Positions 1 to 64,000 of a stretch of 64,000 nucleotides of DNA are shown here, in pieces. Numbering within the stretch: position 1 is the first letter of the stretch; the number at the start of each line of letters is the position of its first letter. The notes under the pieces were generated by a model. The model made no database searches, was not told the DNA's origin, and saw only the letters and a list, made by a program, of their open reading frames with translations. The stretch covers positions 185,751-249,750 of the forward strand of contig JAHPZE010000005.1 in assembly GCA_019058365.1 (NCBI GenBank). Reading direction: 5' to 3'. Made by a program: the position numbers and the translations under genes. The DNA is from Promethearchaeota archaeon (lineage in GTDB: Archaea > Asgardarchaeota > Lokiarchaeia > Sigyniarchaeales > SOKP01).

Positions 1-573
1 ATTTTTTATAATTGACATACTAGGAGCAGCAAAAACCATACCACCCTTGTCTTTTGTCAATGTTATTGCTTTTTCTATAGCTTTACACCCATCATCAGAA
101 GTTAAAGATGTCCAAGCGAATGCTTTAACATTCCCAAATAATTTTTCGTTAATATCTGAAGGTTCTAATAGATTATTAGCACCTTTATAAGCAAGAATAC
201 TTCGATCTTTTCCCCATGGAGTTCTTAATATTATGGATAACGCTGTTGTATCTCTCTCAGTTTGAATTACTTGAGATAGGTCTACACCCCGCTTCCTTAA
301 ATCGGTAAGACAAATTTCTGCTGAAAAATCGTTACCCATTACGCCAATATAAGCACTATTTAATCCTAGCATTGAACCATTTGCAGCAATATTAGCACCT
401 GACCCGCCTGGTACAAATCTAACACTTTTAACATTCAATTTACGAGAGTATTCAATCGCTGTATACTTTTTAATAATATCTTTATCGAATAATTCAAAAC
501 GTAATATATCGTCAATCTCAATCATAATATCTAAAGTGTTACTCCCAATCGCAATTAATTCTGGGAAATTCAT
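1..573 (-). CDS. PfkB/ribokinase-family carbohydrate kinase (5' part; runs off the window edge)
   Basis: Not in the ORF track. Manual translation from ATG at 573 gives MNFPELIAIGSNTLDI...PGGSGANIAANGSMLGLNSAYIGVMGNDFSAE, the PfkB N-terminal signature. Confidence 0.85.
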   Translation of the reverse strand, partial: MNFPELIAIGSNTLDIMIEIDDILRFELFDKDIIKKYTAIEYSRKLNVKSVRFVPGGSGANIAANGSMLGLNSAYIGVMGNDFSAEICLTDLRKRGVDLSQVIQTERDTTALSIILRTPWGKDRSILAYKGANNLLEPSDINEKLFGNVKAFAWTSLTSDDGCKAIEKAITLTKDKGGMVFAAPSMSIIKN

Positions 574-712
574 ATTTATCACTTAAAAAATACAAAATTT
601 TGATTTGTAGAATAAGTTTAAAATAGACATAAATCTTTTAATAATTTTGCTAAGAAATAATTTTTAGAAAATTTGAAGATTAGATTTATTCGTTGTTTTT
701 CATTTATTGGTA

Positions 713-1291
713 TCATGATTCTTCTTTACTTTTGCTAACAAGCTTTCCCATTTTTTTTGTCATGCGATGTGTAAGCTCTAGAAAGGCTTTTTCAACATTA
801 TCTCCACTTTTAGCTGATGTTTCAATATACAAACAGCCTTCTTTTTTAGCATATTCCTCTACTTCACTCCTATCTATTATTTGACCAATTTCTGGAATTA
901 AATCGGATTTATTCCCTATTATTACACTGGGGATATCATCAATTACTAGACTCCGCATTTCTGAAAGCCATTCTTTCATACTTGAAAATGTTTGATGTCT
1001 TGAAAGATCAAATACAACCAATGCTCCAAATGCGCCTTCGTAAAAGCTATGATGGAGAAATTTAAATTTTTCCTGACCTCCTATATCCCATATATGGAGT
1101 TTTACAAATTTTTCTGGTACGTATTCTATAGTTTTAGTTAAAAAATCAACACCAATAGTCAATTTATATTTTAAAGTAAATTCATTGTGCACGAACCTGT
1201 TTAATAGACTCGTTTTTCCTACTGCACCGGGCCCAATAATAATAACTTTGAAGCTTAAGATGGTGCTTGTTGCATTTGAGTTGTTATTCAT
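713..1291 (-). CDS. Rab-like small GTPase
   Basis: G1 GPGAVGKT, switch I TIGVDF, G3 WDIGGQE, G4 NKSD, G5 ETSAK. No C-terminal Cys prenylation motif. Confidence 0.95.
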   Translation of the reverse strand: MNNNSNATSTILSFKVIIIGPGAVGKTSLLNRFVHNEFTLKYKLTIGVDFLTKTIEYVPEKFVKLHIWDIGGQEKFKFLHHSFYEGAFGALVVFDLSRHQTFSSMKEWLSEMRSLVIDDIPSVIIGNKSDLIPEIGQIIDRSEVEEYAKKEGCLYIETSAKSGDNVEKAFLELTHRMTKKMGKLVSKSKEES

Positions 1292-1563
1292 TATATATCA
1301 CCAGTTGGTGCAGTAATAGACTAACCAAATTAATGGAACATTTCCTAGAGTGATACATTTTTAATGCTAATTTTAATTTTATATTAGATCTATAATTATT
1401 TGTTATGTTTTTAAGTTTAATCAAAAGTATATTATTTTTTTGAAAATATCGGGATATTGAATTATCATCTTTACAAATAGATATTAATTAAATACTGACA
1501 ATAGAATCAATTTTTATAAATTTTTGTTAAAAATATAAGCAAGTGAAAAACAAAAAAATAATT

Positions 1564-2199
1564 TTATTCGTCTGATTTCAGTCGATTTAACTCTTTCTCT
1601 AATTCGGCTATCTTTTGATCAGATGTACCAGAAGCGGCACTAGGTAAGGCAACTCCCATTTCTACTTGGATTTCGGCATCAATTTCCCCTAAAACGTCCT
1701 TGACATCAGTATCGGTAACTGCTGTATCGACCATTATGTCACTTATTCCATCAGTTGTGATTTCCTCGGTAACAGCAAAGTCTTCCATATCAACTCCAAT
1801 AGAGGTCATCATTTCTGTAAGTTGAGGTATAGAAAGTTGGTTCTTTAATGCGCCTAGGCTTGCTGCAATCCCTTTCATTACTTCAGCAACATCCTTTACT
1901 GCATGAGCTTGTTCCAATTTAAACACCATTCCTTCAAGGTTTGTTCTGAAAAGGTCAATTGCTCTAGCTTGTTTTTTTACTTGTAAATAGTTACGAGCAT
2001 GAAATTCTGAACCTTGCAAATCACCTTGTTTTCGAAGATTTACAGCCTTATCTCTAGCTAGTTTTGCTGACATTTCCATTTTTTTAGTCTGTCTCGTCAG
2101 ACGTTTGTTAAAAACTTTCAATTTAACTGTAGCAGTGCGGACATTATCAGTTTTTTTTCCACCAGACAGCCATTTTGAGATATCTTTTAGAAAACCCAT
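1564..2199 (-). CDS. ESCRT-III subunit, Vps2/24/46-like (Snf7 fold)
   Basis: Long helical protein with a basic N-half and acidic C-half. Amphipathic N-terminus MGFLKDISKWLSGG (likely start ATG 2199; the ORF track starts at 2271). MIM1-like C-terminus IAELEKELNRLK. Divergent from vps4. Confidence 0.9.
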   Translation of the reverse strand: MGFLKDISKWLSGGKKTDNVRTATVKLKVFNKRLTRQTKKMEMSAKLARDKAVNLRKQGDLQGSEFHARNYLQVKKQARAIDLFRTNLEGMVFKLEQAHAVKDVAEVMKGIAASLGALKNQLSIPQLTEMMTSIGVDMEDFAVTEEITTDGISDIMVDTAVTDTDVKDVLGEIDAEIQVEMGVALPSAASGTSDQKIAELEKELNRLKSDE

Positions 2200-2387
2200 C
2201 TTTATCAAATCTAATAAGTAATTATATAATATATAAATGCTATGATTGGTATTTAATTTTTTGGAGACCAATCATTATTCTCCTTAGGTTAAAGAGTAAA
2301 TTTGATATATGCTGATAAAATTATTAATATTACTAATTGTTAAATTAGATTAGCTATAAATAATAAAATTATTTTTATGAAGTTATT

Positions 2388-3605
2388 ATGTCGTCAGTTG
2401 ATTCGAAACTTTATCAATATGCTGTTCAAACGGCAAAGGAGGCAGTTGCTTTAGATAGCCAAGGAAAATTTCGTCAAGCAATAAATAAATACAATAGAGC
2501 TTCAGAAATTCTAATGCAGTTCATGAAATACAACAAAAATCCTCAGATGAGGATTTTATGTCAAAAAAATATCGAAGAATATGTTGAACGAGCAAAAATA
2601 TTAAAATCTCAACTTGGAGGAGTTAGACCTAGAGGTGCAAGACCTAGTACAAGTTCTGGTGCGGCGGGGGATGTTGATAGTGGTAAAACTGAGGTGGGTG
2701 TATCATCCGAAGAACAAGAACTCATTGATATGATATCGGGAACAATCGTTACAGAATCTCCTAATGTAAAATGGAATGATATTGCTGGATTAGAAAATGT
2801 TAAACAAGCAGTAAGAGAAGCCATAGTATTACCAATGGCAAAACCAGAATTATTTACTGGTGCGAGAAAGCCTTGGTCTGGTATATTACTATTTGGTCCT
2901 CCTGGATGCGGTAAAACATTATTAGCTAAAGCAGCTGCAACTGAATGTAACGCTACTTTTTTTAGTGCATCTTCTGCTGATTTACTAAGTAAATGGTTAG
3001 GTGAAAGTGAAAAATTAATCAGTTCTTTATTTAAAGTTGCGAGGTTAAAAGCTCCTAGTTTAATATTTATGGATGAAATTGACTCAGTAGCAACAAAACG
3101 GGGAGAGGGTTCTGAGAGTGGTGGCGAGCGAAGAGTCAAAACACAGCTATTAAGTGAAATACAAGGATTAAAATCGTCTCATGAAAAACTATTATTGGTA
3201 TTAGGGGCAACAAATCGCCCTTGGGATATCGACAATGCTATGTTAAGTAGATTTGAAAAAAGGGTGCATGTACCTCTTCCAGATTTAAAAGGTAGAGCGG
3301 GGATTTTTAAAATCCACACTGAAGGTGTAAATACAGCATTAACAGATGAAGATTTTGTAGAATTAGCAGTAAGGAGTGAAGGTTATTCTGGAAGAGATAT
3401 TGCAAATGTATGTCGCGAAGTTATAATGTTGCCTGTACGTGAGTTAGATATGAGCGGACTTTTAGAAGATTCAAATAAAGAAGTTACTGTTAGAGACATC
3501 ACATTAAAAGATTTCAAAAAAACACTTAAAAAAGTAAAACCGATGACCAATGCTGCATTATTAAGACAATATAATGCTTGGGCAGAAGAATTCGGAGAAT
3601 TTTAA
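2388..3605 (+). CDS. vps4: Vps4 AAA+ ATPase (MIT + AAA)
   Basis: N-terminal MIT three-helix domain, Walker A GPPGCGKT, pore loop SKWLGESEK, Walker B IFMDEID, SRH ATNRPWDID, and Vps4-type C-terminus WAEEFG. Confidence 0.95.
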   Translation: MSSVDSKLYQYAVQTAKEAVALDSQGKFRQAINKYNRASEILMQFMKYNKNPQMRILCQKNIEEYVERAKILKSQLGGVRPRGARPSTSSGAAGDVDSGKTEVGVSSEEQELIDMISGTIVTESPNVKWNDIAGLENVKQAVREAIVLPMAKPELFTGARKPWSGILLFGPPGCGKTLLAKAAATECNATFFSASSADLLSKWLGESEKLISSLFKVARLKAPSLIFMDEIDSVATKRGEGSESGGERRVKTQLLSEIQGLKSSHEKLLLVLGATNRPWDIDNAMLSRFEKRVHVPLPDLKGRAGIFKIHTEGVNTALTDEDFVELAVRSEGYSGRDIANVCREVIMLPVRELDMSGLLEDSNKEVTVRDITLKDFKKTLKKVKPMTNAALLRQYNAWAEEFGEF

Positions 3606-3614
3606 ACAACTAAA

Positions 3615-4517
3615 ATGATAAAGATGGAAAGACACAGAGAAGAATCAAGTGAAATACCAAAGGAAATTAAAGTAAAAGCTGAAAAAGAGCTAAAAGAATT
3701 AAGGAATGAGCTTGCTAGGTTAAGACAGTTAAAAAAAGAAAAAGAACAATTGGAAACAGAAGCAACTCAAAAACAAATCATTAAGCAAGAAGAGATTAAG
3801 ACTACAGAATTAGACTATATAGAAGACCAATTTGACAAACTTGAAGAAATTTTATCATCTAAGCGAGGTGAGATTGATAATAAAGTCTATCAACAACATG
3901 CTGATCAAATCGAAGCAGATTTGCAATCTCTTGAAGAAGAAATTATCGGAGAAAAGGGTTTAATAGAAAAAAAATTAACTGCTTATGATAATTTATTAGA
4001 TGCTTATCCTTGGCTTGAGGAGGAAAGGAAAAAGTTTATGTATACGATGCCAGACAAAAATAAAGCCAAAATGGATTATATATCTTGGAAAACAGAATGG
4101 GCAAAAGTTCTCTTTGATTATGTGAGGTTTGCTGTACTTCACATTATTTATACTAGAGAATTAATTACTCATAAACCATTTTCGAGTTTCACTCAGCGAG
4201 AGCATTACATTATAGAAATCGCTGAACAATTAATTAGTCAAAACCAAGCCAAATGGCTCTCAAAAAAGAAAGATAAATTAAGAGTCTATTGGAAAACACT
4301 TGATGTATGGTCAGATGAAATATATAATTGGGCATATGAAAATGGAAAAATCGAGCCAATTATGATATATGAATTAAGAGAAGCAAAACAAGAAGACTTT
4401 AGTTCACTTCCATTAGAAGATTTGGAAGAGATTTTTAAGATTCTAGCAAAAAACCGTAAAGCAAAAGTTATGAAATTAGAGAATGGACAAATGGCTTTTA
4501 AAATAAAATTAGAATAA
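3615..4517 (+). CDS. ESCRT-II Vps25-like protein with N-terminal coiled coil
   Basis: YWKTLDVWSDEIYNWAYENG matches the Vps25 WRxxxEWxxxIYxW motif. Tandem winged-helix C-half. Starts 9 bp after vps4. Confidence 0.8.
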   Translation: MIKMERHREESSEIPKEIKVKAEKELKELRNELARLRQLKKEKEQLETEATQKQIIKQEEIKTTELDYIEDQFDKLEEILSSKRGEIDNKVYQQHADQIEADLQSLEEEIIGEKGLIEKKLTAYDNLLDAYPWLEEERKKFMYTMPDKNKAKMDYISWKTEWAKVLFDYVRFAVLHIIYTRELITHKPFSSFTQREHYIIEIAEQLISQNQAKWLSKKKDKLRVYWKTLDVWSDEIYNWAYENGKIEPIMIYELREAKQEDFSSLPLEDLEEIFKILAKNRKAKVMKLENGQMAFKIKLE

Positions 4518-4522
4518 AATTC

Positions 4523-5236
4523 TCATATTGAGGGAAAGTACCATTGTTTCCCAGTTAAGATATTTTCCCTGAATTTAGCAATACCACTTTTTTCTAGGGA
4601 TTCTAAAGCACGGAGAGTACGATCTTGTGACCATTCCAAGCTAGCACATACATCTTCTAAAGTAAGAACACCTTTCTTTCTGGCTAAATCAACAACCTTT
4701 GCTTCATCACTCGTATATTCAATAGGAAAAAATTTTACAATGATTGCTCCTGAATCTAATTGGTTTATATCCTCAATTACCTTCGTTTTTTTCAACAATC
4801 TTAAAGATTTCTCGACATCTTTTACTTCAATATTTCCATTTAAAATTCCCGTATTTACTAATTCAAAGACTTCTGATAAGGGGATAATTCCTCCAGTTTC
4901 CTCTTTACTCATTAATACTCTTTGGTATGCTAACATTCCTAACTTTTGATGATCAATTTTCGAGAATTTTCTCAATACATCATGCTCGGTTATTTGCTCA
5001 GTAATAATTTTTGAAGAGGGAATATTATATTTATTCTGTAATTGTTTTACTTCTTTTCTTAATTCTGGTGTTAATGCTAATAAAACACCATGCTTCTTCG
5101 CTAATTCTCGCAGTTTATCTTTTGTAAATTTTTCAACAGACGCTTTTGCTTGCATATCTTTCATTTTCAGCTCAGTAGCTTTTTTTTTCATCGCTTCTTT
5201 TAGATCAATCTCATCTTCTATCTTTCGAATACCCAT
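4523..5236 (-). CDS. ESCRT-II Vps22/Vps36-like (EAP30) protein
   Basis: GGIIPLSEV, LEWSQDRTLRALESLEKSG and the terminal QWYFPS are typical of EAP30/Vps22. ESCRT gene context. Confidence 0.85.
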   Translation of the reverse strand: MGIRKIEDEIDLKEAMKKKATELKMKDMQAKASVEKFTKDKLRELAKKHGVLLALTPELRKEVKQLQNKYNIPSSKIITEQITEHDVLRKFSKIDHQKLGMLAYQRVLMSKEETGGIIPLSEVFELVNTGILNGNIEVKDVEKSLRLLKKTKVIEDINQLDSGAIIVKFFPIEYTSDEAKVVDLARKKGVLTLEDVCASLEWSQDRTLRALESLEKSGIAKFRENILTGKQWYFPSI

Positions 5237-5270
5237 TTTTAGATAACACTATTTTTTAATACCTTTATTG

Positions 5271-5299
5271 ATTAATTATAGAATCTTTCATATAATTAT
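5271..5299. repeat. Left junction (attL-like) of the integrated element
   Basis: ATTAATTATAG-AATCTTT-CATATAATTAT. Bases 5286-5299 are a perfect 14-bp inverted copy of 19228-19241. Confidence 0.7.
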
Positions 5300-5717
5300 T
5301 TCTAACTATATAATTGAACTCCTTTCTTAACCAGATCTTTTCTATAATATAATAATTTATTCTAATAATTAATTTGATTTACTTACTCTTATAATATAAT
5401 AATATTTCTTTAATTTAATTGTTATGAATTACTTTCATTAACAAGAATTTAGAAAAAAATCTTAAAATTTCTTTTTCCACTAAAAATTTGGATAAACATA
5501 AAAAACTCATTAAATATATAAACTCTTAAATTAGATATAAGAATTTCTTATTTCAAAATGAATATTAATTCTTTTGTATTTCAGCTAGATTCTAAATTTA
5601 AAACAAATTTAAAAGTATTAAATATTACTTAAATATTAGATAATTTTAAATTGTTAAGAAATTAAAAAGAATAGATGAAAATCTTTTTTATATTAAAATA
5701 TTAGAGAAGATTATATT

Positions 5718-6425
5718 ATGACATTAGTAGTTTGTTTAAAAGGGAAGGATGGTCTAGTTCTTGCTGCTGATAGTCGTGGTACAATAGGAGATCCTAGAGG
5801 CTTAACAGCAATTAATGATTCAATGATTAAACTTTTTAAACTTAGTAATTATGTAGGAGTTTTATCCTACGGTCAGGCAGAATTAGCTGCTCAATTAATA
5901 CAAGAAATTAGAAATATATTAACGCCAGAAGATCATTACATCTCTCAAATTGTAGCCAAAACAAGAAATATATTAAGAGCTAAATTTAATGAATGGTTTA
6001 AAAATATACCAATTGATAAAAGAGATAAAATTGTTGCTATAGGCTTTATTATAGCTGGTCTTGAAGATGATAATACTGTAAAAACTTATTATTTAAATAG
6101 CGTTCTTGATTTTGCTCCTCAATTAGTAGTAACTGGTATAGCACTGGGAGGCGTACCACAATATGCGACATATTTAACTCATCGACTTTTTAATCCTGAT
6201 ATGTCAATTGAAGAATTGGTGAGTTTAGCACATTATGTTATAACTGAAACAGCAACTCAAGATCCTAAAGTAGGTGGACCTGTTAAAGTAGTCAAAATAA
6301 CAATAGAAAATGGTTATGAATCATTAAGTCAATCTGATTTAGATGAAATTAAAAAAAATAATGAAAAAATTAATAAAACATTGCAACATTGTTTTTATGT
6401 GGGTGATGATAGTGAAGAAGAATAA
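5718..6425 (+). CDS. Proteasome-beta/HslV-like Ntn hydrolase
   Basis: M-T1 start TLVVCLKGKDGLVLAADSR, Lys in SMIKLF at about the Lys33 position, and DPKVGG near the C-terminus. No propeptide. Confidence 0.85.
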   Translation: MTLVVCLKGKDGLVLAADSRGTIGDPRGLTAINDSMIKLFKLSNYVGVLSYGQAELAAQLIQEIRNILTPEDHYISQIVAKTRNILRAKFNEWFKNIPIDKRDKIVAIGFIIAGLEDDNTVKTYYLNSVLDFAPQLVVTGIALGGVPQYATYLTHRLFNPDMSIEELVSLAHYVITETATQDPKVGGPVKVVKITIENGYESLSQSDLDEIKKNNEKINKTLQHCFYVGDDSEEE

Positions 6426-6576
6426 ATACGAAGAAAAGCCTGTAGTTTATAGCTATGATACATCTACTATAACACCTAATTTTTCAACTTATAATATTTG
6501 CTATTCATACCAAGAAATCTTAGAGGAACCTACAAATAAAAACATTTTACCATTCATCAAAAAGGAAAGAAAATAG
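6343..6576 (+). CDS. Small hypothetical protein overlapping the end of the Ntn hydrolase gene (true start probably later)
   Basis: ORF track only. Same strand, overlapping arrangement. Confidence 0.3.
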   Translation: MKLKKIMKKLIKHCNIVFMWVMIVKKNKYEEKPVVYSYDTSTITPNFSTYNICYSYQEILEEPTNKNILPFIKKERK

Positions 6577-6754
6577 ATTTAATCTCCTTATTTTTAATTA
6601 ATTTTTCCATAAAATTATTAATTTCACAAATTATTTCCTATATTTTTTCCCTATATTTAACCCTTTTTTATATAACAATTAATTTGGTGATTTTTCACAC
6701 TTAAAAGGGTTGATTAAATCTCTTTAATAAATAATATTTGGGATAAATCTTGAT

Positions 6755-7024
6755 TTAAAAAATATCTATTCCTCCTCCCCAATGTTTTTGATAATATCTC
6801 TTAATCACAATATATTTTTTCTTATATTCCTTATCTTTATCTTTCCATTTAAAATCTTTAGATAAATCCATTAGTACTTGATAATTATGATAAAAATCTT
6901 CTTCTGCTGTATTTGTTACAATCGCCAATATCATATTATTTATCAGTCTCTTAACTTTCTTTCTTTTACTTATACCTTTGGATAAATCTTTTACAATATC
7001 ATATCCATCTTTAATTTTACCCAT
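6755..7024 (-). CDS. Hypothetical protein
   Basis: 89-aa ORF with plausible composition and no recognised motif. Confidence 0.55.
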   Translation of the reverse strand: MGKIKDGYDIVKDLSKGISKRKKVKRLINNMILAIVTNTAEEDFYHNYQVLMDLSKDFKWKDKDKEYKKKYIVIKRYYQKHWGGGIDIF

Positions 7025-7065
7025 ATAATACTCACTTACTACTTTTTATTCTTATTATCTTTATA

Positions 7066-7847
7066 TTAGTGTTTTATAACTATGCATCTTATTATCGTAT
7101 CTCCGTCTTGGTTAAAATCTTTTACAAAGCATCTATATCTCTAATATTTCCTCCTTTATCATACACTAAGAATAGGATATTCTTCCACTTCTTAGAGTAT
7201 GGTTGTATATCAGCAGACATCTCTTCAATTATTTGCTTTATTTTATCTTTTTTATCTAGAAATTTAACCTCTATTGCTATAATTAATTTCTTTTGCGTAA
7301 AATCAGGAAAGAAAGTTTTTTCTGAAAATTCAATATTTTCTTTTTCTCTTAAAAAATCATATTCTTTAACATCCAAGAAAGTTTCTAAATAGTCTTGAAC
7401 ATCCCTTTCATTTTCAGGATCGCTTTTTACTATTTTTCTAAAATTCTTCTCAATATCTTTAATAATCTCAAAGAAATCAATTTTAACTATAGTTTTCTTT
7501 AAATCTTCGGGATTTTCTATTAATTCCTCAACTTCCTGTAAATATATTAATAATATCTGTTTTACAGTAGGGATTAACTCTATAGCCTCATCTTTTAATC
7601 CATGAGTAACTAACATGAATGGAAAGTTAGCTATAATTTGATAATTATGAAATACTTCTATTCCACATGGTCTTCTATAATAAATAGTTCCGTGTCCTAA
7701 TTTTTGCATCTCTTTTTGCAAAATTCCAGCATTTGCTTGAATATATTCGAATTCCTCTTTTGTAGCTTCCCTATTTTCAATCTTTCTTACAATATTAAGA
7801 TATATTTCGGCTCTTTCTAGACTTTTTTTTAAGTTTTTTAAGTTCAT
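7066..7847 (-). pseudogene. PD-(D/E)XK nuclease-domain protein (REase_DpnII-MboI-like) with a 1-bp frameshift near the C-terminus
   Basis: Motifs ENERDVQD, FPDF, IAIEVK and LFLVYD. The ORF stops at 7122, but adding one base at 7126-7128 continues it as FVKDFNQDGDTIIRCIVIKH* to 7066. Confidence 0.7.
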
Positions 7848-8360
7848 TGAGATAATGGTTTTTTAATTTTTTCTTACTATATTATTTTATTTTTTGTCTG
7901 TTAATTCAATCCCTAACTCGATTATTGTACTTCTTAATTTTAAAATAATCAAATAAATATTTAAATTGATTTATTAAATTATTAAATTACTAATATTATC
8001 CTTCTATGAATAAAGAAATTTCTAATTATTTCCTTTAAAACACAAATTAGCATTTATTTTTTATTAATATTTTTCCTTTCTATTTTTCAATTTTATAACC
8101 AAATATTAACATCAGATTTCACACACAAGAGGTTAAGAATTCAATAAATTAGAACTCTATTTTATTTAAAATAGAAGATAATTACTTTATTAATTAAACC
8201 ATAATAGGCGATTCAAATTAGAAATAATAGAAAAAAGAGATGTTATAGACACTTATCCTATTCATCCATTATCATTCTTTAATAAATGTTATATAGCTGG
8301 AATAGAAGTAAAGGTGCGGGATAAGACAACATTAGTAAAAGTCTGGGAATGTAAATAATA

Positions 8361-8636
8361 ATGTTAGCTGAAGTTTTAAGTATTATTACTGTTAGTGTTG
8401 TTGTAGCTCATTTGATAAAAGATTTTATAACTGATAGGCGTCAGAAGAAATTAGACCAACAAAAACTTCAATTAGAACAGAGTAAGGCAAATGTGGATAT
8501 GATAACAAAATTACCAGATATATTGGAATCCTTATTTGGTAATTCTCTTATTAAAAATCCCAAAGAATTAAAAACAAAGATTAAAGAAATTACAGAAGCA
8601 TATAAAGATTTTAAAGTAGAAGATATAAAGAAATAA
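8361..8636 (+). CDS. Small protein with an N-terminal hydrophobic helix and coiled coil
   Basis: Hydrophobic segment MLAEVLSIITVSVVVAHLI followed by a charged helix. Confidence 0.6.
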   Translation: MLAEVLSIITVSVVVAHLIKDFITDRRQKKLDQQKLQLEQSKANVDMITKLPDILESLFGNSLIKNPKELKTKIKEITEAYKDFKVEDIKK

Positions 8637-8696
8637 TTACTAATATTGAAGATTCTCACATATGTAGAATGTATAGGTAGTTCATTTTATCATTAT

Positions 8697-8900
8697 TTAT
8701 TTTTCACCATTATTGTTAAGTTTAGATTTTATGAACAATTCTAACCTTTCTCGATATGTATCAAACGTATTTAATATATCATCTATTCCAAGACATATCT
8801 CTGAATTCTCAAAGATTGGGACAGCAGATAAAGCATCTTCATCTTCTATGTATTCTCTTATTTCCAATTTTATGTCAAATTTCTTTCTGTTTGATGGCAT
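8697..8900 (-). CDS. Small hypothetical protein
   Basis: 67-aa ORF 3 bp downstream of the RHH-like gene. Confidence 0.5.
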   Translation of the reverse strand: MPSNRKKFDIKLEIREYIEDEDALSAVPIFENSEICLGIDDILNTFDTYRERLELFIKSKLNNNGEK

Positions 8901-8903
8901 TGA

Positions 8904-9086
8904 TTAATCCTCTTTCTCTTCCATAATTGGAAATAAGATTCTTCGAACATAATGGGAAACTGTTGTATCTTCTTTTTTAGCTTTCTCTTCTAACTCTTTC
9001 TTTTGTTTTTTGGTTGAAACACATGAAATTACTTTTTCCAGTCTTTCTTCATCTAATTTTTTTTTATTTACCATTTTTAATATCAT
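8904..9086 (-). CDS. Ribbon-helix-helix (CopG/MobC-like) DNA-binding protein
   Basis: Strand KVISCVS, helix TKKQKKELEEKAKK, then TVSHYVRRIL. Confidence 0.6.
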   Translation of the reverse strand: MILKMVNKKKLDEERLEKVISCVSTKKQKKELEEKAKKEDTTVSHYVRRILFPIMEEKED

Positions 9087-9491
9087 AAATTTGTTATTAA
9101 AAATTATTAAATGTTAATTAAATAATAATTTATTTTTCTATTATTTAAATGGAGTGATTTATTTAAAGATTACTGGATTTGTTCTTTATGTCAGGAAGAG
9201 TTTATGATTTCTATAGATTATATAAATTATTATTCTGAATCCATTTAAAGAATTTCAGATTATAGTATTAAGGGAATATTAAGTCATATATAGATAATTT
9301 TAGGTCAATATTTAGTTAATATTAAGTAATCTATAAAATTATAATTCCACCCAAAGAAAATCTATATATTCTTTAGCTGAAATTTAGAAATAAAGTTTCT
9401 ATTAACTTTTAATATATTAAATTATATCATATTCACTATAAAAATAATAAACATTAAATTCTTTTTTCATACAATTAAATATTTATAAAAA

Positions 9492-10259
9492 TTAAGGTTC
9501 GATCATTAATAGTGTATTATAATCAATTTCATTTAGTTTTTTTGCTAATTTATATAATTCTTGCCTAATTGAAGTTAAATCTAATTCATCTGTGCAAATC
9601 TCCTGAAATTTTTTAAAGATTTTAAATAAAAGTCCATACAATAAATCCAGATTATTATTATGATAAAAAGCTCTCAGTAAATCCCATTTACTAAATATAA
9701 AAAATCGTTCAGCAATGTATAAATTATTTCTTAAATATTTTGATATATTTTCTAAAAATTCTGGACTTTTAAAAATTTCTCTTTTTACACTCAAACCTAT
9801 AGCCCATTGTTCAATATATTTTTGTGGTACTTCATCAAAATTTTTATTCACAAACCAGTCAGCATAAAACTCTTTGAATATTCCTAAAAGAGTATAACAA
9901 AGCTTTTGAATAGAATCATTAGGAAAATTGGTTTTATCAAAAATATTATCTATTCTTAGGAGTTGCGAATGTCCAAACTCGTGTCTAGCAAAATAATGAA
10001 AAATATCTTTTAGATCTTCGTGTGAATAATTAGAATCATCAAAAATTTCTTTCTTTAATATATTTTCGTTATATTTAATCTCGAAATAATTATTTTCAGA
10101 CATACATAAAAAAAATTCTTCATATAATGGATACGTAATTAATTTTCCTTTTTCATCATTTTTTAATATTTTATAGGTTTTTTTAGGAGAAAATTTCTTA
10201 TTTAAATGCTCTATTTCTAATTTAAAATTGTTTATCATTTCATCTAAAGAGGATTCCAT
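9492..10259 (-). CDS. Zincin-like metallopeptidase-domain protein
   Basis: HEFGH (HExxH) plus downstream EFYAD as candidate third ligand. Confidence 0.65.
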   Translation of the reverse strand: MESSLDEMINNFKLEIEHLNKKFSPKKTYKILKNDEKGKLITYPLYEEFFLCMSENNYFEIKYNENILKKEIFDDSNYSHEDLKDIFHYFARHEFGHSQLLRIDNIFDKTNFPNDSIQKLCYTLLGIFKEFYADWFVNKNFDEVPQKYIEQWAIGLSVKREIFKSPEFLENISKYLRNNLYIAERFFIFSKWDLLRAFYHNNNLDLLYGLLFKIFKKFQEICTDELDLTSIRQELYKLAKKLNEIDYNTLLMIEP

Positions 10260-10791
10260 TTTAATCTTTTAATCTTTTTTAAATTTTAAAATTAACTATT
10301 TAGATTCATTATATTTAACATTGTTCTGAATCTTTCTGTCTTAAAGTCTTTTTTATCTATTATCTCCCTCCTCTCTGCTGTTCCTTCTAAATAATTAGCT
10401 GTATTTAATATTTAAAAAATATCCCGTTTTAGGTTATTTTAGGTATGGAAAAATTTTAATTAATAAGAAATTACATAAAATTAAAAAAAATATAATTTTG
10501 GTATATTCTCTTAATTTTGATACCCTATTTACAACCTATTAAATCTATATACCATGATATATTAGTCTTATACCTCTATTAACTTAAATTTAGATTAAAG
10601 CAATTTAATTTACTTTTTTTTCTTTTTTTTCCTTCTAAATATTCTATTTTAAGATTTGATTCCAATATTATGTTGGAGTCTTCTTTTTCTCCTTATAGAT
10701 TCATGGAAAACATGAAATTTATAAAGGAAATAAAAAATGATCAAATTACCCTTAAATAAAATAAAAATAATAGAAAAAGAGTGATGAAAAA

Positions 10792-11179
10792 ATGCCTTAT
10801 GATAGTGATGGTTTTCCTGCTTCAGGAAATACCTATTTTGAAATTTCTAAAGATGTCTATTTTAAGATTTTAAAGGTCTTAAAAAAGATTACGAAAAGGA
10901 AATAGAAGCAATATTGAAACCAACGAAGACTATAACCTATATAGAACCCTTAACAAAACAGGATATTCTTGGGATTGTATCCCTTTTTGGTTGGAAAAGA
11001 ATTTCCCTAATGTTAATGGAGAAAAATTTGAAGATTTAAGAGCTTCTTTTAAGATATTTGTAGAAGGTTCTAAAAACAATACCAAACTTAAGAAATATTT
11101 AAATGAAGAAGGGATTCATGGCAACGCAGTTAACTTAAAAAGAAAGAAAATTGAAACTACAACAATTACTCATAACTAA
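10792..11179 (+). pseudogene. Frameshifted hypothetical gene (~128 aa if repaired)
   Basis: The MPYDSDGFPASG...KKITK frame joins the frame of ORF 10991..11179 (GNRSNIETNEDY...WLEKNFP) if one A is removed near 10895. Confidence 0.5.
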
Positions 11180-11417
11180 GAAAATAATGAATTTCCTCTT
11201 AATGAAATGTCTTAATCTTAAATTGAAATAAAAGAATAATCAATTCATTTATTCTTTACTTTTTTTATTTAATAATTAGAATCATTAAGTTGAAAATTAA
11301 AACAATTTTTTTATTTGTCTGTGTAATTTGTTAATGATTTCTCTAGTCAAATTATTTGGGTATTAAAATAATAGACTAACAATATATTTATTATTCTAAC
11401 GTGTCTATAATTTTAAT

Positions 11418-12071
11418 ATGTCAAGATTCGATATTTCTGAATTAAAAATTTCTGCTTATTGTCCTCATTGTAATCAATATACATTAATTACAAGAGTAGA
11501 GAATAATGTTCAATGGGAAATAAGACAAAATTGTGGTATTATAGCGTTGTGTGTCTATAAAATAAGAAATATTGAACATTATTGGTGGATAGGAGAATGC
11601 CATAATTGTAATGGAGTAGTTTTAGTTCTAAATCAAGGTATTGAGATTTATCCAAGACCAAAACCAGAAGAAAGTGATAAAAGGATTCCAAGAAACGTTA
11701 AAGAAGACTTTGATGAAGCGAAAATGTGTTTTAGTGTTAATTGCTATCGCGCTAGTGCTGCGATATCTCGAAGAGCATTAGAGACTTGCTGTATTGATAA
11801 AGGAGCCGATAAAAACAAAAACTTACAAGGAATGATAGAAGATTTATTCAATTTAGGCATAATTACGAAAGAAGTAAAGGAATGGGCAGATACAGTTCGA
11901 TGGATTGGAAATGACGCAGTTCATGTAAATGCTAATAATGTAGTAAGAGAAGATGCTGAAGACATATTGGATTTAGCTAAACAGATATTTCATATTGTTT
12001 ATATTGCTCCTGCTATAGCTAAATCAAGACAACAAAAAAGAAAACAAAGTAAATCAGGAAAAACACCCTAA
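11418..12071 (+). CDS. DUF4145 (HEPN-like) protein with N-terminal Zn-ribbon
   Basis: CPHC...CHNC, then EAKMCF...ASAAISRRALE and RWIGNDAVH, a HEPN-type R...NxxxH motif. Confidence 0.85.
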   Translation: MSRFDISELKISAYCPHCNQYTLITRVENNVQWEIRQNCGIIALCVYKIRNIEHYWWIGECHNCNGVVLVLNQGIEIYPRPKPEESDKRIPRNVKEDFDEAKMCFSVNCYRASAAISRRALETCCIDKGADKNKNLQGMIEDLFNLGIITKEVKEWADTVRWIGNDAVHVNANNVVREDAEDILDLAKQIFHIVYIAPAIAKSRQQKRKQSKSGKTP

Positions 12072-12834
12072 CAGCCATAGAATGGCTTAGCAACCTTATT
12101 AATTAATCATTAACTTATATCAATACAATAATGAATTTTTGAGTAAATATTAAATTAAAAAAAAATAATATAGAAATAGTGGAGGAATACAATTTAGGCG
12201 GTGCTTAATCACGAAGCCATCTGTCTAAATTTATTCTTCCCAATTCTATATTTGTTTTTAGTTCTTTTCTAGTTTCCCGACTAATTAATATTACAATCTT
12301 TTGTCGGGAAGAGTCCGTGTATGATATTTTTATGTCTATCATAACAAGATTTGGATATTTCACATTATTTAAAATAAAAATTATTAACCTGTTAAATAAC
12401 TTAAATACTTGGATAAACATTTATCATTTTTTCATCAAATAATTAAAATATTTTTAGGTAAAATTCTATCCATTTTTGTATGTATCCCACACACCTCCTA
12501 TTCGTAGCATATATTTGAAGGTAGTCTCATATTATTTTTTTCATGTAAGTCCGCAATGGTTTGGTTAAAAGGGTACTACACATATGTCCATTAATGTGGG
12601 ATTTCACACATTTTCAAATATTCATGAATTATTCATTATAATTGAAGGAATCTCATATACTTTAACCAGCTTCCAAGAAAATATTGTGAGATCTGTATAA
12701 ATTATGTATAGAGAGTTATTATGTTCTTATAGTTAGTTGTTAAAAGAAAGCCATTAAGTAATCTTACCCCAATACCTATTTTCAACACCCTCTTTATGAA
12801 TTAAGTGTAAAAATAATAATCTCTGAATACTTTC

Positions 12835-13794
12835 TTAGTTAAGAGTTATTATTCTATTAGGTTTACACACTATCTTATCTCCATCATTGAATGGATCAAT
12901 TTCTTTAATTAAAATCTTCTGATTCCAAGTTGGATTAAGAAACACAAAGAAATATTTACATTTATTTTTAATGGCTTCTTCATATTCAAATCTCAAAGAA
13001 TTTGAACCATTTTCTTTTGATTGATAAAATGTTAATGATGCTTCACGTGAAAATCGTAATTTTAAGGAATAATTCTTGTTATTCCATATTATATCTGAAA
13101 CATGTTCATTATGAGCAACTATCTCATGTAGAAATTCTTTTGGAATTCCTAATTTTAAAGCATACCAATCTTCAAATAAATCGCATAACCTATACTTTTC
13201 ATGTCTATGATTTCTCATTAATTTAGCATGTTTATCTATAAAAGATTATGTAATATCAACATTTTCATCATCTATCTGCTGGTATGTTTTATCGAAACAT
13301 AATCCCTCTGCTATTCTTGCTATTCTATCATCTTTAATTGACTTTCTCACATAAGCAGGAAAAGTTAATTCTTTCCTGTCGTACTCCTTTTTATTTTCCT
13401 CTATTAGAAATAGTAAAAATCCTAATTGATAAGTTATAAGATTTCCTTGTTCTAAGGCTTCTTCTTAATGAATAATAATTTCATTAATCTCTTTAAATTT
13501 GGATTTATGAATACTTTTTATCTCCTTTTTAACGTATTCAATTATTTCTTTTTGTAATTCAACTATGTCTTTATTAAATATATCGTCTGCTATTACCTCT
13601 GAATGACCTCTTATGTTCCAATAATCATTTCTTAATCTTGCCTCATTAAAACAATGTTTTTCTTTTTTGTCGATTGCTTTATCATCTTCTTTGGCAATTT
13701 TTATTTGTTCTTCTATCTCATCACTAGGACGTCCTAAAATCCTGTAATATTCTTCATACCATTTATCTGGTTTAATATTTGATGAATTCAACAT
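12835..13794 (-). pseudogene. 320-codon gene broken by two in-frame TAA codons (possible HTH + PD-(D/E)XK-like domain)
   Basis: ORFs 13465..13794 and 12835..13218 share a frame, and the gap between them is open except for TAA at 13465-13467 and 13246-13248. Confidence 0.7.
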
Positions 13795-13863
13795 TATTAT
13801 TTATTTATTTTTTAATTTCTTTATAATATGATCAATATATTTTTTACAAAATTTGCTATTCTT

Positions 13864-14305
13864 TTAATTCAAATACTCATTAAATCTTTCCAAACTCTCT
13901 ATTAAATCCTTTTTACTTTCTAACTTTACATATTTCTTTTCTATCATTTGCCCTCTTGCGTCTACAACAATTTTTGTAAATATGAAAGTAACTATTTTTA
14001 TGATTAAATAGCTTAAAACTAATGTATAGGTTGTATCTTTACCAAAAATTTTTTCTTGGAGAATAACTACCAATCCAATTGAAAATGTTATTGAAATAAT
14101 TAATGTAGAAAATAAAAATCTAATTCCAAATTTGTTTATTCCAATAGAGTTTAGTTCCCAAATAGTCTTTGGTGCTGAATTCTTATATATATACCTCTTA
14201 ATATAAGATATGCGAAAAATCGGCTAATTATGCTGATTATAACAGAAACTAAGAATATTGCTATTATAACAATAAAGAAATTCAAAATATGATGGGTTTT
14301 TACTA
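13864..14305 (-). pseudogene. Three-TM membrane protein gene frameshifted at a (TA)5 run
   Basis: The upstream hydrophobic frame ILNFFIVIIAIFLVSVIISII joins YKNSAPK...LVVILQE if one TA is removed at 14184-14193. Confidence 0.55.
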
Positions 14306-14503
14306 TTACTTTTTTTCTTTTTTGCAATTTTTCAACTCTTCCTGAATTATTTTTTCAAATTTATCTGTATTTTTCATAAAATAATTTAACAATTTTCTCA
14401 ATATTTCTGAACGGGATGATTTAAGTTCATATTTCTTATCATTAATGAATTTAATCTGCTCATCATATAAATGAAAAGATGTACGCTCTGTTATTTTAAT
14501 CAT
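14306..14503 (-). CDS. Ribbon-helix-helix (CopG-like) regulator
   Basis: RTSFHLYDEQIKFI...SRSEILRKLL pattern. Confidence 0.75.
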   Translation of the reverse strand: MIKITERTSFHLYDEQIKFINDKKYELKSSRSEILRKLLNYFMKNTDKFEKIIQEELKNCKKEKK

Positions 14504-14843
14504 ATCCTCTATTTATTTATTTTTTTATTTTCCTATTATTTTATTAATTTTATAATCGAAAAAGGTTATATTTAAATGGAATTATTTAATCAAAGCTATA
14601 TATAGATTAGGAAGATTAAATTCATGAAATATATATCTTTCATAAATAATCTCTATTCTAAGATTTCTATAGTTATTTTAGCTTTCTTATTTTTCACTAA
14701 TTCATATTCTCTCGTAATTTTGATAGGAAAACACAAATAAATCATATTTTATATATGGTTTAAAATTCAATCTATCAGAATAAGGATAATTTTATAACAA
14801 TGTAAATGAAATATTAATTATAAAAGAAAAAAATCTGTCTTAA

Positions 14844-17651
14844 ATGTATAAATCATTCTGTCCATTTCCAACTGATAATTCTAAAGTCCTTATCGGAGAT
14901 TCTGATGGTAAATTGTATATTGGTAAATTAAAAGATTTTTCAACAAAAAACTTAACAGATCAAGAATTTTGGGAATGTTTAGTGGAACTAGAATCACCTG
15001 AGTTGATTCAACTTGATTATGTTAGTTCATCAATTCGAAATTTAATCAAAATAAGCAATCATGAAATTGTTGGACATTCTTATATGGGAGATGTATTTCT
15101 ATTTGATTGTCTTAACTATGAATTTTACCAGATAAGGAAGGGTTATGCTAGTTCAAGAAGCAATATGTATCAGATAGCGTCTGTTGATTCTAACCAATTT
15201 GTTACTTGTGGAAATTATGGAAGGTTTTGGTTTTTTAACAGAAGAAGTGATGGATCTTGGGAAAGTACTTCTGTTAACTTTTCATCTCAACACGCTCATT
15301 TTGCTCTTGAAGTATACAATAAGGAATTAAAATCCTATATCATAAACAATTATGTAGGTTCTACAAACCTTATGGATAATTCAGGTTCTGTTATTAAAAA
15401 TCTAGGAACATTCGATAGCAATCTACAAAATTTAATAATTCAAGAAGATGTAATTGTTGCTGTTGATTATTTTGGTAATGCTCATTTATATTCAAAAAGT
15501 ACATCAGGTGAGTTTATTTATAGAAAAATCCAGACTATTGATTGTGATTCAAAAACAGGAATTTATCCCCATATTGTTTTCATAAATGGCTTTTTTTTTG
15601 CAGCGTTTCCAAATTTTTTATGGAAATTTGACCCAGCATTAACTAGTATTCAAAAAATGGATATTTTTTGCCAAGACATTTGTGTTATTAATAATGAAGC
15701 TGTAATACTTACAAAAAATAGTATTATTTTAGTAAATTCAGATAAATTCTTTACACCAATAGATTTTATAAATTATGAATATATTACTATCGGTATTATT
15801 GGATATACAGATAGTGGGAAGTCAACATTTTGTTATCGTCTAATTTATAATGAATATAAAGATGACCTTAGTACTACTTCAGGTACATTGACTTGGAATT
15901 TAGATTTAGATGATGATAAAAAAATATTCATTAAAGATATTCCAGGACAGCATGATGAGATTGGATTTTATTTTCCCAAATTAAAAAGATGTGATTTAGT
16001 AGTAGGAATGTGCAAAATTAAGGATTCTATTAAACCGTGGAGAGAAACTATTGAAATGTGTGATACCATAAGAAAGAATTATGGTGTTAAGAACTTTATC
16101 TTTCTTAGATCTAAGAGTGATGATAAAGTAAAAGCACGAGAAGAAGCAATTAAAGAAGAATTACAAAAATATAGATTCAATCCAAAATTATTGTTTGATG
16201 TTAGCGCGAAAGATAATACCGGTATAACTCAAGTTAAAGAAATCTTAAAGACTCCATCTTTCTGGGAAAATAGCAAGATTTCGACTGAAAATAAAATAAA
16301 GACAAAATTAATGTTAAAAATTGGTGAAGTGAGAGCTTCAAAACAAAAAATGATTAAACTTGAACATCTTAAAGTTCCAAATTATGAAGGTATCAATCCT
16401 AAATTATTAGAGAAAATAATTATTAAATTAGCTGAAGAAGATCAAATTTATTATATTACAACTCAAAAGCAAATACTACTTGATACAGAGGAAATGGGAG
16501 AAGTTGAATCATATATTTTAAATTTATTTTCTGAAGGTGAGGGTTTATATCATGGAAAGAAACTTCAAGCATTATTAAAGGATTATTTTAATCTTATGGA
16601 AAAAAAAGAGTTAGATTACTATTATGATCAATTTATTAAATATTTACTTGATGAAAATAAATTGACCGAAATACTTCCAGATATATATGTATTAAATGAT
16701 AAGTTAAAAACAACTCTTGAGATTCCAGATGAACATTTATGCACTGAAATTAAAATAGAAAAACCCATATTAGTATCAGAAATTATCGATAATTTTGTAT
16801 CTAAAAATATGACTTTGAAAGATTTAAGTCAGAATAAAATATTATTCACAGATTCTTCAGAGAACGGTATGATTTTCATTGATTTACCAGAAATAAGTGA
16901 GTTTAATAAAAATTTTGCATGCAAACACTTAAAAGTCTTTTTTAAATACTCTAATGAAGTAGAAAACGCATTCATATTTTTCTATGAAAACATAAGAAGT
17001 CATATTTTAACAGCATTACCTAGAATTTTGAATTTTGAAAATAAATCTGGAACTCCGATTGAAAATTGCTTAGAACTATTTCATTACGTTAATGAAGCAC
17101 CAAATATTGATTTTAAGACTATTATAAATTATAAGAAAGGTAAAAAAGGAGTTCACACAGCAATTCAGAAGGAGATTATAAAGGATATAATTGCATTAGG
17201 TAATTCCTCATTTTACTTTAATAACATTTCATATTATATAATTGGGGTCAAAGAAAAAGACGGAAAGTTTAAAAATTTACAAAATATTGAGAATCAAGAC
17301 ACCATTTTTCAGCAAATCGCATTTTTATGTAGGAAATATATTCAGGTAGGTTTTAATTTAAACCATATTCAAATTAAGGTTTATGAACTCTATAAAATGA
17401 TTGATAATGGGAAAATAGACTTAGAAATTCCCTTTAGTGAATCGCAAAAAAAAAATACGTGTAAAGATAAATTATTTATAATTCAAATTACTCGAGAAAC
17501 AAATGCGTGTCTAGAACTTAGAGAAGAGCTGAATTGGAGAAATTCTAAAGGTTTTATAAACCATATATCAAAAGGTACTAGTTGGATCAGAATTGGAAGT
17601 CATACATTTGGACTATTGAATGAAGAAAGAAAGACCTTATTATTAAATTAG
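14844..17651 (+). CDS. Multidomain protein: beta-propeller + Roc/Ras-like GTPase + helical/COR-like region + Schlafen AlbA_2 domain
   Basis: WD40-like beta repeats (IGDSDGKLYI, GHSYMGDVFL, CGNYGRFWF, VDYFGNAHL). GTPase motifs GYTDSGKST / DIPGQ / SKSD / SAK. C-terminal EAPNIDFK...KDIIALGNS...YIIGVKE...WIRIGS. Confidence 0.8.
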   Translation: MYKSFCPFPTDNSKVLIGDSDGKLYIGKLKDFSTKNLTDQEFWECLVELESPELIQLDYVSSSIRNLIKISNHEIVGHSYMGDVFLFDCLNYEFYQIRKGYASSRSNMYQIASVDSNQFVTCGNYGRFWFFNRRSDGSWESTSVNFSSQHAHFALEVYNKELKSYIINNYVGSTNLMDNSGSVIKNLGTFDSNLQNLIIQEDVIVAVDYFGNAHLYSKSTSGEFIYRKIQTIDCDSKTGIYPHIVFINGFFFAAFPNFLWKFDPALTSIQKMDIFCQDICVINNEAVILTKNSIILVNSDKFFTPIDFINYEYITIGIIGYTDSGKSTFCYRLIYNEYKDDLSTTSGTLTWNLDLDDDKKIFIKDIPGQHDEIGFYFPKLKRCDLVVGMCKIKDSIKPWRETIEMCDTIRKNYGVKNFIFLRSKSDDKVKAREEAIKEELQKYRFNPKLLFDVSAKDNTGITQVKEILKTPSFWENSKISTENKIKTKLMLKIGEVRASKQKMIKLEHLKVPNYEGINPKLLEKIIIKLAEEDQIYYITTQKQILLDTEEMGEVESYILNLFSEGEGLYHGKKLQALLKDYFNLMEKKELDYYYDQFIKYLLDENKLTEILPDIYVLNDKLKTTLEIPDEHLCTEIKIEKPILVSEIIDNFVSKNMTLKDLSQNKILFTDSSENGMIFIDLPEISEFNKNFACKHLKVFFKYSNEVENAFIFFYENIRSHILTALPRILNFENKSGTPIENCLELFHYVNEAPNIDFKTIINYKKGKKGVHTAIQKEIIKDIIALGNSSFYFNNISYYIIGVKEKDGKFKNLQNIENQDTIFQQIAFLCRKYIQVGFNLNHIQIKVYELYKMIDNGKIDLEIPFSESQKKNTCKDKLFIIQITRETNACLELREELNWRNSKGFINHISKGTSWIRIGSHTFGLLNEERKTLLLN

Positions 17652-17930
17652 CTTAGCAATCATTTTTTTCTTTATTTTAAATCCTATAAATAAATAACCT
17701 ACTTATTATATTTCTATTATTCTCCTCCCCTGTAATGACTCCTCCTAAAGACATTAATGAATAGGAATTTCAAATTTTTGAAAATTAATATCTTTGTTTC
17801 TTCTTAATATCCTTTTAGGTGGAATCTTTTTTAAAATTGGGTGAAATCTTGTATGAAAATGTAAAATTTCTTTTCAAAATTTTTATATTTTTTTTTAACC
17901 TCTTAATTATTCTATAGGATAATAATCAGA

Positions 17931-19220
17931 TTACAGAATATCAGGATTTTTTTTTGGAATATCTTTAATCATCATCTGCTTTACAATTGTGAACAATTGT
18001 GGAGATATCTCAACTAATTGTTCTACTTTTTGCTTTAAATTTTTTATTTCTTTTTTCAATTCTTTATTTTCTTCTTTAATTTCATCAATTTTATATGGTT
18101 GGGCTAATAACTCAATACCAATCTCTTTTTTGTTTCCTTCTTTAATATTATTACCACATTTCCAGCAAAAGAGATTTTCTTGAGCGTTCTCAGTTTTACA
18201 TATTGAACAGAGTTTAGGTTTCTTTTCTTTTCTTTTTTTGCTTTCTTTCTTTTCAATATAATCTGGAGCTAACACTTCCTCTAAATCAGAATCATCTAAA
18301 TGGAAATAGGTCTCAGGCATATTAGAGCCTCCTGTCCATCCCGCGAATTTTCTAATCTGTGGCTCGTTTAATTTAGTTAATGCTAATTCTGTTAATCTAG
18401 AATGCCTAAATAGGTGTGGATAAAGTTTCTTACCGTTCCATTTTTTAGGATGATTCTTAGCTATCTTATTTCCTACATATAGCAAATGTGAATTTAATGT
18501 ATTATCGTTTTTATAATTGAAAAGTTTATCATTTGGTTTAAATTCACTTCTACTAAGATACTCTCGTATATATGGCAAACTCTCGTATAAAGGAATGTCT
18601 CTTTTCTTCGTCATTGATTCTGATATTTTTAAAATTCCATAATCTCCTTTAATTTCTATATCCTTCTTTTTTATATTAAGAACTTCACCTTTTCGTAAAG
18701 CCCCTTCATACATTATCATAAGCAATGTCCTTAATTTAATGCCACAATTTTTTAAAATAAGATCTAATTCATCTCGAGATATTAAATCAACTTTGCTTAT
18801 TTGCTTCCTTTTAATCTTAATTCTATTTGGAATAAAATCAATTAAATCTTCTCTGTTAGAAAATTGTAAGTAAGTCTTAATTCTACTAAGAAAATTCTTT
18901 TGGGTTGATTTTGATAAATTTTTCCACCATCTACAATTAAAAAGCTCTTTAGTTTCTTTCTCTGTTAACAATCTTATATTAGAATGCTTCAATCGAAATT
19001 TATCATCATGTGGTGTTTTGTTGTTTCTTTGTTCATTTGATTCAAATAATTTACTGATTGAAGCTAAATGATTATAAATAGTACTTTCTGAAAGTCCATA
19101 TAGTTGTTTCAAGTAATAGTTTTCAATATTACTTTCTTTAGATGCTAGTAAGTTTCTATAGAATTCAATTTCTTTATATAAAATTAAATTATTCATAATC
19201 ATATTATTTAAATAAAACAT
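17931..19220 (-). CDS. Tyrosine recombinase/integrase with C-terminal Zn-ribbon and coiled coil
   Basis: Catalytic R (GALRKGE), HxxR (HLFRHS), W (AGW) and Y (MPETYFH), followed by CSIC...CWKC. Confidence 0.95.
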   Translation of the reverse strand: MFYLNNMIMNNLILYKEIEFYRNLLASKESNIENYYLKQLYGLSESTIYNHLASISKLFESNEQRNNKTPHDDKFRLKHSNIRLLTEKETKELFNCRWWKNLSKSTQKNFLSRIKTYLQFSNREDLIDFIPNRIKIKRKQISKVDLISRDELDLILKNCGIKLRTLLMIMYEGALRKGEVLNIKKKDIEIKGDYGILKISESMTKKRDIPLYESLPYIREYLSRSEFKPNDKLFNYKNDNTLNSHLLYVGNKIAKNHPKKWNGKKLYPHLFRHSRLTELALTKLNEPQIRKFAGWTGGSNMPETYFHLDDSDLEEVLAPDYIEKKESKKRKEKKPKLCSICKTENAQENLFCWKCGNNIKEGNKKEIGIELLAQPYKIDEIKEENKELKKEIKNLKQKVEQLVEISPQLFTIVKQMMIKDIPKKNPDIL

Positions 19221-19227
19221 AATATTT

Positions 19228-19256
19228 ATAATTATATGAAAATTTCAATAATTATT
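19228..19256. repeat. Right junction (attR-like) of the integrated element
   Basis: ATAATTATATG-AAAATTT-CAATAATTATT, immediately upstream of the integrase ORF. Confidence 0.7.
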
Positions 19257-19296
19257 AATTAATAATAATAAATCTTCTTAATTCTTTCTATTTTAA

Positions 19297-19884
19297 TTGA
19301 ATATGATTGAATCTACAAATTTCAGGCAAATTAATGAAATCGAGAAAGAAATCATATCTAAATCGTTATCTAAAATTTCTCCTAAAATTATGCAAATTTT
19401 AATAAGATCTAAGAAAAAGTTATATATTTCACTAATCGAGTCAAATTTGAAAACAAATTACCCTACTATTTACTTGATATCCAATGAATCTTTAAACCGA
19501 TTAGATTTAATTGAATTTAAAACTAAGATTTATTCAGCGGGGTTATACTTTGGGTTCATAAAAAAGGGAGATTTTTATTTTAGCTTAGAAGGTGCAGAAT
19601 TTCTATACAAACAAGGAATTTTTTCTGAATTTAAACGTCTACATCTAAATATTAAGGGAGAAAAATCAGTTTTATATGGAAACAATATTTTAAAGAATAT
19701 GGTTATTAAGACGCCCTCTAATCTACAAAAAGGGGATTTCTTATTAATTTTTAACAATATGAACGAAATTCTAGCTATAGCACAATCTAAAGTTGATAGC
19801 ATAGTTATACAACATCTTAAACCTAATGATATTATTGCTTTTACTTTAAACGATAAGGGTATCTATTTGAGAGAAAAGCAATGA
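19297..19884 (+). CDS. Nip7-like PUA-domain ribosome biogenesis protein
   Basis: YSAGLYFG, GEKSVLYGNNILK and DKGIYLRE are typical of Nip7/UPF0113. Confidence 0.85.
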   Translation: MNMIESTNFRQINEIEKEIISKSLSKISPKIMQILIRSKKKLYISLIESNLKTNYPTIYLISNESLNRLDLIEFKTKIYSAGLYFGFIKKGDFYFSLEGAEFLYKQGIFSEFKRLHLNIKGEKSVLYGNNILKNMVIKTPSNLQKGDFLLIFNNMNEILAIAQSKVDSIVIQHLKPNDIIAFTLNDKGIYLREKQ

Positions 19885-19925
19885 ATAAAAAAAATAGATT
19901 TCTTGTTTATTTATTAAATATTATA

Positions 19926-19958
19926 AAAGGGAGGATTTCACCCACTAATACTCCCTTT
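19926..19958. terminator. Hairpin between convergent genes
   Basis: 8-bp stem AAAGGGAG...CTCCCTTT, extended by 3 bp after one mismatch. Confidence 0.3.
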
Positions 19959-20160
19959 CAACCTTTAATAATATTAGTATATGAATTTTTTTATCTTCTG
20001 TATATTTAAAATTAATAGGACCAAATTTCTACAAAATTTTCATATAAAAAAATACCAATTATTTCAAAATCTCGATTTGGATAGAATAGTAGCTCAAAAT
20101 CTTGTCGATATAGGTTGTTATCTTAGGGATCATCAGTGATAAATGAAAAACGGAAAAATT

Positions 20161-21489
20161 TTAAAGCTCCTCTTTAGGTTCATAGTTCAAAGATTTAGGA
20201 TCTTCAGAGTTTATTTCTTTCATTTCATTTTCTAACTCATTATACAGTGAAAAAAACTCTGTACTCACATTTATAGGAGATTTCTGCAACTCTGTTTTAA
20301 TAAAATTATACTCCATCTCATCGAGGAAAATCTCTTTAAAAGCACTTTCTAACTCTAAAGGTATTTTTGCATATTCTCCCGATAGATTTAAGGTTTGCTT
20401 TTTACTAGTAATCATCTTGCTTGGAAAATTTGAGAAGTATTTTTCTATCAATTCATAGGCAGAATCATATTTTTCCCTATCTATACATGATTCCTTTAAC
20501 TCCTTTTCGAAATTCGTTTGAAACTCTTTTGAAAATCCAACAACAGATTCTCTTAATAATTTAGATGATTTAGACGAAACTAAACCAACAGAGATCAATT
20601 CAGACTCATATAATATAATGATACCTTCTTCTAATTTGATATCCAATAACCCACCCATATTTATAACTTCTTTGCTCATAAGTTGCACAGCATTCAGAAA
20701 TCCTGTAAAAATTGATTCACTTAAGCTAGAACGAAACCAATCATGACAGAATAATGGATTTCCTTTTTGATCTCTTACAACAATCCTATTTACTGTAAAT
20801 GGTAAAATGTAAAGGAGTTTAGGCTCTTTTAATATTCCTAAACACACAACTAAGTTTCCTAAACCGGTAGTTCCATAAGCAAATAGAATATAAATTGGAT
20901 TCCAATAATAGAAAAGGTATATAATTAAAGTTAAAGGGCCATTTATTATAGTTCCTATAAAAAATATGAGCGCATTTCTTTTTATCAAAAATGGAGCATT
21001 CAACCAAGTTTTTAATCCCCAATAAAACGATGCACTACCAACAAAGAATATAAAAAATGAACCCCCCAATTCATATAATCCCATCCAATTCATATTTAAA
21101 TATCCTCCCTCAATTTCAATTCCGACAGCTCCAGGTTGAAATGCGAGGTAATAATATAAAACACCTAAACCAACTGCTATAACTAAGAAAGGTGAATTAG
21201 ATGTTTCTTTAATCGTGTAATTGATCCCAATCGCAAAAAACATTGCACTAGGAAATAGCATAAGGCCACAAATCCGAGAAAGTAGTGTGTTTAAAAAAAG
21301 ATTTGCTAGCAAGTCAAAAGTAAAGAGCATGCCCATAAAAAAGAGAGCTAATCTAATATAAGATAAAGATCTTACTTTCTTTGTTCTCGGAGTAATGTAC
21401 ATTAATAGAGTAGCTATTAGGATAATTACACTCGTGAAGATTTCAACAATTACTTCAGGCGTCCAATTTAATATCATATTCCCTTTCAC
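20161..21489 (-). CDS. Seven-TM membrane protein fused to a cytoplasmic longin-like domain
   Basis: Seven hydrophobic segments in aa ~10-222, followed by IFTGFLNAVQLMSKEV...SVGLVSSKSSKLLRES...FSKEF. Confidence 0.7.
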   Translation of the reverse strand: MKGNMILNWTPEVIVEIFTSVIILIATLLMYITPRTKKVRSLSYIRLALFFMGMLFTFDLLANLFLNTLLSRICGLMLFPSAMFFAIGINYTIKETSNSPFLVIAVGLGVLYYYLAFQPGAVGIEIEGGYLNMNWMGLYELGGSFFIFFVGSASFYWGLKTWLNAPFLIKRNALIFFIGTIINGPLTLIIYLFYYWNPIYILFAYGTTGLGNLVVCLGILKEPKLLYILPFTVNRIVVRDQKGNPLFCHDWFRSSLSESIFTGFLNAVQLMSKEVINMGGLLDIKLEEGIIILYESELISVGLVSSKSSKLLRESVVGFSKEFQTNFEKELKESCIDREKYDSAYELIEKYFSNFPSKMITSKKQTLNLSGEYAKIPLELESAFKEIFLDEMEYNFIKTELQKSPINVSTEFFSLYNELENEMKEINSEDPKSLNYEPKEEL

Positions 21490-21513
21490 ATTATTAATTA
21501 ATTTAAATCAATT

Positions 21514-22431
21514 TTAATTTAAACTTATTTTGGTATTATTTAATATATTAATAATATCCTCTTGTTTATGAGGGTTTAAATAAACCTCTTTACTTAGATC
21601 TTCTCTAGAGCAAATTAAATCGTATTTAATTAAACTTTTTAGTCTGTAATTGACTAATTCTCGTTTCTCATCTATTAATTTAAAAATTTCTGAATTTTTA
21701 ATTGAATTTTGTGTTGTTAATAAGTCTATAATTTTCCTATTTATCTCATCTCTTAATAAAAAACTAATTATTCCTAACTCAACTTCCATCTCAATGGGAA
21801 GAAACACTGTATAATTTCCTACTTTAATTTTATTGATATAATTAAATTTTAATAACATCTCTAAATGCCATACTAATTGTCCTGAACTTCCTGAATCAGC
21901 AGATAACGCCTTCTTTCTTAAAATTGAAAAGTGTATACCAGGATTCACCCTAATATAATTATAAATCCCTCTTCTAGTAGGATTTGAAAGAACAGTTTCC
22001 CTTGAAAACTTTGAACCTTCAACCAAGATTTTTTTATTTATTAAAAATTGTATTATAAATAAGAGTCCAGTTCTAGGTAATTTCAATCTTTTTTTTGCTA
22101 TATTGTAGAGAGTTTCCACATCTAATATTTTGTTTTTTTTCATAATCTCCTCAGCTATCCCTATAACACTCTTCACACTAGGATGCTCTAATCCTATAGG
22201 CTTAGATGTAATCTGGGGTTTCATAATAGAGATAACCAAATGTATTATTTGATTGAGTCTTACGCAGTATTCTTGAAATTCAGGGGTTTCAAGAATTTCA
22301 AGTTTTAATAATTTCCTAATATTGGCGTCTTTTATACTTCTGTTAAGAATTCTATAAAGATTGCTACTTAATAAATATAGACATAAAACATCACTGAAAA
22401 CATGTAAATTAGAAATAACTCTTAACTTCAT
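21514..22431 (-). CDS. Tandem winged-helix transcriptional regulator (true start probably MKPQITS)
   Basis: NPTRRGIYNYIRVNPGIHFS...LVWHLEML followed by a second wHTH. Confidence 0.8.
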   Translation of the reverse strand: MKLRVISNLHVFSDVLCLYLLSSNLYRILNRSIKDANIRKLLKLEILETPEFQEYCVRLNQIIHLVISIMKPQITSKPIGLEHPSVKSVIGIAEEIMKKNKILDVETLYNIAKKRLKLPRTGLLFIIQFLINKKILVEGSKFSRETVLSNPTRRGIYNYIRVNPGIHFSILRKKALSADSGSSGQLVWHLEMLLKFNYINKIKVGNYTVFLPIEMEVELGIISFLLRDEINRKIIDLLTTQNSIKNSEIFKLIDEKRELVNYRLKSLIKYDLICSREDLSKEVYLNPHKQEDIINILNNTKISLN

Positions 22432-22543
22432 TGTTTATTAGACTCAAAATAACAAGGAGGATTCCTTTAAAACTGCAATTTACAAATTATTTGTAATTTA
22501 TTTTATCCTATAAATTCATATAGACCAAATTTCACTAAATGTA

Positions 22544-23449
22544 TCAGTCTTCCTTTTTAATAAGACAGAAATAAAAACCTATGGTATCATGAAGGTGAGG
22601 ATACAAACGTTGTGAGAACTTTAAATCTTCTAATAAATCAACTCCAAAAACGTTAGTTAATCCTCTCATGCCGTAATTTTTAGAAATTTCAATAATATCA
22701 AAACCATTGAACTTGTTCAATATTTCATTAATAACTAACTCATTTTCTTCGGGGGCAATAGTACATGTACAATATAAAAGCATCCCTCCTGAATTTAATG
22801 CTTTCAATCCTGCAGTTAATAATCTTTTTTGAATTAAAGACATTTTTTCAATATCTTTCATTTGTTTACTTTTTTTCCTACTTGGATCTTGTCTTATTAA
22901 TCCTTCTCCTGTACATGGAGCATCTAATAGAATTTTATCGGCTTTAATATTTAAATCTGATAAATTTATAGCATCCATATTAATTACAATTGAATTGGTA
23001 ATTCCCATTCTTCTTAAATTAACTTCTAAAGCGGGAATTCGATTGGTATTTTTATCAATTAAAATAAGTATACCTTCATTTCCCATAAGTTGAGCTAAAT
23101 GAGTTGATTTGCTTCCAGGAGCTGCACACATGTCAATTACTATATCATTTGGTTTAGGATCGAGAATAATAGCTGAAAACATTGAAGCTACATTTTGTAA
23201 ATAATAATAACCTTGTAGAAATTCATGAGAAGATCCTAAATTGGAACCTTCTTTAACAACATTAAACCCATAAGGAATCCATTCAATTGATTCTAACTCG
23301 TTTCCTTTCTTTTCGAGGCGCTTTTTTAAATCTAAAACGGATATTTTTATAGTATTAACTCTTATCGAGAGCTTTAACGGAAGTTCATTTGCTTCTAATA
23401 ATTTTATTGTTTCATCTATTCCTAAAAATTGGATATACCTATCTATCAT
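22544..23449 (-). CDS. RsmB/NOP2-family RNA m5C methyltransferase
   Basis: IRVNT, DMCAAPGSKS, ILLDAPCTGEG and YCTCTIAPEENE. The open frame extends upstream of the ATG to 23527. Confidence 0.95.
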   Translation of the reverse strand: MIDRYIQFLGIDETIKLLEANELPLKLSIRVNTIKISVLDLKKRLEKKGNELESIEWIPYGFNVVKEGSNLGSSHEFLQGYYYLQNVASMFSAIILDPKPNDIVIDMCAAPGSKSTHLAQLMGNEGILILIDKNTNRIPALEVNLRRMGITNSIVINMDAINLSDLNIKADKILLDAPCTGEGLIRQDPSRKKSKQMKDIEKMSLIQKRLLTAGLKALNSGGMLLYCTCTIAPEENELVINEILNKFNGFDIIEISKNYGMRGLTNVFGVDLLEDLKFSQRLYPHLHDTIGFYFCLIKKED

Positions 23450-23591
23450 ATAAGGTAAATAGTTATATTTTCCAGCGAGTCTTCTAATAATATTAAGCGA
23501 TTCTGAAATAATTATTTCAACTCGAGTTTAATCCATTAATACTAATAAAAAATAGTTAATTATATTTATTATCAGAAATGAAAAAAATAGT

Positions 23592-24191
23592 ATGATTGAA
23601 GTAGAAATTAAAGTTAGAATTTCAGATCCAGCAATAATTAGAAAAAAATTCGAAGAAAATAAAAGTATATATAAAGTATCATTATTACATGAAGATACCT
23701 ATTTTAATATGCCAAAAGGATTAAGAGATTTTAAAGAAACAGATGAAGCTTTAAGATTAAGGAAATCTATTGAATTTAATAAAATTAAGGAAGCTAATAA
23801 ACAGATAATTAACTATTACATTACTTATAAAGGCAAAAAATTAGATAATTCTACAAAAACTCGTGAAGAGATAGATATTAAGATTGAAGATATTGAAAGA
23901 ATGAAGATTTTATTGAAAGAACTAGGTTTCCAAGAGATTCTTACTGTTAAAAAGGAAAGAGAACTATATGAATTTGAATTTAAAACCTATCATATTGAAG
24001 CTTTAATAGATTATTTGCCAATTTTAGACCAATATTATATAGAAATTGAATGTTTGTTGAATACTTCTCAAAATATTGAAGCCTCTAAAGAAGTTTTATT
24101 CGATTTTTTGAGTTTATTTGGAATTAAAAAGGAAGAATCAATACGAAAATCATATTTAGAACTAATTGCTGACAACTTAAAAACAATTTAA
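23592..24191 (+). CDS. cyaB: CYTH-domain protein (class IV adenylate cyclase-like)
   Basis: EVEIK, DTYF, ALRLR, TYKG, KKERE, IEIE and KSYLEL motifs. Confidence 0.9.
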   Translation: MIEVEIKVRISDPAIIRKKFEENKSIYKVSLLHEDTYFNMPKGLRDFKETDEALRLRKSIEFNKIKEANKQIINYYITYKGKKLDNSTKTREEIDIKIEDIERMKILLKELGFQEILTVKKERELYEFEFKTYHIEALIDYLPILDQYYIEIECLLNTSQNIEASKEVLFDFLSLFGIKKEESIRKSYLELIADNLKTI

Positions 24192-24196
24192 AGAAA

Positions 24197-24228
24197 AATT
24201 GAGTATATTCATAAGAATATACTCAATT
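24197..24228. terminator. Perfect 14-bp hairpin between convergent genes
   Basis: AATTGAGTATATTC-ATAA-GAATATACTCAATT. Confidence 0.5.
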
Positions 24229-24264
24229 AGGAAATGGAAAAGATATAATCTTGATTTTTAGTTT

Positions 24265-24453
24265 TTATTTAGTTAGTAATTTATCTAGAAATGCTATTTT
24301 TTTATCTATTTCGTGCTTAACCTTAGAAATATCATAATTCTCATATATAGTTTTTATAAGATTTTTTTGAATAGATTTTGAATTCTTGGATATATCTTGA
24401 ACTAAATCCAAAAATTCTAAGTAATTGGTATCTATTCGAACTCTAGCTTCCAT
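24265..24453 (-). CDS. Small hypothetical protein
   Basis: 62-aa ORF with ATG start, preceded by GTGAG. Confidence 0.5.
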   Translation of the reverse strand: MEARVRIDTNYLEFLDLVQDISKNSKSIQKNLIKTIYENYDISKVKHEIDKKIAFLDKLLTK

Positions 24454-24580
24454 TATATCTCACTACTTACAAGATAATCAAAAAAGAATAAAAATGAAAT
24501 GGGGTCCAATTTTTAGAATTAAACTTGAATTATAGAAAGCTATTAATTAAGATATTAATAAAGATAGATTTTTTCGAATT

Positions 24581-25300
24581 TTATTTATGTCTTTTATTTT
24601 TACGTGGGGGTGATTTTGGTGGTTTTGGTGATGGGGGTGATGCAGGAGACGCTGGTGGTGCTGGTGGTTTCCCAATTTCTTCGATTACTTGTTTCAAGGG
24701 CATTCCATAGGTAAAAACAAAATAAGGCTTTTCAACCTGGATACCGTTAAATTCAATGTCTATTTTATTCAATTTATCAGCAAATTCTTTATAGAGCTGC
24801 ATTGCCTTTTTAAATTGCTCTTTGTTAAAAAAGAACATAGTACTAAAACCATCATCTTCCTGCATAAATTCTTTTAAATGTTCATATCCTTTCTTTTCTT
24901 TTTCAAGTTTTTCAAAGAATTTCTTGTAAAATTTAAGAATTCTAATAGCAGAGTTCAAATATGTCACGTAAAAATCAAACATATCTTTGTTTACTTCTTC
25001 TAAACTAGAGTCAGTGTTTTCAAGCATTTTTTGATATCCAGGTTTTAAAGAAAAAAATTTTTTCAAAATATTACCTCTTACTTTTTCCTCTCGGGAGACC
25101 TCAATTAGACCCGCTCCCATCAATTTTTCTAAATGATGATGGATAGTAGATTTACTTCTACTCAGTATATCCGTTAGCTCAGTCAAACTCAATTCAGGAT
25201 AAAGATTGAATAATGTAAAGATACGGAATCGAATTTCACTTTTTAAAACATTGATAATTGAAGAATCATTACCATTGGATTTTTTATCATTAATAGTCAT
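24581..25300 (-). CDS. ArsR-like winged-helix regulator with a Pro-rich tail
   Basis: LSLTELTDILSRSKSTIHHHLEKLMGAGLI; tail PPAPPASPASPPSPKPPKSPP. Confidence 0.85.
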   Translation of the reverse strand: MTINDKKSNGNDSSIINVLKSEIRFRIFTLFNLYPELSLTELTDILSRSKSTIHHHLEKLMGAGLIEVSREEKVRGNILKKFFSLKPGYQKMLENTDSSLEEVNKDMFDFYVTYLNSAIRILKFYKKFFEKLEKEKKGYEHLKEFMQEDDGFSTMFFFNKEQFKKAMQLYKEFADKLNKIDIEFNGIQVEKPYFVFTYGMPLKQVIEEIGKPPAPPASPASPPSPKPPKSPPRKNKRHK

Positions 25301-25383
25301 TTTACTAAATATATATGTTTTATATTATTTATATTTTTCGAACATTAGAAAAATTTTGAAAAACGAAACATTTAAATATATTA

Positions 25384-25408
25384 CGTTCTATAATATTATT
25401 ATAAAACG
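25384..25408. promoter_or_regulatory. Palindromic operator candidate upstream of the ArsR-like gene
   Basis: CGTTCTATAATA-T-TATTATAAAACG (arms match 11/12). Confidence 0.4.
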
Positions 25409-25538
25409 AACGTTTGAAAAAAATGAAAAGAATCGAATAAAAAAATGGTGAAAAAAGAAATGAATACAAAAAAATTAGAAGGAAAAGAATTAATAATTAT
25501 TAGAAATATGTATTTTGCTATAATTCATTAAATTTTTT

Positions 25539-25820
25539 TTATTTTTTTTTTAAATCGCTGTATTCCCCATCCATAATTCTTGCCATATATTGTCTCCCTT
25601 TTATTATCCACATGATCTTATGTCCTTCCCTTGCCTTCTTGCCCCATTCTGATTTTTTATTGCGGTTTTGTTCGATATATCGATATCCAAAAAGATCCAC
25701 ATATTTTACTCCACTTGAAAACTTTTTAATTAGATATTCAATCTCATCAATTTCAACGCTTTTTTTACGTTCAAATATAGCCTTAAATATTTTCAATCCA
25801 TTTTCTTTTAAATTTTCCAT
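25539..25820 (-). CDS. Hypothetical protein
   Basis: 93 aa with the motif-like stretch YIEQN...SEWGKKAREGHKIMW. Confidence 0.7.
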   Translation of the reverse strand: MENLKENGLKIFKAIFERKKSVEIDEIEYLIKKFSSGVKYVDLFGYRYIEQNRNKKSEWGKKAREGHKIMWIIKGRQYMARIMDGEYSDLKKK

Positions 25821-26173
25821 ATTTTTGACCCACCCTAAATAATTATCGTGTCTTGTACTATGATTTTTTCTTTCTATTCTTATCTTTCATAATTTCAATA
25901 TATTGAAAATGAATTAGTGTTTTCTTCTATTTTCTGATCTCTAAAGTTTAATTTCTTAACAAGTATTAACTTTTAAACGGTAATATTATTTATTGATTCA
26001 AAATATTAAGTATTTTTTAATATTATCTTTTAAATATTATTTTGTCTAAAAATTTAAATGTTTGTTAAGTTATGTTAAACCAAATGAAAAAAGAAAGAAG
26101 TAAAATTCTTAAAACGGATTGTTAAATTTCATCTAATTTTTCTTCAAAAAATATCTTAAAACTGAAGTATTTT

Positions 26174-27547
26174 ATGGTTTATTTTGAGATTAATAGCTTA
26201 GGATTTAATTGTGGCAAAATTAAGGAAAAGTGTTCAAAATACCCTAAATTCTGTATGCCTTGCATTAAAAATAAATTAAAGCAATTAGGGTTTGAAATAG
26301 ATTCTAATTTAAAAGTATTTGAAGTTGATTCTCACGAACGTCGCGCTAAAATGAAACAAGAATTAATCTGGCGCAAATTTTTAGATGTTTTAAATATAAA
26401 ACATGTTATAGTTATAGATAAAGAATCCGGGTTAACATTACTGAATTATCCGGTTTCGGGAGAAGAAATTAATGCAGATTTGTTGAGTGGATTCATTCAA
26501 GCAAATATAACATTCTCTGAGTCACACAAAGGTTCATATAAAAATTTAAAATCAGTAAGATCTTATAATTTTTATGAATTTCAATACCAAAACTTCAATA
26601 TTCTTTTGAGAGATGGAGAATTTATAAGACTCTGCTTAATGCTTGATAACCAAGCCTCTGAAAATATGAGAAATCAAGTTTTACATTTCATCCCAGAATT
26701 TGAAGAAATATTCCAGCAAGAATTAATCAATTTTAGAACAGCTGGAATGTTTTATTTTAAAAATATGATTGATTACATTATTGATTCCTTTGAAATTAAA
26801 TTAATTTTTCCCATGACTTTGACTCAATCGATCGCTCCAAATATTTTAGATAGTATTAATCAAAATCAAATTCAAAACGCTACTTTTAATATTGCTAAGG
26901 ATTTACTCGCTTCAAAATCATTCTTTTTTATAAACAATTTACTAAATCAAGTAAAGAAAATTGTTAACTTAGAGACGAATGTTATTTTATATGAGATATA
27001 TCAATTATTAGAGAATAAGATCATAATTCCTACAAAATTAGAAGCAGCTGTGAGTAATTTGGAAATGCTTCAAGAAACTAAAGAAGAAAAAATTGCAAAG
27101 TATAAACCTATTTCGTCTATAATCATAACAGATTTAGATTTTGAAGAATTAAAAGAAAAAGTTGAAGATATGGATGAGAGTTCAGCAATTAATGTTATTA
27201 TGGAACTAGTCAATAAAGGTAAAGCTGCTGAGAAGGCTCTAGCTTATCAAATAGGAGAGAAGGAATATAAGAAAGCTCTATTTCTTGCAAGAGAATTTAA
27301 TTTAAAAAGCGAAATTGACCGGATTTCAAACATGTTGCTGGAATTAAATAAACAAGTTAAACAAATAGAGCTAAACTTTAATATAAAAGCAGGAGAAAAT
27401 GCTGAAAAAAGTGGTGATTACATTAATAGCATTCAGCGTTATCAAAAAGCATTAAAAATACTCGAAGGTTTTTTAATATATAATATTTCTGATTCTCGAA
27501 TTAAAAAATTGAAAAAAAAAATTATTAAACTCCGTGAAGCGATATAA
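26174..27547 (+). CDS. Longin-like domain protein with Cys-rich N-terminus and C-terminal helical (TPR-like) repeats
   Basis: VIVIDKESGLTL...ADLLSGFIQANITFS is an Asgard longin-type motif. GEKEYKKAL and SIQRYQKAL look like helical repeats. Confidence 0.7.
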   Translation: MVYFEINSLGFNCGKIKEKCSKYPKFCMPCIKNKLKQLGFEIDSNLKVFEVDSHERRAKMKQELIWRKFLDVLNIKHVIVIDKESGLTLLNYPVSGEEINADLLSGFIQANITFSESHKGSYKNLKSVRSYNFYEFQYQNFNILLRDGEFIRLCLMLDNQASENMRNQVLHFIPEFEEIFQQELINFRTAGMFYFKNMIDYIIDSFEIKLIFPMTLTQSIAPNILDSINQNQIQNATFNIAKDLLASKSFFFINNLLNQVKKIVNLETNVILYEIYQLLENKIIIPTKLEAAVSNLEMLQETKEEKIAKYKPISSIIITDLDFEELKEKVEDMDESSAINVIMELVNKGKAAEKALAYQIGEKEYKKALFLAREFNLKSEIDRISNMLLELNKQVKQIELNFNIKAGENAEKSGDYINSIQRYQKALKILEGFLIYNISDSRIKKLKKKIIKLREAI

Positions 27548-27556
27548 CTAATTAGA

Positions 27557-28693
27557 TTATTCTACATCCAATCTCACAACATCATGATGACAAACTGATA
27601 ACGATGATTCAGAGGGAGCAATTAACCTCACATTATCTAAAACTTCCACAAAAGAAGAAAGAATTACCAAGTTCTCATTATTTCCAACTATCTGGACATC
27701 ATCATGAAGTAGACAATTATCTGCTATTATAGCTTTTTCACATTTAACATTTTCAGAGATGTAAGTCCCGTTATAAATTAACGTGTCTTTAATTTCTGTA
27801 TTTGCTCCAATATACACATTATTTCCAATTATTGTATTTGGTCCGATTTGACAATTTTTTCTTATAACAACATTTTCTCCAATAGCGACGGGTGGTTTTA
27901 TCAAAACTTTACCCTCAACATCTAGATTCTTTCCAATTAGATTTTCATTTTTCGATTGTTGGTTTTTTAACAATTCATTCATTAATTGAATATTACCTTC
28001 CAATAATTCTTCTGGTTTGCCAATATCTCTCCAAACACCTGATATTGAATAATAATGTAATTTATTTTCTCTCGCAAGATTTGGAAATACATTCCTTTCA
28101 ATTGATACTTTCTTTTGAGGTTCAATATATTGAAATACCTCGGGTTCTAAAAGGTAAATGCCTGCATTGATATGCATCGGGATACATTTACCATCTGTGG
28201 GATTATATTCATTTTTTTCAAGAAATTGTAATATTTTGTTTGTATCTTCTTCTACAATTAAAACACCATATCTAGAGGGATCAGGAACAACTCTGCTTCC
28301 AATTAAGCCTACTCCTTTATGTTTTTCATGAGCTTTGATCATTTCTTTAAGATCAAAGTTTAATATAATATCTCCATTCAACATGAAGAAGTTTTCATCT
28401 TTTAGGTAGTCTTCAGCTAATTTTATAGCTCCAGCAGTTCCTAAAGGATTTTTCTCATCAGTATATTTTATATTTACTCCAAGTCTTTCTCCATTTTTAA
28501 AGTAATTCTTAAGCACATCAGACATTACACTGACAGCTAAGATTATTTCATCAATCCCAACAGTTTTTAATAACAAGATTTGTCTTTCTATCACTGGTTT
28601 ATTAACCACAGGTATCAAGCTCTTAGGGATAGTACAAGTTAAAGGACGTAAACGGGTTCCCCAGCCTCCAGATACAATTATTCCTTTTGTCAT
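27557..28693 (-). CDS. NDP-sugar pyrophosphorylase (mannose-1-phosphate guanylyltransferase-like)
   Basis: GGWGTRLRPLT...PK, PLGTAGA, and a C-terminal hexapeptide beta-helix. Confidence 0.9.
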   Translation of the reverse strand: MTKGIIVSGGWGTRLRPLTCTIPKSLIPVVNKPVIERQILLLKTVGIDEIILAVSVMSDVLKNYFKNGERLGVNIKYTDEKNPLGTAGAIKLAEDYLKDENFFMLNGDIILNFDLKEMIKAHEKHKGVGLIGSRVVPDPSRYGVLIVEEDTNKILQFLEKNEYNPTDGKCIPMHINAGIYLLEPEVFQYIEPQKKVSIERNVFPNLARENKLHYYSISGVWRDIGKPEELLEGNIQLMNELLKNQQSKNENLIGKNLDVEGKVLIKPPVAIGENVVIRKNCQIGPNTIIGNNVYIGANTEIKDTLIYNGTYISENVKCEKAIIADNCLLHDDVQIVGNNENLVILSSFVEVLDNVRLIAPSESSLSVCHHDVVRLDVE

Positions 28694-28803
28694 TTCTATA
28701 ATTTAGTGTGGATTTATAAAAATCTTGTTTTCTAATATATTTTTAAGGAATTAACACAGAAATTAAAATTTATTTAATACTCATCTAAAGGAATAAAAGA
28801 AGT

Positions 28804-30096
28804 TTATAATTCAATTTGCTCGGGTCTTAGCCTTATTTCGTCTGGTTTTTTTTTCATTTCTTCTATTGATTCCTCATGAATAATTTTTTTAATATCAGTA
28901 AAATACCATGTTATAACAACGCTTACGGCTTGTAAATATAGAACAATAATAAATAGAAGCCGAATTCCAAAAAACACTGCTAATGGACCAGATATTATCA
29001 TTCCAAGGGGTGTAATAGCAGCAGCAATGCTAGTAACAATTGAAAATACTCTACCTTGAGTCTCTGGAGGTACTTTCGTTTGGAGTATTGTAAGAAACAT
29101 GGTATTCGCTATAGGGATCATAGATGCATGAATCAATGATCCAATACCCATCAATAGAAAATAGCCTTTTGGTGCAAGGGCTGTAATTAAATACCCACCT
29201 ACTCCTATAAATACAGAATATAAAATTATTAATTCCTTATGTTTCCAATGTTTTCTAGTTGAAGCTATTATGGCACCAATAACAATACCAATCTGTAAAA
29301 ATGCGCTAACAAGAGCAAAATCTAGTTCTCCTCCAGAGTGATCTATTAAAACAAATAATGACATCTGGGTTGTAAAGGGCATATTTAAAAGGTTAATAAC
29401 TGAAATGAATATAATTAAAATTAGAAAACTCCTCACAGATTTTAAGATAGTTAAACCATCCTTAAATTCCTTAAAATATGAAACTTTTTTAGTTTTTTCC
29501 GATTTTGACAAGATCGAGGGAATTTTAATTAATAATAATGGAATGATTGCTATAAAAAAAGTGAAAATGTCAACCCAAAGTATTTTTTCAATTTCAAAGA
29601 AAGCTAATAAGGTTGCTCCTACTATAGGACCAATTACCTGAATAACACCTGTGAATAAATAGTTAATAGCATTCATTCTACTTAGATGTTTCTTAGGGAT
29701 CATTATTGGGATAATAGCATTCACGGTCGGGTAATGAATCGCTTGAAAAACTCCCCGAAAAATATTCATAACCATTACAAGCCAGACATTTGCAATTCCA
29801 GTAAGAAAAAACAATATTATTAAAAAAGTTAGAAACGCTTGAAGGGAATCAGCTAATGCAATAACAATTTTTCTATTCCATCTATCGATAAACACTCCTA
29901 CAATAGGTGGAATGATGACCATTGGAAGTGAACCTAAAAAAAATGCAATAGATACAGTTATCGGATTTAAGGTTTCTTCCGCAATCCACCAAATAATAAC
30001 AAACCGAATAATAGAGGAGCCTAATATCGAAAATAATTGACCTCCCCAAAAAAATAAATATGCACGAAAGGTGTTTTCAGATGTGGTTGCATCCAT
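28804..30096 (-). CDS. MFS transporter (DHA3/MefA-like)
   Basis: WGGQLFSILGS, GVFIDRWNRK, QGRVFS; about 12 TM segments. Confidence 0.9.
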   Translation of the reverse strand: MDATTSENTFRAYLFFWGGQLFSILGSSIIRFVIIWWIAEETLNPITVSIAFFLGSLPMVIIPPIVGVFIDRWNRKIVIALADSLQAFLTFLIILFFLTGIANVWLVMVMNIFRGVFQAIHYPTVNAIIPIMIPKKHLSRMNAINYLFTGVIQVIGPIVGATLLAFFEIEKILWVDIFTFFIAIIPLLLIKIPSILSKSEKTKKVSYFKEFKDGLTILKSVRSFLILIIFISVINLLNMPFTTQMSLFVLIDHSGGELDFALVSAFLQIGIVIGAIIASTRKHWKHKELIILYSVFIGVGGYLITALAPKGYFLLMGIGSLIHASMIPIANTMFLTILQTKVPPETQGRVFSIVTSIAAAITPLGMIISGPLAVFFGIRLLFIIVLYLQAVSVVITWYFTDIKKIIHEESIEEMKKKPDEIRLRPEQIEL

Positions 30097-30192
30097 GAAA
30101 TGTAAAATTAATCATTATTTCAAAAGGTTAGGAAATTAATAAAATAATTTTGGAGATTCAAGACTTCTAAAAAAAGTAAAAAAAAAAAAATT

Positions 30193-31959
30193 TTATTTTT
30201 TAAATAGTGGATCTGCTTCTTGAAGAGTACGTCTCTCGACTTTTCCCATGATACTTTTAGGAATTTCGTCGATTATATCAATCATAGCGGGGCATTTCCA
30301 TTTTGCCATATTCTTTTCAGTCCAAGCTATTAAATCTGTTCCTGTAATTTTGCCTTTGTACTCAGGTCTTAAAGCTACCCATGCTTTTGTGATTTCTCCT
30401 ACTTTTCCTGCTGGATCGGGTAAACCCGCAACAGCTGCCTCAGAAACAGCCTCATGACTCATAAGTAAACTTTCAACTTCAGCGGGGAACACTGAATGAC
30501 CCGCAACTTTAATTAATTGTTTCTTTCTATCCCTTATAGCAATTGTTCCATCTTCATTCATAAATCCGATATCACCAGTTAGAAGCCATGTTCGACCATC
30601 CCATTTTTTCAATGTATCTGCTGTTTCTCCCGGTTGATTTAGATATCCTTTCATAACTTGAGGACCACAAACACATATTTCTCCAGTATTTTCTTCTCCA
30701 TATTTTGATCCAGATGAGCCATTTGTTATTAATCCTTTCTCAAATTCGTCTGCATCAAAAATTCCCCAATCCGTACCTGTCAATGGCATCCCAATGGTTC
30801 CAACCGGGCTCTCACCGAATAGATTCCCGGCACTTACTACAGGACTAGCTTCTGAAAGCCCATATCCCTCCACAATTCTTCCTTGAGTATTTTCTTGGAA
30901 AGATTTTTGCACAGGAGCATGCAAAGGTCCAGCCCCTGAAATACAAAGTCTTAACTTACCCATTACATTCGGGAACTTTTTTAAATTTGGAAAATCTGCG
31001 ATCCTCTTGAATAATATTTCAGCACCCGCATAAAAAAGACCTTTTGGAGCATCAATATGCGTTATTTCTTTTAAAAATTCATCCGTAGGTGGAGGTCTTG
31101 GAAAAAGCATCATCCATCCTCCTAATCCTATGGCTACATTCATAACAGCTGTCATTGCAAATGAATGATACAATGGAATTGCCCCAATATCACCTACTCC
31201 AGGATCTTCACCACCTACCCATAGAACGCATTGAATTGCATTAGAAACTAAGTTGAAATGTGTTAAAACTGTTGCTTTAGGAACCCCTGTAGTTCCACCG
31301 GTCATAATAAACGTAGCTGTATGCTCAGTAGGATCAAAATCAACATTTGGCAGATCTACTTCAGTATTAAGAAGATCCATAAAATTTATTGCACTAGGAA
31401 AATCAACTTTTCCTGTGGGTATCTTTCCAACCATTTTCCCTAACTTCTTCTTCATTCCTGATAACCCCGAAGCTAAATCTGCGATATTTGTATAAATCAC
31501 CATCTCAATATTAGTTCTACTAATAATTGGACGTGCTAATTCTCCATATAATGCATCCAAGGTAATTAAAACCTTTGAGTTAGTCATTTTAAGTTGATGT
31601 AATACTTCTAGAGGTTTGTAGGTAGGATTTATTCCAGAGGCAATTGCTCCTAATTTTACGGTTGCATAAAAACAAATAACATATTGAAAACAATTTGGCA
31701 TCAAAAATGCAACAACATCTCCTTTTTTCACTCCTAATTTATCTAAAGCTGTTGCTAAAGAATCAATGTACTTTCCTGCTTCCTCGTATGTCATCCAACT
31801 TTCGATGAACCACATCATCCTTTCATTAGCATATTTTTTTCTTTGCCTTTCGAAAAACTCTCCTAATGAAATTTTTTCAAACTTATGATTCTTTGGAGTT
31901 TTTGATGGCCAATACTTCTTAAACCATGCTTTATCTTCTTTAACTTGCCATTCTGACAT
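30193..31959 (-). CDS. Long-chain fatty acid-CoA ligase
   Basis: TGGTTGVPK, EGYGLSE, TGDIG and PKSIMGK adenylate-forming enzyme motifs. Confidence 0.9.
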   Translation of the reverse strand: MSEWQVKEDKAWFKKYWPSKTPKNHKFEKISLGEFFERQRKKYANERMMWFIESWMTYEEAGKYIDSLATALDKLGVKKGDVVAFLMPNCFQYVICFYATVKLGAIASGINPTYKPLEVLHQLKMTNSKVLITLDALYGELARPIISRTNIEMVIYTNIADLASGLSGMKKKLGKMVGKIPTGKVDFPSAINFMDLLNTEVDLPNVDFDPTEHTATFIMTGGTTGVPKATVLTHFNLVSNAIQCVLWVGGEDPGVGDIGAIPLYHSFAMTAVMNVAIGLGGWMMLFPRPPPTDEFLKEITHIDAPKGLFYAGAEILFKRIADFPNLKKFPNVMGKLRLCISGAGPLHAPVQKSFQENTQGRIVEGYGLSEASPVVSAGNLFGESPVGTIGMPLTGTDWGIFDADEFEKGLITNGSSGSKYGEENTGEICVCGPQVMKGYLNQPGETADTLKKWDGRTWLLTGDIGFMNEDGTIAIRDRKKQLIKVAGHSVFPAEVESLLMSHEAVSEAAVAGLPDPAGKVGEITKAWVALRPEYKGKITGTDLIAWTEKNMAKWKCPAMIDIIDEIPKSIMGKVERRTLQEADPLFKK

Positions 31960-32094
31960 CTTTTTTCACTTATAATAGTTCTTATTGGATAAAAGTATAT
32001 ATTTTTATGTTTAAACATTAAGTAAAATTAGCTTAAATTTATAAAGTTTTTAAAAAATAACATTCATCAAGATAAATAGACACAGTTCATAGAA

Positions 32095-32874
32095 TTATGA
32101 AGTCGCTCGCAAATTTAATATACAATATAACTCTTTTAAACGTGAAATAGTCTTGAAAGGCATCATCCTTGAATATTGGTTAACTTTTTCTTTTACTTTT
32201 GCTTTCCTTTTTAAAATATAATCATTAACTATCATTCTTCTCTTCAAGCTTTCACGTTGAATTAATATAGGTTTTATTCCAATGTTTAAAGCTCCTTCAA
32301 TATCTTCTTTACTATCTCCGATAAATATAACTTCTTGGGGTTTTAAATCAAGTTTTTCAAGAGTAATATCAAAAATCTGTGGCTCGGGTTTTTTATAACC
32401 AATTTCTCCTGAAATAGCTAAATATTTAAAATATTCTGTGAGCTGATATCTGGATAAAACTGAATATATAAAAGGAGGATGATCAAAATTAGTTATCAAG
32501 GCAAGATATTTCTGATTTCTTAAAATTCTTAATAAGGGAATCGCTTCTGAATCAAGTTTTACGTACTTATGCCAAGAATTAACGCATTCATTAGCAATTT
32601 TTTTAATCTCATGTGTTTGAAGCTCCAATTTTAAATCCATTGCAAAATCCTTAATTCTACTCTCATATATTGTTAAGTTTTTATCCTTCTCTATGGGTTC
32701 TTCTCTTGTAAAAAAACCACTACATAGATTTGCAAAATCTTTTTTAGATAGTGTTAGACCATTCTTTTTCATGAGGATATAAAATGTTGATAACCAACTA
32801 TTCCATGCTTTATTATTATTTTTAGGTATTAATATTGTACCATATAGATCAAAAAAAACCCCTTTTATCAACAT
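32095..32874 (-). CDS. HAD-superfamily hydrolase
   Basis: FDLYGT, ITN, KP and GDSKEDI motifs. Confidence 0.9.
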   Translation of the reverse strand: MLIKGVFFDLYGTILIPKNNNKAWNSWLSTFYILMKKNGLTLSKKDFANLCSGFFTREEPIEKDKNLTIYESRIKDFAMDLKLELQTHEIKKIANECVNSWHKYVKLDSEAIPLLRILRNQKYLALITNFDHPPFIYSVLSRYQLTEYFKYLAISGEIGYKKPEPQIFDITLEKLDLKPQEVIFIGDSKEDIEGALNIGIKPILIQRESLKRRMIVNDYILKRKAKVKEKVNQYSRMMPFKTISRLKELYCILNLRATS

Positions 32875-33015
32875 AATTATTAACTTTAGTAATTCTTTTT
32901 AGTTCATTTAAGAAGTTTGTTTTTTAAAAGTATATTAAAATTATAATAATAAAAGATAAATGATACTATTAATTCAAAATATTTAGATTTAGAAAAAATA
33001 ACAATTATTGAAAAA

Positions 33016-33378
33016 ATGTTATGTATTCACGGTTTAGACGACACTAATTGCCCGACTTGTCGAATATTAAAATCCACTGTACCATTAAAGGGTATTAGTT
33101 TTAAAAAGACAAATTTTCTTAATATAAATAATTTACTTTCTAAAAAAAATATAAATCTTGAAAAGAAATTAAAAGATGAAATAACATCTAAAAAAGGCAG
33201 TTTACATCCTCCTAATCTTATTTTAAAACCCTTATTAATAAATCAAATCCCTAATTTTAGAAATGAATTTTTCTTAAAGAGATTTAAAGATCTCGATATA
33301 TCCAAAGAAGATAAGTATGGAATTACTAAAAAAATGCATTTGGAAAACCCTGAACGAGAATTTGAGGAAGAAGACTAA
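33016..33378 (+). CDS. Hypothetical protein with an N-terminal CxH...CxxC metal site
   Basis: MLCIHGLDDTNCPTC. Confidence 0.65.
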   Translation: MLCIHGLDDTNCPTCRILKSTVPLKGISFKKTNFLNINNLLSKKNINLEKKLKDEITSKKGSLHPPNLILKPLLINQIPNFRNEFFLKRFKDLDISKEDKYGITKKMHLENPEREFEEED

Positions 33379-33493
33379 ACGCTTCTCGAAAAATTATTAT
33401 AACCTTTGATTCACTTCTTATTTATTACATTATTATTTTAAGGGATTATATCATAATTATAAATTATAACTTCATCTACGAAATAATTAAATA

Positions 33494-34153
33494 GTGAAAT
33501 TAATGACTCAAATGGAAATTACCTGGCTTGGTCATGCGGCTTTCAAAATTAAAACTCATAGCGGAAGAATTATTTATCTTGATCCTTACCAGATTAAAAA
33601 AGGAGAAGAGAAAGCAGATATAATTGTTTCTACACATTCTCATGGAGATCATTTTGATTCGAGTAGTATACAAAGTCTTATGAAGGATAATACGATTGTC
33701 ATAGGACCTGAGAGTATTGCTAGCAGCCTACAAAAATTTGATGGTACACCATTGAAATTAGGACAATTGTTCGCCTATAAAGACCTTTCAATCGAGTTAG
33801 TTCCAGCATATAATATTAAGAAGCCTAACCATCCTAAACGTAATGAATGGGCAGGAATAATTGTAACATCAGAAGATAAAAGTGTATATCATGCTGGAGA
33901 TACCGAACGAATCCCTGAAATGAAAGATTTAGCAAGTCGAAATATTACTGTAGCAATGATGCCCTGTGGTGGAACATATACAATGGATTTTGATGAAGCT
34001 ACTGACTCTATAATAGATGTTAAACCTGAGATCGCAATCCCAATGCATAATTGGGGCAAGGATTTAACTAAATTTAAAGAACTCGTAGAAAAGAAAGATC
34101 CAAGTATTAAAGTGGAGATTTTAGAAGAAGGCGGTGAACCTCTAAAAATTTAA
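33494..34153 (+). CDS. Metallo-beta-lactamase-fold hydrolase
   Basis: WLGHA, THSHGDH, YHAGDT and PMH motifs. Confidence 0.9.
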   Translation: MKLMTQMEITWLGHAAFKIKTHSGRIIYLDPYQIKKGEEKADIIVSTHSHGDHFDSSSIQSLMKDNTIVIGPESIASSLQKFDGTPLKLGQLFAYKDLSIELVPAYNIKKPNHPKRNEWAGIIVTSEDKSVYHAGDTERIPEMKDLASRNITVAMMPCGGTYTMDFDEATDSIIDVKPEIAIPMHNWGKDLTKFKELVEKKDPSIKVEILEEGGEPLKI

Positions 34154-34399
34154 ATTTTATTTATTTTTATAATCTCTTTTATTATTTCTTTTTTTATTGA
34201 ATTCTTTTAAATTGATCATACATACAACATTATGATATATAATAATTTAGTAGATCGTCAATAAACACATTTTTAAGGTGGATTTCCGATCTTAAGAAAT
34301 TTCTTAAAAAAGATTTTATATTATAGGATTTTAAAACTAATATATTAAATTCTTAATTTTCAATAAAATTTGCGAATATACATCAAAATGTGATGAAAA

Positions 34400-36118
34400 A
34401 TGGAAATTGATGAAGAGTTAAGAGCCAATACTAACGTAGCATATATCTCTATGGAGATTGCTATTGATAGTAACATTCCTACATATTCTGGAGGATTAGG
34501 TGTATTGTCGGGAGATACTGTAAGGTCAGCTGCAGATCTAGAAATTCCCATGGTTGGCATTTGTTTGTGTTACAGTTCTGGATATTTTTATCAATTTTTT
34601 AATGAATTTGGTGAACAAAAAGAGAAGGAAATTGCGTGGAATTTCTATTATGAATTTGATAAAGTAGAAAAACCAATTACGGTTAAAATTGAAAATAAGG
34701 ACGTTCTTGTAAGTGCTTGGCTTTATCGTGTGATTGGTCAATCGGGTCATATCCTTCCGATTTATCTTTTAACTACTGATGTTGAGGGTAATGAAGAATG
34801 GATGAAAAAAATGACTGGCTCTTTATATGATAGTACGAGTCGTTGGAATCGAATAGTCCAAGAAATGATCTTAGGGATTGGAGGAGTTAAGCTTTTAAAA
34901 TCTTTGGGATATAATAACATTGAAACTTATCACCTTAATGAAGGTCATGGTTCGTTTTCAACTCTTGAATTGTATAACGAATTAGGTAATATTGAAAAAG
35001 TAAAAGAAAAATTTGCTTTTACAACACACACCCCAGTTCCGGCTGGTCATGATCGATTTAAGAACGATTTAGTTAAAAAAGTATTTGAAAATAGAATGCC
35101 TTCTGAAATTCAAAAACTTGCAGATGACAATGGAGAATTCAATATGACTTTTCTTGGTATGGCTCTTTCTAGGTACAGAAATGCTGTTGCGAAAAAACAT
35201 GGTGATATCTCAAGGAAGATGTTCCCTCAATATGAAATTGATTATATTACTAATGGCGTTCACTTACCTTTTTGGGTTTCTAAACCTCTTCGAAAAATGT
35301 TTGGAAGAAAATGGCCCAATTGGCGGGCAAATCCCTCTGTGCTCGAGAATGCAATAGAACTAGATGACTTAGATCTTTTTGATGCTCATATTGAGAACAA
35401 ATTCAATCTCATTAATTATCAAAAAGGTCATAGTTGGAACTTGCTTGACGAAGAATTAATAACAATTGGTTTTGCGAGACGTTTCGCGACTTACAAGAGA
35501 GCAACACTCATATTTCATGATATTGATAGACTAGGTAAAATCTGTAAAAATAGGGTTCAATTTATTTTCGCCGGAAAAGCTCATCCAAAAGACCAAATGG
35601 GAAAAGATTATATTAAAGAAATTCACGAATCAGGAGAATACTTATATAATAATTATGGTGTAAAAGTTGTAATGATGGAAAATTATAATATGGATCTCGC
35701 TCATATGCTTGTATCTGGAGTAGATATCTGGCTTAATACACCTAATAGATATCGTGAAGCTAGCGGTACTAGTGGGATGAAGGCTGCATTAAACGGTGTT
35801 CCTAATTTTAGTGTTCTAGATGGTTGGTGGTTAGAAGGTTACAAGATGAACGCACTCTCTGGTTGGGCTATTGGTCCTGATGATTCAAATCCTAATGACC
35901 CTGGTGTTTCAAATGACTGGGACATTGATTCTAATGCACTCTATGAAACACTAGAGAACGAAATTTTACCTACATATCTAAACCACGATGAATGGATCTT
36001 TAGACAGAAAAACGCAATATCATTAGCTGCATATTTTAATACACATAGAATGATAATGGAATATGCTGATCGTGCTTATCGTTTAAGAAGGCAAAGACCT
36101 TGGAAATATATTAAATAA
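34400..36118 (+). CDS. glgP: Alpha-glucan phosphorylase
   Basis: YSGGLGVL, HLNEGH, FARRFATYKR and the PLP-lysine motif EASGTSGMK. Confidence 0.95.
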   Translation: MEIDEELRANTNVAYISMEIAIDSNIPTYSGGLGVLSGDTVRSAADLEIPMVGICLCYSSGYFYQFFNEFGEQKEKEIAWNFYYEFDKVEKPITVKIENKDVLVSAWLYRVIGQSGHILPIYLLTTDVEGNEEWMKKMTGSLYDSTSRWNRIVQEMILGIGGVKLLKSLGYNNIETYHLNEGHGSFSTLELYNELGNIEKVKEKFAFTTHTPVPAGHDRFKNDLVKKVFENRMPSEIQKLADDNGEFNMTFLGMALSRYRNAVAKKHGDISRKMFPQYEIDYITNGVHLPFWVSKPLRKMFGRKWPNWRANPSVLENAIELDDLDLFDAHIENKFNLINYQKGHSWNLLDEELITIGFARRFATYKRATLIFHDIDRLGKICKNRVQFIFAGKAHPKDQMGKDYIKEIHESGEYLYNNYGVKVVMMENYNMDLAHMLVSGVDIWLNTPNRYREASGTSGMKAALNGVPNFSVLDGWWLEGYKMNALSGWAIGPDDSNPNDPGVSNDWDIDSNALYETLENEILPTYLNHDEWIFRQKNAISLAAYFNTHRMIMEYADRAYRLRRQRPWKYIK

Positions 36119-36159
36119 TCCTTTTTAATTTTTCTTTTTTTGTTTATTTGGGCAAAAAT

Positions 36160-36687
36160 TTAAAGAGATTTATTACAATCAGTTAACTTAAAAGGACGGA
36201 TTTTGATATAATCGTTGAATCTTTTTTGATTTGTGAAGTCTTCCAGAACTTGCTTTAAAATTGTTTCTAAGGTATCTATGCCTGAAATTAACCCTTCCAT
36301 ATTACGTGAAAGGAGTAACGTAAAATCTGTATTTGATTCAAGATAAAAACAACCAGGATTTAATTCAATATTTAAATTGGGTTCGATAATTTCATTGGTT
36401 TTTTTTATTATATTAGAGATAGTGAATAGAATTATCAAAAATTTTTTCGAATAGTCTTCTTTTAAATAGGAGTCTCTGATACCAGCAGCTTGTAACGGTA
36501 CATTAGTATACGATTTGATTAAATATTGGAGTCGATTGAGTTCTTTTCTAAATTTATTTTTATTATGATAAAAAATAAATTCACTAGTCAATTTTAAAGG
36601 TTCTTTATCGAGATATGTAATTTTAAGAGGAGATTTTTCAAACTTAAATTCTTTGAGAAAATTAGACATTTTACTAAACGTATACAA
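36160..36687 (-). CDS. Stand-alone GH20 domain-2-like protein
   Basis: PGCFYLE...EGLISGIDTLETIL...PFKLTD resembles the hexosaminidase N-terminal domain. Confidence 0.5.
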   Translation of the reverse strand: MYTFSKMSNFLKEFKFEKSPLKITYLDKEPLKLTSEFIFYHNKNKFRKELNRLQYLIKSYTNVPLQAAGIRDSYLKEDYSKKFLIILFTISNIIKKTNEIIEPNLNIELNPGCFYLESNTDFTLLLSRNMEGLISGIDTLETILKQVLEDFTNQKRFNDYIKIRPFKLTDCNKSL

Positions 36688-36776
36688 TAGTATTATTTAA
36701 TTATAGATAATTTCATTTACTAAAAAAACTTCATGATTTTAGATTTTAAGTAAAAATCGAGATAAACTTTGGATTT

Positions 36777-37772
36777 ATGAAGCTGGGATCACTTAATTTA
36801 GAGAATAGATATATTTTAGCCCCAATGCTAAATGTAACTACAAGTCCTTATAGAAGATTTTGTAGGTATTTTTTTAATATTGGCTTAGTTAGTTGCCCTA
36901 TGATATATACAAAAAGAATTGCAAAAAATCCGGAATCTGTAGAAAAAGATTTATTCAAGATTGAAGAAGAGAATCCTATTAGTGTGCAGTTAATTGGTTC
37001 TGATTTAGAAGCTCTCAAAAAAACTATAGACTATCTTGAAAGCTATAAGTTTGATGTATTAGATTTAAACGCAGGATGTCCATCTAAAAGAGCAATTAAA
37101 GCCAAAGAAGGTGGATATTTAATGAAAGACTTGAAGAATCTAAAAATACTAATCCAAATCGCGGTAAAATACTCTGCGAAGCCAATTTCCCTTAAAATCA
37201 GAACTGGATATGAAAAACCTTTTAATATTAAAGAGATGGCAAAATTGGTAAATGATTCTGGATTAGATTTTATAATTATTCATGCTAGATTAGTAAAAAG
37301 TAATTTTTCTAAGGGAACCTTAGATTTAGAGACTGTAAAGGAATTAAAAGAGAGTATAACAATTCCCTTGGTTGGAAATGGTGACATTATCAATCCTATT
37401 AGTGCTAAACATTTTATAGATTATACTAATGTTGATGCGTTTATGATTGGTAGAGAATCCATGGGACATCCAGAGATTTTTAAGCAAATTAATGAGTATT
37501 TAGTAAATAATAAGATGGTATCCTTTAAAAGTAATAGAAAAACAATGGAAAAGTATTTTAAAATTTATGAGAATATCATTGATGAGTTCCTTGATGGAAT
37601 ATCACACCCATTAGATAATGAAGAAATTAAATTTATAGAATTAAAAAGAAATGCAATATGGTTATCAAAAAATATTGATAAATCAACTAATATTAGAAAT
37701 CAACTAAGCAAAACTAAAAATCTTATTCAACTTAAAGAGATTTTAGGCAACTTTTTTAGTTTTAAATCTTAA
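36777..37772 (+). CDS. dus: tRNA-dihydrouridine synthase
   Basis: LAPM, DLNAGCP, KIRTG, HAR, GNGDI and MIGR motifs. Confidence 0.92.
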   Translation: MKLGSLNLENRYILAPMLNVTTSPYRRFCRYFFNIGLVSCPMIYTKRIAKNPESVEKDLFKIEEENPISVQLIGSDLEALKKTIDYLESYKFDVLDLNAGCPSKRAIKAKEGGYLMKDLKNLKILIQIAVKYSAKPISLKIRTGYEKPFNIKEMAKLVNDSGLDFIIIHARLVKSNFSKGTLDLETVKELKESITIPLVGNGDIINPISAKHFIDYTNVDAFMIGRESMGHPEIFKQINEYLVNNKMVSFKSNRKTMEKYFKIYENIIDEFLDGISHPLDNEEIKFIELKRNAIWLSKNIDKSTNIRNQLSKTKNLIQLKEILGNFFSFKS

Positions 37773-37799
37773 AAAAAAAATTAATTTTTTAAGATTATT

Positions 37800-38027
37800 T
37801 TAGATTTTTTTAATAAAATATAAAGCAATCAATAGACATGCTAAAATTCCGCCTATTATAGAAGAAACAATTAAAATCAAACTAATAATTTCAATAGCAG
37901 ATAAAAACAGGGGACTTCCAGTATAATATGCATTTGCCACTACTGAAATAATAATAAATATTAATAGACATAAAATTGTTAAAACGATACAAAGTAAACC
38001 AATTTGAAGATACTTCTTTCTTTCCAT
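37800..38027 (-). CDS. Small two-TM membrane protein
   Basis: Two hydrophobic helices. Confidence 0.6.
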   Translation of the reverse strand: MERKKYLQIGLLCIVLTILCLLIFIIISVVANAYYTGSPLFLSAIEIISLILIVSSIIGGILACLLIALYFIKKI

Positions 38028-38071
38028 TAAATAAACCTAAGAAAATGTGTAAAGAAAATAATTTTGTATAA

Positions 38072-39091
38072 TTATTTATACTTTTTTAAAAGTTCTTCAG
38101 GGGTATAAACGCCATCCTCAGTAATTATTCCTGTTACAAGTCTGAAAGGAGTAATATCAAATGCATAATTCAAGCACTCTACTCCATTCGGAACAATTTG
38201 AAGCTTTCCAAGAATATTACTGACTTCTGAACTGTCTCTTTGTTCGATGGTTACATCTTTAACAGTTTCATGAAGGGATAAGGTCGATGTTGGTGCTGCA
38301 ACATAAAAAGGAATATCATTATCTTTCGCAGCTAAAGCAACCAAATATGTACCAATCTTGTTGAATACTGCGTCTGAAGTTACTCTATCTGTCCCAACAA
38401 TTACTTTATTTATTTTTCCAAGTCTCATAATTAATCCTGAAGACGTATCTGATATAACTTTTACGGGAATTTTATCATATTGTAATTCATAAGCAGTCAA
38501 TCTCGCTCCTTGTAATCGGGGTCTAGTTTCATCAGCAATGACTTGTATTTCCTTTCCTTCCTCTATTGCAGCTCTTATTGGTGCTAAAGCAGTACCATAT
38601 TGAACAGTTGCAAGAGAACCAGCATTACAATGAGTCAAAACCGTATCACCATCTTCAAGTAATGCAGCACCATTTTTACCAATACTTTTATTTACATTAA
38701 TATCTTGTTGAGCCATAAGTTGTGCCTCTTCAACCACTAAAGCAGAAAGCATTGGAGGATCATCTGGATATTTTGAAATTATATCCCAAATCCTATCAAC
38801 CGCCCAGAAAAGATTTGAAGCAGTGGGCCGAGTACTTCTAATAAGGTTTGCAACTTCCTCCATTTTTTCTAAAAACTTCTCTTTAGGCAGTTCTTTATAT
38901 TCTATGGTAGCTAACGCCATACCCATCGCAGCGGCAACACCTATAGCAGGAGCTCCTCGTATATTCATCACTTTAATCGAAGTAGCTACATCTCGATAAT
39001 CTTCAAACTCTAAAAATTTAAGATCGTGAGGTAGAACTGTTTGATCAATCATTTTAACTTTATTATTAATCCATTCAATCGAAGGAATCAT
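38072..39091 (-). CDS. mtnA: S-methyl-5-thioribose-1-phosphate isomerase (eIF-2B family)
   Basis: IRGAPAIG, RPTA, THCNAGSLAT, ETRPRLQGARLT and NKIGTY. Confidence 0.92.
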   Translation of the reverse strand: MIPSIEWINNKVKMIDQTVLPHDLKFLEFEDYRDVATSIKVMNIRGAPAIGVAAAMGMALATIEYKELPKEKFLEKMEEVANLIRSTRPTASNLFWAVDRIWDIISKYPDDPPMLSALVVEEAQLMAQQDINVNKSIGKNGAALLEDGDTVLTHCNAGSLATVQYGTALAPIRAAIEEGKEIQVIADETRPRLQGARLTAYELQYDKIPVKVISDTSSGLIMRLGKINKVIVGTDRVTSDAVFNKIGTYLVALAAKDNDIPFYVAAPTSTLSLHETVKDVTIEQRDSSEVSNILGKLQIVPNGVECLNYAFDITPFRLVTGIITEDGVYTPEELLKKYK

Positions 39092-39228
39092 AAATATTTA
39101 GAATTTTACAATCCTTAAAAATTAAATTTGAAATTATTCATTTGGTTAATTTACATTCTAAAAGAGAAAAGGATATTATTTGAAGTACTTTTTTGTGATC
39201 AGAACTAAACATGTTATAAATAATAAAT

Positions 39229-41718
39229 ATGATTATAGAAAACGATTTAATCAGAATTACAGTTGACGACTATAAGAATTATACATCTGAGAAAATTGAG
39301 GTTAAAGATAAAAATGATTGGATTCCATTTCTAGCGAGTAATGATAAATGTAGCACATTGAATTTTTGGTCAAATAACAAAAGGCAAACAAAACCATTAT
39401 TATATCTAAAAAGTAAGAAAAAAAAATTATATTACCAGTTAAACGATGATGATTTCTTATTAAATTTAGATTATTGCTTAGAAGAACAGAATATAATTCA
39501 TATTAGATATAAGTTATCTAACAAAAGAGAGCTCTGTTTATCAAAGATCCTTGTAAATTATGAAGTTTTATTGGGAAAAGATCCAGAATATATCTGGGTC
39601 CCTCATATTTGCCCTGGAGAAGATTATGTAATAGCAGCCCATGTCTTTCGATCACCAGTCATACTCTATAAAAAAAATAATTATGCTTTTGCGTTAATTC
39701 CTGATTTGAAAACTTTAGGAAATAATCATCCCTTTCCAACTTTTCTTAATTTCAATTTAAAACCCGTTTATCCTGGCAAAAATCCTCAATTGTCATATGG
39801 ATTTGGAAATTATAAACCTATTCAGCATGTTCTTTTCAAACACGATCCTTCAATAGAGTGGATAGTTGAGCAAAATACTGATTTAACCTTTCGATTTTAT
39901 ATTATAGTTTTTATTGACAAATCGATTAATGATATTTTAAAATTTGTTAATAACTTTTTCTGGGAGAAATATGGTAGGAAAACCTTGTTTAAAAGTTTAG
40001 AACCTCAGATATTACCATTTGAGAATAATGTTTACGAAGGTTATATGGCTTTATTTGAGCGACATAAGTTTTGGGGAGATTTTAAAATAAATGAGGTAGA
40101 ATGCGGGGGAATTTGGTTTAGGTCTTGGGCAGGAAAGTATAAAAAACCTATTGAATTCATAAAGCCTGAGAGGTTAAGTGAATATAGAAATAAAAGCACC
40201 TCTGGATTGCCAAGTTCACAATCAAAGGCTACAGATATGATAAACGATCTACAATATAACCCAGAAAAAGTTAAATGGTTTGATAAATATACACGGAAAA
40301 GAGCTTATATTCATAGAACTGCTGAAATTTGGAATAATGCCTTTTTTCTAAATATGAGAACAGCTTATGGATTAAGATATTTTGGAGAATTATGGAATAA
40401 TCAAGGTCTTAAAGATAAAGGAATCAGGATATTAAATACTATATTAAGTTTACCTCGAATAAGAGGAGTATTTCCAAGTGTTATTTTTCCCGCATCTTTA
40501 AATTCTAATGTAATATCAACTATTAATGGTCTTAAAGCGTTCAGTTATACAGATGATTTTCATATAGTTGATTCTTGCCTTGTTATGTATTGGGCATTAC
40601 AATATTATCAAGATTTTAAGGCAGAGGAGAAAATTGTTGAGATGTGTGAAAAATTAGTAGATCTTATTGAGGATATTCAAATGAATAATGGAGAAATTCC
40701 AAGTTATATAAATTTTAAAGAAGATGTAAGAAAACCTATAATAAGTGATATTTTGATGAATTCGGCAAGTTCAGGAGCATCATTATTATTTCTGGTGGAA
40801 TATTATAAAGTTTCAAAAGAACCAAGAATAATAGAAATTGTTAAGAGAATTACAAATTTTATCAATAATGAAATTATTCCCATAAATAAATGGCATGATT
40901 TCGAACCTTTCTTTAGCTGTAGTCAATATCCATTGGATACTTTTGATAATTATACAAATAGTCACATTATAAATACCTTATGCATTTATTGGTGTGCAGA
41001 GGGATTTAAAGAATTATATAAGGCAACGAAATACAATAAATATTTAAAAATTGGTGAACATGTATTAGCAATATTATCCTTATTTCAACAAGTATGGAAT
41101 ATGCCCTACATTAGTATTAATACATTTGGAGGATTTGGGGTACAAAATGCGGATGCTGAGTTAAATGATGCTAGACAAGGATTATTTATTCGTACATATA
41201 TGGATTATTATTTATTAACTGGAAGAGATGAATACATGGAAAGAGGAATTGCAGCATTAAGAGCATCTTGGGTATTGCAACTACTGCCAGAGAATGAAAT
41301 TCAAAGTCCTGGCAATTTACAAGGAATTGATACTATTGAAGGTGTAGATAAAGGAGTTGTATATGAAAATTATGGCCATACTGGAAGTGATTTTAGAACT
41401 CCAGGACATATAGCTTTTGATTGGGGTGTTGGAACTGCTGCAACTGCAACTGCATATGTAAAAAAGCATTTTGGTGATTTGTTCATAGATTTTAAGGAAG
41501 AAAAAATATGGGGTATTAATGCTTTGTTAATACAACATTATGAGTTTTTACAAGATAGAATTACAATAGATTATTCTAAGATTCCTAAGAAAAAACATAT
41601 TCTCATCAAAGCTAGAGATGCTCCTTCTTATCAAATAGAAATTGTAATAAATAGTAATTCAATAGGGTTGTATGATAAAGAAACATTAGAAAAAGGATTT
41701 AGAAAAGAATTTGAGTAA
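39229..41718 (+). CDS. Large hypothetical protein, possibly an (alpha/alpha)-toroid glycosidase-like fold
   Basis: 829 aa with a beta-rich N-terminus and aromatic-rich helical repeats (AEGFKELYKAT, YYLLTGRDEYMERG). Confidence 0.55.
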   Translation: MIIENDLIRITVDDYKNYTSEKIEVKDKNDWIPFLASNDKCSTLNFWSNNKRQTKPLLYLKSKKKKLYYQLNDDDFLLNLDYCLEEQNIIHIRYKLSNKRELCLSKILVNYEVLLGKDPEYIWVPHICPGEDYVIAAHVFRSPVILYKKNNYAFALIPDLKTLGNNHPFPTFLNFNLKPVYPGKNPQLSYGFGNYKPIQHVLFKHDPSIEWIVEQNTDLTFRFYIIVFIDKSINDILKFVNNFFWEKYGRKTLFKSLEPQILPFENNVYEGYMALFERHKFWGDFKINEVECGGIWFRSWAGKYKKPIEFIKPERLSEYRNKSTSGLPSSQSKATDMINDLQYNPEKVKWFDKYTRKRAYIHRTAEIWNNAFFLNMRTAYGLRYFGELWNNQGLKDKGIRILNTILSLPRIRGVFPSVIFPASLNSNVISTINGLKAFSYTDDFHIVDSCLVMYWALQYYQDFKAEEKIVEMCEKLVDLIEDIQMNNGEIPSYINFKEDVRKPIISDILMNSASSGASLLFLVEYYKVSKEPRIIEIVKRITNFINNEIIPINKWHDFEPFFSCSQYPLDTFDNYTNSHIINTLCIYWCAEGFKELYKATKYNKYLKIGEHVLAILSLFQQVWNMPYISINTFGGFGVQNADAELNDARQGLFIRTYMDYYLLTGRDEYMERGIAALRASWVLQLLPENEIQSPGNLQGIDTIEGVDKGVVYENYGHTGSDFRTPGHIAFDWGVGTAATATAYVKKHFGDLFIDFKEEKIWGINALLIQHYEFLQDRITIDYSKIPKKKHILIKARDAPSYQIEIVINSNSIGLYDKETLEKGFRKEFE

Positions 41719-41722
41719 ATAA

Positions 41723-42589
41723 ATGAATTTAGTAAAATCCCCTATAATATCTTGTAGTCGTAGAACGGATATACCTGCATTTTTGATGAATTGGGTTATT
41801 CAACAAATGAAAATTGGATACGTAGATGTAATAAATCCCTTTAATCGAAAACAAATATCTCACATTTCATTAAAACCAGAAGATGTTAAATGTTGGGTTT
41901 GGTGGTCAAAGAATTTTGAGGATTGGATAAAAAAATTCAATGAGAATAAAAATCTTTTTAGAATATATAGAGGTCATTCATTCCAATTTACAATAAACTC
42001 CCCATCTGAGTTAGAGAATAATGTAAAAATTTCTTTAGAGAATAGGTTTAAGCAACTAGCGTGGTTAATAAAAGAATTCGGTTTATTAGCAGTTAATTTT
42101 AGGTTTGATCCAATAATCTTATACAAAAAACACAATTCTAATAAAGTATATAGTAATTTAGATCATTTTGAATACATTATCAAGAATGTTTCAGTTTTTG
42201 GGTTGAAGGAAATGATTTTTTCCTTTGCCACCATCTATCCAAAAGTAAAAAGTCGAATGTATACAAGAGGGTATATTCCAATAGATCCTACCTTCGAAAA
42301 GAAAAAAGAGATTCTCGATAATATGATAGAGATTTGTGCCAAATATGATATTAAAATGAAAGCTTGTTGTCAACCAGATTTACTTGAAATAGAGGGAATT
42401 GAGCAAGCACATTGTATTGATGCTTACAAAATTGAAAGGATTGTAAAGGAACCAATTCCTAAAATTAAGGATACTGGCCAAAGGGATCATTGTGGCTGTT
42501 CTAAGTCAAAAGATATTGGGGGATATTCAGGAATTTTTCGATGTAAACATAATTGCGCTTACTGTTATGCTTCCCCAGCAAAAAGATAA
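41723..42589 (+). CDS. DUF1848-family protein
   Basis: IISCSRRTDIPAF, WSKN, RFDPI and C-terminal CKHNCAYCYA. Confidence 0.9.
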   Translation: MNLVKSPIISCSRRTDIPAFLMNWVIQQMKIGYVDVINPFNRKQISHISLKPEDVKCWVWWSKNFEDWIKKFNENKNLFRIYRGHSFQFTINSPSELENNVKISLENRFKQLAWLIKEFGLLAVNFRFDPIILYKKHNSNKVYSNLDHFEYIIKNVSVFGLKEMIFSFATIYPKVKSRMYTRGYIPIDPTFEKKKEILDNMIEICAKYDIKMKACCQPDLLEIEGIEQAHCIDAYKIERIVKEPIPKIKDTGQRDHCGCSKSKDIGGYSGIFRCKHNCAYCYASPAKR

Positions 42590-42639
42590 TAAAAAAAGCT
42601 ATTTTTTTTTTATATGAGATATAATTGTATGATTCCTAG

Positions 42640-42911
42640 AGGGATGTACAACTGAGAGTTCAAAAAATATGTCATAAAAGCAAAACATGCCCCATTGATC
42701 AATAATTTTACCTTTGGAATTTATATATAATATTCTTAAACCCTCAAATGCTGCTTCTTTCCCTGTATATAGGTTGAAAACCCTAACCTTCTCCTAAATG
42801 TTTACCATGTCCTTTATAGCGAATCCATACCTTATATTCCTCTCTTTTTCTCTCAACTTTTTCGTATTTTAAATTGGGAAATAATATTTTTTCAGTTTCT
42901 TCAACCTTCAT
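42640..42911 (-). pseudogene. SnoaL-like ester cyclase remnant
   Basis: FPNLKYE...KVWIRYKGHGKHLGEG*GFQP, then a frameshift, then TGKEAAFEGLRI...GKIIDQWG. The end coordinate is approximate. Confidence 0.6.
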
Positions 42912-43085
42912 ATTATATCATAATAAATTTATTTTTTAAATAAAAAATAGAGTTATAAATTTTAATAAAATCTAATATTTTGAATATTAAAGAAAAACCA
43001 AAATAATTATTTTGTAAAAATTTTTCAATTCTGATATTATAGATCATATTAATGTTGAGGTTTTAATTAAGAAAGAGGTATTATT

Positions 43086-43970
43086 ATGCCAATATGTAAA
43101 TTTTACATAGTAGATGTGTTTGCTGAAAGGAAATTTGAAGGGAATCAGCTTGCTGTGTTTATCTGTGATGAAGTACTCTTTGAAGCTGAAATGCAGAAAA
43201 TAGCAAAAGAAATTAACTATTCTGAGACAACCTTTATTACATCAAAAGAAAATTATGATGTTCGGATATTTACTCCCGAAGTAGAATTGGCTTTTGCGGG
43301 GCATCCGACATTAGGAACTGCTTTTGTGATTCAACAAGAATTAATTAAAGAAAATGTTAAAACTTTACTTTTGAATCTCAAGATCGGTCCAATTCCGGTG
43401 TTATTTAAATACAAATCAGGAAAGCCTGATATTATTTGGATGGAACAAAATCCACCAATATTTAGTAGATTCTTTGATACAGAAACAATTTCATTGATAT
43501 TAAATTTAAAGGAAAGTGATATTGATGATAGGTTTCCAATTCAAGAAGTCTCTACAGGGGAACCTTTTATAATTGTACCATTAAAAACCTTAGATGCCTT
43601 AAAAAGAGCTAAAGTAGATGTGGAGAAATGTCTTGACCTTGTGGAGAACACTGAAGCAAAGTCAATATTGATTTTTTGTCCTCAAACACATAAAAAAGGA
43701 AATGACTTAAGTGTACGAGTTTTTGCTCATTATCAAGGAATACCAGAAGATCCTGCAACAGGTTCAGGAAATGGATGTCTTGCAGCATATCTAGTGAAGC
43801 ATCAATATTTCATTAAAAATAGCATAAATGTCAGAGTTGAGCAAGGATATGAAATCAACCGTCCTTCATTGCTTTATTTAAAGGCTGAAGAAAGTGATGG
43901 TGGTACAATAAGTGTTTCAGTTGGAGGGAGAGTTTTTCTTATTGCTATAGGAGAATTATCTCATGATTAA
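43086..43970 (+). CDS. PhzF-family isomerase
   Basis: VDVF, GNQLAV, SETTF, FAGHPTLG and EDPATGS. Confidence 0.92.
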   Translation: MPICKFYIVDVFAERKFEGNQLAVFICDEVLFEAEMQKIAKEINYSETTFITSKENYDVRIFTPEVELAFAGHPTLGTAFVIQQELIKENVKTLLLNLKIGPIPVLFKYKSGKPDIIWMEQNPPIFSRFFDTETISLILNLKESDIDDRFPIQEVSTGEPFIIVPLKTLDALKRAKVDVEKCLDLVENTEAKSILIFCPQTHKKGNDLSVRVFAHYQGIPEDPATGSGNGCLAAYLVKHQYFIKNSINVRVEQGYEINRPSLLYLKAEESDGGTISVSVGGRVFLIAIGELSHD

Positions 43971-43999
43971 AAATTTACTATACGAATAATTAAAAAATT

Positions 44000-45118
44000 T
44001 TAAACGCTAGTTCTATATGCTTTAACTTTTTTTACTAACGCATTTACCTCTTTAGAATGAGAAAATAAAGCACATGGAGAGCCATTAGTTTCTAATAAAT
44101 GTTCACTTTCTCGAATTATCTTGAATAATTTGCTATTTAAACCTTCCCTTAATGTATTTTTAGTTAAATTATGAGTTGCAATATTAGAAACTGGACAAGG
44201 TGTCAAATCACCTAATGGTGTTATATGAGCAAATCCTCTGCCTGCTGAGACACATCCACTCATATATTCTTCATCTCCGGGAGAATGTATAAGAAATATT
44301 TGTTTAGTTTCTCGGTATTGTAAAACTTTTTCTCTGAATTCTTTACTTTCTTCATTAGTAAGCATCAATTCTGTATCATTATCTACTGGAATATATTCAA
44401 GAAGGAAAGCCAAACGAACACCTTTAGACATCAGATCATCGATATTTTTGGGGTTCATCCAAAATTTTACATTTTTTCGATTTATCGTCACTGAAATCCC
44501 ACTAATCACTCCCTTACTATCTAACTCGTTAATGGTATTAATGGCTTTTTCGTAAACTCCTTCACCTCTTCGTTTATCAGTTAAATCTTGATCTCCTTCA
44601 ATACTTACCATTATTATTGTATTTCTTAATCGTTTAAGTTTTTCAATATATTGAGCTTGTAAGATTGTTCCATTTGTAAAAATCAAGAATAACCTATCTT
44701 TGAATTCCTCATTTATTTTTAATAAATCAGGCATTAAGAAAGGTTCCCCACCCGCTATTATAAAAGCAAACACACCTAGTTCTTTTGCTTCTTGAATTAT
44801 TTTTATCCATTGTTCCAAAGTTAGTGAATTATTAGTTTTCTGGTAACATAATGTACCTGTTGCTGCGGCATAGCAACCAGCACATTTAAGATTGCAATTT
44901 GACGTTATACTTAATATTAGGAATGGAGGTACTTTTAATCCTTTAAGCAGCTCTTCTCCTCTTATATTTCGAGACTTTCTATACGCTTTCGCTAATCTTA
45001 TCATTGTATACATACTTTTTGGATGTTTTAAAATCCAAGGCATGAAGATTTTAGCCATTATTGGATCAACTTTCTTTAGAGTGCGGTTAATATAATTAGT
45101 ATTTTTTTCGTCCATCAT
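44000..45118 (-). CDS. Radical SAM/SPASM-type protein
   Basis: CNLKCAGC, GGEP, and C-terminal GCVSAG...PCP...PC. Confidence 0.9.
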   Translation of the reverse strand: MMDEKNTNYINRTLKKVDPIMAKIFMPWILKHPKSMYTMIRLAKAYRKSRNIRGEELLKGLKVPPFLILSITSNCNLKCAGCYAAATGTLCYQKTNNSLTLEQWIKIIQEAKELGVFAFIIAGGEPFLMPDLLKINEEFKDRLFLIFTNGTILQAQYIEKLKRLRNTIIMVSIEGDQDLTDKRRGEGVYEKAINTINELDSKGVISGISVTINRKNVKFWMNPKNIDDLMSKGVRLAFLLEYIPVDNDTELMLTNEESKEFREKVLQYRETKQIFLIHSPGDEEYMSGCVSAGRGFAHITPLGDLTPCPVSNIATHNLTKNTLREGLNSKLFKIIRESEHLLETNGSPCALFSHSKEVNALVKKVKAYRTSV

Positions 45119-45308
45119 TTATTCAATTTTCCTTTATCGTATTAGATTATAATTTTTAAATTCATTGTATGATTTTAAGGAAAATATTGCTTAACTTATA
45201 ATTTCAGTAGTCCATTATTTATTAAAAATAGAAGTTTGCTACACAAGTGTTTAAGAAACTCTTTTAATCATATTTATAACTATTATCTCATAAGTTTTAA
45301 AGAAAGTC

Positions 45309-45875
45309 TTGTTTTTAGTTTATTTTATATTCAAAAATTTTTATAAGCAATCTAAAATTTTAAAAAAAATGAATAAGCTAAGTGAAAAAAAGGCTGAAGA
45401 GAAAGTTCCATTAATAGGAATTGGTCCTAAATTACTAATAATAATGTGCCCATTTTTTGTTTTATTTGGAGTTTTAACTTCAATTTTTTATCCAATTTTT
45501 CAAATCCCGATAAATTTTTATCTATTAGTTATTATTGGATCTATTTTAATAACATTTGGACTTTTTGTGTTTATATATTCTGAGAGAATTTTAAGTATGG
45601 CTTATAATTCATCAGAATTAATCACAATAAAAACTTATGCATATGTAAGACATCCAATGTACGCTTCTTGGGGTTTAGCAACACTTCCAGGTATTTTCTG
45701 CTTACTTAATAGCTGGATTCTCTTCATAATTCTTGTTATATATTATTTATTTGTTAGAATTTTATTACAAAAGGAAGAAAGATATTTATTAGAAAAATAT
45801 GGTAAAAAGTATGTTCATTATATAAAAAATGTGAATGCCTTCTTTCCAAAATTGAAAAAGTATAAACCAGAATAA
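45309..45875 (+). CDS. ICMT/PEMT-family membrane methyltransferase (start probably 45369)
   Basis: YAYVRHPMY and EERYL motifs with TM helices. Confidence 0.85.
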   Translation: MFLVYFIFKNFYKQSKILKKMNKLSEKKAEEKVPLIGIGPKLLIIMCPFFVLFGVLTSIFYPIFQIPINFYLLVIIGSILITFGLFVFIYSERILSMAYNSSELITIKTYAYVRHPMYASWGLATLPGIFCLLNSWILFIILVIYYLFVRILLQKEERYLLEKYGKKYVHYIKNVNAFFPKLKKYKPE

Positions 45876-45884
45876 AATCATTAA

Positions 45885-47333
45885 ATGATTAGCATGGATA
45901 TCAAATTAAAGTATGCGGTTATTACACTTTGTATAATTTTATTCCAATCAGGTTTAAAGTTAATTGGCGTGTTAATTACTAGAAGTTTGAGTTTTTTATC
46001 TGAAACCGTAGATACTTTAGTAGATATACTGTTTGTCTCTATAACTTTATATTCATTATATTATAGTCAAAAACCAGCTGATTACGAACATATGTATGGG
46101 CATAGTAAAATTGATTCTATTTCAGGATTGATTCAGGGAGTTATATTGATGAACGTTTATGTTGTATTAATTTATAATGCGATTCAAGTAATTATATTAA
46201 GTGAATTTGATATTACAAATCCTGAAATTGGTTTAATTATATTAATTACTTCATTTATTGTAAATTTAATTTTCTCTAGAATACTCATTTCAAAAGGAAA
46301 GCAACAAAAAAGTATAACCATGGAAATTCAGGGTCTTAACTTATTTCAAGATTCTATTAGAGCTATCATAGTTCTATTCAGTTTTATCTTTGCATATTTT
46401 AACGTTATTTTTCTTGATCCAATACTTAGTATTGTTCTTTCTGTATGGATAATAATAGGTGCACTTAAATTGGCTAAACAAGGTGTTAAAGAACTCACAG
46501 ATACGAATCCAATAAGTTCAATTATCTTTGAAGAATTAAGACAGAATATTTTTACCTTAGAGCATGTTATTGGGGTACATGATATCAAAATACGAACTAG
46601 TGGAAAAGCTTTATTTTTAGAAGTTCATTTATCAGTTGAAGATCACATTTCCATTATCCATGCAAATGAAATCATAAAGTCAATAAGAAGCATGAGTGAG
46701 AAGTTATTTCCATTATATGAAGTAGAGTGTATTGTAGAAATGAATCCTATAGCCGGTGAAAAATCAATAGGGGAAGGGTTAATAAATCTAATTTTTTCAA
46801 TGAAATTAGAATATCCAGAAATTCAAGATTTTAAAGATCTTAATATATTTAGAATTGAGAATGAATACTTTATTTCTTTAATTGTTATGGTCGATGAAAA
46901 TCTTTCACTTACCGAAGCGCATGATATATGCTCTAGTTTTGAAGATGAGATAAAAATGGAAGCTCCTTTAATATCAAGAGTGATTACTCATATTGAAAGC
47001 CGACCTCATAGTGCAGTTCTTATACCGAATCAAATAAAATGTGCTGAGGTAGGATCAGAGATGATCCAACAAATAAGGAAAGAAGTAGAAGAGGTGCTAA
47101 GAGCGCATTCTCAAGTTAAAGGATATCATGGATTAGAATTTTGGGCGACATTGGATTACTGCATCTTAGAAATTCATGTATTTTTTGCTGGCTCGCTTAA
47201 TATTTCACGAACACATGAATATATAACAGAATTAGAAATTAAAATTAGAGAAAAATTAGGGATAGATAACTTGGATACAATTTTCCTTCATTCTGAACCA
47301 ATTGAGGGCAGAAAGGAAGGGATTATCTTTTAA
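45885..47333 (+). CDS. Cation diffusion facilitator with three tandem C-terminal ZT_dimer-like domains
   Basis: PADYEHMYGHSK plus a CDF TM domain. Three repeats of the pattern L(S/N)xxxxHxxxxxxE...xHxEP (SIIHANEI, LSLTEAHDI, LNISRTHEY). Confidence 0.88.
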   Translation: MISMDIKLKYAVITLCIILFQSGLKLIGVLITRSLSFLSETVDTLVDILFVSITLYSLYYSQKPADYEHMYGHSKIDSISGLIQGVILMNVYVVLIYNAIQVIILSEFDITNPEIGLIILITSFIVNLIFSRILISKGKQQKSITMEIQGLNLFQDSIRAIIVLFSFIFAYFNVIFLDPILSIVLSVWIIIGALKLAKQGVKELTDTNPISSIIFEELRQNIFTLEHVIGVHDIKIRTSGKALFLEVHLSVEDHISIIHANEIIKSIRSMSEKLFPLYEVECIVEMNPIAGEKSIGEGLINLIFSMKLEYPEIQDFKDLNIFRIENEYFISLIVMVDENLSLTEAHDICSSFEDEIKMEAPLISRVITHIESRPHSAVLIPNQIKCAEVGSEMIQQIRKEVEEVLRAHSQVKGYHGLEFWATLDYCILEIHVFFAGSLNISRTHEYITELEIKIREKLGIDNLDTIFLHSEPIEGRKEGIIF

Positions 47334-47346
47334 TAACAATTCTTAT

Positions 47347-48486
47347 TTAAAAGGGAAAGTCGTAGTGATCTAATCCAAGTTCTTTTTGCATTACTTTAAT
47401 ATCTTTTTGCAAACTTTTATTTATTGGAATCCCTGTATTTCTTCTTTCCAATTCAGAATAAAATTCTTTTTCCCCCGCTGTGTAGATTTTTTCTTTCCCT
47501 GGTGCTTTTTTAGAACTCCTCAATTCTCGCATGATATTGCCAGTTATTTCTTTAAAACGATCGATTGGAATGAAATTTTGAATGTTTATTACCAAAAAGA
47601 AATGCCCTACTTTTAATCTTTCTTGACCTTCTTCTATAACACCAGCTGTATCTTTAAGATATACTCCATCCTGTAATGCAGAACATAGTATTTCAGCAAA
47701 TGTTGCATAACCATATCCTTTATGACCCGAAGTATCTTCCCCTTTACCTCCTAAAGGTAATAATGCCGCAGAACGGTTAACTAATTTGTCTAATACAATA
47801 CGGGGATCTGTTTTTGAATTACCATTATTAGAAATAATTAATCCCTCTGGTAAAGGCTTATGTAATCTGTTATATACTTCTACTTTACCTCTTTGAATAA
47901 TAGAGGTTGCGCAATCTAATAAAAATGGAAAGTCTTCATCTGTAGGAGCACCATATGTTAGTGGATTTGTTCCTAACATTGGTTCTGCTCCAAAGGTAGG
48001 TGGGACAGAAGGTCGCGTATTTGTAGTGACAAAACCTATCATTCCCTCTTTGATTGCCATGAGTGAATAATAACCAGCGATCCCAAAATGAGAACTATTA
48101 CGTACTGCAACTGCTCCAAGACCGTAGTTTTTAGCTTTTTCAATAGCTAATCTCATTGCACGATATGCAATAACATGTCCCATTCCATAACCTCCATCTA
48201 AAACTGCTGTAGTAGCATCATCTCTGATAACTTGAATATTTGTTTTTGGATTATAAATACCCTGTTTAATTCTATCATAATACATTTTACATCTTTGAAT
48301 ACCATGTGAATCAATACCCCTCAAATCGGATGTAATAAGAACATCAGCTATAATTTCTGCATGTTCTTCAGGAACTTCCAACTCAATGAAAACATCTTTT
48401 ATAAAATCCTTAAGAGTATCGACATCTACATAAACTATGTCTTCTGTGTGATTTAAGGGTGGTTCCTCAAGTAGTTTTTCTATCAT
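47347..48486 (-). CDS. Ldh-2 family (ComC/AllD-like) oxidoreductase
   Basis: DLRGIDSHG, NSSHFG, GTNP and GHKGYG. Confidence 0.92.
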   Translation of the reverse strand: MIEKLLEEPPLNHTEDIVYVDVDTLKDFIKDVFIELEVPEEHAEIIADVLITSDLRGIDSHGIQRCKMYYDRIKQGIYNPKTNIQVIRDDATTAVLDGGYGMGHVIAYRAMRLAIEKAKNYGLGAVAVRNSSHFGIAGYYSLMAIKEGMIGFVTTNTRPSVPPTFGAEPMLGTNPLTYGAPTDEDFPFLLDCATSIIQRGKVEVYNRLHKPLPEGLIISNNGNSKTDPRIVLDKLVNRSAALLPLGGKGEDTSGHKGYGYATFAEILCSALQDGVYLKDTAGVIEEGQERLKVGHFFLVINIQNFIPIDRFKEITGNIMRELRSSKKAPGKEKIYTAGEKEFYSELERRNTGIPINKSLQKDIKVMQKELGLDHYDFPF

Positions 48487-48734
48487 TTTCTTAAAGTACC
48501 AAAAAAAAAGTTGATAGAAATAGATTAGGAACCTTTCTATTTAATCAAAATCCTATTTAATATAAGGTGAATAATAGTGATTAAGAGGTTGTTTTTAATA
48601 TTTTATTTTGGTTTTTTTAATAATTTAATATGTTTATAAAGAGCTAAAATTTTTATATCAATTTACCAATTTATAATTTATAGGCAGAAATTTTCTTAAA
48701 ATGAAATTAAAAAGTAGTCAATTTGATAAAAAAA

Positions 48735-48852
48735 AGGCTCCTGTCAACCCTGGATTTTTGTCTTTTGGTTGTGTAAGTAATTACACAAGAAAATAACCTA
48801 CTTTACCTTTTTAAAATTTTTGCCTTGTATTGAGGCTTATTGGCAGGAGCCT
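48735..48852 (+). ncRNA. Candidate structured RNA or small palindromic element
   Basis: 13-bp closing stem (one G:U), an inner perfect 8-bp stem with a GUAA tetraloop, and a second small hairpin. Confidence 0.4.
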
Positions 48853-48929
48853 CCTCTATTAATTTGTAATTTCAAATAATTTTTATGTTAAAAAAAAAGA
48901 TCTGAATCTCTATAGAGACTAATTTTTCT

Positions 48930-49781
48930 CTATAATAAAAGAAAAGTTCCTAACAGATATGTATCCAAATTCAAATCTTTTAAGAGTTTCATATTGTTAT
49001 AAAGATAAGCATAAATGTTTTCCTCGCTAAAATATTTAAAACACGAATTGTTCCCTTTTACTTCCCTTAAGATATTTACAATTTGAGTGAGTATAGTTTT
49101 TAGATTTTTAATAACCAAATCAGTATCACTTTTAATTAAATTAATGTCTTTAATATTAAACCATGATTCTTTGCTAAATGAAATATTCTTTAGCTCAGGT
49201 TTATCTTGCATATCTTTATGGTTTTTGAAATTAATGCAAAAGTTTTCAATTTTCTCCAGAATAAAATTTTTTGATTTGGTATACATTTTATTTTCTATTA
49301 CATTTCTCAGCATTATTAAAATTTTTTGAAAAATACCTAAAATATCAAAAAAGTCAGCTACTTTTCCTAAATTTTCCACTTCTCCCCATTGGTCGTAATA
49401 ATCTTCAATCTCATTAAGAAACGGCAGAAAAATATTAATATTTCCATCCCAATTATGCCCTTTTTTCTCCCAAACAGGATCGAATTGTTTTACAAAAGCG
49501 TTTTTAATAACATTTAATCTACCTAATAAAAGTTCAGTTTTTATATGTTTTGTGTCTGCTGCCACAAAAAGCAATTTATATTTCTCTTCTAATATATAAA
49601 CCCATCTTAACCCACCCATTTCTATCGAATCTAATGATTCTTTAAATTCTACCATTGAAAAGTGGTGGAATGCTGTTAAAAAACCAGAAACTATATCTTC
49701 ATCGGCATCTGTCTTCAAAAAGGATTTATATAATAATTTAACTCCGGATTCCGCATCCATGATCCAAATAATAATGAGCAG
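48930..49781 (-). CDS. Longin-like domain protein (probable CTG start at 49781; ORF track start 49760)
   Basis: LIIIWIMDAESGVKLLY...DEDIVSGFLTAFHHFS...LLFVAAD is a longin pattern. Confidence 0.7.
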   Translation of the reverse strand: MLIIIWIMDAESGVKLLYKSFLKTDADEDIVSGFLTAFHHFSMVEFKESLDSIEMGGLRWVYILEEKYKLLFVAADTKHIKTELLLGRLNVIKNAFVKQFDPVWEKKGHNWDGNINIFLPFLNEIEDYYDQWGEVENLGKVADFFDILGIFQKILIMLRNVIENKMYTKSKNFILEKIENFCINFKNHKDMQDKPELKNISFSKESWFNIKDINLIKSDTDLVIKNLKTILTQIVNILREVKGNNSCFKYFSEENIYAYLYNNMKLLKDLNLDTYLLGTFLLL

Positions 49782-49830
49782 CTACACCTCCATTTGCTAA
49801 TACAACGCTTCTTTTTATGAGGAACTAAAT

Positions 49831-49914
49831 ATGCTAATCTTATAAATTATTTTAAAATTGAGAATCAATAAAAATGTTAATCTTATAAATTATTTTAAAC
49901 TTGAGAATCAATAA
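49831..49914. repeat. Tandem 41-bp direct repeat (period 43, 39/41 identical)
   Basis: ATG(C/T)TAATCTTATAAATTATTTTAAA(A/C)TTGAGAATCAATAA at 49831-49871 and 49874-49914. Confidence 0.9.
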
Positions 49915-50051
49915 TAGCTAGAGGAAGAAACTTTTAAACTTTGAATTGCTTCAGTTCAATTGTTTTGTCATTAAATTTTTTAAATAATGAATCTTACAAA
50001 ACCGTCAATAATATTATTTACTTGGTATTTTTATAATTATTTACAAACTTT

Positions 50052-50312
50052 ATGTTTATGAGAGCTATTTTTAATATATCTACTAATTACTATTGCCCGC
50101 GATGTAATTCAACTGAAATCGTTGATCATGGGGAATATATCGAATGTTCAAAATGTTGTTTGGATTTTTTTAAGGATCATTTTGGAGAAATAAATAATGA
50201 AAATATTTTAGCAGAGGAAGAATTAAAGGGTGTTATTGATTCATTTGAGGGTCTAAAAGATAAAAAAATACGTAAGGTGTTTTTAAAATCTATAGAAAAT
50301 GATAATTTTTAG
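50052..50312 (+). CDS. Small Zn-ribbon protein, paralog of 58651..58977
   Basis: YYCPRC...IECSKC, ENILAEEEL and LKDKKIRK are shared with the paralog. Confidence 0.8.
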   Translation: MFMRAIFNISTNYYCPRCNSTEIVDHGEYIECSKCCLDFFKDHFGEINNENILAEEELKGVIDSFEGLKDKKIRKVFLKSIENDNF

Positions 50313-50348
50313 TTAGGAATGTATTGATAATTTCTTAGATCATTTAAG

Positions 50349-51989
50349 CTAATATTCCTCCTTCCCATTTTCCCTTATTATGAACTTTTTATTAAAATAT
50401 ATACATGTAAGTCGATTCTTAAAGATCCAATCCTTTCCGAATTCATTCCAATATTCCCTAAACAAATCATTAGTAAGAAACTTAGATTTTTCTGCCTTTG
50501 CAACTTCTAGAACATATTCATCGGCTTTTGTTCCTGCTGGAGACTCTATTACAATTCGATCTCCAACTAGTTCTTTATAAAGGCTTCTATCATCCATTTT
50601 ATGTTTCGTAGAAGCATCTGCTATCATAGTGGGAGTATATCCTACTGAGATAACTGCTCTATGTATTTTAATGATATTCTCAACCTTCAATTTTTGATTT
50701 TCATTCTTATCTAAGTGCAAGATATTTGCTAAATCAACTACGACCATTTTATTGGGATTTTGAACAATAATGTTTTCATCTTGATTAATTTTTGTGTCGA
50801 TTACTTCTTTTTTATTAAATAAAGTATCCAATTCTGAAATTTTTTCTAAGAAATAAGAGTAATCTTCAGGAGATAAGATTATTTTTGAAGTACTATATCG
50901 TTCTAAATCATCTAAACATTTAAAAATCCATTGCTTATATTTATTCCACTCAGCATTGAAGGAAGGCATTTCTTCTGATGTGATTTTCTTAGTAGTTCTC
51001 TTAATTTCAGATATATTAGGTTTTGGTAATGATGGTTTCTTTTGTATATCTAACTTTTTTAAGATCATTTCAAAGTCTAGTTGGTCTGATTCAATTAATT
51101 GATAATTTGATATATTCATTTGTTTCCATTCATTTATGAAATTCTCGGGAATACCGTTTTGCCAATGATGATTTCGCAAATAATTATAGAGTTTTTGAGG
51201 ATTATATAACTCTTCTAATTCTAAATGGGCAGGGTTCACTCTTTTGGAGCGAAAATTATGAAGAAGTTGAATAAATTCTTTTCCAATTTGTCTATTTGTA
51301 GTTATAATTATATCATATTCATCTGAAAAATCTTTTAATGCTTTTCGTGGTTTAGATTTTATGTTGTTAATATCGGGAATATTGATGTCATAATAGCGCC
51401 TTGTAAAATCCAAAATTGAATTCCAATATTCTTTATCATACTCAATTAATATTTCGGGAAGCCTTTCCAAATTTCCGCTTTGATTTAACTCCTTAAAAAT
51501 TCTACTAGCAACAATCTTAATTTTTTGAATGTTTTCTTGTAAGAGAGCTTCATCTTGCGATGTTGAGATAAGATACTTTTCAAATTCTAAGTCAGAATCA
51601 TCAATATCATAATTTAGAAATTGATTATTCTTCTTATTAAAGAAAATAAATCTACTCCCGTTTGCTAAACTGCCAATATTTTCATTTGAATTTATCACAC
51701 ATCGAATCCCTTCTAAATTCATTAGTTCGTTCACTTTATCTCGATTTGCATTATATATAAAATAAAGGGTGGGATTTTGAGAATAAGAATTGGTTGACTC
51801 AAACTCCAATATTTCTTTAAGGTTGTGTAGGGCTGTAGATTCAAGATCAACAACGTTATATCCTGCGGTAAAAATTTCAAGACCATGAAGGTGCTTCATA
51901 TCAATATAGGGAAATATCACTAGATTTCTCTGTTGAAAAAAAAGAATATTTAAAAACTCTGGTCGAATGAAATCTGAGCTTGTATCCAT
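50349..51989 (-). CDS. Protein with a C-terminal NYN/Zc3h12a (Regnase-like) PIN RNase domain
   Basis: VVVDLAN, IADAS, PAGTKADEYVL and FLTNDLFREY form the acidic PIN-type active-site pattern. Confidence 0.8.
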   Translation of the reverse strand: MDTSSDFIRPEFLNILFFQQRNLVIFPYIDMKHLHGLEIFTAGYNVVDLESTALHNLKEILEFESTNSYSQNPTLYFIYNANRDKVNELMNLEGIRCVINSNENIGSLANGSRFIFFNKKNNQFLNYDIDDSDLEFEKYLISTSQDEALLQENIQKIKIVASRIFKELNQSGNLERLPEILIEYDKEYWNSILDFTRRYYDINIPDINNIKSKPRKALKDFSDEYDIIITTNRQIGKEFIQLLHNFRSKRVNPAHLELEELYNPQKLYNYLRNHHWQNGIPENFINEWKQMNISNYQLIESDQLDFEMILKKLDIQKKPSLPKPNISEIKRTTKKITSEEMPSFNAEWNKYKQWIFKCLDDLERYSTSKIILSPEDYSYFLEKISELDTLFNKKEVIDTKINQDENIIVQNPNKMVVVDLANILHLDKNENQKLKVENIIKIHRAVISVGYTPTMIADASTKHKMDDRSLYKELVGDRIVIESPAGTKADEYVLEVAKAEKSKFLTNDLFREYWNEFGKDWIFKNRLTCIYFNKKFIIRENGKEEY

Positions 51990-52011
51990 TCCTTCACCAT
52001 TAATCAGCTAA

Positions 52012-52674
52012 TTATTCTTTAAAATAGTTAAAAATAACTTGAAGTATTAAATCCTTAAAACTTTGTACAACATTCTTTCCTTGCAATGCCTCAGCTGGAT
52101 AAATTATATATGATCCATCTGGATATCTCTCTTGAAGCGGAAGCCCTAATTGAAGTTTAAAATCTTGAACGGGGATTGCATCTTTTAAGTCTCGTTTATT
52201 TAACTGAATTAAATATGGGATTTCTTTTTGTTTGGCAAAACTCACCAGCTCTCGAAAACTTCTTTTGTTTTGTTCTATTTTTTCTGGATCTGAATCACCG
52301 ATAAACATAATCCCATCAGCTCCATCCAATACGTATTCTCGAGTGGAAAGGAAACGCTCTTGTCCTGTACACGTGACTACATGGCAAATGATATTAAACC
52401 TGATATCATGTAAAGTAAATTTAAATAGTAAATAAAGAGAATCTTCCCATAATGTCCTTCCTTCAGTAGTTTCAATTGAATACCCATGAGTTAGTTTGAG
52501 TAAATCGAACTTTTCACGTAATCTGAAGAAATTGGTGGTTTTTCCACTTTCTCCAGGCCCCCAATAGACTATCTTGAACTGGATCATATTTTCTGTATCA
52601 TTAAAATCAAAATCTTCGCTTACCTCAACTTTTACCTTATCTAACTTACCTAGATTTCTCTGTTGTAATCCCAT
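52012..52674 (-). CDS. MglA-like small GTPase
   Basis: KIVYWGPGESGKTTN, GRTL, TCTGQ, DGADG and QLNKRDL. Confidence 0.9.
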   Translation of the reverse strand: MGLQQRNLGKLDKVKVEVSEDFDFNDTENMIQFKIVYWGPGESGKTTNFFRLREKFDLLKLTHGYSIETTEGRTLWEDSLYLLFKFTLHDIRFNIICHVVTCTGQERFLSTREYVLDGADGIMFIGDSDPEKIEQNKRSFRELVSFAKQKEIPYLIQLNKRDLKDAIPVQDFKLQLGLPLQERYPDGSYIIYPAEALQGKNVVQSFKDLILQVIFNYFKE

Positions 52675-52697
52675 TTAATCACCTGAGAGGATGTATG

Positions 52698-53246
52698 TTA
52701 AGAGATAGATCCAATTTTATCTGAGAATATTTGCTTTTTTAAATCTTTGATATGTTCTTTAATTTCCTTCTCCGGCATTCTTAAGACATTCTTCATATGT
52801 TCATTTCTTTCAATTTCTTCTTTAATTTTTTGAGCGAATTTACTCATTTGGAGGATCATCACACCTAAATTTACCTCATTGTCTGTTAAGAGAACAATAA
52901 GAATATCTCGTTTTCCCTTCTTTTGAAGTTCAATGGCTCCAATCGATTTTACAAACAATCGCATATCGTTATAAATAATAGTCGCACGCTCTAAGGATTC
53001 TGTCTCAAAGAAATCTTGACCCTGCCTTGCTACACCATATAAAGCCGCCCCTATTGAACTTAAATCCCAATAGTTGAGTTTTCGATCAAATCGAGAATCA
53101 ATAGCAATAATTTTTGCGTCTTGATCGATTGCAATTAAACCATATATATAGCCCCTTCGTGTTAATTTACCATAATTATATCTAATATCGTCTAATACTT
53201 CTGTTATCTTATTTTCATACAACACTTTTGGTATATGTGTTATCAT
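52698..53246 (-). CDS. Roadblock/MglB-like protein
   Basis: GLIAIDQDAKIIA...LSSIGAALYGVA...ILIVLLTDNEVNLGVM; adjacent to the MglA-like gene. Confidence 0.75.
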   Translation of the reverse strand: MITHIPKVLYENKITEVLDDIRYNYGKLTRRGYIYGLIAIDQDAKIIAIDSRFDRKLNYWDLSSIGAALYGVARQGQDFFETESLERATIIYNDMRLFVKSIGAIELQKKGKRDILIVLLTDNEVNLGVMILQMSKFAQKIKEEIERNEHMKNVLRMPEKEIKEHIKDLKKQIFSDKIGSIS

Positions 53247-53535
53247 CTAATTTTTTCCTCTATATTATAATTTTGTTGATAAAATGTAGTAAGAGGAGTA
53301 TATAAAGAAAAAATTTATGATAACAAGAAACAAAAGCTAAAGTTCTAAATAACTGAAGATTTAAAGAATTATCTTTATAAGTGTAACTAGAGACAAAAAA
53401 ATCTATCAATTCAATTTTTGTGAGATTAAACAAAATGAAAAGGAATGTTTCAATTAATAAGTAAAAGTAAAAAGAATTGCGAGGTAGTTAAATAAACTGA
53501 CCCACCTCTTTTCTTACTTTTAAATTTAAATCAAT

Positions 53536-54471
53536 TTAATCATTGTACAACTCAGTTGACAAGTATCTTTCCCCTGTATCACACGTAATAAATACAATAT
53601 TCTGCCCATCTTCAAATTCTTTTGAAACTATATTTATTGCTGCCCAAGCTATTGCACCCGAGCTAATTCCTGAAAAAATTCCTTCTAATCTAGCTAAATC
53701 CCTTGCTGTTTTAATAGCATCTTCATATTCTACTTGAATAACTTGATCATAGATCTTTGTATTAAGAACATCTGGTACAAACCCGGCACCAATACCTTGA
53801 ATTTTATGTGGTCCTGGAATTCCCCCTGACAAAACAGGAGAGTCTTTTGGTTCTATAGCGTACACTTTCAATGTTGCACCCACTTTTTCTTTTAAAACTT
53901 CTCCAACTCCAGTAATAGTTCCTCCTGTACCTACACCCGCTACAAAAGCATTAACTTGACCATCTAGATCATTAAATATCTCATTCGCTGTTGTTTTACG
54001 ATGAATTTCTGGATTTGCTAAATTTTTAAACTGTTGAGGAATATACACTTTCCCTTTTTCTTTAGCGATTTCTTCAGCCTTGGCTATTGCACCCTTCATT
54101 CCTCCTTCTTTTGGAGTTAAAATTACTTTTGCCCCATAAGCTTTCAAGATTTTCATTCTTTCAATTGATACATTCTCAGGCATAACAAGAATTAATTTAT
54201 ATCCTTTTGCAGCACAAGTAAGAGCCAATCCAATACCAGTATTGCCAGAAGTAGGTTCAACAATAATTGTTTCATTATTTATTATCCCTTTTTCCTCAGC
54301 TGTTTGGATCATAGCAATTCCTATCCTATCCTTTACACTTCCTCCAGGATTAAAATATTCTAATTTAGCATAAAGGTTCGGTTTAGGATTTATATTTTCA
54401 ACAATTCTATTCAATCTAACAAGAGGTGTTTTACCTATTGTTTCAAGTATACTGTTATAAGTGTTTGTCAT
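53536..54471 (-). CDS. cysK: Cysteine synthase A (start probably MTNTYN at 54471)
   Basis: NPGGSVKDR, PTSGNTG, GVGTGGT, HKIQGIG and DTGERYLS. Confidence 0.95.
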   Translation of the reverse strand: MTNTYNSILETIGKTPLVRLNRIVENINPKPNLYAKLEYFNPGGSVKDRIGIAMIQTAEEKGIINNETIIVEPTSGNTGIGLALTCAAKGYKLILVMPENVSIERMKILKAYGAKVILTPKEGGMKGAIAKAEEIAKEKGKVYIPQQFKNLANPEIHRKTTANEIFNDLDGQVNAFVAGVGTGGTITGVGEVLKEKVGATLKVYAIEPKDSPVLSGGIPGPHKIQGIGAGFVPDVLNTKIYDQVIQVEYEDAIKTARDLARLEGIFSGISSGAIAWAAINIVSKEFEDGQNIVFITCDTGERYLSTELYND

Positions 54472-54472
54472 T

Positions 54473-55318
54473 TTAAATTCCCCCTCCGTGTTTTCCATAA
54501 TATATTTCTATATCCTCGTGCCTCTTTTTAGTGTTATTTAAGACTCTCGTTTCTAATTCTTTTATTCTTTTATCTAAACTAGAAACTGCAATTGCGATTG
54601 GATCGGGTAGATCTCCATGCCTTAAGTCAATTTTTTCGATTTTTTCTCCTTTTTTAGAAATAATTTTACCGGGTACTCCAACCACTACGCAATGTGGTGG
54701 AACATCTTCTACTACCACGGAATTAGCTCCGATTCTAACATTATCTCCGATTTTGATAGGTCCTAAGATCTTTGCTCCCGCCCCTATTACCACATTATTA
54801 CCAATAGTTGGATGTCTTTTCACTTTTTCTAAACTAGTTCCACCCAGCACCACTCCTGAATATAAAGTGACATTATTACCGATTTCTGTTGTTTCGCCAA
54901 TTACAACACCTGATCCATGATCGATAAAAAATTCTGCTCCAATGTCAGCTCCAGGATGTATTTCAATTGCAGTTAAATCTCTTGCTATATCCGAAATATA
55001 TCTAGGGATAAAAGGCATTCTTAATATCCAAAAGAAATGAGCTATTCTATATAAAAGGACTGCTTTCACTCCGGGATAACCAGCCAGTACTTCAATTAAA
55101 GTATTTGCTGCGGGATCTTTATTGAAAGCAGCATTGACATCTGATATAAAAAAATCTAAAATTTTTTGTAAATTTCTATCAATTTCTCTATTATCTAAAT
55201 CTTCAGTTTTAAAATTCAAATTTAATAGACATTCAGTACATTGAGTTTGAACATGTTTAGATTTAGGACCTAAGGTTTTACCACAGTTTAAACAACGAAG
55301 AAATTCATCCATTTCCAT
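54473..55318 (-). CDS. cysE: Serine O-acetyltransferase with N-terminal CxxC...CxxC extension
   Basis: [24 protein letters not shown] and RHPTIG; operon with cysK. Confidence 0.93.
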
Positions 55319-55501
55319 AATTTTTCACATGAATTATTTTTAGAAATCTCAATTCGAATTAATTAATTAAAAAATTTTGAAATTTCATAAAATTTTTGGT
55401 TATAAATAATATATTGTAGAGAATAAAGGTTTATGTTTAGCTTGGATTCTTGTTTATTTAAATTATTTTTCTCCAAAGCAAAAACTTGTTAGCTAAAAGT
55501 C

Positions 55502-56425
55502 TTAAATAACTTCTAATATTGTTCTTTTCGTAGAACTAAGCTCTTTTTCATTAGAATAAGTATATTCTTTTATTATTACATTGGATAATTTGATACTATT
55601 ACCATCTTCAATCTTTTTAAAGCATTCCACAGCTTGCAACCCCCAAATATTAACTCTAATTGAGCTTGTATCATCGCTTAAAATGAACTTCAATAGAAAA
55701 GATTTCTCACCATTCTTTAATGTTAATTCTTTAAATTCTTGAACTTGAACAATACCCTTGACAAAATGTATAAAACCTTCCTTACTATATAATTCCTCTA
55801 TGGTGAATTTAGAGGAGCCTGGTTTAGAACCCTTTTTTTCAATAGACTTGGAGTGATCCACATTCTTAACTTCGGGTAAAAAAATTCCCTTTGGAGCCAA
55901 TAATAGCTTTCCTTGCTTACTTAAATGCACTTCTAAATTATCCTTAATTCCTTTTTTAGAATAAGCTCCAACAACTTGGATAACCTCTCCTGTCTGAAAA
56001 AATTGATTAGAAATAATCTCTGTTTGGTCGTTCCACAACACAACCTTAACACAATCAGATTGATCACAAATTTGAAATGAGCCAACTGTTCCTAGAGTAC
56101 CATCTTTCCTTAAAAATTCTTTTTTCCCATGAATTTCAATTATCCTTCCCGCTATGACAATATTTCCCATATTTTCAGTAATATTAGAGATAGGTATTGC
56201 GAAGTCATTATAATCTATAATATCTTCTGTTATGCGATCTAAAATCTCATTATTTTCTGAAGAATCAACTTTGACTCCATTCTCTTTTGCTATTAAATAT
56301 AAAATTGTTTTTTTATTCATGGATCCTTGGAATTCAATTTCTTTTTCATTGATTTGCGCCATAAGTTCTTCCTCACTAATTCCAGCATCCAACAACGCCT
56401 GATAAATTTCTTCAGTTCTTTCCAC
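55502..56425 (-). CDS. Replication protein A-like ssDNA-binding protein (two OB folds)
   Basis: FLRKDGTLGTV...DQSDCVKVVLWND and DDTSSIRVNIWG. Confidence 0.85.
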   Translation of the reverse strand: MERTEEIYQALLDAGISEEELMAQINEKEIEFQGSMNKKTILYLIAKENGVKVDSSENNEILDRITEDIIDYNDFAIPISNITENMGNIVIAGRIIEIHGKKEFLRKDGTLGTVGSFQICDQSDCVKVVLWNDQTEIISNQFFQTGEVIQVVGAYSKKGIKDNLEVHLSKQGKLLLAPKGIFLPEVKNVDHSKSIEKKGSKPGSSKFTIEELYSKEGFIHFVKGIVQVQEFKELTLKNGEKSFLLKFILSDDTSSIRVNIWGLQAVECFKKIEDGNSIKLSNVIIKEYTYSNEKELSSTKRTILEVI

Positions 56426-56631
56426 TATATTCTTTCACACTATTCTATTTTATTCTTAAATAAAAGGAAAATTACTTTATCTATTATTCACATTTCTTCT
56501 TCCATAAGAAATTATACTTCTAAATTCATTTTCAAATGAAATTTTATATTACTTCTTTTTAATTTTAGAATTATTCTGGAAGAATATTACTAAGAGTTTA
56601 TATAAAGAAAAAAATTAAATACAATTTTCAA

Positions 56632-57240
56632 TTAATTTGATAAACATTTGATAAATTTAGAAGTTAAACCAATTTTATTCCGGGTTCTATGGAAGGCGTA
56701 GGCAGAACAACTACACAACGCTCTCAAATTTGACTGAATTATTTTTTGAGGTTCACTTTTGTCAAGTAAATCAGTTATAAATATCACAATTGTTAATTGA
56801 GTCATTAGTTGCGGCCAAAAAAATAACATATCTAATTTTTCTTTTAATCTTCGAGCATTTTCTTTTGCTCGTTTGTAATCGAACACCGGTGCTAATCGAT
56901 AAAATCTATGTAAAATGATGTTAATAAATTGGTTTTGATCTCTAGCATGAAGTACATTTGGATTTTTATTGATAAATTTTCTGAAATTTAACAGACCTAC
57001 TAAAAATTCACTGATAACCTTATGAACAAGTTTAATTGGAATGGTTAAGGCTTCACTTATATGGACACTTTCGGAAGCTGTTAATGTTCTTACTTTTTCT
57101 CTAATTGTTAAAAAAGAAACATTCCGGAATAAGTAATTTAATACAATTGGCTTTAATTTGTTCTGAAATTTATAATACTTATTATAATAATCATTAATAC
57201 TGTCTACTTCGAAAGATTCCTTTTTTAACGTTTGAGTCAT
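56632..57240 (-). CDS. Hypothetical helical protein (C-terminus reminiscent of a TFIIB cyclin-fold HTH)
   Basis: PQLMTQLTIVIFI...IIQSNLRALCSCSAYAFHRTR. The fold assignment is weak. Confidence 0.5.
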   Translation of the reverse strand: MTQTLKKESFEVDSINDYYNKYYKFQNKLKPIVLNYLFRNVSFLTIREKVRTLTASESVHISEALTIPIKLVHKVISEFLVGLLNFRKFINKNPNVLHARDQNQFINIILHRFYRLAPVFDYKRAKENARRLKEKLDMLFFWPQLMTQLTIVIFITDLLDKSEPQKIIQSNLRALCSCSAYAFHRTRNKIGLTSKFIKCLSN

Positions 57241-57346
57241 GATTTCCTCAATATTTCAATTAAATCTTAATAAATGTTTATAACAAGTGTATTTAAACAA
57301 AAAATAAGTGTAAGTGCTAAAGGCTTTTCATATTAAAAGAAAAAAT

Positions 57347-58441
57347 TTAGAGAAGATGATCTAATGTAATTTGGAGTTTTCGCGATTTTTGTCTCTGATG
57401 GATAAAAAATTCCCTAGAAGTAGTATAATTTTTTTCAAACATATCCAAGTTTTTCTCAACACGTTCTTTATTGAGATAATGTTCTTCACATAATAAAGAT
57501 AATACTCTTGCTTTATTTGCTGGATTCCAAAATATATTGTCAATTTGTTCATTTATATCAGGAAACAAAAATATTTTTCTCACTTTTTTTATTATAACAG
57601 GATTTAACTCACTAAAATCGTAATTATTATATTCTTTTAGAATAAGGGTCTCAATGGATTTGTATTTTCGAATAAGTTGTAATGCTTTTTTTGATCCAAT
57701 ACCATCAATCCCTGGAAAATAATCGATACCAACTAATATCCCAATATCAATAAGTTGAAAAATTGAAATCCCTAAATTCTTTAAATTCTTCTGTAAATCA
57801 ATTGAGACTGGTTGTATCTTTTGGTATCTCCATTTTCCCTGAATTTTCCTTTTTAACGATTTCGAGAGATTTTGAATAACATAAGGGCATCCAAATAAGA
57901 GTGAATCGAAATCTTGGGAATTTGAGAAATTTGCGATTTTTTGTTTTACTAAGAATGCACATTGAGATTCTGCCGAAGCGGGAGAATCTATATAAGGAAT
58001 ACCCAAAGCCCCCAGAAGTTGTTTGGATTCTTCCATTATATTCTGCCACATATATTCTTTACTTAAGGCAATTTGTCTTGCTAAATCTCTATCATTCTTT
58101 CTTAAAGCTTGCTTATACCATTTTTGAATAAAAAGAAAATCTTTAAGTTGATCTTTTGTAATCACTTTTTTCAGTACAGAAACTTTTCCATCAAAACAAA
58201 AAATAGGAAATATTCTCTTACTATAATAAAAATTCACTCGATACAACAAACCATATAAGTGTGATATTGGTCGCTGAGTTCGGTCTAAAATTAATCCCGC
58301 GTCAGTTCCGTTTGAGCTTTTGCGCCTAAAGTTGAACAATCCCATTATGATATTCGGAGCATCAATCGCTATAATTTTACACTGTAAATCTTGATATTCA
58401 AGTTGCTTTCGAATTATAATGTTTTGAAGTTTAACTCCCAT
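57347..58441 (-). CDS. fen: Flap endonuclease 1
   Basis: MGVKL, IAIDA, ISHLYG, FDGK, SAESQCA, SQDFDSLLFG, GIDY.PGI.GIG and PIP-box-like QITLDHLL. Confidence 0.92.
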   Translation of the reverse strand: MGVKLQNIIIRKQLEYQDLQCKIIAIDAPNIIMGLFNFRRKSSNGTDAGLILDRTQRPISHLYGLLYRVNFYYSKRIFPIFCFDGKVSVLKKVITKDQLKDFLFIQKWYKQALRKNDRDLARQIALSKEYMWQNIMEESKQLLGALGIPYIDSPASAESQCAFLVKQKIANFSNSQDFDSLLFGCPYVIQNLSKSLKRKIQGKWRYQKIQPVSIDLQKNLKNLGISIFQLIDIGILVGIDYFPGIDGIGSKKALQLIRKYKSIETLILKEYNNYDFSELNPVIIKKVRKIFLFPDINEQIDNIFWNPANKARVLSLLCEEHYLNKERVEKNLDMFEKNYTTSREFFIHQRQKSRKLQITLDHLL

Positions 58442-58650
58442 GATTAAGAAATCTACCTCGTGTAAATATAAAAAGAAAAAATGAATTTTAAAATTAAATT
58501 ACCATCCCTTTATGAGATGATATAATCGAAAAAAGATTGTAAAGATATTTAACTTCTTCAGTTTCATAGTTCACCTATTATATATTTTTAAAGGTGAACA
58601 ATTGATTGCATGAGAATATATAAATAAAAAATTGAGATTATAAAAAGGGG

Positions 58651-58893
58651 TTATTTATTAATATCGTCTTTGAGTGATTTTAAAAAAGCTTTACGTATTT
58701 TTTTATCTTTAAGCTCATCAAATGCATCCACAACGCCACTTAATTCTTCCTCTGCTAGAATATTTTCATCTTCGATGTCACTCTCAAGATCTTCAATAAA
58801 AAAGTTCAAGTGACATTGATTACATTCAATATGATCATCATATACGATGACATCTTCCGATTTACAACTTGGACAGTAATATTCTGAAGGCAT
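58651..58893 (-). CDS. Small Zn-ribbon protein, paralog of 50052..50312 (start probably MPSEYYC; ORF track start 58977)
   Basis: YYCPSC...IECNQC, ENILAEEEL and LKDKKIRKAFLKS. Confidence 0.8.
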   Translation of the reverse strand: MPSEYYCPSCKSEDVIVYDDHIECNQCHLNFFIEDLESDIEDENILAEEELSGVVDAFDELKDKKIRKAFLKSLKDDINK

Positions 58894-59225
58894 TCTAAGT
58901 ATGAATATTATACAAAACTGGATAGTTACTAATATTATTATAACTAAGAATTTAAAATTATCATTACAAACAATCATAAAGCTTAAAAAGGGGAATTTGA
59001 TGGGAATTTTTTCTCACCTTCTAAAACAGATTAATTTTTAGAATTATTTCATCTTTTTAAATAAAAATCGAATTTTGAGAAGATGGCTTTTTTCTTTAAA
59101 AATATGTGAAGAAATTATTTTATAAAATTAGTACATAAAAGTGGTGAAACATCATCTCTAAAAAAAGATATTATGACTCAATTGAAGTATTATATGATCG
59201 AAAGGCAACGTCACGAACATTAATA

Positions 59226-59540
59226 ATGATTATTTTTGGGATTGCTATATTTATACTTATATTTTTTCCATTCTATGGTTTTACTCTCAGATTTCATTTA
59301 GGATATATAACGAATAAAATTTTTGATACAATTGGGAGATTTTCTTTAATAGGGGGAGTATTTTTAATAACATTATGTATTATCAGTCTAATTTTAGGAA
59401 AAAAGATTAGAGTGGGGTGGTTTATCGTGGCAATAGTGTTGCTATGGGTAGGATGTTGGTGTACAGGAATAGTTCTTGACATCTGGGGATTTACTATTGG
59501 CAATCCTCAAAATACTGGAGGAGGAAGTGGATATTACTAA
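59226..59540 (+). CDS. Three-TM membrane protein (open frame extends upstream to 59148)
   Basis: Hydrophobic helices and a Gly-rich tail. Confidence 0.7.
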   Translation: MIIFGIAIFILIFFPFYGFTLRFHLGYITNKIFDTIGRFSLIGGVFLITLCIISLILGKKIRVGWFIVAIVLLWVGCWCTGIVLDIWGFTIGNPQNTGGGSGYY

Positions 59541-59595
59541 TTAAGTTCAAAAAAGCAATTATATTTGGTTTTTATTATATTTATTATTCACGATA

Positions 59596-59913
59596 TCAAT
59601 AAATTCGAAAATATCTCAATCCTGTATTGATCCCGCAGACTGTTAGTAGAACAATTGAGACTACCACAACACCTATCATTTTATGGCGCTGAAATTGTCC
59701 TAAAAATAGCCATCCAAGAATCCCAATAATCAATCCAAGCAGTCCGATTATTGAACCTATTGCCAATAGAAATTTAATTGCTTCTCCTATCTGATCAAAA
59801 TAATCAAACATCATTATACTACTTAATAGGAGCCTATATTTATAAATAAAAAAACAAAGGGTTGATTTTTTTTCTTTAAATATTTGAGATTTACTTAATG
59901 TGTAAACAATCAA
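59596..59913 (-). CDS. Small two-TM membrane protein (start probably MMFDYF)
   Basis: Two hydrophobic helices separated by QFQRHK. Confidence 0.65.
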   Translation of the reverse strand: MIVYTLSKSQIFKEKKSTLCFFIYKYRLLLSSIMMFDYFDQIGEAIKFLLAIGSIIGLLGLIIGILGWLFLGQFQRHKMIGVVVVSIVLLTVCGINTGLRYFRIY

Positions 59914-59931
59914 ATATCTTGTAGATCTCGT

Positions 59932-60249
59932 ATGAGAAAACTATATGAAATTGGAATTTGCCCTAATTGTGATTGTACTATTTCAATTTTTAAAACTCAA
60001 AATTTTAAACGGTTTGCTAAATGTGAAATCTGTGGACTGTCTTATACTTTACCAAAAAGAGGGTCGATTTCTAACTCAGCTTTAATTTGTTCAAAAAATA
60101 ATTTTCCGTTATTAATCATTGAAAGACAACTTCAACCTGCTTACTTTTGGACAGATGGTCCATGTTTTAGCTGTGTAAAATATGATAAATGTGAAAATGT
60201 GAAAGAATTAATTACTGAATTTAAAGAACTAAAGGTGTATGGGTATTAA
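59932..60249 (+). CDS. Cys-rich Zn-ribbon protein
   Basis: CPNC, CEIC, CSKN and PCFSC...KC. Confidence 0.75.
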   Translation: MRKLYEIGICPNCDCTISIFKTQNFKRFAKCEICGLSYTLPKRGSISNSALICSKNNFPLLIIERQLQPAYFWTDGPCFSCVKYDKCENVKELITEFKELKVYGY

Positions 60250-61306
60250 GAAGGTAATGTCTATAAAAAATTCTAAGATTGTAATAATACTATTTATAAT
60301 TATATCTTTCATCTCGCCAACAATTCTCACTAATTCTATTAGAAACTTTAGTCTTAAAAACAGAGAATCTGTTGAGAAACTACAACCACGTATGAGTGAC
60401 GGTGAAAAGTTAGTGGATAAAGTTTTTAACTTTACAACTGACAGAGATTATGTGACCTTCTCTAATAATATCTATTTCATTAAACCATATATCTATTATA
60501 TCTCATTTCAAATCGTGACACCTCATGAATGTGATATGAATATTTCTTTATGGGACCCTGAAGGTGATATATATGATATTTATGATAGTCGTCCGAATAC
60601 AACTCTGCTAACACAATTCGAATATCAAGAGATCCCCTTCGGAGTTGCTCTAACTGGAAATTATACAATAAAATTCCAAGCTCATCTCACAGAAAATCTT
60701 AATATTCATATCAAAATTATAAATAGTGACTTACAATGTCTTCAAGATGTCATTGAGCCATCAGCTTTTAACAATAAAATTTTTTATCAAGCAAATAAGT
60801 TTAAAAATGGGGGGAATAACCCATTGCATAATGTAACTCTTAAAACGGATACTCTCTATAGATTCTACTTTGGACGATATTCCCCTATAGCAGATCTAGC
60901 TCAGAGTGAGACAAGAATCTACTTTAATATAACATCCTCTATTGATATTCAATATAAAATCTATATAAATAAAACATTACTAGGTGTTTGTCAAATAGAA
61001 TTCTTTGATTTTGGAACTGCCGTCGATGGTGTTTATATTATTAATATGACAATTTATTGTATGGTATCTTGTGTAAATATTGCATATGCAATTGTAGAGG
61101 AAAGTAAAATTGCAGATGGTACTGATCCAAACGATCCCGATCCTCCACCTGATGATCCTGTGAATAATACTAAAAGTGGAATCGAAGTTAGTATTCCCGT
61201 CGAATTCACTGTCGGAACATTAGCATTCATAGGATGTATCGTAAGCATACCAATTATAATTGTAGTGTATCAAAAACGAAAAAATCTATCAGGATTGAGT
61301 AATTAA
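60239..61306 (+). CDS. Secreted/surface protein with a C-terminal membrane anchor
   Basis: N-terminal signal-like segment, two beta-rich domains, a DPNDPDPPPDDP linker, then a TM helix and basic tail. Confidence 0.75.
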   Translation: MGIKKVMSIKNSKIVIILFIIISFISPTILTNSIRNFSLKNRESVEKLQPRMSDGEKLVDKVFNFTTDRDYVTFSNNIYFIKPYIYYISFQIVTPHECDMNISLWDPEGDIYDIYDSRPNTTLLTQFEYQEIPFGVALTGNYTIKFQAHLTENLNIHIKIINSDLQCLQDVIEPSAFNNKIFYQANKFKNGGNNPLHNVTLKTDTLYRFYFGRYSPIADLAQSETRIYFNITSSIDIQYKIYINKTLLGVCQIEFFDFGTAVDGVYIINMTIYCMVSCVNIAYAIVEESKIADGTDPNDPDPPPDDPVNNTKSGIEVSIPVEFTVGTLAFIGCIVSIPIIIVVYQKRKNLSGLSN

Positions 61307-61414
61307 ATATAAATTAAAAAAATAAATTTCCTCCGCTTCTCAAGGAAATTGAAGACATCATAAAGAGGGGAATAGAAAAATAGAAAGAAATTGAGTGGAT
61401 ATGAACATAGATGA

Positions 61415-61795
61415 TTAAACTTTGCCATTCAATTTCAGGGCCGTATTCTGGATGTTGAATAAAGAATTGCTGGGATCTGCTTTAGGCATGATATAACACA
61501 CAAGTATCCCTCCCTTAAATGGAGCTAACACAACATGCCCATTCCCTGCATTGTTTGTTCCTATTATAGCTTCAGGAGTATTATAAATCACCGCAAAATC
61601 CACTCCCATTAAATTGAGGGAGTTTCTACCCTTGAGTGCATTCAGAACAGTCTTTGATTCGTTGGTTAAATCCCAATTAGCACCTTTTTGATAAATAATT
61701 TTCCCTTTACTCGACATAACGGAAACAGCAGCTACTTTATACCACTCGAGTTCCACTAATTCATCAATGATCTTTTCAACGTCAGTAATTACCAT
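61415..61795 (-). CDS. Asgard (Loki-type) profilin
   Basis: IIDELV...GKIIYQ..NWDL...IIGTNNAGNGHVVLAP...YIMPKADP..SLFNIQ matches Lokiarchaeal profilins. Confidence 0.85.
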   Translation of the reverse strand: MVITDVEKIIDELVELEWYKVAAVSVMSSKGKIIYQKGANWDLTNESKTVLNALKGRNSLNLMGVDFAVIYNTPEAIIGTNNAGNGHVVLAPFKGGILVCYIMPKADPSNSLFNIQNTALKLNGKV

Positions 61796-61901
61796 TTGTA
61801 ATTAACTCAAGGTTATCATCGTTTTTAAACCTATTATAAATAAAATGTAGCGAAATTCAATGGATTTAAATTAAGAAAAAATCTTTTAGAAATTCTTCTT
61901 A

Positions 61902-62405
61902 CTACCTAACATTCCACTGCATTGCACACTCTCCAACTCCACCTTTCTGGACACCTTCAAATCGAAGGTTTCTAAAACCAAACTTCCTTTTTACCTTAGA
62001 TAAAATTCCCATCATGACCTGGGGAAACATACAAGCTGGACTCCCAAAATCATGGTACCTATAATATGTATTAGCAAAACACATTTTACAACTGTCTTGG
62101 TAAGCAAAAATCTTTAATACATTTCCTTTTTCATCTATTTTAACATCTACTTTCGCATTATCTGTGATTGCCCATTCCTGCTCCAAAAATTCCCGTAATC
62201 TTCGTAAAAAATCATCAATAGTCTCGATACCATCCTCATTGAATTCTTTTCCAATAGTCCGCCCTATTTTCGTTAAAATCTCATCCTTTTTGTCAGCAGG
62301 AAGAGCTTTCTGTAAGGCATACCACAGTTTAAAAAAGGTGCCATAAGAAACCGTATCAAATTTAGTTGGTAAGGCATTAACCTCATCTTTCGTTAAAGTT
62401 CCCAT
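61902..62405 (-). CDS. V4R/Bet3-like fold protein
   Basis: ILTKIGRTIG helix, plus CKMC, ACMFP...GIL and terminal GEC as candidate ligands. Confidence 0.6.
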   Translation of the reverse strand: MGTLTKDEVNALPTKFDTVSYGTFFKLWYALQKALPADKKDEILTKIGRTIGKEFNEDGIETIDDFLRRLREFLEQEWAITDNAKVDVKIDEKGNVLKIFAYQDSCKMCFANTYYRYHDFGSPACMFPQVMMGILSKVKRKFGFRNLRFEGVQKGGVGECAMQWNVR

Positions 62406-62598
62406 TCTTATATATCACATTAAATTTTTAATTTATTTATTTAGATGATAAGAAGATCAAATCTTAAGGGTTCTGATTATTTAATATTAAAATTTATGGC
62501 TAAATGATTAAAAATATTGTGTATCTCTAACTGATTTTTTATGGTTTGAAAATCAAACAATTTTTAAAAAATTTTAATAAAATTAAAAAAAATTAGAT

Positions 62599-63868
62599 TT
62601 AAGAATTCATTAATGCTTTTGCATTATTTTGCCAATCGTTAATTGTCTTTGCTGAAGCTCCTGAGATACTTGCTGAAAGTTCCTCTGGATCTGCTGATAA
62701 TAAATCTGAAATTGTTTTTATCCCCTGAGAGTTTAAATTCTCTACTGCTCCCTTTCCGATACCTTTCACTTGAATTAAAGGAACTTCTTCACTTGATTGT
62801 TGATTCGAAGCGTCATTAGATTCTTGTTTTTCATCATCTTCATATAAAGTTTCAACTTCAAAGTCTAATCCTGGCGATTCAGGAGGTTCTACTTTATCTG
62901 TGTCAGCAACTCCTGCTCCTGTAATATAGAACTCTGCTTCTTCTGGTGGCAAATCTGGGGCATCTACTATTACAGCTCTACGTTTCAATGAATTATTAGA
63001 AGAAAATCCTTTTGTTTTAAACATGACACGAAAGTGGCATCCGTGTGCTACTATTTAGAAGTGATTTATGAAATATAAAATCACAATTCCCTCCTATCGC
63101 GTCATCAGCTGAAAACATTCCCATCATTTTGGTGGCGACTTGATTTGTCAATAAAACAGCGCAATTATAAGTTTCTGCAATACGGGATAATCCATGAATC
63201 ATATTATTTAGAGCTGCTTGTCGAGGCGCCAGTTTTCCGATTCCAATATATTCTGCCCTCAATAATGCCATTAAGCTGTCAATTACTATGAGTCGCACAT
63301 TTCGAGTCTTACAGAGTGTTTCTGCTTTTTGAATCATTTGAGATTGATGATCTGAAGAATAGATTCTGGCATGAAATATTTTTGAAAGCACATCCTTAGG
63401 ATTCAATTCAAATCTTTTGGCAATTCGTTTAATCTTCTCTTTTGAAAAGGTATTTTCAGTATCAATGTAGGCGACAGAACCACTAATTCCCTCCCTCCTC
63501 TCTGGTAATTGCACTGTAACTGATAACGTGTGAGCCAATGCTGTTTTTCCAGACTTAAATGGTCCATACACTTCTGTTAGTTTTCCAGTTTGAAATCCTC
63601 CTCCTAAGATGCAATTTAGTTCCGCAGAACCGGTTGTAAAATATTCGACATTTTCATCAATCTTAGCCGCAGGAGTAAAATCAGTCATACCTAGTGCGTT
63701 TCTTGCATTCCAGATGAGTTTTTTAGCAGTCTTATCACCTAATCCATCAATTGTAGCAACAGTTGAATGAGGACTCATTGCTAAAGCTTCTGCTGTGCTT
63801 ATACCATTCTCTTGTAGTAGTTTTATCTGGCGTGAGTTAATTCCTTTTACTTGATCTAAATCTGCCAT
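62599..63868 (-). CDS. radA: RadA-family recombinase, join(63086..63868, 62599..63054), 412 aa, with C-terminal acidic linker and extra HhH domain
   Basis: N-terminal HhH domain, GPFKSGKT, YIDTENTF, IDSLMALLRAEY and TNQV. Removing 63055-63085 gives IGGN|IVAHGCHFRVMFK...DAPDLP...EFYIT..GV.D. Confidence 0.9.
63055..63085 (-). other. Putative 31-nt bulge-helix-bulge mRNA intron in radA
   Basis: GGGA-AU^U-GUGAUUU...AAAUCAC-UUCU-AA^A. The canonical cut positions coincide with the boundaries needed to restore the protein. Confidence 0.8.
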
Positions 63869-64000
63869 TCTTTTTTATATCAACTCTTTTTAGGTAATTT
63901 TGTTGAATTTGATATACAACTAAGATTATTTAAAGAAAAAAAAGCGATTAGCTACAAAATTCAGTGATTTGAAGACCACTTGGTATTAAATTGTATCCAA

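Follow-up and report, generated by a model that had tools for sequence, protein, structure and literature searches.

A radA paralogue in a Lokiarchaeia genome is interrupted by a 31-nt insert that, with a probability of about 90%, is a cbf5-like intron of the HBh' type, removed from the mRNA by splicing. On every feature that can be tested from sequence, the insert fits the introns spliced by the tRNA-splicing endonuclease EndA, and the radA mRNA very probably requires cutting and rejoining by the tRNA-splicing enzymes before it can encode a whole recombinase.

The gene occupies 1270 nt on the minus strand (63868..62599) of the 64,000-nt stretch of DNA that we analyzed (the window). It is one base out of frame and was called as two ORFs of 283 and 141 aa, whose matches to the RadA profile follow one another, the first spanning positions 5-270 and the second 270-315. 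Excision of 63055-63085 (minus strand) yields a single RadA ORF of 412 aa, the insert lying in phase 0 directly after codon 261 (Asn). The first-pass annotation had described two out-of-frame ORFs that a 31-nt deletion joins into 412 aa, and the sequence, coordinates and frames are as it gave them. Among the excisions of 3n+1 nt (1-40 nt) tested near the site, two restore GGN-x-x-AH, and only the register 63055-63085 gives GGNIVAH; shifting the excision by +1 gives GGNLVAH instead. Ile follows the Asn in 21 of 21 congeneric intronless orthologues, whose full-length identity is 76-88%, which matches this register. The same annotation had placed the boundaries deduced from the protein at the EndA cut sites AU^U and AA^A, and the unique motif-restoring register does coincide with them.

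Exon 1 (63086..63868, minus strand) comprises codons 1-261 and encodes the N-terminal HhH, the ATPase core with the Walker A sequence GPFKSGKT, and loops L1 and L2 up to GGN; it matches NCBIfam PRK04301 (E=1.5e-80) and is 81-94% identical to congeneric orthologues. The putative 31-nt, phase 0 intron (63055..63085, minus strand) separates it from exon 2 (62599..63054, minus strand), whose 151 codons encode the IVAH motif, the end of the ATPase core, an acidic linker and a second, C-terminal HhH. Translation of unspliced mRNA would stop at 63017..63019 (minus strand), giving a 283-aa product with a 22-aa junk tail. At the protein level, this tail shows no conservation (pN of 0.22 exceeding pS of 0.15), and its length among homologues varies from 1 to 43 aa.

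The insert and its flanks can form the HBh' geometry, in which the exon strand GGGA (63088..63091, minus strand, as are all structural elements given here) pairs with the intron strand UUCU (63057..63060) as a central helix, bordered by 3-nt bulges and an intron stem. EndA cuts each bulge on the 3' side of its second base. From the geometry and this rule, the cuts are predicted within the 5' bulge AU^U (63085..63087) and the 3' bulge AA^A (63054..63056), the latter nearly invariant among homologues. The intron hairpin h' (63061..63084) was delimited by per-pair covariation and column variability; covariation prefers a stem of 6 bp (63079-63084 with 63061-63066), a bulged base, 3 bp (63075-63077 with 63067-63069) and a 5-nt loop (63070-63074) that contains two nearly invariant U. 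Shuffled inserts reached the HBh' geometry in 0.11% of trials when a stem of at least 5 bp was required, and in 0.02% for at least 7 bp.

In the host copy, ViennaRNA places this fold about 3 kcal/mol above its predicted minimum when the flanks measure 8-15 nt and 5.5 kcal/mol above it when they measure 30 nt, with an ensemble probability of at most 0.006; across the family, the gap has a median of 0.7 kcal/mol, and in 49 of 57 homologues the fold lies within 2 kcal/mol of the minimum. The RNAalifold consensus has a 3-bp central helix, the first intron A being able to replace one pair in most relatives. The BHB-type fold proposed earlier can form, but it is not the predicted ground state of the host copy, and the stem register that covariation prefers differs slightly from the one proposed. 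The outer exon-exon helix amounts to 0-2 adjacent pairs, short of the strict hBHBh' motif, and outer-helix wobble pairing is not above that of intronless genes (22/57 vs 18/46 and 23/57 vs 15/46). The positions of this helix show no covariation. Since no selected exon-exon helix was found, we class the insert as HBh' and not as a strict BHB, in agreement with the weak outer helix and relaxed motif noted at first pass. An identity of the 5' arm as Box C/D RNA or K-turn was rejected, the arm having no box D and being fully paired.

We searched for homologues with a gapped pattern that fixes 9-12 exon-2 codons, so that conservation at these codons is partly by construction. The 31-nt insert was found at the exact radA site in 9 of 161 genomes of the class, that is, in the host and eight others from four genera (the host's included) of one family; one carrier, Loki_b32, is congeneric with the host, which on this basis is a member of Promethearchaeota (Lokiarchaeia). 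A further 65 metagenome contigs carry it (66 matches, with L075 a false one). The 57 distinct junctions comprise 54 inserts of 31 nt and three of 30 nt, the latter in frame and ending in or containing a stop.

Across the 54 junctions, the central helix is paired in 100% of cells, with double changes at one pair, and the whole structure in 93%, against 83% for shuffled inserts and 29-47% when the structure was slid; double-change cells number 92 versus 35. Helix h' is 90% paired, with double changes at six of its nine pairs. The third base of the exon strand is the wobble position of Gly260, and it covaries with its intron partner (A-U in 60 sequences, G-C in 10 and G·U in one, the host). A pyrimidine at this wobble position occurs in 0 of 71 intron-bearing sequences, compared with 25 of 55 intronless ones. 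On the tree, five intron pairs change 4-15 times, their 5' and 3' sides mostly together; the sequences are related, so the covariation counts are overstated, and the exon-intron G-C double change arose perhaps twice. G·U pairs interchange with Watson-Crick pairs, as fits an RNA, and the two loop U have minor-allele frequencies of 0-0.05 against a mean of 0.48 at nearby four-fold sites. Orthologue inserts with covarying stems had been proposed as a check on the intron reading, and the eight other genomes and 65 contigs, with their double changes in the stem, provide them. These patterns show selection on the RNA structure of the insert.

These homologues bear directly on two other explanations. 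The host is a metagenome-assembled genome with 6.6% contamination, and an exact copy of its junction had 0 matches among metagenome contigs, as would be expected if the insert were an assembly artefact. Diverged inserts at the same base recur, however, in dozens of independent assemblies, which excludes an artefact for the intron family and leaves it a negligible chance overall. Alternatively, the two reading frames might be joined by recoding in place of splicing, through a programmed frameshift, ribosome bypass, or a split gene that re-initiates at an internal ATG (63024); this ATG is codon 11 of exon 2 and overlaps the unspliced stop by 8 nt, and a hairpin can stimulate recoding. Yet frameshifting 31-nt inserts and in-frame, stop-ending 30-nt inserts share one site, there is no conserved slippery run, and in no copy does the insert end in a codon that matches AAY, the codon of take-off. 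The internal Met is also found in intronless genes, the spliced frame is preserved over the ten codons that precede it, and the exon-intron covariation is left without explanation, all of which makes recoding very improbable.

Constraint on the downstream exon was evaluated in the spliced frame, outside the search pattern. Exon 2 has an omega of 0.050, compared with 0.054 in intronless genes, and is open for 140-158 codons in essentially all copies not cut by a contig end; purifying selection on it is normal. Pseudogene-like decay of this exon, which the first-pass annotation had named as one outcome that would overturn its reading, is absent. A dead gene or a DNA-level element, such as a pseudogene, the scar of a MITE or an excising element, could have been favored by the dispensability of the paralogue, for which only some 22 of the 37 congeneric genomes give a strong match, and which stands beside two other intact RadA genes in the host genome. 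Exon 2 is nonetheless open at full length with the omega of intronless genes, the insert is flanked by no target-site duplication and recurs neither elsewhere in the host genome nor at any other locus in 151 genomes, and the interchange of G·U with Watson-Crick pairs points to RNA; these explanations are largely refuted and highly unlikely. The insert is too short to hold an ORF, and a covariance model matched the radA site only in the 151 genomes, with no relative in a tRNA gene and one weak, unconvincing match in another genome (G056, E=0.04). Because the model finds the radA site only, the intron is not a mobile element now.

The interrupted gene has the hallmarks of RadA, namely an N-terminal HhH, a RecA-fold core, Walker A and GGN-x-x-AH. 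Its variant Walker A and the extra C-terminal HhH that follows the acidic linker (62599-62800) mark it as an accessory, third RadA paralogue. When the protein is aligned to solved RadA/Rad51, its junction falls past loop L2 and within the GGN-IIAH motif. In RadA/Rad51, the motif's His makes contact with ATP at the interface of two subunits, and for this reason the unspliced 283-aa product should be inactive as a recombinase. Four protein clusters with 17-63 members each (P0139, P0063, P0121 and P0178) consist of truncated RadA that correspond to unspliced translations of the intron family. Among the protein matches, no spliced form with at least 99% identity was present. The closest full-length matches, at 96-98% identity, were considered as cDNA and rejected, since the three contigs examined were genomic, with flanking genes, and the matches are intronless alleles. 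One intronless orthologue (L108, G054:C56) contains scattered stops and is probably a decayed copy; an intron was rejected as their cause, the stops being scattered nonsense changes.

Sequence searches of the host genome identified two genes with an EndA domain and one RtcB. The first EndA (alpha) gives its best alignment to the catalytic subunit of Aeropyrum, keeps the Tyr, His and Lys residues and the loop lysine, and has a CSL-like loop. Enzymes with an L1/CSL loop cleave relaxed motifs and occur in Asgard archaea (PMC5829648). The host thus appears to possess a broad-specificity EndA together with RtcB. In the proposed mechanism, the last bases of exon 1 would pair with the 3' end of the intron to form the 4-bp helix beside the 3-nt bulge and the intron stem, an (alpha-beta)2 EndA would cut the pre-mRNA within each bulge, behind its second base, and RtcB would join the exons and probably circularize the intron, the joined exons then encoding the 412-aa protein. 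As anticipated at first pass, mRNA left unspliced would give a 283-aa protein that ends after L2 and includes neither the IVAH helix nor the last strands nor the C-terminal HhH. The earlier claim that this recombinase depends on splicing by EndA and RtcB draws strong support from the homologous inserts, the covariation, the selection on exon 2 and the enzymes, with splicing itself as the predicted step.

For the host genome, whose completeness is rated at 100%, ARAGORN reported only about 30 tRNAs, many of which look implausible or contain introns, a tally consistent with heavily interrupted tRNA genes; a relaxed ARAGORN catalogue of tRNA introns was swamped by false calls.

A similar insert interrupts another gene of the host. 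In rpo1N, a 30-nt, in-frame, stop-ending HBh' insert lies at contig C52:2085-2114 (plus strand), and inserts of 30-40 nt at the same site occur in 10 genomes of the family (nine besides the host). By inspection, the central helix is paired in all of them, the Gly wobble forming A-U, G-C, G·U or U·G. Their loops (AUUUA, AAUUA, AAUUC) often resemble that of radA. A genome scan for frameshifts that BHB excision would repair, proposed in the first-pass annotation, was performed by combining HBh' geometry with ORF repair. It recovered radA, rpo1N, an lsrF-like gene and a mutase small subunit, but its total of 18 was no higher than the 15-21 of the shifted controls, and the scan alone therefore carries no evidential weight. 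The candidates in the lsrF-like gene and the mutase small subunit lie on contigs C9 and C6, both on the minus strand. Most likely, the radA intron is one of several mRNA introns in the host lineage.

The closest known case is the intron of the cbf5 pre-mRNA, which is found in Desulfurococcales and Sulfolobales, measures 16-44 nt (PMC2738675) and was described in 2020 as the only archaeal coding example (PMC7714728). Like the cbf5 intron (PMC2738675), the radA intron (30-31 nt) is a short BHB-type intron within a conserved coding motif; the two also share an often relaxed motif, a host with a hetero-oligomeric EndA, secondary losses, and both frame-breaking and in-frame versions. They differ in gene and phylum, and cbf5 splicing has been demonstrated, whereas that of radA is predicted. 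Moreover, even alleles that are nearly identical can differ in having the radA intron, and its host carries introns of this kind in other genes. Non-canonical HBh' tRNA introns of Asgard archaea and Thermoproteales have the same motif class, enzymes and repeated gain or loss, but the radA intron lies in an mRNA, and its exon half is constrained via a synonymous codon position. A preprint on Asgard tRNA introns scored four central pairs plus an intron helix as canonical and made no mention of mRNA introns (bioRxiv 10.64898/2026.10.13.758758). In Haloferax, the mRNA of HVO_1309 is likewise processed by EndA, but its BHB intron lies in the 5'-UTR leader and not, as in radA, in the coding sequence (PMC7714728). 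Within the literature covered by our search, which took in few subscription journals, we found no report of Asgard mRNA introns or of a radA intron, and an EndA intron had been confirmed in no archaeal coding sequence other than cbf5. Together, the radA and rpo1N introns suggest that tRNA-type splicing of mRNA is recurrent in Lokiarchaeia, and the radA intron offers a cheap, direct test of the spread of introns from tRNA to protein genes in relatives of eukaryotes. Databases would hold many falsely truncated RadA proteins, and the split annotation of other Asgard genes may likewise conceal intact ones.

The distribution of the intron is patchy. Within the family, the junction is intronless in 65 genomes and intron-bearing in nine, an exon-only tree shows 14-15 switches between presence and absence of the intron, and the intron-bearing sequences are rejected as a monophyletic group (p-AU 5e-7). 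Some intronless alleles encode proteins 96-98% identical to those of intron-bearing ones. The intron sequences roughly track the gene tree, a pattern that fits inheritance with repeated precise loss; repeated transfer is a possible alternative. In one pair of contigs, an intronless allele (L189) differs from an intron-bearing one (L035) at 4 of 545 exon-1 bases; DNA identity is 99% up to a point 55 nt short of the junction and about 80% beyond it, a sharp switch that would reflect either a recombination event joining an intronless to an intron-bearing allele or chimeric assembly of the contig. In each of two genomes, the intron-bearing gene is present twice (L035 and L040 in G114; L039 and L041, plus one intronless copy, in G131), through either duplication or mixed bins.

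In animals, the XBP1 intron, like that of HAC1 in its excision by stress-activated Ire1 at two stem-loops, is removed with RtcB-type ligation, and the HAC1/XBP1 intron is conserved across its clade. The first-pass annotation had proposed a comparable DNA-repair switch for radA. Both introns are short and non-spliceosomal, and their removal changes the frame, but the radA intron has EndA-type geometry, is optional and shows no sign of regulation; clade-wide conservation fails for it, given the nine genomes with and 65 without, scattered on the tree. The rpo1N intron and the two intact RadA genes likewise tell against the proposal, as do the near-identical intronless alleles, and EndA is a housekeeping enzyme, in contrast to Ire1. 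The patchy presence and the rpo1N intron argue for routine splicing, so that the radA intron is most likely a tolerated, optional one, processed routinely and often lost or moved by allele recombination. The annotation had also placed the host in the lineage closest to eukaryotes; it belongs to Lokiarchaeia, and to our knowledge a different Asgard group is the nearest relative of eukaryotes.

Regulation would be an addition to splicing and not an alternative to it, conditional excision (with DNA damage or growth state) setting RadA output. This unlikely reading is favored by the conserved loop, whose two U are conserved beyond the known needs of EndA, and the intron persists across saturation of synonymous sites. 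The competing fold of the host copy could also be read in this sense, although it is not conserved among relatives. We regard it as unlikely, if conceivable, that Loki-type Asgard archaea run routine, multi-gene splicing of mRNA by the tRNA machinery while a factor bound to the radA loop makes splicing there conditional, as a prokaryotic regulated switch. The location of radA among RPA and FEN1/XPG genes with a common upstream motif has also been weighed in favor of such a switch. This TATA-like motif (63927..63941, minus strand, before radA), with 7 matches against 0.58 expected, is common to the neighboring genes, but it is independent of the intron, preceding intron-bearing (30/44) and intronless (39/49) orthologues alike. 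As a 15-mer with at most one mismatch, it occurs six times in the 7.4 kb at 56599-63941, which contain the RPA, FEN1/XPG and small Cys-rich genes and radA, and this region is possibly a DNA-repair regulon.
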